IMG/VR virus record: IMGVR_UViG_3300005512_003938
Span: 1 to 34,464 of that record
DNA from: a virus
Lineage: Duplodnaviria > Caudoviricetes
Direction: 5' to 3' (one strand)
DNA length: 34,464 bases
The notes under the pieces were generated by a model that saw only the letters and a program-made list of their open reading frames with translations, did no database searches and was not told the DNA's origin. Below, in pieces: positions 1 to 34,464 of this stretch. Within the stretch, counting starts at the first letter, position 1. Each line of letters opens with the position of its first letter. A program made the position numbers and the translations under genes.

Positions 1-776
1 TCTCCATGCAGCATCCAATCTAGTAAACGGTTTAAGAGTGGCAAATGATACATGAGCCACGGCCACATGATCGAGATAATATAGATGAGGTTGATCAGCG
101 CCCATCTCACGAGCACCCACCAGACCCACTCTTTAATACGTCGGTCGCGCGCTCGGCTCTTGACCTTCTTAGGACCGCCGAGCCGCTTGACCTTCTCACT
201 GCCTGGTGGTGGCTGCAGAGATTCAATCCTGACCCCCACAGCATAGATCGTCTGAGGTTCTCGGACACCCTTGAATCGGTAAAGACCAACGCAGACATAG
301 CGCGTTCCTTTCGGTGTGTAGCCATTGACTCGACCTTTGATATGCTTGAAGGCCTCCTCAGTGAGCAGGACCTGACCAGCCTGACATAAGCTCATGGTTC
401 GCGCCGCTATATTCTTAGCCACGCCCTCCAACTCGACCGGCTTAGCGCCGACCATCACGTCAAGCTCATCCTGTGTCACCTCTGCGACGATGCCGACATG
501 TAGACCTATCCTCGTATTAATCTTGATCTTAGGCGGTATGTCACGCTGATAGATCAGGCAGAAGTTTACCGCGTTAATGGGGGATTCAAACGAGAGCAGG
601 AAGCCATCAGACCTGTCTATCTCTCGACCACTGAAACGATGCATGAGAGAGCGGGTGAGCCTGTCGTGATACTGCAGCCATCGCGCCGCCTTCATGGGGC
701 CGACTCTGGAAACGAACGCAGTTGAGCCGATGAGATCGAGGAGGACTATGGCTAATCGTCTCTCTTTGATCTCCAT
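1..776 (-). CDS. Class III (adenylate/guanylate-type) nucleotidyl cyclase with predicted C-terminal transmembrane segment; 3' end runs off the window (>258 aa)
   Basis: Not in ORF track (no stop in window). Hand translation from ATG at 776 (SD AGGAG upstream): MEIKERRLAIVLLDLIGSTAF...GREIDRSDGFLLSF...TRIGLHVG...GAKPVELEGVAKNIAARTMSLCQAGQVLLT...YRFKGVREPQTIYAV... Has both metal Asp (D14, D57), RIGLHxG, NxAAR (N122, R126), GQVL and FKG motifs. Hydrophobic WVWWVLVRWALINLIYIISIMWPWLMY near the C-end. Confidence 0.88.
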   Translation of the reverse strand, partial: MEIKERRLAIVLLDLIGSTAFVSRVGPMKAARWLQYHDRLTRSLMHRFSGREIDRSDGFLLSFESPINAVNFCLIYQRDIPPKIKINTRIGLHVGIVAEVTQDELDVMVGAKPVELEGVAKNIAARTMSLCQAGQVLLTEEAFKHIKGRVNGYTPKGTRYVCVGLYRFKGVREPQTIYAVGVRIESLQPPPGSEKVKRLGGPKKVKSRARDRRIKEWVWWVLVRWALINLIYIISIMWPWLMYHLPLLNRLLDWMLHG

Positions 777-779
777 GAT

Positions 780-935
780 TCACTCCTGATCGACATCAAT
801 ATCCACACCGACGCTACCACATTCACCATGATTATTGAGATCACTATCAGGGTCGCTATGCTCATCTTCATCCTCACATATACAGTCTACTCGGCCACAC
901 TGAGCGCATAGGGTCTCGTCGAGGTCCTCACACAT
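780..935 (-). CDS. 51-aa acidic Cys-rich peptide (possible Zn-binding)
   Basis: ATG overlaps the thyX-like stop (TGATG at 937-933) and it ends 3 nt before the cyclase ATG. MCEDLDETLCAQCGRVDCICEDEDEHSDPDSDLNNHGECGSVGVDIDVDQE has CxxC-x4-CxC. Below the ORF-track cutoff. Confidence 0.7.
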   Translation of the reverse strand: MCEDLDETLCAQCGRVDCICEDEDEHSDPDSDLNNHGECGSVGVDIDVDQE

Positions 936-1597
936 CAGTGAGACTCTTCGTAGGCTAGATCACCGAGGAGCGCGCCGAGGCTGATGGGGAAATGCTTCAT
1001 TAAGATACAGCGCGCCGCTTTAGCAACAGCCAAAGTCTCAGGCTGAGTGTAAGGTGTTAGCCTGAGCCTGAGGAACTCAACCCAGTGGATGAGATTGCCA
1101 CTCATCCAAAAGTGAGAATAGAGGCTCTGAGGTAGCACAGCACGCGCCTGACTTTTGGTCACCCCTGAGGCTAACATTAACTCGTAGAACGCGGCGCAGT
1201 TTGTGTGATGCTGATCCCAGCACTCAAGCCAGTGATCGGACTCCTCAACGGTCTCATCATCGTCACAGCCACGGAGCTCCTCAGGTGTCCACAGGCTGAT
1301 GTTGGGTGCTATGCTTTGATCCTCCTCTGTATATGTGAAGTCATCAGACTCCATAATCTGAGACCGTACAAATAGAGGAACACTCATCTTAAGAGTAGCG
1401 GCGCAGTGACTAAACGGTGCGGTCTCCCCCTGCCTCACTAGATACTCGATGAGCTTAACATCTCGATCAGTAATCTGCAGCGGAGAGGAGGTAGACTGAT
1501 CAAAGTAGCTCACCCGCGCTGATCTAGCTGGCGTCGAGTCATACCCCATAGAGGCGATGTAGCGCACTTCACCCACGTCATCATTGTAGATTCTCAT
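935..1597 (-). CDS. thyX: ThyX (FAD-dependent thymidylate synthase)-fold protein with degenerate catalytic motif
   Basis: Keeps ThyX hallmarks (ARVSY, LIEYL, PFSH, VPLFVRSQ, QARAVLPQ, SGNL..W..FLRLR, QPE), but the RHR-x7-SxRY motif reads ESD-x7-DQSI. Confidence 0.8.
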   Translation of the reverse strand: MRIYNDDVGEVRYIASMGYDSTPARSARVSYFDQSTSSPLQITDRDVKLIEYLVRQGETAPFSHCAATLKMSVPLFVRSQIMESDDFTYTEEDQSIAPNISLWTPEELRGCDDDETVEESDHWLECWDQHHTNCAAFYELMLASGVTKSQARAVLPQSLYSHFWMSGNLIHWVEFLRLRLTPYTQPETLAVAKAARCILMKHFPISLGALLGDLAYEESH

Positions 1598-1817
1598 TAG
1601 ACCTTCTCAGCTCTCTTAAGACTTTGGCGTAGAGCAGACGCTCAGCCCTCTGCTCTGGTGTCTCGTTAAGCATATACTCTTTTCTCTGCTGTCTCGCCTT
1701 CTCTTTCACATGTGGTCTAGCGCGATATGCTCTCATATATGCTGCTCGCTTGGCCTTGACCTCTGGACGAGCTCGATACTCTCTCTTCCGTCTCTTTTGT
1801 GCTTCGCTTAATGCCAT
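1581..1817 (-). CDS. 78-aa highly basic helical protein, possible nucleic-acid binder
   Basis: TGATG-coupled to the terL stop and overlaps the thyX-like start. Arg/Lys-rich with internal repeat YRARPEVK/YRARPHVK. Confidence 0.7.
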   Translation of the reverse strand: MALSEAQKRRKREYRARPEVKAKRAAYMRAYRARPHVKEKARQQRKEYMLNETPEQRAERLLYAKVLRELRRSNENLQ

Positions 1818-3184
1818 CAGAAACTTCTCCTCTTTGCTCCACCCACCTTCACACGACGACTCTGAGAGGCAGATGAGCGCGGCTGATATTGGCGTTGATC
1901 AACTATGGAGTCAGCCCACCTCCAAGTGATGCAGTCATAGCGGAGAGCGTCAAGCGGATCCTCACGCCCGTCCTTCTTAGGTTGCTCTTTGTTGTCCCAG
2001 CCGTAGCTCATCAGAGCTTTCCTGATGCTGTTACCCATAGCTCGCTCGCCGCCATCCCATACCTCTTTAGTGATGAGGTATTGACCACGAGCAAAAGCAC
2101 GCTTAAGGCGCTGCACCCCGTTGAGGATGTCGGTCCTGATCGGGTCAGTGTTAGACCTGAGAGGCATACCGAGCCCATCAGGAGGCGCGGCGCGCATCGC
2201 TCGGAATGCTGAGCGCCCTGTCTGGTCGTTCCTTGCTCGGCCTGCTTTATCGGCTACTCCATTATCAAGCCATATGCGATCACTTGGTGCGGAGCTCCTC
2301 AACGAGCGCGGCCAAGCTATGGCGAGGATGAGTGTGGCGAGCTGAGAGGTGGTGACCTCTTGGGGGTTGATCTCGTGACAGATGACATCAGCGCCGAGCT
2401 CCTCGTCATGAACGATAATCAACACACTCGGCTTTCTGAATCCCCAGTCTATGGCGATTCGACCGCTCATGGTCGGCTTGTACTCCCAGCCGCTGATGAC
2501 GTGGCGCGACTCGTCGAACTCAGAGTAGATGAGCCCTGATGGTGGTCGAGGCCTGTTCATCACCATGGCCTCTCGCTCGGCCTCAGGCAAGAGCTTAGTG
2601 GCCTCAAACCACTCGGCGCTGAGGTTGGCGCTGTTTACATAGCTAGTGAAGAGGAGAGGCTGACACTCTGCCTCCTCAGCGAGATGGCACCACCAAGCGC
2701 CGCTCACTGGCAGGCCCACAAGGATCATTATCGGGCTCGGTCCTGCTCGAAGACGACCCATAGCTTTATGAGCTACCTCGGCGCTCAACGTCTGACACTC
2801 ATCGATAAGACAGACGCCAGAGGTGATATTGAGACCCTCAAGAGGGTTATGGGTCGCGTCTCGCGTCCCTGGTCGATAATACGAGCGACACCAAACAGTC
2901 GAGCCATTCGGCGCGCTCCACTGCCTAAGAGTATGGTTATACGTCCAGCCCAAAGGTGAGAGCCACTTCTCCATCTCAGGCATAAGCACAGAGTTATAAC
3001 GTGGGTTAGTGTCAGTGACGAGCAATGATGACGTGTTAGGCCTCACCCTCGACACGAAGAGGAGAGCGAAGACAAGCGCCGAGGTCTTACCACTACCCCA
3101 CCCACAACGAGCCGCGATGATCCGCTCATTCTGCGCTATGCGTGAGATGATCCCATGCTGCAGCTCGTTGAGGTTGATCGTCAC
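1817..3184 (-). CDS. terL: Terminase large subunit
   Basis: Walker A CGWGSGKT, Walker B CLIDE, nuclease motifs IAIDWG and EDPLDALRY. Probable start is GTG at 3184 (GTGA overlap with upstream ORF stop, GGAG SD) rather than 3238. Confidence 0.92.
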   Translation of the reverse strand: MTINLNELQHGIISRIAQNERIIAARCGWGSGKTSALVFALLFVSRVRPNTSSLLVTDTNPRYNSVLMPEMEKWLSPLGWTYNHTLRQWSAPNGSTVWCRSYYRPGTRDATHNPLEGLNITSGVCLIDECQTLSAEVAHKAMGRLRAGPSPIMILVGLPVSGAWWCHLAEEAECQPLLFTSYVNSANLSAEWFEATKLLPEAEREAMVMNRPRPPSGLIYSEFDESRHVISGWEYKPTMSGRIAIDWGFRKPSVLIIVHDEELGADVICHEINPQEVTTSQLATLILAIAWPRSLRSSAPSDRIWLDNGVADKAGRARNDQTGRSAFRAMRAAPPDGLGMPLRSNTDPIRTDILNGVQRLKRAFARGQYLITKEVWDGGERAMGNSIRKALMSYGWDNKEQPKKDGREDPLDALRYDCITWRWADSIVDQRQYQPRSSASQSRRVKVGGAKRRSF

Positions 3185-3435
3185 CCTATTGGCTCCATAC
3201 CCCATAGAGTCACGCGCCACCTCACCGAGGTCGTCCAACCATGAGCGCTCACGTCTGTGGTGATCACATCAGCGCCAACCTCCACATCAACATGATCCAT
3301 GTGGACGACGTTGGTCTCATCACCTTTCTCATCAGAGGCCAAGACGATGTGGTCACCGCCCTCGATTCGATAGCTCGACTTCTTCTTGCTCGGCGTCCTA
3401 GTCCATGAGCGAGTCAGGAGACATCTAGTCATCAT
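3181..3435 (-). CDS. Hypothetical ~84-aa protein between terS and terL
   Basis: ATGATG at 3435 overlaps the end of terS, and its stop overlaps the terL GTG. Coupling on both sides supports a real gene. Confidence 0.6.
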   Translation of the reverse strand: MMTRCLLTRSWTRTPSKKKSSYRIEGGDHIVLASDEKGDETNVVHMDHVDVEVGADVITTDVSAHGWTTSVRWRVTLWGMEPIG

Positions 3436-3865
3436 TCTCTTCTGTGTCATTTGAAGCCTCTTCATATGGTTTTGATATCTGCTCGAGCATAGAGATCACG
3501 ATGTCATCAGCCGCCTTGCTGGAGTCGTTGACGTTGACCTCAACCTCTCGCTTAGCGCCCCATCGATCAGGATAACGGCGCTCTAGGATCCAAGCATTGC
3601 CCCGCCAGTCCTGCTTGGCTTCTGCGTTCTCTTTGAGTCTCTGCAGTTGAACCGCCTCAGCAAAGTCTTTAGCGGCCTCAACCTCTTCAGTCCACTCACC
3701 ATCAGGCCCTGACTTTTCAAGCCAGCGATAATAAGTAGTCTTACCGATACCGCTGACAGAGCAAGCGGCCTCGATGCTCATGCCTGTTCTGATGTTGTCT
3801 AACAAGGCCTCTCGGCGCTGTCGGCGTTTAGCCTTGCGTTTCTCGTTCGTGGATGAGTCTGACAT
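3425..3865 (-). CDS. terS: Terminase small subunit (HTH type)
   Basis: N-terminal HTH (GMSIEAACSVSGIGKTTYYRWL) and DWRGNAWILERRYPDRWG motif typical of TerS-like proteins; lies upstream of terL. Confidence 0.82.
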   Translation of the reverse strand: MSDSSTNEKRKAKRRQRREALLDNIRTGMSIEAACSVSGIGKTTYYRWLEKSGPDGEWTEEVEAAKDFAEAVQLQRLKENAEAKQDWRGNAWILERRYPDRWGAKREVEVNVNDSSKAADDIVISMLEQISKPYEEASNDTEENDD

Positions 3866-4055
3866 TCTCTAACGTCTCCCTTATATGCTCTAATAGGTCT
3901 CTACTTTGACTATACAGATCATAATCTTGAGGGTCATCAAGGTCGAGGTCTTGCTCGAGCTGGATCACTAGGAGCCGCTCGAGCTCGGCGAGCGTTGGGT
4001 CATCTTCATCGCGCGCGCGCGTTGTTGGTTCCGTTGGTTCCATTTTTATAGACAT
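3828..4055 (-). CDS. Hypothetical acidic protein (~75 aa)
   Basis: In-frame ATG at 4055 preceded by GAGAGG; overlaps the terS start. Confidence 0.55.
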   Translation of the reverse strand: MSIKMEPTEPTTRARDEDDPTLAELERLLVIQLEQDLDLDDPQDYDLYSQSRDLLEHIRETLENVRLIHERETQG

Positions 4056-4091
4056 ATACCTCTCTCTTTCCCCATCGGGGCGCATTAAGTT

Positions 4092-4505
4092 TTAACGTCG
4101 TGTGAACCCATCCCCATAAGGAGCGTCCTGAGGCTGACTAAATGGCGTCTCAGGTCTGATCTGAGGCTCAGGAGGCAGGAACTGATCAGGCTCTTTAGCT
4201 GACAAGTCCCACCACTTGATGACCCTCACCTCCCATTGTCGGCGCTGTTGGCTGTCTTGGTAGCTCTTGAGTTGTCCCTCGACGTGGACTTTAACCCCTT
4301 TAGTGAGCTGAGCAGCTGCGCGGTTGGCGCTGTGTCCCCAGACCTTACAGCTATGCCACTCGGTCGACTTCTGCCACATGCCTGTCGAGTCCTTATAGCT
4401 CTCATGTGTAGCCAGCCTGAAATAACAATAAGGCTGACCCGATTGGGTTTGCCTGAGCTCGGCGTCTTGGCCGACGTTGCCGCAGAGTGTAATCCTGTTG
4501 ATCAT
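4092..4505 (-). CDS. ssb: Single-stranded DNA-binding protein
   Basis: MINRITLCGNVGQDAELR, FRLAT, TEWH, KGVKVHVEGQL are classical SSB OB-fold motifs; the tail lacks the canonical DDIPF. Confidence 0.93.
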   Translation of the reverse strand: MINRITLCGNVGQDAELRQTQSGQPYCYFRLATHESYKDSTGMWQKSTEWHSCKVWGHSANRAAAQLTKGVKVHVEGQLKSYQDSQQRRQWEVRVIKWWDLSAKEPDQFLPPEPQIRPETPFSQPQDAPYGDGFTRR

Positions 4506-4678
4506 CTGTTTTGTAACTCCTTCACCGGGTCTCGGTGCGCATCATAGAAGCGATTGAAAAGCTCTCTGAGCAACTGAGATCGAGACCAACCTAGACGCCG
4601 CGCTGATGAGTCGAGCTTACCCGCCTCTCTCAGAGTGAGCCTAATGGTGATGACTACCTCTTTGTTCTCTTCGCTCAT
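4502..4678 (-). CDS. Ribbon-helix-helix (CopG/Arc-like) regulator, 58 aa
   Basis: Likely start MSEENK at 4678 (SD AGGAG). Pattern VITIRLT..EAGKLD..ARRLGWSRSQLLRELF. ATGA overlap with ssb. Confidence 0.8.
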   Translation of the reverse strand: MSEENKEVVITIRLTLREAGKLDSSARRLGWSRSQLLRELFNRFYDAHRDPVKELQNR

Positions 4679-4787
4679 CTCTCTCCTGAAGATAGTAGGC
4701 CCTACCTGCGATCTGTGAAATCGGATACAAGGTAAAATCAAAGAGCACATTAACTCACGTCTAATGTGTGCAGGTAAGGGGATGAGT

Positions 4788-4842
4788 AGATTAATAGCTT
4801 ACTGCTTGCCTCGTCAAGAACTTTATGTATACATTGTATACA
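4788..4842 (-). promoter_or_regulatory. Putative leftward sigma70 promoter plus upstream palindromic operator
   Basis: Minus strand TTGACG (4817-4812)-N18-TAATCT (4793-4788). TGTATACA-T-TGTATACA palindrome at 4826-4842. Confidence 0.55.
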
Positions 4843-4883
4843 GGCTCAAGCTCATCCTGAGCACCGTAGCGAACACCGAGCCT

Positions 4884-4921
4884 AGACCCTGCCTCAGCTG
4901 TTGAGGTGGGGTCTTTCTTTT
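4884..4921 (+). terminator. Putative intrinsic terminator, + strand
   Basis: 14-bp stem AGACCCTGCCTCAG/TTGAGGTGGGGTCT with 3 G:U pairs, followed by TTCTTTT. Confidence 0.6.
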
Positions 4922-4991
4922 GATAGGCTCTTATCGCTTCTCCTCGCTTGTTCTCAGGGGCCTCCCATATCACCCTGAGAATGAGTGAGGT

Positions 4992-5903
4992 CTATCTCAC
5001 GCCCCATGCGCTCATATCGACCTGATCTAAGCGCCGATCACGACCGATCATCTCACAAGGTCTACGGAACATCGCGCCGAGTCTGCTCTTGACTGCTGGA
5101 TTGCTCGAGAAGATGTTGAGGAGCTGCTGAGGATAGACGTTAGAGGTCATGACCACAGCGAGCTCACCGGCGCTCCACTGTTGGTAGATCTCTTGAATCA
5201 ACTCCACAGTCTGACTCAGCCACCACGGAGACTTATTGGCGCTCCCACCAACACCAGCGAACTCATCGATCAAGAGCAGGTCGATGCCTGCCAGCCAGTC
5301 CTTGAGAGGGTCCTGAGCATCTTTGCTTTTCCAGCTCGCCTTGATCTTGTTCATAATCCCGATGTGAGAGATGTACCGAACCTTCACACCGAGGAAGGCC
5401 GCCTCACGAGCATAGCAGTAGAGCAGTGAGGTCTTACCATTGCCAGGAGGACCGTAGAAGTATTGGCCCTGAGGCTGACCCTCTAAACCGCTCCTGAGGT
5501 ATGTGAGCATAGAATCAATCTGTTGCCTCTGGTCTTGGCTGTCGGCGTCGTAGGTGGTGAAGCTCATATTGATGGCGTCTGATGGTAGCCTCATCTTGTC
5601 GAGTCGCTTAAGCCATCGCCTAGGACGCTCGCACTTGTGACACATCTGCGCTTCTTGCGCTGATCGATTAGGCAGCCAACGATAGTTCCAACCATCCTGA
5701 CACTCACCGCAATGAGGAACGAGCCGAGGGCGAAGATAGCCAGCGTCGAGGTCAACGAAGTCATGAGCCTCGAGGTTGTCTGGTCTCAGATGGCTATGAT
5801 CTGAGAAGAGAGTGGTTCGACCCTCAGCAGCTGCTCGAGCTCGCGCTTGCTCTTTGAGGTGAGGGATTGAGTTTAGAAATGGTGTCAGGTCAAGTTTCTT
5901 CAT
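4992..5903 (-). CDS. DnaC/IstB-like AAA+ helicase loader
   Basis: CGEC...CHKC Zn motifs, Walker A GPPGNGKT, Walker B LLLIDE, VMTSN, SRL, GRDRR. ATGA-coupled to the initiator. Confidence 0.9.
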   Translation of the reverse strand: MKKLDLTPFLNSIPHLKEQARARAAAEGRTTLFSDHSHLRPDNLEAHDFVDLDAGYLRPRLVPHCGECQDGWNYRWLPNRSAQEAQMCHKCERPRRWLKRLDKMRLPSDAINMSFTTYDADSQDQRQQIDSMLTYLRSGLEGQPQGQYFYGPPGNGKTSLLYCYAREAAFLGVKVRYISHIGIMNKIKASWKSKDAQDPLKDWLAGIDLLLIDEFAGVGGSANKSPWWLSQTVELIQEIYQQWSAGELAVVMTSNVYPQQLLNIFSSNPAVKSRLGAMFRRPCEMIGRDRRLDQVDMSAWGVR

Positions 5904-6586
5904 TTCGCGTAAGTCCTCTTCATCAGCTCTTGAGCCTCTTGCATCTTCTCTTGATGTGTCTTCTGTCTTCTAGGCTGAGTAGCAGGTCTGAGCCCTCGAC
6001 CTGATGAGGTACCCCAGAATGATGAGTTATCTCCTCTTACCTCTCTACTGCCCCAAGTCTCTCGCGCGCCGTTTAAGCTCTTGTTCTCTTCAATCAGATT
6101 ATTAGACTGATTATTAAGCTGATTGTTATTGTCCCTCACGCTGAGGGGTTCAGACCCTCTCTCTGAGGGGTTCAGACCCTCTCTCTGAGGGATTCCCTCA
6201 CTCTGAGGGGATAGGTTGACACCCTCATTTTGAGGGATTCCCTCACTCTGAGGGATTGCCTCACGCTGAGGGATTCCCTCACTCTGAGGGGATGAGTCTG
6301 CATAAGTCCTTAATACCTTTAGGTTTAGGTAAATGGATCTCACCTTGTCTGCTCTGCCTGTGTCGATTCGCTGAATCAGACTGAGCTTGCGGAGCTCTCC
6401 AAAGATACGCTCGATGGTGGCAGTGCTGAGAGAGTCATTCAGCGCGCTCTTAATATAAGAGACACTCATGGGCTTTGGCTCCCATGTGCTGAAGTCTAGC
6501 TTGTAGATGATGGTGATCAGTACCAGCTTAGTATTGGCCTTGAGAGGTGATCTCAGAGCTAGGCCTAGCGCCTCGTGTTGCTTCAT
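5900..6586 (-). CDS. Replication initiator (lambda O-like architecture, N-terminal wHTH)
   Basis: N-terminal HTH-like region (LSTATIERIFGELRKLSLI), internal iteron array encoding PQSEGI repeats, located directly upstream of the DnaC-like gene. Confidence 0.8.
   Translation of the reverse strand: MKQHEALGLALRSPLKANTKLVLITIIYKLDFSTWEPKPMSVSYIKSALNDSLSTATIERIFGELRKLSLIQRIDTGRADKVRSIYLNLKVLRTYADSSPQSEGIPQREAIPQSEGIPQNEGVNLSPQSEGIPQREGLNPSERGSEPLSVRDNNNQLNNQSNNLIEENKSLNGARETWGSREVRGDNSSFWGTSSGRGLRPATQPRRQKTHQEKMQEAQELMKRTYAK
6133..6290. repeat. Replication origin: 8 palindromic 15-bp iterons CCCTC(A/T)-N3-TGAGGG
   Basis: Copies start at 6133, 6155, 6177, 6195, 6222, 6240, 6258 and 6276. An adjacent AT-rich tract at ~6070-6132 has three GATT(A/G)TTA repeats. 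Confidence 0.88.
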
Positions 6587-6699
6587 GTCTTGGTCTCCCT
6601 TAATGTGAAGTTAAATAAAGTTTACATAACCTACTTGACATAAAGTTAATCGTGTGTCAAATGTAAAGTATCTTTTACTCCTGACTCTGTGAGAGAGAC
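6587..6699. promoter_or_regulatory. Divergent AT-rich control region
   Basis: TTGACA (6635-6640) and TGTCAA (6655-6660) form an inverted pair, flanked by TTTACAT (6621) and ATGTAAA (6661). TAAAGT occurs three times (6616, 6641, 6664). Confidence 0.7.
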
Positions 6700-7134
6700 A
6701 TGAACCTACACAAAGAGGCTCTACTCAGAGCCATCAAAAGTCGTGAGCTGTCAGCAGCTGTCGACATCACACCAAGCTATCTCAGTCAGATCGTTGGTGG
6801 CTACACCCGACCTTCTGTAGATCTTGCAAGTCGCATGGCTTCCAAGGCTAATGAGCTATGTGCAGCGCTTGAACTGCCTGCACCCTTTGAGGCTACAGAC
6901 TTCAGACCTGACCTATCCGACAACTACAACGACCTTCCGCGCTCGGCTGTCTTCATCGTTTCTGACTCACTATGGGGTCAGGATTCAGAGGCGACAGCTA
7001 AGAAGCTACTTAAGATCTATGAGAAAGAGCCAGAGGTAGAGCAACAGCTCAGAGAGCTCTATCTCAGCGCAGACCTCGACAAGACCATCGAGCTTTATGA
7101 TGGTAAGACTATCCGAATCAAGGAGACCAACTAA
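6700..7134 (+). CDS. Cro/XRE-type HTH protein with C-terminal extension
   Basis: ELSAAVDITPSYLSQIVGGYTRPSVDLASRMA matches the XRE/Cro HTH pattern; first gene of the divergent operon. Confidence 0.78.
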   Translation: MNLHKEALLRAIKSRELSAAVDITPSYLSQIVGGYTRPSVDLASRMASKANELCAALELPAPFEATDFRPDLSDNYNDLPRSAVFIVSDSLWGQDSEATAKKLLKIYEKEPEVEQQLRELYLSADLDKTIELYDGKTIRIKETN

Positions 7135-7364
7135 TGTGCATCTCACAAACTATCCCTAACCCTGTCTCTGAGCCCGCTGATATGGATCTTGTTGAGATCG
7201 CATTTGATCAACATTGGCGCCACGACGGCGGCGCTTGCATGATCGAGATCACAGAGTTCAAGGCTCATCAGCTGGGTAAACTCGATGCCTATATCTTCAA
7301 CGGCTCGCTCTATTACTCGGATGGTTCTCTCGCCTGGTCAATCCCTCTTGAGTATCTCGACTGA
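7134..7364 (+). CDS. Hypothetical protein, 76 aa
   Basis: TAATG coupling and strong SD AGGAG. Confidence 0.7.
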   Translation: MCISQTIPNPVSEPADMDLVEIAFDQHWRHDGGACMIEITEFKAHQLGKLDAYIFNGSLYYSDGSLAWSIPLEYLD

Positions 7365-7406
7365 TCACCTCTCTACCAACCCTATCAATCCAGGAGACCA
7401 ACTAAC

Positions 7407-7616
7407 ATGTCCATCACAGACCCACAACCTACCTGCTATGACCTCAAGCCTGTAGTGCTCACCGTCGAGCCTCAGGCCCCATCAATCACAGACGTGGAGC
7501 TCGCCGCGCTTCGTGGCGTTGACATCGCTGAGAACTTGGCCGAGCCTATCAACCGCTTTAGCGTTGCTCGTGGCGTGATCAAGCTCTCAGCCTATGTCGC
7601 TCGGAGGTTCCGATGA
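7407..7616 (+). CDS. Hypothetical protein, 69 aa
   Basis: SD AGGAG within the same leader motif as the previous gene. Confidence 0.7.
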   Translation: MSITDPQPTCYDLKPVVLTVEPQAPSITDVELAALRGVDIAENLAEPINRFSVARGVIKLSAYVARRFR

Positions 7617-7678
7617 CAGCTGAGGAGCTCTTCATCATCACCGCGCTCGTCATTACCTGCGCTCTCATCTTCCTATAA
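7613..7678 (+). CDS. 21-aa hydrophobic membrane peptide
   Basis: ATGA overlap and GGAGG SD. MTAEELFIITALVITCALIFL followed by TAA TAA. Not in ORF track. Confidence 0.62.
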   Translation: MTAEELFIITALVITCALIFL

Positions 7679-7720
7679 TAAATGGGGCCGAGAGAGGAAA
7701 CCACGCCGCTCTCGACCCCA
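7675..7720 (-). terminator. Putative intrinsic terminator, - strand
   Basis: Minus strand 12-bp stem TGGGGTCGAGAG/CTCTCGGCCCCA (one G:U, a mismatch on +), followed by TTTATTAT. Confidence 0.55.
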
Positions 7721-7779
7721 CCCACTAAACCTACCGTCTCATCTGCCTCTTAACCAAACAGATACTTAGGATATACACT

Positions 7780-8925
7780 ATGAGCATCTTTACACCAACC
7801 AATATTCAAGAGCTTCAAGACATGGCTATGCTCTTAACCAATGGCAATCAGCGCGACGCCCTCAGCCTGATTCAAGTCTTCGCCGCTTTTGGGGATCACT
7901 TCGGTGGTGATCTCGGACGCACCTGGACTCAAGGCTACTCGCTCAGAGGTAAGCCCACCCTCAACGCAGACGCTATGGCTGGCATCTGTCGATCTTCAGG
8001 CCTCGTGGCATTTATCAGGACAGTGGAGTGGGATCACGAACACTGCGTGATGGAGATGGCGCGCCGAGATGAGGCCATCGATGTGGTCCACAGCTTTACT
8101 TACACCTTCCAGATGGCTCAGGCTCAAGGCCTCACCAATAACCGCAACTGGAAGACGATGCCGATGCAGATGCTTCGCGCTCGCTGTCTGACTATGGGTC
8201 TTCGCGCTGTCTTCCCTGATGCTGTGAGTGGCATCTACTCAGCTGATGAGATCGCAGACAACACGAACATGAGCGACGACGAGCGCGCCGAGATCAGCGC
8301 TCAGGCTCTCGGTGAGGAGATCAAGAAGCCATCACGAGCGCCACAAGCTCAGCGAGCTCCTCAGCCATCACGACAGCCTCAGCCCTCGCGACCTCCTCAG
8401 CCCTCTGCACCTGTGCAACCTCAGCCAGCTCCTGAGCCCTCAGCACCTCCACAGCCGGCGAGCGATGAGCCTAAGCGACCAACGCCGGTGAGAGACTTTA
8501 CCTCGATGAAGGATCTAGCCAAAGCGCTCGACCATCACGGTATCTCTAAGAGTGAGGCTATCGACGTAGCTAATCGACTCTTGGTTGATCTAGAGGGGAT
8601 CAGCGCCGAGCAGAGGCGAGACTTCTTCTACTCGTGGCTAATCAGCTCTACTATCCGCTCATCACGACTTAACCCAGAGTGGTGGCGTGACATGGGTACA
8701 TCTAAGCCGATCGTTAAGAAGATCCGCGATGAGTTCCCTGCTCTACCTCTCGACGCTGACTCTCGCGCCGTTGGTAAGAACCTCAGCAACCCTTACTTCT
8801 GGGAGTCGCTCAGCATCTCAGCTCATTATGATGGTGATGCGCTCGACCGAGCCCGACAGCTGATGAGTGAGGTAATCGCTGATGGTGGATCAGATCGCCT
8901 CTTGGCTCAACTGTCGCGCCTGTAG
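7780..8925 (+). CDS. RecT/Red-beta-like single-strand annealing protein with Pro/Gln linker and extra C-terminal domain
   Basis: GKPTLNADAM and W..MPMQMLRAR...LRAVFPD.VSGIYSADE motifs typical of phage RecT-like annealases. Confidence 0.72.
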   Translation: MSIFTPTNIQELQDMAMLLTNGNQRDALSLIQVFAAFGDHFGGDLGRTWTQGYSLRGKPTLNADAMAGICRSSGLVAFIRTVEWDHEHCVMEMARRDEAIDVVHSFTYTFQMAQAQGLTNNRNWKTMPMQMLRARCLTMGLRAVFPDAVSGIYSADEIADNTNMSDDERAEISAQALGEEIKKPSRAPQAQRAPQPSRQPQPSRPPQPSAPVQPQPAPEPSAPPQPASDEPKRPTPVRDFTSMKDLAKALDHHGISKSEAIDVANRLLVDLEGISAEQRRDFFYSWLISSTIRSSRLNPEWWRDMGTSKPIVKKIRDEFPALPLDADSRAVGKNLSNPYFWESLSISAHYDGDALDRARQLMSEVIADGGSDRLLAQLSRL

Positions 8926-9197
8926 ATCGCCGGCGCTCGAGGAGCAAAATCACGTTGAGCATCGAGGGTGGCCTCGATCCTAGCCACAGCCTCGATAAGC
9001 TGCTGAAGTTTGCGATCCACTGACTCAAACTTAACATCAACCTGAGAGGCTCTAGTTTCAAGTGACCTGACCTGCTGTTTCAAGCGCCCCATCTCCTCAG
9101 CCTGAGCGGCTTTGTCTTGGGTCATTTTCCACAGCATACCCCCCAAGGCGATTAGCGTGCCTATGTCGATGGCGGTCATATCCATAGCTGTCTCCAT
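8907..9197 (-). CDS. Small membrane protein (N-terminal TM + coiled coil), lysis-associated candidate
   Basis: Hydrophobic IGTLIALGGMLW followed by a heptad-rich helix; last gene of the late operon. Confidence 0.6.
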   Translation of the reverse strand: METAMDMTAIDIGTLIALGGMLWKMTQDKAAQAEEMGRLKQQVRSLETRASQVDVKFESVDRKLQQLIEAVARIEATLDAQRDFAPRAPAIYRRDS

Positions 9198-9209
9198 ATC
9201 GTGATGAGG

Positions 9210-9695
9210 TCAGTCATACATGCTCACTATCATAATCGATGTGACAACTACAGTAACAGCGCTAACTGAAGCAAGAGCCCATTTGTAGTGATCTCTGCTC
9301 TTAGCGTTGGTCGATGCTAGAAGCTCGGACGCTGAGAGCTGTCTCTTCAGAGCGCCGATGAGCTTAGCGTCTTCGGCCTTCCGCTTGGATGCTTCAGCCT
9401 TGGCCTTGGTCAGCATCTTCTCGCTCTGCTCCTGGCAGGTAACAGCGGTCGCGGTGACAGCCGCTTGGCAGATATCACCCTGACCAAGCACAACGTCCTT
9501 GAGGCGTAGCCATGAGTTGACATCAAGAGTCACAAGCACCTCATGATCAATGATTAAGCGCTCACCCTTAATGGCTGGCAGATACTCACCCATTGGGATT
9601 GTCAGCGCGTCATCAAGCTCGAGGTCAGTGTCAGCGCCGACGGTCACCGCTGGCAGTGGCTGTAGCAGAGCTAGGGTCAGTGTGATGGCGAGCAT
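9210..9695 (-). CDS. Exported coiled-coil protein with C-terminal TM (spanin-like)
   Basis: Signal-like MLAITLTLALLQP, helical middle with 2 Cys, C-terminal WALASVSAVTVVVTSIMIV; no lipobox. Confidence 0.55.
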   Translation of the reverse strand: MLAITLTLALLQPLPAVTVGADTDLELDDALTIPMGEYLPAIKGERLIIDHEVLVTLDVNSWLRLKDVVLGQGDICQAAVTATAVTCQEQSEKMLTKAKAEASKRKAEDAKLIGALKRQLSASELLASTNAKSRDHYKWALASVSAVTVVVTSIMIVSMYD

Positions 9696-10006
9696 AGAGC
9701 CCCCCTGACATCTAGCGCACGTTGAACTCGCTCTCTACATATAGGCTCACACTTGAGGATGCACTCACCCTCTTTCAATGCTCGGCACGCGATGAGCTCC
9801 GCTTCGGTCTTGGTGACCTTGCCCTCTAGCTCAAGGATCCGCGTTGACTTCTTGTCGATCTCGACCTGCATCTCTTCACGAGCTGCCCGAGCTCCTGAAG
9901 CGACACCGACCGACCACACACCGAAGATCAGCACAGCGCCAACTACAGCGGCCACGATGTACACCGCCGCCTCTTTGGGTATCTCTGGCAGGTTTACATT
10001 AATCAT
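9677..10006 (-). CDS. i-spanin (Rz)-like protein
   Basis: N-terminal TM (AAVYIVAAVVGAVLIFGVWSVGV), coiled coil, Cys-rich C-terminus; overlaps the next gene by 19 nt. Confidence 0.58.
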   Translation of the reverse strand: MINVNLPEIPKEAAVYIVAAVVGAVLIFGVWSVGVASGARAAREEMQVEIDKKSTRILELEGKVTKTEAELIACRALKEGECILKCEPICRERVQRALDVRGALCSPSH

Positions 10007-10007
10007 C

Positions 10008-10391
10008 TCAGCCCACCATATGGATCAGAGCAGGCATAAGCCCCGCGATTCGGTCTGTGGTGTCGCTCCACGGCTGTGGCAAGACGTGGCCGAGCACAGG
10101 CGTAGAGCCCACGGTTAAGCTTCCAGCTGTCGTGGACGCGCCAAAGTCGGCTCCCTGACTAGATGCTGCGGAGTCAATCAGGACATTACAGAAGCCCTCA
10201 ATGACGAGCTCGCACACATCGACGCTCTCTGCTGGTTGATCAGGATCGTTCTGAATTTGCACGACGCGGCAGTTTTGAGCGATCCCTGCGGGCTCACCTG
10301 TGCCGTCATATGGCTCGACGATATTAGACGTGCCGAACTTAACAAGCATTCCCTCGACGACGCTTGATGATCTCTTCTGTGTAATCTTCAT
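10008..10391 (-). CDS. Hypothetical virion protein, possibly cement/DUF2190-like beta fold
   Basis: Pattern GMLVKF...PAGIAQ...ELVIEG...AGSLT...VLGHVL resembles the 30785..31174 product; ATGA-coupled. Confidence 0.45.
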   Translation of the reverse strand: MKITQKRSSSVVEGMLVKFGTSNIVEPYDGTGEPAGIAQNCRVVQIQNDPDQPAESVDVCELVIEGFCNVLIDSAASSQGADFGASTTAGSLTVGSTPVLGHVLPQPWSDTTDRIAGLMPALIHMVG

Positions 10392-11068
10392 TCAATGATC
10401 CTCGCTGTTAAAACTGTTTGACGGTTATCGTCACCCGCCTGAATCCAAGCGACATTACCGCTCACACCATGATTATAGAGGCCTACATTAGTAGTTCCAC
10501 TTGCTGATGTCAGATCAATAAACCCATTAAACCTAGCGCGGTTCTCGCTAGGTCTACGAGCAAAACCGATCGGGCCAAGAGATGTTCCTGTATCTGTGCG
10601 CCATTGAAGCTTTACATAAGCCCCTACGCTGCTGTTCGATGGGATGCAGACATCAGCCTGTAGCTGATATTTATAGCCAGCCTGTAGCCCAAAACCTTTC
10701 CAGTACTGGCTATTGACGGCGAAGACTTTGACTAGATTGGATGCATATGTGGCGTTATTATAGAGCGTCATAAGGTACTGCGGACTACCGAACTGCCAGC
10801 GCATATTGATATAGAACCCATCAGCGTCCTCATATATTCGATCGTAGTAGAAGGCCGTATAGGCACCTGTGGCGGTATCGATCCCATACGCAGAGGCCAC
10901 CGTGTTTGGTTGCGCGTCATACTCAGCCCAAGCGCTGCCACTCCAAGCGACCCCCTGGCCAGTGGATGGGCTGCTAGGGGATACGTCAGAGAGATTGCTG
11001 AAGCTCTGAGTGATCGCGCCTGCTCGGTTTGGCTCCTGAGAGTTGACCTTGTTGACGTTATGACTCAT
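10388..11068 (-). CDS. Tail fibre accessory / receptor-binding candidate (paralog B)
   Basis: Shares N-terminus MSHNxNKVNSQEPNRAGAI with its neighbour; LSDV...W.GS.W fibre motif; aromatic-rich C-domain. Confidence 0.65.
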   Translation of the reverse strand: MSHNVNKVNSQEPNRAGAITQSFSNLSDVSPSSPSTGQGVAWSGSAWAEYDAQPNTVASAYGIDTATGAYTAFYYDRIYEDADGFYINMRWQFGSPQYLMTLYNNATYASNLVKVFAVNSQYWKGFGLQAGYKYQLQADVCIPSNSSVGAYVKLQWRTDTGTSLGPIGFARRPSENRARFNGFIDLTSASGTTNVGLYNHGVSGNVAWIQAGDDNRQTVLTARIIE

Positions 11069-11682
11069 CGGACTCTCTCAATCAGCATGTAGCCGAGCTC
11101 GGCTTGACGGTTCCCTTGGTTGGCTACTGTGTTAATATTGGTTCCTGTCGAGGTCAAGCGCACATCAAAGGAGCTCGTCCCAGACCCTACGGTCACATAA
11201 GCGACCGCTGGGTTATGGCAGTCAACATCATCCTGAGCGCAGAAGCCCTCGCCGCCGACAGCGCTTGTGGCTTGATGAATCTGGTATTTCACCGAACCTG
11301 CAGCGCTAAACGAGAGAGCGAGATTGGCGGTGATCTTGTATGTACCGACACCGAGCTCCACAGCGCTCACCCAGTTTGAAGCGCTCGTGATGGTTGCGCC
11401 TAGCCCGTTGTGAGGTGAGCTAGCGTAGAACTCGACCACATCACCTGAAGCCACACCACTAGCGCTTGAGCCGCTATAGGCTTGACTAGCACCCTCACCG
11501 ATGAAGACAGATCCGAGCGTATTAGGATTAGTGTTATTTTCCCATCCACTCCCATCATAGACTAGCGCCTGATTAGCGGCTATCGAGGTGATGGTCACGT
11601 CTGATAGATCGCCGAGCGCTTCACTGATCGCGCCTGCTCGGTTTGGCTCCTGGGAGTTCACCTTGTTAGCATTATGACTCAT
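11065..11682 (-). CDS. Tail fibre accessory / receptor-binding candidate (paralog A)
   Basis: Same N-terminus, LGDLSDVTIT...LVYDGSGWEN motif, beta-rich C-domain (GTYKITANL) suggestive of a C1q/TNF-like fold. Confidence 0.65.
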   Translation of the reverse strand: MSHNANKVNSQEPNRAGAISEALGDLSDVTITSIAANQALVYDGSGWENNTNPNTLGSVFIGEGASQAYSGSSASGVASGDVVEFYASSPHNGLGATITSASNWVSAVELGVGTYKITANLALSFSAAGSVKYQIHQATSAVGGEGFCAQDDVDCHNPAVAYVTVGSGTSSFDVRLTSTGTNINTVANQGNRQAELGYMLIERVR

Positions 11683-14600
11683 TAGATGATCTCCCAGTGT
11701 GTGCCTGTACTCACGAGCGTGATAGCACCATACTGGATGTCCATCACATAATCAGTGGTTGACCCGTCGATATTAGAGGTCTGGGGGTCAAGAGTGATCG
11801 TACCTGTACCCATATTCTTAACTCGGATCTCTTCACCCGCGCTCACGCCTGATGTAGGTAGCGTGATCGTAAATGTACCTGTGCAACTGTAATGATAACC
11901 GGCCTGAGCGTTGGCAGGGTCAGCAGTGATTGCTGAGTAAGTCCAGCCAGTGGCTCCACCACCCCCCGACTGATCGACCCAAGAGAGGACACCAGACCCA
12001 TCAGTCTCAAGAACTTGATTTGGAGAGCCATCCGAGGTTGGTAGAGTCAGGGTGTATGTCGCCGCCGCTGAATGCGCTGGCCCTTGGATGGTGACTGCGT
12101 GACTGTTGTTCTCACAGTTAAACTTGATCTTGCCTTGGTTGTTGCCGCCTGTCGTGTTGCCTTTCAGTACGACTGCGCCAGTGCCATCAGGAGCAAGATC
12201 AAGATCAGCGTTGCTCGTGGTGATGATGTCTTGGCCGTTGGTGTCAAGGTTGCCACCGAGCTGTGGCGTGGTGTCCTCGACCACATTAGCCAAGACATCA
12301 GTCCCGATTACGAGACCAAGTGTAGTGCGTTGAGCAGCTGCGTCTGCATCATCGAGGATCGCTCGACCTGCTGCGGTGATGCTCGTCACGTCATAGGCAT
12401 CTGAGCCCGTCGTGTAGAGCATCTGATTAGCGCTGGTCGTGAGACCTGCGATAGACGTTAGACCTGTATCAAGAGGCTGATACGTTGAGCCGAGATCATC
12501 ATTGAATGAGGTGAGGTTGATCGAGCTCAGCGCAGTGCTCACCGCTTGGTTAGATGCGTTGCCGAGGAAGATCTTTCCATCATTGAGGTTAGGGGTCGCA
12601 GCGCTTCGACCAGCCCCGCCGACCTTGATAATGCCCTCTGTAGCAGAAGCTCTCACGACCTTACCGATGTTCTGAATCAGGTTAGTCTCACCGGCTGGCG
12701 CTGAACTCGTCAAAGCCCCCGCTGTGGCGGCTGACACATAGACAGTATCACCGAGCGATAAGCTGTGAGTCGTCGTATTGTACTCGGTGAGGTTACCGAA
12801 GCTGATCACCTGCACATCTGCGTTATTCGACACATCAGCTGCCAGGAGGCCATGAGCTGGCATCGTTGAAGCGCTGTTAGCTCGAGCGAGACTCACAAGA
12901 GGAACATCACCACTTACGCCTGAGATGTAGACCGCTTGACCCTTGGTGAGCGCGCCGCCTGTCTCGTTGCGTGCCTTGAACTGCACAGCACCATTAAGCT
13001 CTGAGTGAAGCGTGATAAAGCGGTTATTTTCAGAGCCGAGCGTATGAGTCGCGTCTGCATCTGGGATGATGTCAGCGCCTACGCTGATGTCACCTGTACC
13101 ATCAGGATTGATCGTGACATTGCCATTGGAGGCTGAGGTGATGGCGTTACCGTTCACGTCGAGCGCGCCGCCGAGCTGGGGTGTGGTGTCGTCTACAACA
13201 GCAGAGATACCACTAGCGCCTGATGCAGCATACGTCTTTAGATCTGATGCAGGGATCAGCTTAGACACACCACCATCATTGATGATAAAGCCGTCCGTGT
13301 CAGTGATCGTGATGGAGCTGCCGACCGTCGAGCCACCATCTAAGAGGTTAAGCTCTGCCGCTGTCGTCGTCACAAGGCTGTTGTTGAGATGAAGGCCATA
13401 GTTGCCACCATCGTGATCGATGTTCACCTTGGTGTAGGCCGCCTGACCTGAGACGCCCTCTACATGGAGCCCGCGAGTATTCGCGCTGCCCGGAGCTGCG
13501 AGGATCGACACGCGCCCGACCTCTGCGCCTGCTGTTGTATCCGTGATCATCCCTTGGATTTTGCTGTATTCCTGCTCTGTCCCCCCTGAGTCTTTACCTG
13601 TGAAAGACACGACGCCGATTCTGTCATTCGTTGCAGGGCTCGTACTCTCCTGATTAAACTTTAAGCGCGGTCCAATCGTGCCGCTGTTCTGACTCCGTAG
13701 CTCAAACTGTGGATCGTTGCTACCCTCAGCTACGCCAAGATCTAAGACTAGGCCATCATCTGGATCATGGATGAGCTCAACGTCTTGATCATTGCCGAAG
13801 TAGATCTTACCTTGATCACCAATATATAGATCAGACCACTCAGCGGTGGCTGATCCTAAGCTTCTGTTGTTGGCGGTCGATGGCACGAGATTACCATCGA
13901 TCCCGAACCCGTTAGGGTCAAGATCCCCGCCGAGCTGGGGGGTGGTGTCATCTACAACAGCAGAGAGCCCACCAGCAGAGGCGAGCGCTGAATCAATGCC
14001 GCTCAGGTGGCCATCGATGTTGGCGTTGCTCGGTGTGTAGTTAGACGCTGTGTGGTCTGCCGCGAAGTCATCAGCGCTCAGATCATTAGTGAGATCGCTG
14101 AGCGCTGTGGGCTCGCCAGTCAAGTCAGAGTAAGCGCCTGTAGTGGCCACTGTCGCAAGCGTTGGCGTTCCGCTTAGATCAGAGTAAGCGCCTGTCTTCG
14201 CTACGTCAGCGAGCTCGCGACTTAGTTGACGCCACCTAGTACCATCACAGCCAAAGAGGATGAGCTCTTGCTTTACACTGATGGAGAGAGCTCCATTAGT
14301 CCCGCCCTTGGTCTGATTGCTCATGTTTAGGAGGTCATTAGTTGAGCCATCACTGCTCACGAGATCGAGGCTATAATCGACTGTACCTGTGGAGGTTAGG
14401 CCGATCAGGTCACCATCTGTAGATGTTGAGGCATCTGGGAAGGTGATTGTTTGTGTCCCTGTCGTATACCCCACCACATAGATCTTGTTTGAGGTTGCTG
14501 TAAATGATGAGCCCGTCTGACTTGAAACATCAGTGATCTGATTACCACCAGCAGAGGCGAGCGCTGAATCAATGCCACTTAAATGGCCATCGATGTTGGC

Positions 14601-15206
14601 GTTGCTCGGTGTGTAGTTAGACGCTGTGTGGTCTGCCGCGAAGTCATCAGCGCTCAGATCATTATTAAATGAGCTTAAGTTAATGCTCGCGGCTGTGACA
14701 TTCTCCCAACGGCTGTCACCTGAGTCATAGCGAACGAAGTCACCATCAGCGCCACCCCCTGAGATGGTGACGTTATTGAGATCACCGATACCGAGCGATA
14801 CAGGGCCAGTTTGACCATTAACGCTCGTGACTTGATCGGTGTTGTCGATCTTATCGAACATCGAGCCAGTGACAGGATCAGAAGCATTCTGATTAAAGAT
14901 GATGTGATCACCATTAGTGAGCGAGATGCCACCTAGCGTCTGATTCCCGCTAGAGATATACATGTCACCCTTTTGAGCAGTGACTAGGCTCTGACCAGTG
15001 TATGAGCCTTTATACTCGACTCCACCGACGAGCGCCGCGTCGATCCGCTCTTTGACGGTCAGGGGGGTCATCGCTGTGAGATCATCAGTGCCAGTCGTGG
15101 CCTCTGCGCTCGTCGCGATCCTGATCTTGCCCTTGGTCGTCTCGCTCGCGTCTGGGACTGTAGCCGCGCCCCCTGCGCCCTCCCATGGTTTAGCGTTAAT
15201 ACTCAT
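11682..15206 (-). CDS. Modular long tail fibre, 1174 aa
   Basis: DASETTKGKIRIAT..E...GTDD..AMTP fibre repeat, VTSVNGQTG, 3x VV(D/E)DTTPQLGGxLD, LATVATTGAYSDL repeats, TITLP domains; G/S/T-rich. Confidence 0.85.
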   Translation of the reverse strand: MSINAKPWEGAGGAATVPDASETTKGKIRIATSAEATTGTDDLTAMTPLTVKERIDAALVGGVEYKGSYTGQSLVTAQKGDMYISSGNQTLGGISLTNGDHIIFNQNASDPVTGSMFDKIDNTDQVTSVNGQTGPVSLGIGDLNNVTISGGGADGDFVRYDSGDSRWENVTAASINLSSFNNDLSADDFAADHTASNYTPSNANIDGHLSGIDSALASAGGNQITDVSSQTGSSFTATSNKIYVVGYTTGTQTITFPDASTSTDGDLIGLTSTGTVDYSLDLVSSDGSTNDLLNMSNQTKGGTNGALSISVKQELILFGCDGTRWRQLSRELADVAKTGAYSDLSGTPTLATVATTGAYSDLTGEPTALSDLTNDLSADDFAADHTASNYTPSNANIDGHLSGIDSALASAGGLSAVVDDTTPQLGGDLDPNGFGIDGNLVPSTANNRSLGSATAEWSDLYIGDQGKIYFGNDQDVELIHDPDDGLVLDLGVAEGSNDPQFELRSQNSGTIGPRLKFNQESTSPATNDRIGVVSFTGKDSGGTEQEYSKIQGMITDTTAGAEVGRVSILAAPGSANTRGLHVEGVSGQAAYTKVNIDHDGGNYGLHLNNSLVTTTAAELNLLDGGSTVGSSITITDTDGFIINDGGVSKLIPASDLKTYAASGASGISAVVDDTTPQLGGALDVNGNAITSASNGNVTINPDGTGDISVGADIIPDADATHTLGSENNRFITLHSELNGAVQFKARNETGGALTKGQAVYISGVSGDVPLVSLARANSASTMPAHGLLAADVSNNADVQVISFGNLTEYNTTTHSLSLGDTVYVSAATAGALTSSAPAGETNLIQNIGKVVRASATEGIIKVGGAGRSAATPNLNDGKIFLGNASNQAVSTALSSINLTSFNDDLGSTYQPLDTGLTSIAGLTTSANQMLYTTGSDAYDVTSITAAGRAILDDADAAAQRTTLGLVIGTDVLANVVEDTTPQLGGNLDTNGQDIITTSNADLDLAPDGTGAVVLKGNTTGGNNQGKIKFNCENNSHAVTIQGPAHSAAATYTLTLPTSDGSPNQVLETDGSGVLSWVDQSGGGGATGWTYSAITADPANAQAGYHYSCTGTFTITLPTSGVSAGEEIRVKNMGTGTITLDPQTSNIDGSTTDYVMDIQYGAITLVSTGTHWEII
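13969..14664. repeat. 120-bp direct repeat in the tail fibre (13969-14088 and 14545-14664)
   Basis: Only 4 mismatches, all synonymous. Encodes NDLSADDFAADHTASNYTPSNANIDGHLSGIDSALASAGG. Spacing 576 bp (in frame). Confidence 0.95.
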
Positions 15207-15217
15207 GGATCGCCCCT

Positions 15218-15613
15218 TTAAGCGTTGGTTGTGGCATTGAAGCCAGCATAAACGATAAACGTGTCAGAGCCTGCAGCCTTCTTATATGCCACTGAGGTCA
15301 CTGAGTTACCGCTCACGAGCGCTTGCACATCGACATCAAATGAACCGAGCACAGGAATGACACCATCAGTGTTAGCGACGCCATCACCCGCCGCGACACG
15401 AGCGCGCAACTTACCATAGCTTACCGTGTCGGTTGATCCGCTGACGAACTGAACATAAGCGAACTTCAACCCGCTTGAGAGCTGTGTGCCTGTCCGAGTG
15501 TCATAAAAGTCCTCAGAGGCGAGGGTGTGCCAGTCTGTATCGTTGACCGCTGAGGCGTTGTAGGTGGCGAGGTATCCACCAGCGTGGATAGGATATTGAA
15601 CTCCGAGTCTCAT
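15218..15613 (-). CDS. Hypothetical beta-rich (probably virion) protein, 131 aa
   Basis: ATGA-coupled to the holin; precedes the tail fibre. Confidence 0.6.
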   Translation of the reverse strand: MRLGVQYPIHAGGYLATYNASAVNDTDWHTLASEDFYDTRTGTQLSSGLKFAYVQFVSGSTDTVSYGKLRARVAAGDGVANTDGVIPVLGSFDVDVQALVSGNSVTSVAYKKAAGSDTFIVYAGFNATTNA

Positions 15614-15885
15614 GGCTTCTCCAGTGTAGTCTCAGGTTGGGGGGTTGTTGGGGGGATTGGTTGAGGCTGTGCTACAGCCGCTTGCTCTTTTCCCTGCGGA
15701 GCTCCTGCGCGCTTTGAAAACACGTTGGCTCCTGCGTAGACAAGGAACAAGGTATCGATGAGGCCTAAGACCTCAGTGTGAGCTTTATCGAGGAGCGCTA
15801 GAAGTAGGCATGAGGCTAGAGTCGCATAGAACGCTGTAGCCTTTCGCCCTCCTGCCCGCTCGGTCACAGTCTGCTTATCACTCAT
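15610..15885 (-). CDS. Putative holin (2 hydrophobic helices), 91 aa
   Basis: Likely start MSDKQ at 15885 overlapping the endolysin end. GGRK followed by two hydrophobic segments and YAGANV. Confidence 0.68.
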   Translation of the reverse strand: MSDKQTVTERAGGRKATAFYATLASCLLLALLDKAHTEVLGLIDTLFLVYAGANVFSKRAGAPQGKEQAAVAQPQPIPPTTPQPETTLEKP

Positions 15886-16531
15886 CGAAGTCCTCAGCGA
15901 GTAGACGGTAAACGAAGGCGACCTCATCAAGGCTACGCTCGCGAGCGATAACGCCCTCACCATGAGAGCCATCACCTAGCGTCCCGTGGGCGTTGCCCTC
16001 GAGCGTCTCGAAACGACCATCAATGGGGGCCACTCGGCAGAGCGTGATGTGATCACCCCATGTAGCGCGCGCTGAGGAGTACACGACCACGATGTCACCA
16101 GGGAGCATGTCACGTGGCTCGATCTTTCGTGAGGTCTGTGACCAGTTAGAATAGAGGCGATAGCATGAAGGGAAGATCTTTTGACGAGTCTTGAACTTGA
16201 CAGCCCGATAGCAGAACGCCGCGAAAGCGCCACACCAAGCGAACTGACCATTCTTGACGTACTCTTTCTCCCACGTCCAGCCGATGCCCTCCATGCTGCG
16301 GATGTATGTATTGATCCGTTGGTCTGGGTCCTCAATGGTCGAGGACCACTCTGCCAGAGCGCGGTCGATAGCAACTGAGCTCTGTTCACTGCGCTGAGGT
16401 CGAGGGTAGTTCACGAGGCGCTCAGGGAGCTCCTGAAGATCAAGCTTCGCCTGACCAAGTGAACGAGAGAGCCGCCTTACGTCGTGCTCAAGCTCTGAGA
16501 TGGTGGCTTCAAGGTCTGCTTTAGTAGGCAT
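15878..16531 (-). CDS. CHAP/NlpC-P60-type peptidoglycan hydrolase (endolysin) with N-terminal coiled coil
   Basis: AWCGAFAAFCY (catalytic Cys), PGDIVV, GDHITL (His), TLEGN. Confidence 0.82.
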   Translation of the reverse strand: MPTKADLEATISELEHDVRRLSRSLGQAKLDLQELPERLVNYPRPQRSEQSSVAIDRALAEWSSTIEDPDQRINTYIRSMEGIGWTWEKEYVKNGQFAWCGAFAAFCYRAVKFKTRQKIFPSCYRLYSNWSQTSRKIEPRDMLPGDIVVVYSSARATWGDHITLCRVAPIDGRFETLEGNAHGTLGDGSHGEGVIARERSLDEVAFVYRLLAEDFDE

Positions 16532-19500
16532 CAGCTGTACTCCTGCGCGTCTACTGTTGTGTTTATAATATCAGAAGTGTTGGCTAAATACGCATCACTT
16601 CTATGAGTTGCGGTCGCGTTGGCGTATGTGGTCGGCTCTAGTGTGCCGTTGAGTGAGGCGATACCATGAGCCGCTGTGAACGTGATGACATTGCCTGAGA
16701 TGCTGTCGATCTCTAGACCTGTGATGGCTCCATCATGGTTGCCCTTAGGGAGATAATCGACCACATCACCCGCTTTAAAGAATGCCACATCATCCACGTC
16801 TGAGCCGCTAAAGTCATCGGTCGCGACTGTGGCTGTAGTCGCAGTGATCGCTGTCACCCTCGCCGCGCTATTCCAGTTAACGGGGCTTATGCCTGTGACG
16901 ATCAGCTCTATATCACAGCCCTCACTCATTAGCTCTTGACGTATCGCTCGGATCATCCCCACACCATCAGTTACACCATAGGTATCTGAGTAGCCTCTGA
17001 GGTGGGGTGAGTTAACGGTGAGGTAAGTGCCTACATCAAAGTAGACGCTCCGACCTGTGCCCACTGCGCCGCTCCACGTCCTCAGAGGATTGGCTAGTAG
17101 GTTGAAGATCCTAGAGGCGGTCGGCGTGAAATAACCAAAAGCATCACCAGCTCCACGACCAAACTGATCAGAGCTCACTCCAGGTAGGGTGAGAGTAATC
17201 TTAGAGCGCTCGCCGCCATATCGGTTGATTGCCTCTTGGTTATTGTAGAGGACCTCAGACTGATAGGCCCCCTCACTAGGGTCATAGTCATAAGAGAACT
17301 GTATTTGTGTAACGATGTCCTCATGGATGCCCCATCGAGGAGGAGGGTCACTGAGCCACTCACCCGCCGAGATTGTACCCTCTGCAGCATCAGGCCGCTC
17401 ATTACCCAAGGCCACCAAGCTGATCCTTGATCGACCTGTTGAGGCGTCACGCTTCATAACGAGCACAGCCCCCATCATTCTCAGCATTGAATCGATGGTG
17501 TCTCTAAGGTTCATCCCATCGCCAGCATAGGACGAGGTGAGAGAGAGTGTGGCTGTGGCGTCGAGCTCCAGGAAACTAGCCTCATCAATGTCATCGCTCG
17601 ATATATTCAAGCCGAGGCTCAGCACATCATAATCACCATTGACCTCATCACCGCCACCGCTCTCTAAGAGCTTCAGGAGCACAGTGCCAGGACGCTCAGA
17701 CTCTAACTGACCTCCTCTAAATATTAGGGTGCGCTCTTGGTCTGGGTAGTCACCAAATGAGCTATTTGAGTTGAAGTTGTTAGAGTCTGCTATGTGGATC
17801 AGATAACCGACGTTAGAGCCGCCAAATGTGGCCACAGTCTCATGAGTCACCTTGAAGACTTGGCGTCTGATGTCTTCTAGGTTGCGGTCATAATGCTGCA
17901 CAGTGATGAAGTAAAACTCACCAGCTGTCGCTGAAGTCGGAAGCCCTAGAGAGCCCTCAACGAGAATCGCTGACTCATAATGCTGATAATAAGCAGTCGG
18001 CATCTGACGAATCTTTAGAACACCTGTTCTCTCAGACTCAGATATGATCAGACTTCTAAACTGTTGAGGGGTGTCAACGTCGAAGCGCTCAGCATATTGA
18101 TCACCCTCATAGCCTAGATCTAGGGGGTAGCTGAGGCGAGATAGTGAATCTAGTGGGCCAGAGGTCCCTGAGGCTTTCCAGCATAGCGGCGCTCGCACGT
18201 TGGGAAAGTCACGCCTTAGACGGTTCCAAATCTCAAGCGTATTCCACAGATAAATATAACATGGAAACGCCGATGAGCTGAGCTTCTCACCTCTCACCGC
18301 TGAGCCATGATTCAAGCGCCATCGACCGAAGCCACCGCTTAAGCCCTGCGTGGAGCTCGGCCCATCACTCTCTAATGTGTCGTTGATCACATCGGGCCAC
18401 TTCTTGACCTCCTCTGATCCTAGTGAGTGTTGCTTGATCTCAGTCTGAGGCAGGCTGACTCTGAGCGTCTCACTCGCTGTGATCTCTGCAGCGTCGAGCG
18501 CATTGGTCAGCGCGCCATCTGCGTTGATGACATAGCCAGGTATAGAGCCATCGTAGGTGATGGTGTTAGGAAATACGCCATCTTCCTCAAAGACAGGATC
18601 TTGACTGCGCCTAAGCTTTGGATATCGAGGATGCTCTCTAGCGTACTCATCACCATCAGGCCCTTGAGGTAGGCTTGTATCAAAGTCGCCAAAGAGCTCA
18701 GTGAACCCACGGCGGCGCTCTACTGAGACTTGGAATGTTGAAGCGGTGATGGCCGCTGTGGTGTCAGGAGTGACGATGATCTCTCTAAAATCTTGGTCTC
18801 TCCAAATGGCCAAGGCATATTCTAAGACGCTGCCGTTGACCCCATCATAATAGTGATGGTTTTGGAGGAGCCCTGTCTGATTGATGCCCTTGTCGCTCAG
18901 GTCTGTATCAATGAGCGCTGTGAGGGGCATAATCGAGAGACTAATCTCATCACCCTCCTCAACCACTGGGCTTGACTCTATGAAGCCGTTGATCACCTCA
19001 ACATAGTCTGATGTGTTCCCGTTGGCGTATCGGTGAGCCATGTAGAGTCGAGCGCGACGACCTCTAAAGGTGGTGATCTCTGTGGTCACCTCAGGAACTA
19101 GCGAGCCCTCTAGATCTATGCTGTGGGTCTGCTGCGGAGTGTTGCCAACGCCTCTCTCCACTGTGATCACAGTGCTTGTAGCGCTCGCCGCTCTCACAGT
19201 CTCAGCGCCGATGTGAAAGAGCTTGGGGAAGGTCTCACTTGAGAAGTCAGTATCGACAGTCAGCGTTGTATCAGTGCGATCTGAGCTCTGAGTGAGTCTG
19301 GCCCTCGTGGAAGCGCTACGAGCTCCACAGCGTCCAAAGATCACCCCTGGATCATTTAACCCGCCTCGTCTGCGGTCGATGCCGAGCGTGACAGACACAG
19401 CGCCATAAGTAGCAACGCCACCGCTAGGATCAATTGACGCGCTAAATGAGCCCACTGCTACGATTGACTCCACATCAGTATAAGCGATGCCTGTTGTGAT

Positions 19501-19611
19501 GTTGGCGTCTAGGTTGCTCGATGATGGAGGTGGGTGGCTGTGATAGCGCTGAGGCAACCCCGCGACCTCAAGGGCAAACACTCGACGACCATGTTGACTC
19601 GTTATGCTCAT
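16531..19611 (-). CDS. Large tail tip / baseplate hub protein, 1026 aa
   Basis: Position after TMP and minor tail genes; IGAETV...ITVERGVGNT motif; beta-rich. Confidence 0.68.
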   Translation of the reverse strand: MSITSQHGRRVFALEVAGLPQRYHSHPPPSSSNLDANITTGIAYTDVESIVAVGSFSASIDPSGGVATYGAVSVTLGIDRRRGGLNDPGVIFGRCGARSASTRARLTQSSDRTDTTLTVDTDFSSETFPKLFHIGAETVRAASATSTVITVERGVGNTPQQTHSIDLEGSLVPEVTTEITTFRGRRARLYMAHRYANGNTSDYVEVINGFIESSPVVEEGDEISLSIMPLTALIDTDLSDKGINQTGLLQNHHYYDGVNGSVLEYALAIWRDQDFREIIVTPDTTAAITASTFQVSVERRRGFTELFGDFDTSLPQGPDGDEYAREHPRYPKLRRSQDPVFEEDGVFPNTITYDGSIPGYVINADGALTNALDAAEITASETLRVSLPQTEIKQHSLGSEEVKKWPDVINDTLESDGPSSTQGLSGGFGRWRLNHGSAVRGEKLSSSAFPCYIYLWNTLEIWNRLRRDFPNVRAPLCWKASGTSGPLDSLSRLSYPLDLGYEGDQYAERFDVDTPQQFRSLIISESERTGVLKIRQMPTAYYQHYESAILVEGSLGLPTSATAGEFYFITVQHYDRNLEDIRRQVFKVTHETVATFGGSNVGYLIHIADSNNFNSNSSFGDYPDQERTLIFRGGQLESERPGTVLLKLLESGGGDEVNGDYDVLSLGLNISSDDIDEASFLELDATATLSLTSSYAGDGMNLRDTIDSMLRMMGAVLVMKRDASTGRSRISLVALGNERPDAAEGTISAGEWLSDPPPRWGIHEDIVTQIQFSYDYDPSEGAYQSEVLYNNQEAINRYGGERSKITLTLPGVSSDQFGRGAGDAFGYFTPTASRIFNLLANPLRTWSGAVGTGRSVYFDVGTYLTVNSPHLRGYSDTYGVTDGVGMIRAIRQELMSEGCDIELIVTGISPVNWNSAARVTAITATTATVATDDFSGSDVDDVAFFKAGDVVDYLPKGNHDGAITGLEIDSISGNVITFTAAHGIASLNGTLEPTTYANATATHRSDAYLANTSDIINTTVDAQEYS

Positions 19612-20222
19612 GGGGTCACCTCTGGGTCTAGTAGGTCATAGATGTGAACGCCAAGGATCAGCGCTAGAGTCGTCGTGACTTCCAGGTTGAGCACCTGACC
19701 TCTATTAGCTGATGGCACAAAGAGAGACCTTGGTGGATCGGGGGTGACGTTGCTTGGTGCGCTAATGAGCTCAGTGCCTGTGAACGCAGTAAGCGCCACG
19801 TTCCAACCTGCTTCTAGGTCAACCTCTGTAAACTTACAACCTACATCCAACACTGTGCCTGTGTAGCTGTTGCCAGCTGTGTCTCTGAGCTTAAGCTCTA
19901 TAGACACTGGGAGTGATGGCGCGAAGTTAGCCGCTGCATATTGAATGATAACACCGAGATGTGAGCTCATCGGCGTGCTCTGATAGAGGTAGCTTGTTGT
20001 CGTCAACCCTTTGAGATCGTTAGGGTCAACAAGCCTAGTTCGTCCACCTCGAGGAGCGAGCACATCACGACCATTATAGTAGTGAGCCTCACCCAAGAAC
20101 TTAACGCGAGTGAGTTGAGCGAGCGCTGAGGCCATCTGAGAGACTGCGCCACCAAACAAGAGCACCCCATTATAACAGCCGGTCTCACTGGGTAGACGTT
20201 GCATGGTTGTAGGTATGAGCAT
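19608..20222 (-). CDS. Minor tail protein, 204 aa
   Basis: Translationally coupled within the tail operon. Confidence 0.58.
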   Translation of the reverse strand: MLIPTTMQRLPSETGCYNGVLLFGGAVSQMASALAQLTRVKFLGEAHYYNGRDVLAPRGGRTRLVDPNDLKGLTTTSYLYQSTPMSSHLGVIIQYAAANFAPSLPVSIELKLRDTAGNSYTGTVLDVGCKFTEVDLEAGWNVALTAFTGTELISAPSNVTPDPPRSLFVPSANRGQVLNLEVTTTLALILGVHIYDLLDPEVTP

Positions 20223-21280
20223 CAGACCCCCAGAATCGCGATCCCCTTAATATAAGGTGGATTAGCGGTGATCAGGTTAGAAGCGCTGAGTAATACATCA
20301 GCATTATTTGGGGTGTCCATCAAGCCCACTCTATGCATGGAGAGCCTGAAGTCATTAGAGCGCTCGACTAGCTCAGGCTCTCTAAGGTCTACGCTTATGA
20401 CGTTCCAGCCATTAAGAGGCAGGCTGAGACGGTAGCCAAACACATCAACAAGCAGAGGATTGACGCCGACATTCTCAGTATTGATAAAGACAACTATATT
20501 CAGCCCTATCAAATTAAGCCCTGCGCTGAGCGCTACATCAGAGAAGAGTATCTGAGGATCTGTAGAGCCTAGACCCTTGGCAGGGCTTGAGGAGCTCGTG
20601 AACACTCCCGACCAGTTTAGAAGCGTGCGCGGCCTCTTCCTCATTTGGGTGATGTTGTTGAGCGTCTCGACGCCAAAGCGAGAGGAGAGAGGCAGGTCAA
20701 CACCTAGACGGCTCTGACCTTGTGGGATCACTTCTTCTCCGTATTGGTCGAGCGCCCTAGACGCTAGTGGAGATGTGAGCGGTGACCAGCTCCCCTGCAC
20801 AGCGCTCACCTCTATCGTAGCACCTGAGGCAGCTTGGAGGCTGAGAGTGACGATAGCGTAAAGCTCATCCTCAACCGCCGAGATCGGCACTGTGATCACA
20901 TCAAAGACTGAGTTAAAGCGTGAGCTGTCAGTGATCGTCACAGTGGTCCGATATGTGCCACCTGATAGGGGGAAGTTGACAGAGACTCTGGCGGTTGATC
21001 CTGACACGGTTGAGAACGATGAGAGCCTGAGCTTGAACTCTACATGTTCTTCTGATGGGTGAGGGATGTACCACTCACAGACATCAGTAAGGCTAGTCGT
21101 CGTGAACTCAAAGACTTCAGCATCCCACGCTTGATTCAGGACATCACCAGACCCACCATAAGCGAAGCTGTAGTTTTGCATGTCGGCTAGACGCTGAGCC
21201 TCTTGGCTCCTGATGGTCAGCCCTGACGTGAGGCGAGCAGGGTCTACGAGGACCGGCGGCGATGTGAATGAGTTACTCAT
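20222..21280 (-). CDS. Minor tail protein, 352 aa
   Basis: Translationally coupled within the tail operon; beta-rich. Confidence 0.58.
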   Translation of the reverse strand: MSNSFTSPPVLVDPARLTSGLTIRSQEAQRLADMQNYSFAYGGSGDVLNQAWDAEVFEFTTTSLTDVCEWYIPHPSEEHVEFKLRLSSFSTVSGSTARVSVNFPLSGGTYRTTVTITDSSRFNSVFDVITVPISAVEDELYAIVTLSLQAASGATIEVSAVQGSWSPLTSPLASRALDQYGEEVIPQGQSRLGVDLPLSSRFGVETLNNITQMRKRPRTLLNWSGVFTSSSSPAKGLGSTDPQILFSDVALSAGLNLIGLNIVVFINTENVGVNPLLVDVFGYRLSLPLNGWNVISVDLREPELVERSNDFRLSMHRVGLMDTPNNADVLLSASNLITANPPYIKGIAILGV

Positions 21281-22491
21281 AGGTGCTCAATCTCCATCGT
21301 CACAGGTACACGCCTCTTAAGCCGACCGGGGTAGATCAGGTCAAAGCTCTCTGTGGTGAGTGACCCTCTCACCCTGCCATACTCGCCATTGTCCTCTGAA
21401 GTATAAAGGGTGTCATAGGCTGGCTGTGAGCTGTTAACCGACGCACTAGGCAGCGCTCGACGTGAATCACCCCACCCTTGATAGAAGTTCACCCGCTCCC
21501 CTGGTGAGCAGAAGGGAACCCATCGATCAGTGAAATGGCGATAATCGTCTGAGGAATCGAGCAAGGCATCGAGGTCGAATCTCAACACTGAGGTCACATA
21601 AGTCCCTATGTGGTTGCTGACATAACCGCCACCAATCAAGCGCCGCGCCTGTGCCACGTTCTCACCTCTGAGATGGTGGCTCTGATATGGTCGAGATGGG
21701 ATGAGCACCCCTGAAGCCTTGTAGGTCGCGGTGAGCAGTTTGTGAGTGGTGCCTGTTGGCGTCTCATCACCCGTGAATCCTAGCAGGTTTCTGATCTCTG
21801 TGGAGCTCCATGAGATGTCTCCTGCTCCGCTCACATATGAGCAGTTCACGCGCCCCGTGTCATCGATGAACCATGAGATAAAATATCCAGTGTTTGCGCT
21901 TCGGTCCTGTATGTCTAAGCTCTTGAGGCCTGTGAACACGTCCGCATCTGTGACTGTTGCCTCATCCCTCATCCCCACAGTCACATCTTGCATGTGGACA
22001 TCAACAGAGGGAAAGTTGAACGTGTTGGAGCCGCCGACCTCATCTACTCTATATGTCACATCGGCAAGATCTAGAGAGCCTCTTGTCCAGTCATTAGGGG
22101 CGGTGGCCACATAGTCAGAGCCGACTAGCGAAGCGCCGACAGCGACAGAGCCAAAGCCAAGCGCGTCAACTGTGCCTGTAGATCGAATCTCGAAGTCAGC
22201 ATCTGAGGAGACAGTTACCTTATCATCTTCGTTGATTGTGATTGTCCACGAAGTGCCGAAGGTATTCACGCTGTCTGCTTGACCTTGCCACATCTGATCA
22301 GCTGGCGATGCTCGACCGTTGAGGAAGAAAAGCAGGTCTTCATAGATCCCATCACCCGCCGGTGAGGTGCCATAGTTTTGGAGGCTCACAGCAGACCCAC
22401 CAGAGCGGCTGAAGACCTCAACCCCTGCATAGGCTCTCATGTCGTATTCAGTAAGTAGACCAAACTGAGGAGCAGGATTATTTAAAGGCAT
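21277..22491 (-). CDS. Distal tail-like protein, 404 aa
   Basis: Immediately follows the tape measure gene (TAATG overlap). Confidence 0.6.
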   Translation of the reverse strand: MPLNNPAPQFGLLTEYDMRAYAGVEVFSRSGGSAVSLQNYGTSPAGDGIYEDLLFFLNGRASPADQMWQGQADSVNTFGTSWTITINEDDKVTVSSDADFEIRSTGTVDALGFGSVAVGASLVGSDYVATAPNDWTRGSLDLADVTYRVDEVGGSNTFNFPSVDVHMQDVTVGMRDEATVTDADVFTGLKSLDIQDRSANTGYFISWFIDDTGRVNCSYVSGAGDISWSSTEIRNLLGFTGDETPTGTTHKLLTATYKASGVLIPSRPYQSHHLRGENVAQARRLIGGGYVSNHIGTYVTSVLRFDLDALLDSSDDYRHFTDRWVPFCSPGERVNFYQGWGDSRRALPSASVNSSQPAYDTLYTSEDNGEYGRVRGSLTTESFDLIYPGRLKRRVPVTMEIEHL

Positions 22492-24743
22492 TAGAAGCGT
22501 CTCCTCGGCGCGCCGCGCCTGTTGGTGTTTTGTAGGTTGGTGATCCGATCAGCAAGTGCGAGCTCGGCGGCTTGCTTGGTGTCATAGATGACAGCGCCAC
22601 CGAAGTTGATATTAAAGGTCATCTGTGAGGACTCGGCCTGTTCTCGCTCTGGCTCAGGAGCGATCTGAGGAGTACCGAGCGGAGAGACACCCCCGCCGCC
22701 ACCACCACCGCCACCGCCGCCGCTTGAGGTCAAGCTCTTACCAGTGATACCAGCAGTGACAGCAGCACCCGCCATGATTAGAGATGCTTTACCGTAGCCA
22801 GCCGCTAGCTTTGCAGAGCCAGCGAAGCCAGCCGCCACAGCCTTGGCTGCAAACATGAGAGACTCAACCGCGGCCTGCTCTCCAAGAGCTAACAAAACTT
22901 GACCTATAGCGTTGGGAAGCTGAGATTTCTCCTGCTCGCTGATCTTCTGGCGCTCCTCTTGATAGGTCCTAGTAAGATCATTGATCTCTTTATTGGCCTT
23001 GTCTACTGCAGCCACCCGCTCTTTATATGAGCCTTCAACCTCAGCCGCGCTCTCCTTGGCCCTTCGCACGTCCTCTCTATATGTCTGCTCAAGTTGTCGT
23101 CGTGACTCTTCGCTCGATTCGTCGGTGAGCTGTTTGAATATTAGTGAGCCTGTCTGATCTCGGAGCCGCTCACCTAGCACCATGAAGGAATCTAAGACAG
23201 CCTTCATCGCTTGGCCTTCATACTTCTCAACGATGGCGGCGCGCTCAATATTGTAGCGACGGCTGAGCTCGGTGAGCTCCTCCTCTGAGCGCTCCTTCAT
23301 CTCTCGCTGGCGTTGATACTTCAGCTCTAAGAGGTTGAGCTCTTTATCTTGGCCCTCTTCCATCATCGAGATATCAAAAGCTTGAGATTCTAAAAGGAAG
23401 CTACGTCGATGATCCTCTAATCGCTGACGCTCGGCCTCAGCCTTGGCGTCTTTATCCTGCTGTAGTTTCAAGCGCTCATTCTCATATTTAATATTGACCA
23501 TTTGGCGCCTAGTGGCGTTATCCTCTACTAGCTTGAGCTCAGCCTCTAGTCTGAGCTCTAGTATCTCTTCAGCTTCTGCGCCATTGATCCTGATCTGCTC
23601 AATCTCTAAGAGTCTCAGCTGATAAGCCTCCATGAGAGCTCTACGCCTTTCAGCTTCCTCACGCTGAGCTCGAGCACGTCTCTCTTGAGCCGCCTTCTCT
23701 CTTTTTGCTTTGAGCTTTGCTTGTTGCTCTTTCTCTAAACGGAGAAGAGTCGCGTTCAGCTTTGTCTGTTCTGCCTCCTCTGCAATTGCTTTGGCTCCAG
23801 CTGAGATATCAGTCATAGCTCTGATCTCTCTCAGCCTCTTCTCTGTTGCAAATATCGCCGCTCTCTGTTGAGCCTCTAAAGATCCTTTTTGAGCTTCAGC
23901 CTCTGCTAAAACTGCCTGTTGAATCAAGGCGGCTTCCTTCTGTTGTATCTCTCGCCGCTTCTTTGGAGATTCTTTTAACAGGGCTAGCCGTTCTTGCTCT
24001 AGCTTCTTTCGTGCTTTGGCTCCTTCAAATTGGAGCTTGGCTGCCTCTTCTTCTACAGCAAGGATTTGATTTCTTAAGCCTCTAGCCATGTCAAGACGCA
24101 TCTGAAGCATTGCCCCAGTAAGCCGAGCTCTCTCGCTCATTTGGGCCATGCTTTCCTCTTCGCCTCGATCATAATGAGCTTGTAACTCTCGGCCTCTCTT
24201 GATCTCAAAATTAATCTCAGTGAGACTCCTGATTCTATCTTTATTAAGCTCAAGCATATATTCAGCGGCCTCAATGGGCTCCTGTGATGCTCTTGATAAC
24301 TCTCTCAGTCTCCTGACTTGTTTTTGTGTAAGAGTGACCTCAGCGTCTGAGAGCTGCTCGATGATTTGAGTCATCTCTGAAAGACTGGCCTTGTAAGCCT
24401 CAGCCGCTATTTCAGCCGCTATCACCTCTTTGTTGTACTTTCTCAGCGCATTATAGAGCCCCATGAAAGAGGTTATAACTGCACCGATGGAGGCCGCCAT
24501 CATACCTAAAGACAGCTCTGTGCTTTTCGCCATTTGGCCAACCTGCTTAGAGACGCCTGAGCTTGATTCACCTACGGCAGTAAACTCTTTCTTGACCTCC
24601 GCTCCTGACTTCTTAACTGCATCAGAGACACCTCCAAAAGACTCACCTACTCGACCCCCTGCAAGCTCAATCCTCTTGAGGCCCTCCTCTGCTTTTCTGC
24701 CTCCTATGAGGTTAATCTCTATATCTATTCTTCTGTTAGTCAT
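22491..24743 (-). CDS. Tape measure protein, 750 aa
   Basis: Follows the chaperone pair; long E/K/R/A helical region, hydrophobic segments, poly-Gly and FNINFGG near the C-end. Confidence 0.88.
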   Translation of the reverse strand: MTNRRIDIEINLIGGRKAEEGLKRIELAGGRVGESFGGVSDAVKKSGAEVKKEFTAVGESSSGVSKQVGQMAKSTELSLGMMAASIGAVITSFMGLYNALRKYNKEVIAAEIAAEAYKASLSEMTQIIEQLSDAEVTLTQKQVRRLRELSRASQEPIEAAEYMLELNKDRIRSLTEINFEIKRGRELQAHYDRGEEESMAQMSERARLTGAMLQMRLDMARGLRNQILAVEEEAAKLQFEGAKARKKLEQERLALLKESPKKRREIQQKEAALIQQAVLAEAEAQKGSLEAQQRAAIFATEKRLREIRAMTDISAGAKAIAEEAEQTKLNATLLRLEKEQQAKLKAKREKAAQERRARAQREEAERRRALMEAYQLRLLEIEQIRINGAEAEEILELRLEAELKLVEDNATRRQMVNIKYENERLKLQQDKDAKAEAERQRLEDHRRSFLLESQAFDISMMEEGQDKELNLLELKYQRQREMKERSEEELTELSRRYNIERAAIVEKYEGQAMKAVLDSFMVLGERLRDQTGSLIFKQLTDESSEESRRQLEQTYREDVRRAKESAAEVEGSYKERVAAVDKANKEINDLTRTYQEERQKISEQEKSQLPNAIGQVLLALGEQAAVESLMFAAKAVAAGFAGSAKLAAGYGKASLIMAGAAVTAGITGKSLTSSGGGGGGGGGGGVSPLGTPQIAPEPEREQAESSQMTFNINFGGAVIYDTKQAAELALADRITNLQNTNRRGAPRRRF

Positions 24744-25167
24744 GATGGGCCTCTTTCATGGCGCGCAGCTGAGCTCTATAGTTTGCTGACTCTCTGTTAT
24801 TATGCAAGATATCCATGGCCTCGACCACTGCACATGATGGAGATGGGTAAGATAGACTGAGGTTAAATAACCCTGCTCTATGCCTATTATAAGCGTTGAT
24901 GATAGGGGCCATCTTGTTGGCTCCTGCCACAGGACATGACCTGATTTCTAGGTCGCTGAAGTCCTCGCCACAGTCTGGCGCTACTCGGTAGCCAGGCACA
25001 AACAGACCACGCTCATCACGCTGAGCCATAGGTAGACCTTGCTGAAATGAGCCACCACAGTTGCCGCGCTGAGCTCTTAGCTGTGGCTTCGATCTGCATT
25101 GGGCACAATCCCAAGCGCGGCCCCCGCTATGGCTCAGCCACACTGAGGCCGCAAGCGCTATTTTCCC
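24736..25167 (-). CDS. Tail assembly chaperone frameshift extension (gpT-like)
   Basis: -1 frame from slippery G GGA AAA (25167-25161) reads ATA GCG CTT GCG GCC TCA GTG TGG... into ORF 24736..25143. Confidence 0.85.
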   Translation of the reverse strand, partial: GKIALAASVWLSHSGGRAWDCAQCRSKPQLRAQRGNCGGSFQQGLPMAQRDERGLFVPGYRVAPDCGEDFSDLEIRSCPVAGANKMAPIINAYNRHRAGLFNLSLSYPSPSCAVVEAMDILHNNRESANYRAQLRAMKEAHHD

Positions 25168-25667
25168 TCAACACCTAAGAGGCTGATTCGCTGGATGTGC
25201 ATCACGAGCTCACTGACTGTCTGAATCCTGTGAGCCTCAGGTCTGATCAGCTCGAGCTGCTCGGCGTCTGTCCCTACACCATCGATGAGGATCAGAGAAC
25301 TATTGATCATCTCTTTATAGACTCGATTGAGATAAGCCTGATAATCAGCCATAGCTGATCTCTCATCATCGGTGAGAGCATGATGCCACTCGGCGCGCTC
25401 GCGCTCTGCGGTCGGTGCCTCAGTCCATAAGAGGCGGCCAAGCTCAGAGCGAGTCAACGCCCCTGCTCTGGCCTCTGCATCCTCACGCTCAGAGGGTGAG
25501 AGCGCTTTGATAGTAAAGCGTGTCGCCTCACCGACCGAATCGAGCGCCGATAGATCACCTGATTCAAGATAGGCTGAGCGTTGCTCTGCTGAAGCGGTCA
25601 CTTCAGGGTCACAGGTGACAACCACCTCTTGAGTCTGCTCTGAGCTAGTGAGGAATGAGAGAGCCAT
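25158..25667 (-). CDS. Tail assembly chaperone (gpG-like)
   Basis: Between tail tube and TMP; ends GAG GGA AAA TAG. Confidence 0.85.
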   Translation of the reverse strand: MALSFLTSSEQTQEVVVTCDPEVTASAEQRSAYLESGDLSALDSVGEATRFTIKALSPSEREDAEARAGALTRSELGRLLWTEAPTAERERAEWHHALTDDERSAMADYQAYLNRVYKEMINSSLILIDGVGTDAEQLELIRPEAHRIQTVSELVMHIQRISLLGVEGK

Positions 25668-25668
25668 A

Positions 25669-26958
25669 TTAGATACCTAGTCCTAGTCGGAATGGTGAGT
25701 TGGCAGCGTTGGTCTCTACAACATCACCGCCGAAGCGTGACTGCTGATAGGTGAGCTGTTGCCTCACGATGTCGTTGCCTGACACGTCATAAGCGTTGGG
25801 GTCAACGGTGAGCTGTGCAGCAGGTAGCATGATTGCACAGCCGAGCCCGTCACCTTGTGGACCAGTGCCAACGAGGATCTGACGAACGGTGCGATTAAAG
25901 AAATCGTCTTTGATCGTCGTGTTGACGGTCGAGAGGGTGAGGCTGAGCTCAACCACAACGTCACTAATCTCCATGTCACTCATGGCCAAGATGCTATTGC
26001 TGTGGCCCATAGGCGTCAGGGTGTTAGTGAGTGTGAGGCTGAAATCTTCAGCGTCGAGCGCCAAGCGCCCAAGAGTGTCACCTGTGCTCGCGTTGGTGAG
26101 TGAGGTGGGTGAAGTGCTCGACGCCACCACATAAGCGCCACGAAAGAACGCTGGTGCGCCGCTGTTGTACGTCGGCTCAATCGGCCCGACTGCGTTACCG
26201 TGGTCATCTTGGATGAGCGCCGCTTGATAGGTGAGTTCAGCCATCAGACGGCCATTGTCGAGAGTGATATTCATGCTCTCCAACACACAGCCAAAAGCAA
26301 AGCTTCGGAAGTTAACGCCATCGATTCGGAAGCTAAGAGAGTGCTCACGCTCACCTGTGTTGGTGCGCCCTGGGATATACCAAGTCTGAAGCCCTCTCAC
26401 TGAGCTGTAGGAGCTCGCTGAGAAAGCAGGTGAGATGGTGACATCTGATGAAGCGTCTGCGTTGTCAGTGATGGCGCTGTACTCGGCGCGACCACTGAGA
26501 GAAGTAGAGATCAGCGTTCCTACATCGGCCTCAGCAGGTTCTGAGCCTGCGGTGGGTGTATAAGTGTTCGCGTCCACCGCTGTCACGCTGTCAGCCAACA
26601 CTGATGGCACCTTAGTCTTAAGACCAGCGCCGAGGAGATAGCCGAGGTAGTTAGCGGCGTATGTATCGGCAGAGCTGCCAACAGTCGTGAGATCGACTCG
26701 ACACACAACTTGACCAGTGCGACGACGAACACGAGAGCCGCTTGAATAAACAGTGTCTGGCTCAGGGGGTAACATGTAGTTACCGTCACGAGCATCGTTG
26801 CGCTCAGAGACGACAGGCTCACCAGGGATGATGATGGGGTCACGCTCGCAGGGAATCGAGACGTAAGAGAGGGTTTTGTCAGGTAAACCAGTCGAGGGAT
26901 CGATTGATCCAAATGTGGTCTCTACAACCACCGATAGAGAGCGATGTGTTACCGCCAT
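25669..26958 (-). CDS. Major tail tube protein, 429 aa
   Basis: Position, N-terminal ETTFG, FAFGCVLESMNITL motif; no sheath gene seen. Confidence 0.78.
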   Translation of the reverse strand: MAVTHRSLSVVVETTFGSIDPSTGLPDKTLSYVSIPCERDPIIIPGEPVVSERNDARDGNYMLPPEPDTVYSSGSRVRRRTGQVVCRVDLTTVGSSADTYAANYLGYLLGAGLKTKVPSVLADSVTAVDANTYTPTAGSEPAEADVGTLISTSLSGRAEYSAITDNADASSDVTISPAFSASSYSSVRGLQTWYIPGRTNTGEREHSLSFRIDGVNFRSFAFGCVLESMNITLDNGRLMAELTYQAALIQDDHGNAVGPIEPTYNSGAPAFFRGAYVVASSTSPTSLTNASTGDTLGRLALDAEDFSLTLTNTLTPMGHSNSILAMSDMEISDVVVELSLTLSTVNTTIKDDFFNRTVRQILVGTGPQGDGLGCAIMLPAAQLTVDPNAYDVSGNDIVRQQLTYQQSRFGGDVVETNAANSPFRLGLGI

Positions 26959-26959
26959 G

Positions 26960-27418
26960 TTATGCCTCCAAATACAAGAGAGTAAAGGGGATGGTCAGGA
27001 TGTAGACACCCTGCTCACCGAGGTTGAGGGGCTCAGATGATGGGGTCTCAGGTATGACTGAGACGATCCCTGTAGTGTTGAGTGAATAGTTAGGCCCCTT
27101 GAGGGTAACTAGCAGCTGCTCAGCATCCTCAGCCATGAGCCTTGAAAGGTAGGTCACATCATGGGGGATATCATACCTGACTCTGAGGTTGATGAGCGCT
27201 CGACGCCGACCGCTGAGACCTGCAGCGCCATCGTCACTAGGCATCTCGGCCACATCTAGCTGAAAGTAGCGCGTTGAGTTAAAGCGCTCCTCGAGCGGAG
27301 TAACTGAGCCATTAGCTCGAGCGTGAGCCACAAAGCCATGATGCAGATCGCTCTTAGGTGTGGTGGCCTCTAGCTGATCCTCTAGATATGTGAGCGCGCT
27401 GAAGATGCCTTGACTCAT
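26960..27418 (-). CDS. Tail terminator-like protein
   Basis: 152 aa directly upstream of the tail tube; typical size and beta-strand C-end. Confidence 0.6.
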   Translation of the reverse strand: MSQGIFSALTYLEDQLEATTPKSDLHHGFVAHARANGSVTPLEERFNSTRYFQLDVAEMPSDDGAAGLSGRRRALINLRVRYDIPHDVTYLSRLMAEDAEQLLVTLKGPNYSLNTTGIVSVIPETPSSEPLNLGEQGVYILTIPFTLLYLEA

Positions 27419-27918
27419 CTGATCTTGCTCCTAATCTCTAGCTCTATGGCTCTAACTAGTATATCTACATCTCGATCAGACAACCCTAAGAACTCTCTAA
27501 TCTCGTTCACCGCATATCCATATTGAGCTTTATCAGTGAGTCCAATAGTGAAGTGATCAACGCTAGAGCTCAAGACCACTAGATTATTAATCATATTACC
27601 GCTTAAGACTAGATCAACCTCAGCGCTATCCCCCGCGCCACCTCTGCGCCTGCTCTCCTCTTTATACTGACGGTATCCGCCCTCATAAAAGATGCCACTT
27701 CCGTCTCTTGTTGGACGACCGCCCTTAGGAGCGAGACGAGCGCCACGCTTAGCCACATAAAGAGGGTTCGTGGAGTAAGGTTTAAATGATCTATCATCTG
27801 CATCTTTGCCTTTAGAGGTGCGCAACTTAATAGAGGCCAAAGTGTTGGCCGCCAGACCTGCGGAATCTCTAGCGCTCCAAAGCGACTCAGGAAGATCTAA
27901 TTTTACTCGCGCCGCCAT
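27415..27918 (-). CDS. Neck / virion morphogenesis (Mu gpG-like tail completion) protein
   Basis: FKPYS, VDLVLSGNM and REFLGLS motifs typical of this family. Confidence 0.68.
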   Translation of the reverse strand: MAARVKLDLPESLWSARDSAGLAANTLASIKLRTSKGKDADDRSFKPYSTNPLYVAKRGARLAPKGGRPTRDGSGIFYEGGYRQYKEESRRRGGAGDSAEVDLVLSGNMINNLVVLSSSVDHFTIGLTDKAQYGYAVNEIREFLGLSDRDVDILVRAIELEIRSKIR

Positions 27919-28865
27919 CAGTGTTTCATACCTCTTACTGGGGTGAAGAAGCTATCGGCCTCAGTCTTATTGTATGAGCGCCATGATGCTCTGAAGTCGG
28001 TAGAGCTACCACCACTACGCCTGAGGTTCTCCTCACCCTCATCCACTATCCCATCCCCATCTAGGTCTAGGGTGATGGATCTAAGCGCCACGTCGAGGAG
28101 CTCCTTACAGCGCTCTCTCATTTGGGTGGCGGCGTCGAACTGCATATTCATCTCATAGACGCTAGCAGCTGCGCAGTATGCGTGAGCGCTCCTAAAGGAC
28201 TGTTGATTAAATACCTCATCCTCTGTCACGCCATCGGCGATCACATGATCTCTGATGACGAGGATGATCTCATCGAGCGCGGCGCTGATCTGCGGTTCAA
28301 AGTCGGCTTGACGACGTGGCACCATATCAGCCAAGTTGGCGAATCGACCAACGAGCTCATCATGATCTAGACCAGTGTCGAACGGTCGAGGGGTGACCTT
28401 CAACAGGCCAGTCTCAACATGCTGACCACCTACGTTATCCTCATACGAGATCGTATAAGGGAACACGCCAGCGGTCGCAGTCTTAACGGCGCTGATGTCT
28501 ACATAGCTCATCGAGAAGTTGAGCGTCGCCGCCGCTGTGAGGTCAAGCTCTCTAGGTAGAGGTTCAGCTAGGACTGCTGTAGTGCCACCGATCCGCGAGA
28601 CCTTGACAGCGTAATAAGTATCACGCGTGGTCTTCAGGAACGCCTTGACCTCATCTCGCTGTAGCTGGGTCGCAACGCTCGCGCTTAGAGTGAGTGTGCG
28701 CCGATCATTGGCCACAGCTGTCACAGTCACATCAGCTCTAGACTGAGTGAATAGCTCATCAGTGAGAGGAGCGCTAAAGCCTACGGTTAAAGTAGGTGAG
28801 CCTGAGTATGGCTGCGGAGGGTCCCACACAAAGTGATGGACTTGGCCCTTGACTGCTTTTCTCAT
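27918..28865 (-). CDS. Head-tail adaptor-like protein with N-terminal beta extension, 315 aa
   Basis: Position; helical C-half with DLDGDGIVD (DxDxDG) motif. Confidence 0.55.
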   Translation of the reverse strand: MRKAVKGQVHHFVWDPPQPYSGSPTLTVGFSAPLTDELFTQSRADVTVTAVANDRRTLTLSASVATQLQRDEVKAFLKTTRDTYYAVKVSRIGGTTAVLAEPLPRELDLTAAATLNFSMSYVDISAVKTATAGVFPYTISYEDNVGGQHVETGLLKVTPRPFDTGLDHDELVGRFANLADMVPRRQADFEPQISAALDEIILVIRDHVIADGVTEDEVFNQQSFRSAHAYCAAASVYEMNMQFDAATQMRERCKELLDVALRSITLDLDGDGIVDEGEENLRRSGGSSTDFRASWRSYNKTEADSFFTPVRGMKH

Positions 28866-29758
28866 CCCTTGGCTCCTCTGTTAGCTTTGCTGATGTCGCT
28901 TGCCTTGGCTGGCGTTAAACCTGCCGCCTCTATGAAGCTCTCAGTAACTGGGCTCCAGCTATGTCGGCAGTTATACCCACCACAAGCAATCTTCACAGGC
29001 TTCCCCTGGTTGTTGTCTAGCTTGCTCATCTGCTTCTCATCGACCACGAGGTTGATCAGCGCTCGGCAAAAGGGTCTAGTGATCCCATCCTTAGGGCCTG
29101 TGTAAAGGTAGTGATCAAGGCCAGCGTCTGCAGCTGCTACAGCTGTGATTGATCGGCCATATTCAGAGATCTGTGTTTTAATCTCGGTGAGTTGCCGACC
29201 CTCAGCGCGCTCAAGCTGAGTCTCTAGGTCGCTCTTAATGATCTCGGCAGGTATCGCCAAAGTCATAGATCTTAGTGAAGACCTGATAGCCTTCTGAAAG
29301 TCAGGAACGATCACGCTCTCAAATACGTCTGAGGCGGCCTGAGCTTGGATCAGATCTAGTTGAGGCATTGCCTGAGGTGAGAAGTCTACGCCGACCACCT
29401 CAAACGATTTCTCAATCGTAGATCTAATACGAGATGAATGCTCAACGAAGTCGGCGACCGCTAAACCTAAGCCACCCCTAAGGATGAAGTTCAACAGTTG
29501 ATCATCGTCGAAGCTTAAGAGCAGTTGAGGATCATCAGTGACAGAAGCCATCGTGATGAGCGTCATCAGCTCTTTACGCGCCTTCCTCAGAGCGATGCCG
29601 AAGCTACGCTCAGCCTCGACCTCTGCTCTGAGTTGGTCGCGTCGTGCTCTGATGAGTGAGGCCACTGGACCGCGCTCCCCTTTGACCTGCCTAGACAGAT
29701 CATCGATGGCGAGCTTATCGGCATCTTCGGAGAGATGGATGTGGCCTGACTCAATCAT
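28862..29758 (-). CDS. Head morphogenesis / minor capsid protein (Mu gpF / SPP1 gp7-like)
   Basis: YLYTGPKDGITRPFC...CGGYNCRHSW motif. Confidence 0.78.
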   Translation of the reverse strand: MIESGHIHLSEDADKLAIDDLSRQVKGERGPVASLIRARRDQLRAEVEAERSFGIALRKARKELMTLITMASVTDDPQLLLSFDDDQLLNFILRGGLGLAVADFVEHSSRIRSTIEKSFEVVGVDFSPQAMPQLDLIQAQAASDVFESVIVPDFQKAIRSSLRSMTLAIPAEIIKSDLETQLERAEGRQLTEIKTQISEYGRSITAVAAADAGLDHYLYTGPKDGITRPFCRALINLVVDEKQMSKLDNNQGKPVKIACGGYNCRHSWSPVTESFIEAAGLTPAKASDISKANRGAKG

Positions 29759-29769
29759 TCAGCTCACTC

Positions 29770-30771
29770 TTAGGTCAAGCAGTCAGTGATGACGTAGCCG
29801 AGTGACGCGTCGATGAGCTTGAAGTTATGAACCTCCTCGGCGTAGACATAACGCCTAGTCTTGTCGAGGCTGTCATATTGGCCAGCGATCATACCACCGA
29901 ACTCAAGATTGAGGGCTGCTGTAGGCATCCCCTTAACATTGCCGCTCTTTTGGACGATAGCGTCTGAACCGCGAAGAATACCCATAAAGATGCTCTCACC
30001 GTCCCAGATGTAGCCCTCGCTAGATGTCGCGCCAGGTACTGCGGTATCTTGACGAGCTGCGCCCACATGAATGTTAGGGATGCCAAGCACGTCACGAAGG
30101 ACCGCGACTACTGCCTCATCGTTAAGGATTCGGTTGCCTGCAGCGATGCCCTGACCACTGTTGCCGACATAGCCACGAATCTCAGGATTACGAGCGAGCG
30201 CTCGGAACACGTCACGACCTAAGATCAGGGTGTCTGGGTTGATCCCATGGGCGTTACTGTAGACAGTATCCTTGGTCTCATGGAGGTAGGTGAGAGGCTC
30301 AGCACCGGTCGCGTCAAACTTAGTCCCAGGGGTGGCAGTGTAGCTCGCGAAGTTGGTTGTAGCGTCAAAGAGCAGATCTGCGGCGCGCTTCTCCTTAGCG
30401 AGCTTCATCACGCGACTCACCTTCTTTGCGACTCTAGCCTCTTCGCTCCCTGGATACTGAGAGTCGAAGATGTCCTCCATGGCGATGGAATCCTGCGCCG
30501 CGTAGATGAGAGCCTTGAAGGTTTGGCTTGAACGGTCGAAGCCGCCGATAGAAGCGCGTGAGCTCCCTGGAGCGCGCTCAAGGTCGAGACCTGCGCCAGC
30601 GCCCATGAAGTTACGAGTCTCCTCGAGGAGGATCGTGCCTGAGCGCTCAGGAACCTTGATGCTCTCAAAGACCTGATCAGCGATGAGTTGGTTATCAGAT
30701 GGGACCGCCTCGACGACGAGGTTAGTTAGGATCTGATCGACTGGATGCAAATTACTGTATGAACTAGCCAT
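29770..30771 (-). CDS. Major capsid protein (lambda gpE-like HK97 fold)
   Basis: 333 aa after scaffold and cement; VDQILTNL, IADQVF, EKRAADL, NPDTLILG..VFRAL..NP motifs. Confidence 0.88.
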   Translation of the reverse strand: MASSYSNLHPVDQILTNLVVEAVPSDNQLIADQVFESIKVPERSGTILLEETRNFMGAGAGLDLERAPGSSRASIGGFDRSSQTFKALIYAAQDSIAMEDIFDSQYPGSEEARVAKKVSRVMKLAKEKRAADLLFDATTNFASYTATPGTKFDATGAEPLTYLHETKDTVYSNAHGINPDTLILGRDVFRALARNPEIRGYVGNSGQGIAAGNRILNDEAVVAVLRDVLGIPNIHVGAARQDTAVPGATSSEGYIWDGESIFMGILRGSDAIVQKSGNVKGMPTAALNLEFGGMIAGQYDSLDKTRRYVYAEEVHNFKLIDASLGYVITDCLT

Positions 30772-30784
30772 GTTTAACTACTCC

Positions 30785-31174
30785 TTAAGCCTCGTAGTTG
30801 CTCGGACCTGTAAACACGACCTTGATCTGATCGCCATCTGCAGGAGAGTGATGGTTGATGTTAGGCAGGATGCGAGCGATGCTGAAGTTGCCAGACCCCT
30901 TAACGAGAGGGATGAGGTTACCGTTAGCCTCTGCCATGAGAAGAGATGTAGTCTCAGGAGCGATGGCAGCGCCAGCGATAGCGCGTGAGATGCCACCAAC
31001 GGCCACATCTACTGCGTCACCTGCTGAGCAAGCGCGCTGAGCGATGCCAACGCAAGCCTCATCAGTTGAAGCGTCGGTGATGACGATCTTGCCAGCGCTA
31101 TCAACAGAGACAGCAGCAAACTCTGTGATGGCCTCAGCCGCCACGAACGATACGAAGTTATCAGTATTAGCCAT
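30785..31174 (-). CDS. Capsid cement/decoration protein (DUF2190-like)
   Basis: AAEAITEF, VGIAQ...AGDAVDVAVGGI...AGAAI...ADGDQIKV pattern; between scaffold and MCP. Confidence 0.75.
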   Translation of the reverse strand: MANTDNFVSFVAAEAITEFAAVSVDSAGKIVITDASTDEACVGIAQRACSAGDAVDVAVGGISRAIAGAAIAPETTSLLMAEANGNLIPLVKGSGNFSIARILPNINHHSPADGDQIKVVFTGPSNYEA

Positions 31175-31176
31175 GA

Positions 31177-33135
31177 TTAAACTCCAAAGGCCTTGGTGTA
31201 GTAGTCTGGGTTCTCAGCGCGGAACATGTCGAGCGCCTCGCTATAGGTCACGCTCTTCTCTTTCTTAAGAGCGAGCACTGCATCATTGAGGCTTTGGCGG
31301 CTGATCTCCTCACCGCTCGCGCCGTGTCCGACCTCCTGAAGAGGTACAGCTGAAGAGGTGGCACGCTCAGAGAACATCTGCCAAAACTCAGGCTGAGCGT
31401 CTCGGAGATCCCAAGCCTTGCCTGCGACAGTCTGCTCAGCAGGGCTGATCTTGCCCTCATTGAGAAGGTTGCTCACTGCTTGGTCACGCTTGATAGCGTC
31501 ACGCTCAGCGGTGAGCTCTGCGAGTGACTCGCGAAGTAGAGCGACCTCAGAGAGGAGGTTAACGTCAGCCTCGACGCTCTCACTCATCTTCTGATAGCCC
31601 ATCTTCTTCTCTTTGTCTTCGTCCTCAGCCTTCATCTCAGCCTTGTCGTCTTCTGACTTCTCGGCCATCTCAGCCTTGTCGTCATCAGACTTCTCAGCTG
31701 TGATGTTAGCCTCAGCGTCTTCTTTCATTTCTTTGATGCGAGCTTCGAGCTCCTTGACCATCTCATCCTTGGCGGCGAGCATGGCGCGGAGCTCCTCAAC
31801 TGACATAGAATCGAGATTATCCATCTCTTCTAGCCTTTCGTTTAGGGTTACTCGGTCGATCTTGTCGTGAGACTGCGCCGGCCGAGGAGTAAGGGTGATC
31901 GCGAGGAGTTGAGCCGATCCGATCTGCTCGCCTCCGCTACGGTCGAATACATCACCAGTGATGAACTCAGGACTAGACCACAGCACCCCACCCGCCTCAG
32001 AGACGACCTTAAGGCCGCGCTCGTTGTAGGCAGGTACAGCGTAGAGGCCATCCTCTCTGAGCTCTAGATCAACGATGAGCCCTAGTGCATTGCCACTCTC
32101 AGGAGGTGCAGGGGGGCCACCGTTAAAAGGTGAGGTTGCATGTTGCCAGTCAATGATCACTGGATCTGCTGACTTGCGCTCTGAGTAGACGCGCATCATC
32201 TCACGCAGCATGTCTACATCTATCTCTTTACCAATAGCCTCACCGCTCATACGCGAGGAGACTTGACCAAGAGAGAGCGTCTTAAATGGTCGACCGATGG
32301 TGAGCCCATCAGGTACATCATAGCTGGGAGCCTCTGAGAGCTGGATAGCTTCACCATAGGCCCTGAGTGATTGAGCTTTATTATCTGCTGAGTCCATCTG
32401 TCGAACTACCTTTCTAGCCCAAGCGTAACCTGCATCACCGCCCCAGCCATGCCACGCCTGCCAGCCCTTGCCCTGAGTGTTCCACGTGGAACCTTCTTTA
32501 TCGACCTCATGGCGGGTGAAGTAGGCGAGCATCCTTTTGACGGTATCGGGTGAGAGCTGCTTACCTGCTTTGAGGTCACGAGCTCTAGCGATCCCCACAG
32601 CAGTCATCCCGCGCTGACTCTCTGGCTTATCAGCCCTAACCTCAAGCGCTCGCTCAGCCGCGTCTCTGACGCCCTGAGGTGGGGTGAAGTCAATGTGACT
32701 ATACTTATCAGGGATGTTAAGGAGCTCGGCCTTGGCCTCTGCCTCTCGTCGTTGGGGGTGACCTTTAGGCAATAAGTCTAGATCGCTCGTGTAAGCCTTC
32801 TTGCGCTGACCTGTAGCGACCAACTTTAGGAAGGTTTTGACGCGAGCAAGCGCCCAACCATTCCGAGTCATCCCCGGTCGATGGCTAACACTGAAAGCAC
32901 CCGCGCCACGTCTAAACACAGCTTTGAGGGTGCCGAGGTCAACACGTCGTGAGGCCTTGGTGAATCTAGCGTTATGGGTGTCGCGCATGTTCTCAAGAGC
33001 TTTGGTGGCTTGCTCGCCGATCTCGATACCACCACGAGCGCCACTAGCTGAGCCCTTGGGATTCGTGGCGCTACCTTTGCGCCTATCCTTTGGGGGTGCT
33101 GGCGTCTGTGCTTTGGTGCGCTTACGCTTTACCAT
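31177..33135 (-). CDS. Mu-like prohead protease/scaffold fused to two N-terminal accessory domains (652 aa)
   Basis: Probable start MVKRKR at 33135 (GGAGG SD, overlaps portal end). PVIIDWQHAT...DGLYA...WSSPEF...ITLTPRP protease motifs; acidic coiled-coil scaffold. Confidence 0.82.
   Translation of the reverse strand: MVKRKRTKAQTPAPPKDRRKGSATNPKGSASGARGGIEIGEQATKALENMRDTHNARFTKASRRVDLGTLKAVFRRGAGAFSVSHRPGMTRNGWALARVKTFLKLVATGQRKKAYTSDLDLLPKGHPQRREAEAKAELLNIPDKYSHIDFTPPQGVRDAAERALEVRADKPESQRGMTAVGIARARDLKAGKQLSPDTVKRMLAYFTRHEVDKEGSTWNTQGKGWQAWHGWGGDAGYAWARKVVRQMDSADNKAQSLRAYGEAIQLSEAPSYDVPDGLTIGRPFKTLSLGQVSSRMSGEAIGKEIDVDMLREMMRVYSERKSADPVIIDWQHATSPFNGGPPAPPESGNALGLIVDLELREDGLYAVPAYNERGLKVVSEAGGVLWSSPEFITGDVFDRSGGEQIGSAQLLAITLTPRPAQSHDKIDRVTLNERLEEMDNLDSMSVEELRAMLAAKDEMVKELEARIKEMKEDAEANITAEKSDDDKAEMAEKSEDDKAEMKAEDEDKEKKMGYQKMSESVEADVNLLSEVALLRESLAELTAERDAIKRDQAVSNLLNEGKISPAEQTVAGKAWDLRDAQPEFWQMFSERATSSAVPLQEVGHGASGEEISRQSLNDAVLALKKEKSVTYSEALDMFRAENPDYYTKAFGV
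31633..31698. repeat. 33-bp tandem duplication in the scaffold region
   Basis: Encodes AEKSDDDKAEM/AEKSEDDKAEM. Confidence 0.8.
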
Positions 33136-34464
33136 CTCGACGCCTCCTGATGAGCTGCTCAGTGAGAGCTGATACACCACCACCCGCACCGACTGAGGAG
33201 ATTCTAGAGAGCGGTGAGCGCTCGGCGTCCTCAGGTAGATCACCCGCGCCAAGTCGATCTCTGATAGCTCGCTCTAGCTCATCATCAGGAGTAATAAGGC
33301 CTGCTTGTACCAGACCAGGGAGAGCGCCGAGTGACTCAGCGAGCTCATCAGTATCAAGCCCTGAGTGAGTCAGCTTGGGTAACTTCGATGGATCGACTGA
33401 TCCATAGTTCCAACGGATCAAGCGTCCGATGGTTCCAGCTCCTCGACGGTCAACACCACTTACAGCCGAGGCGATCACATCACATAGATTGATAGCCGCG
33501 CGCCTAAATACCATATGATGTATCTCACCAACAGATCGAGCGCCCGTCTCAGTGTTGCCGAGGTCGGCGAACTGCGAGAGGAAGGCAGCGGCTATCTGTG
33601 AATCGCACTTAGTGATGATGTTGATGGGTCCATCTGCGTAGACGTTGGGTGTGGCCACATACGTCTCAAACTTAACAGCAGGATTCTCAACGAGGTAGCT
33701 CTGTTCTGCCGAGACGAACGCCTGAGCCTGAGCCTCTGCGTCGTTGATCATGGCGTCAATGTCACCATCACTCAGGCCGATACTCTCAGCGCTCGCGCGG
33801 TCAACCACCACTTTAGGAGTAGGCACCGCCCAACGGTCGAGACCAACACACATGAGATTAGACACCCTCTGCTTAGTGCGCCACCACCACCAAACAGGCC
33901 GAAGCATCCCCACGCCCTCGAAGTTGCTACCTGTCTTATTGAGGGTGAGCAAGAGGAGCTTATTGGCAGGTATCGGCTCAGGGGTGTAGGTGATCCCCAC
34001 TGTGTTCTGGATCACACCGTCGAGCTGCTGAGCGTCTCGGCTCAACCACTTCTGATGAGCGCTTGGCTCTCGGTCGGCGTAATGACTGAGCCAGACTCTG
34101 ACGTTACCCTCTGAGTCAGGGCATACCTTATAGATCTCTTCGGCGTATCTGTAGCCGAGCGGGACGAACTCAAAGAGGTAGGCTAGTTGATCTTCCCAAG
34201 ATATAGACATCTGGCCGGCATAGCCATCGAAGCCCCAACACTCATTTGCAAAGCGCGCGAGCTCCTCAGCTACTGGATCATTCTCAATCCCTGACACGAA
34301 GCGCCAAGAGGCAGAAAGCAGGGTCTGCCTGAGCATGTGCCACGAGCGTCTGACGATGGGGTCAGTTCTGAGCATCTCCTCAGCCTCTTGAACCCAGTTG
34401 AGTCCAGTGAGTTGAGCGTTCTGCTCTTTGCCGGTGATTGTGCCACCGCTGATCTGAGTGCCAG
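33122..34464 (-). CDS. Portal protein (DUF935 / Mu gp29-like), 5'-truncated by the window edge
   Basis: Frame stays open upstream of 34375 (GTQISGGTITGKEQNAQLTGLNWVQEAEEM). EMLRTDP, GYRYAEEIY, NFEGVGMLR, GARSVGEIH, LIRWNYG motifs. Confidence 0.9.
   Translation of the reverse strand, partial: GTQISGGTITGKEQNAQLTGLNWVQEAEEMLRTDPIVRRSWHMLRQTLLSASWRFVSGIENDPVAEELARFANECWGFDGYAGQMSISWEDQLAYLFEFVPLGYRYAEEIYKVCPDSEGNVRVWLSHYADREPSAHQKWLSRDAQQLDGVIQNTVGITYTPEPIPANKLLLLTLNKTGSNFEGVGMLRPVWWWWRTKQRVSNLMCVGLDRWAVPTPKVVVDRASAESIGLSDGDIDAMINDAEAQAQAFVSAEQSYLVENPAVKFETYVATPNVYADGPINIITKCDSQIAAAFLSQFADLGNTETGARSVGEIHHMVFRRAAINLCDVIASAVSGVDRRGAGTIGRLIRWNYGSVDPSKLPKLTHSGLDTDELAESLGALPGLVQAGLITPDDELERAIRDRLGAGDLPEDAERSPLSRISSVGAGGGVSALTEQLIRRRRDGKA

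Follow-up and report, generated by a model that had tools for sequence, protein, structure and literature searches.

To our knowledge, cyclic-nucleotide signalling in the conflict between phages and bacteria has been described almost only on the host side (Pycsar, CBASS), together with phage enzymes that destroy the signal. The locus considered here raises the question of whether a phage could carry an enzyme that makes such a signal and, if so, with which other protein this enzyme would act. The locus is placed at one end of IMGVR_UViG_3300005512_003938, a linear DNA of 34,464 bp that constitutes a whole IMG/VR record with an estimated completeness of 97%; this complete stretch is referred to below as the window. 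The initial annotation of its first 776 nucleotides had proposed that a minus-strand reading frame encodes a class III nucleotidyl cyclase with a membrane anchor and with base-specificity residues that fit neither of the known patterns.

The reading favoured in this work, to which a probability of about 0.55 can be given, is that the protein is a tail-anchored class III cyclase of an uncultured marine phage, active as a homodimer, which would likely produce cGMP and would act with a protein of two transmembrane helices (2-TM) encoded by the next gene. The cyclase domain is of a known kind; what is new is its short, sensor-less and tail-anchored form, coupled to a conserved 2-TM protein. A membrane cyclase and an extremely conserved small partner are carried in this way by widespread marine phages.

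Genome context and extent of the cyclase gene

Family scans of the window detected genes for TerS, TerL, portal, Mu-like protease, scaffold, major head protein and endolysin, and further phage genes coding for SSB, a DnaC-like loader and RecT (the features discussed here are collected in Table 1). No integrase was seen in the gene scan of the window, no tRNAs were found in it and no terminal overlap was found between its ends. The surroundings of the cyclase gene are the same in 14 close viral loci (79-98% identical to the window region): TerL and ThyX precede it in all 14, and the partner gene and then the portal gene come after it wherever the contig reaches. As the portal gene follows the partner gene in these relatives but sits at the other end of the window, the two ends of the window adjoin, with roughly 0.6 kb of DNA missing between them.

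The position of the gene at the extreme end of a linear record could indicate host or contaminant DNA, a doubt that the initial annotation had itself raised. However, the gene occupies the same TerL/ThyX-portal position inside viral contigs of 35 kb, its GC content (53.2%) equals that of the window (53.3%), and two of the metagenome contigs (marine, estuary, aquaculture and plankton) that cover this region in small, variable pieces reach ~200 nt beyond the first base of the window. Besides, a pattern-limited scan of 185,579 species genomes, with one genome for each species, found no close relative and gave only cyclases from Leptospiraceae and other spirochaetes with 22-32% identity. The phage gene set, the synteny in 14 of 14 loci and the matching GC content assign the cyclase to the phage, and a host or contaminant flank, whose probability is negligible, is excluded. 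Among the cultured and GenBank phages of INPHARED no carrier of the cyclase was found; a search of this collection with the TerL of the window gave a single match (24.8%), and a search with the DNA of locus L036 gave none.

The genes from TerL to the partner overlap or sit 3 nt apart, and no terminator-like sites were found in positions 1..4200, where shuffled sequences would be expected to give 2.1. From this tight or overlapping spacing and the absence of terminator-like sites, it is predicted that the cyclase is expressed together with the packaging and head genes. The late timing during infection and the rewiring of host signalling or immunity, both put forward in the initial annotation, are suggestions drawn from gene position alone.

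Recovery of the C-terminus from the parent contig had also been recommended, as if a substantial part of the protein were absent. The window lacks no more than the final residue and the stop codon. The six closest relatives with the whole gene (92-96% identical) end in ...HGD or ...NGD at 259 aa and, because they stop one residue past the last codon of the window, the full length of the cyclase by this comparison is 259 aa, with no long C-terminus lost. Seven more distant loci have 258 codons when counted from an in-frame position that precedes the match, so that their start is unverified. The dN/dS ratio is 0.045-0.099 across the 21 pairs among seven close copies, which shows that strong purifying selection acts on a real cyclase gene. 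The description of this gene as hidden does not extend to other records, since homologues found elsewhere already carry the JGI name 'class 3 adenylate cyclase'. At E<=1e-3, the homologues amount to 714 protein clusters among 1231 candidates; an exhaustive profile-free search retrieved 5709 proteins at this threshold and 126 at E<=1e-30. A viral scan with the relative P0255 found no relative.

Table 1. Coordinates of the features discussed in the text (positions in the window unless another locus is given).
Feature	Position	Strand	Remarks
Partner gene start (first 7 nt, ATGGAGA)	1..7	-	Overlaps the cyclase end; remainder beyond the contig end
Full-length partner gene	L003:6770-7246		Related locus L003; ~158 aa
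Cyclase gene (258 of 259 codons)	3..776	-	ATG start; last residue and stop beyond the left end of the window
Trp-rich membrane helix (217-244) and short C-terminal helix (246-258)	3..128	-	Predicted by hydropathy and AlphaFold2
Pro-rich and basic linker (residues 186-216)	129..221	-	Conserved in alignments
Class III cyclase homology domain (residues about 5-185)	222..764	-	Pfam PF00211 at residues 9-178; Foldseek
Lys169 of the FKG motif	270..272	-	Invariant in the 26-sequence short-form alignment; 47/48 in the wider table
Glu115, Lys121, Asn122, Arg126	399..434	-	Glu115, second specificity position; Asn122 (codon 411-413) and Arg126 (codon 399-401), transition-state residues
Asp54-Arg-Ser-Asp57	606..617	-	Asp57, second metal Asp (codon 606-608); 121/121 homologues
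Asp14, first metal-binding Asp	735..737	-	120/121 homologues, the remaining row gapped; aligned to 1YBT
Cys-rich acidic 51-aa ORF	780..935	-	Directly upstream of the cyclase; optional companion, 7/14 close loci
Ribosome-binding site of the cyclase (AGGAG)	783..787	-	7-11 nt upstream of the start
ThyX thymidylate synthase	935..1597	-	Pfam Thy1, 1.1e-26; upstream neighbour of the cyclase
Large terminase TerL	1817..3238	-	phrog_5653, 9.7e-6; heads the gene block; 88-97% conserved in related loci
Mu-type portal	33122..34375	-	PF06074, 2.9e-23; after the partner gene in relatives

Fold and active site of the cyclase

The phage-borne protein belongs by homology to the class III cyclases, as had been claimed. 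Pfam PF00211 matches it with an E-value of 1.7e-4 and 21.6 bits, 0.3 under the cut-off of 21.9, and the relatives P0254 (32.1 bits) and P0255 (29.7 bits) clear this cut-off. The LipJ cyclase model matches the window protein at 3.1e-15, and a match to the cyclase domain of TIGR04510 is discussed below; PADLOC and PHROGs returned no family for it. The AlphaFold2 model, obtained with a 64-sequence alignment, has a pLDDT of 90.6 and a pTM of 0.79, and a Foldseek search with it found 188 PDB chains at E<=1e-3, the matches listed being all class III adenylyl or guanylyl cyclases. Ma1120 and Rv1900c ranked first among them, with TM scores of 0.88-0.91 (normalised to the target) and rmsd values of 1.7-2.4. 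According to this model, the cyclase homology fold is present in the window protein.

Conservation of the active site was analysed in an alignment of 121 rows, composed of the window protein and the best 120 of the 714 homologues, which are 63-95% identical to it. The stretch R51-E-I-D-R-S-D-G58, A111, K112, the stretch E115-L-E-G118, K121, N122 and R126 are invariant in all 121, and S18 and T19 are invariant too, except in the one row that is gapped at D14, S18 and T19. The initial annotation had reported D14/D57 and N122/R126 to be intact; these residues are found at the positions then given, and in alignments they coincide with the catalytic residues of class III cyclases of known structure. 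The position of Lys169 is, as we take it, that of the gamma-phosphate Lys of canonical cyclases.

In class III cyclases the base is specified by a pair of residues, Lys with Asp or Thr selecting ATP and Glu with Cys selecting GTP. In the family profile, Asp54 falls on the Lys that specifies the substrate in Ma1120 and on the Asn of Rv1900c, which is presumably the Lys-equivalent specificity position of that enzyme; the specificity loop is one residue shorter than in both proteins, and the deletion falls after Asp54. Glu115 is aligned in the profile alignment with the Asp position of Rv1900c. The base-specifying pair of the phage protein is Asp54/Glu115, which matches neither the Lys/Asp nor the Glu/Cys pattern, and the shortened loop and the non-canonical Glu115 noticed at the outset were confirmed by these profile alignments. 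The search of solved structures was rerun with a profile made from short forms only, the first alignment having been swamped by TPR matches, and its best E-value was 1.9e-18 (Rv1900c/Ma1120). Rv1900c/LipJ (1YBT, 1YBU) and Ma1120 (4WP8, 5D15) have, like the phage cyclase, a compact domain with a short arm, and Rv1900c also deviates from the Lys/Asp pair. However, both are soluble domains of cellular proteins and are only about 24% identical to the phage cyclase.

The catalytic domain is followed by a linker in which residues 190-216 carry 11 Lys/Arg, and by a hydrophobic segment with 6 Trp between residues 216 and 244. AlphaFold2 places helices at 214-244 and 246-257. These data agree with the basic linker and the Trp-rich helix of the initial annotation, and the cyclase is predicted to be tail-anchored through this C-terminal helix.

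Relationship with cellular cyclases

A likeness to the 'putative peptide modification system cyclase' family (TIGR04510) had been proposed. It was confirmed at the level of the domain, since the motifs are present and the NCBIfam model matches the window protein with an E-value of 1.3e-44; but the score is 152.9 bits against a cut-off of 400, the match spans model positions 7-204 of 814 and there is no TPR ectodomain. Judged from this comparison, the phage protein is not a member of the full-length family. The nearest long relatives are of two kinds, TIGR04510-type proteins of 849-901 aa (Tahibacter, Marilutibacter, Coralloluteibacterium, Rudaea) and cyclase-ATPase-TPR proteins of about 1000 aa (Rubrivivax, Caldimonas), and both are 33-47% identical to it over the cyclase domain. 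The nearest cellular relatives are of the Xanthomonadales and Burkholderiales type. The sole cyclase match in INPHARED, MT838110 (27.7% identity), was dismissed, as it is an 892-aa cyclase-ATPase-TPR reading frame and not of the phage kind described here. The MT838110 scaffold is flagged UNVERIFIED and looks GC-rich by eye.

The TIGR04510 proteins of Xanthomonadales, with a domain 39-45% identical to that of the phage, share with it the IDxxDG and GAKxxExEGxxK motifs, the Asp/Glu specificity pair, the PPPxSxK linker motif and a single TM helix placed directly after this linker. They run for ~600 aa past the TM helix (the TPR ectodomain), whereas the phage protein stops there. It thus looks like the cytoplasmic-plus-TM part of a receptor-type cyclase from which the sensor ectodomain is absent. 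In a table of 48 sequences D14, D54, D57, K112, K121 and R126 are constant and E115 is kept in 45, whereas Asn122 is found in 16 of the 19 short forms and in 1 of the 29 cellular ones. Pro takes its place in 22 of these 29, so the chemistry of the cellular relatives may differ in detail. In a maximum-likelihood tree of the 48 domains, a branch with 100/100 support sets the 19 short forms apart from the cellular ones; this tree was built without outgroup and is midpoint-rooted only, and a viral context is shown for five short forms including that of the window, the remaining ones coming from a protein library without context.

Judging from its name, the TIGR04510 family is presumably defined by neighbouring genes of peptide modification. 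The neighbours of the phage cyclase are TerL, ThyX, the 51-aa ORF, the 2-TM partner and the portal, with no peptide-modification genes among them. A literature search on 'peptide modification system cyclase' found no paper.

The partner gene

The initial annotation missed a translationally coupled gene that starts inside the end of the cyclase gene and encodes the 2-TM protein. In all 13 close loci that extend far enough, the partner is the next gene after the cyclase, and the two share 11 nt between its ATG and the stop of the cyclase. The pairing is also observed in divergent loci found with the cyclase P0258, where the two genes adjoin in 11 of the 11 that extend far enough, one of them in reversed order. 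These divergent loci lie on contigs of 15.7-205 kb with 29-47% GC and unrelated phage backbones, next to genes for UvsX, PhoH, a Dda-like helicase and a 2OG-type repair enzyme; their partner is 63-72% identical to that of L003 and their cyclase is 39-66% identical to that of the window. A search with the partner retrieved 292 viral stretches; among the 80 best loci, 78 carry the cyclase directly upstream, and in the two exceptions just 7 and 103 nt are available for it. Some contigs recur among the close, divergent and partner-side sets. The pairing of both genes is strict, and the existence of a translationally coupled 2-TM partner argues against a stand-alone enzyme.

At E<=1e-3 the partner has 1448 homologues, of which the best 120 are all at least 73% identical to it. 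Its N-terminus is basic and precedes two hydrophobic helices, in which Gly, Ser and Ala are abundant, and a long helix of coiled-coil character. Its AlphaFold2 model is poor (pLDDT 68.7, pTM 0.28), with helices at 7-39, 47-68 and 73-125. The positive-inside rule, applied by eye, suggests a topology with both the N- and the C-terminus in the cytoplasm, and the coiled coil is predicted to lie there too, beside the catalytic domain of the cyclase. The partner is absent from the GenBank phages of INPHARED at E<=1e-3, a search of the ESM Atlas gave unnamed viral clusters only, and literature searches found no published description of the cyclase-partner pair.

Profile comparisons provide some leads on the nature of this protein, which are not assignments. 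The top Pfam match is SLATT_fungal (PF18142), a 2-TM effector domain, in all 35 partner homologues searched, with a best E-value of 2.4e-5; however, the score of 21.1 bits is under the cut-off of 26.5, an unrelated membrane family (AbrB) likewise matches 35 of 35, and these homologues are at least 73% alike and so not independent. No cNMP-binding domain was matched in the partner by Pfam at E<=0.1. An alignment with hhalign to the TM protein of Vibrio phage 1.275.O, which is encoded just downstream of a DD-peptidase, gave a probability of 78.6% and an E-value of 1.7e-5 over 53 columns, a weak match limited to the TM hairpin. Two other candidates were dismissed, namely a lone stray match (E 0.0047) when PADLOC was run on six partner variants and a Streptomyces tectivirus protein (E 0.9) in INPHARED searched at E<=5. 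The partner need not be the main holin, since the endolysin gene (15878..16531) is ~15 kb away from it and is itself followed by a small ORF with hydrophobic stretches.

Probable product and proposed function

The conservation of the catalytic residues makes an active enzyme the expected one, and activity is predicted with good confidence. The base cannot be read from the sequence alone, because Asp54/Glu115 fits neither canonical pair. At the Lys position, guanylyl cyclases characteristically carry an acidic residue, as does the phage enzyme. XC_0250 from X. campestris (886 aa) combines a cyclase domain, located at 32-191, with three TPRs, and its residues 1-220 convert GTP to cGMP in vitro, ATP being reported as not used (PMC3770947). 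Its architecture, together with the numbers of its mutated residues, which fit by-eye spacing in two TIGR04510 sequences, indicates that XC_0250 is probably one of the Xanthomonadales TIGR04510 proteins, a placement made from the published description. As XC_0250 makes cGMP and its architecture is like that of the nearest cellular relatives, cGMP is preferred for the phage enzyme. If this enzyme is active, the odds that its product is cGMP are about even; cAMP is less likely, and another or a mixed product is unlikely.

The favoured reading can be described as follows. The cyclase would make cGMP, or with lower likelihood cAMP, at the cytoplasmic face of the host inner membrane, working jointly with the 2-TM coiled-coil protein of the overlapping next gene. 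As the sensor ectodomain is absent, the cyclase would either be constitutively active or depend on its partner for control in trans. A more specific form of this mechanism, rather unlikely as it stands, is a switch made of a signal and a pore, in which late cNMP or contact with the cyclase would lead the glycine-rich partner to open the membrane and so time lysis or exclude competitors. The trigger would be the nucleotide, or the cyclase itself by means of the cytoplasmic coiled coil, and both genes would form a self-contained cassette spread over unrelated marine phage lineages.

Other explanations have to be weighed against this one. It is conceivable, although doubtful, that a flood of cAMP or cGMP reprogrammes the host through its own receptors (CRP-type regulators, cNMP-gated enzymes), with the 2-TM protein not as the target but only as an anchor, chaperone or regulator. 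The partner, which has no recognised nucleotide-binding domain, agrees with this idea, as do two published cases: an 'adenylate cyclase' auxiliary gene of pelagiphages adjoins curli secretion genes (PMC9599517), and in X. campestris a diguanylate cyclase that binds cNMP is the host target of the cGMP made by XC_0250 (PMC3770947). However, an enzyme acting on its own needs no adjacent, translationally coupled and more conserved partner, and no curli, FecR or kinase genes were found near the cassette in the window or in five divergent loci (30 ORFs). A catalytically silent nucleotide binder, serving as decoy or sponge for the cyclic nucleotides of host immunity, is very improbable: the metal Asp residues, Arg126, Asn122 and Lys169, none of which a binder needs, are kept essentially throughout 63-95% identity, even though the specificity pair is non-canonical, the canonical Asn is missing from cellular relatives and inactive cyclase domains are described in conflict systems (PMC7159879).

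The pair also recalls Pycsar, where the gene of a class III-type cyclase (PycC) likewise adjoins that of a small membrane protein (PycTM), and a module for exclusion or abortive infection could be imagined in which a pyrimidine or other cNMP would make the 2-TM protein lethal or depolarising to the cell, to the detriment of competing phages. The initial annotation had suggested a comparison with PycC clades, but no Pycsar model of PADLOC matches the window cyclase or five of six other short-form cyclases taken from cassettes or the protein library, and the exception, the cyclase of the divergent locus L030, matches PycC weakly (E 3e-5, 21.5 bits). The SLATT family, predicted to form nucleotide-responsive pores (PMC7159879), would suit such an effector; against this, the SLATT match of the partner stays below its cut-off and AbrB likewise matches all 35 homologues, and the cNMP-binding domain of Pycsar effectors was not found in the partner. 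The phage pair also differs from Pycsar in its location within a packaging and head block and in that the cyclase itself is membrane-anchored, and a defence role as resident prophage is not evident in a window without integrase. This explanation is improbable, though somewhat less so than the silent binder.

If the enzyme is active, as the tail-anchored cyclase-partner reading supposes, these phages would write a second messenger into the infected cell, and the two genes, with about 420 codons, would offer a compact system in which to ask what a virus-made cNMP does. Activity would also assign a function to the cyclase domain found, with its unusual Asp/Glu pair, in a large and uncharacterised family of cellular proteins. 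The pelagiphage 'adenylate cyclase' mentioned above is, according to its published description, also found in uncultivated marine phages from at least two families (PMC9599517). Its reported neighbours are CsgG/F/A (T8SS), FecR and a histidine kinase, none of which was found around the cassette described here in the window or in the five divergent loci, and its origin is given as alphaproteobacterial (PMC9599517), whereas the nearest cellular relatives of the present cyclase are of Xanthomonadales and Burkholderiales type.

Conserved lysines of the cyclase subfamily

In the alignment of 48 cyclase domains, Lys112 and Lys121 (window cyclase numbering) are invariant in the viral and cellular members of the subfamily. 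Both residues lie outside the canonical class III catalytic set, and one idea is that Lys112 acts as a stand-in for the lost substrate-binding lysine.

The only GenBank "phage" record with a match to the cyclase is MT838110.1, in which positions 2992..5670 encode an 892-aa cyclase-ATPase-TPR protein. This scaffold comes from a gut sample, is flagged UNVERIFIED and appears GC-rich by eye; it is probably bacterial and not phage DNA, and was not counted as a relative of the same kind.

Genes adjacent to the cyclase

The acidic 51-aa ORF upstream of the cyclase was detected by tblastn in 7 of the 14 close loci (related viral contigs with the cyclase), with identities of 62-92%. It was not found by tblastn in the close loci of the 80%-identity group, where a gap of about 186 nt lies at that place. 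It belongs to no known family, the sole Pfam match being DUF6788 (E 0.026, with the copy from close locus L003).

Among the relatives, ThyX is conserved at 53-89%, far below TerL (88-97%) and the cyclase (79-98%), and this difference suggests that the ThyX allele has been replaced. ThyX is also present in three unrelated loci that carry the cyclase and its partner gene in other phage backbones (L030, L031 and L034), 1-4 kb from this cassette.

Coordinates of the features discussed in the window
Feature	Position	Strand	Remarks
51-aa ORF	780..935	-	Acidic; CxxC...CxC pattern; stop 3 nt ahead of cyclase start
ThyX thymidylate synthase	935..1597	-	Between TerL and cyclase
161-aa and 109-aa ORFs	9210..10006	-	Small; hydrophobic ends, coiled-coil look
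Candidate holin ORF	15610..15975	-	Directly downstream of endolysin
Endolysin	15878..16531		
Mu-like protease/scaffold ORF	31177..33252	-	691 aa; also matches DUF5824
Portal gene	33122..34375	-	

Other membrane-protein candidates

The ORF next to the endolysin exceeds the hydropathy threshold in one stretch, and visual inspection shows a second hydrophobic stretch that follows an internal Met. This ORF is a holin candidate separate from the partner of the cyclase. The 161-aa and 109-aa ORFs gave no family match and may encode spanin-like proteins or membrane proteins of another kind.

Structural genes and contig ends

The portal gene shares its last 131 nt with the protease/scaffold ORF. At the other side of the portal gene, the contig end (34376..34464) leaves about 87 nt ahead of the portal ATG, and the opposite break (1..7) falls 7 nt inside the partner gene. 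Relative to L003, which carries the full partner gene, about 0.6 kb is absent from the window. Metagenome contigs covering this region are variable and short, and assemblies may break there for this reason.
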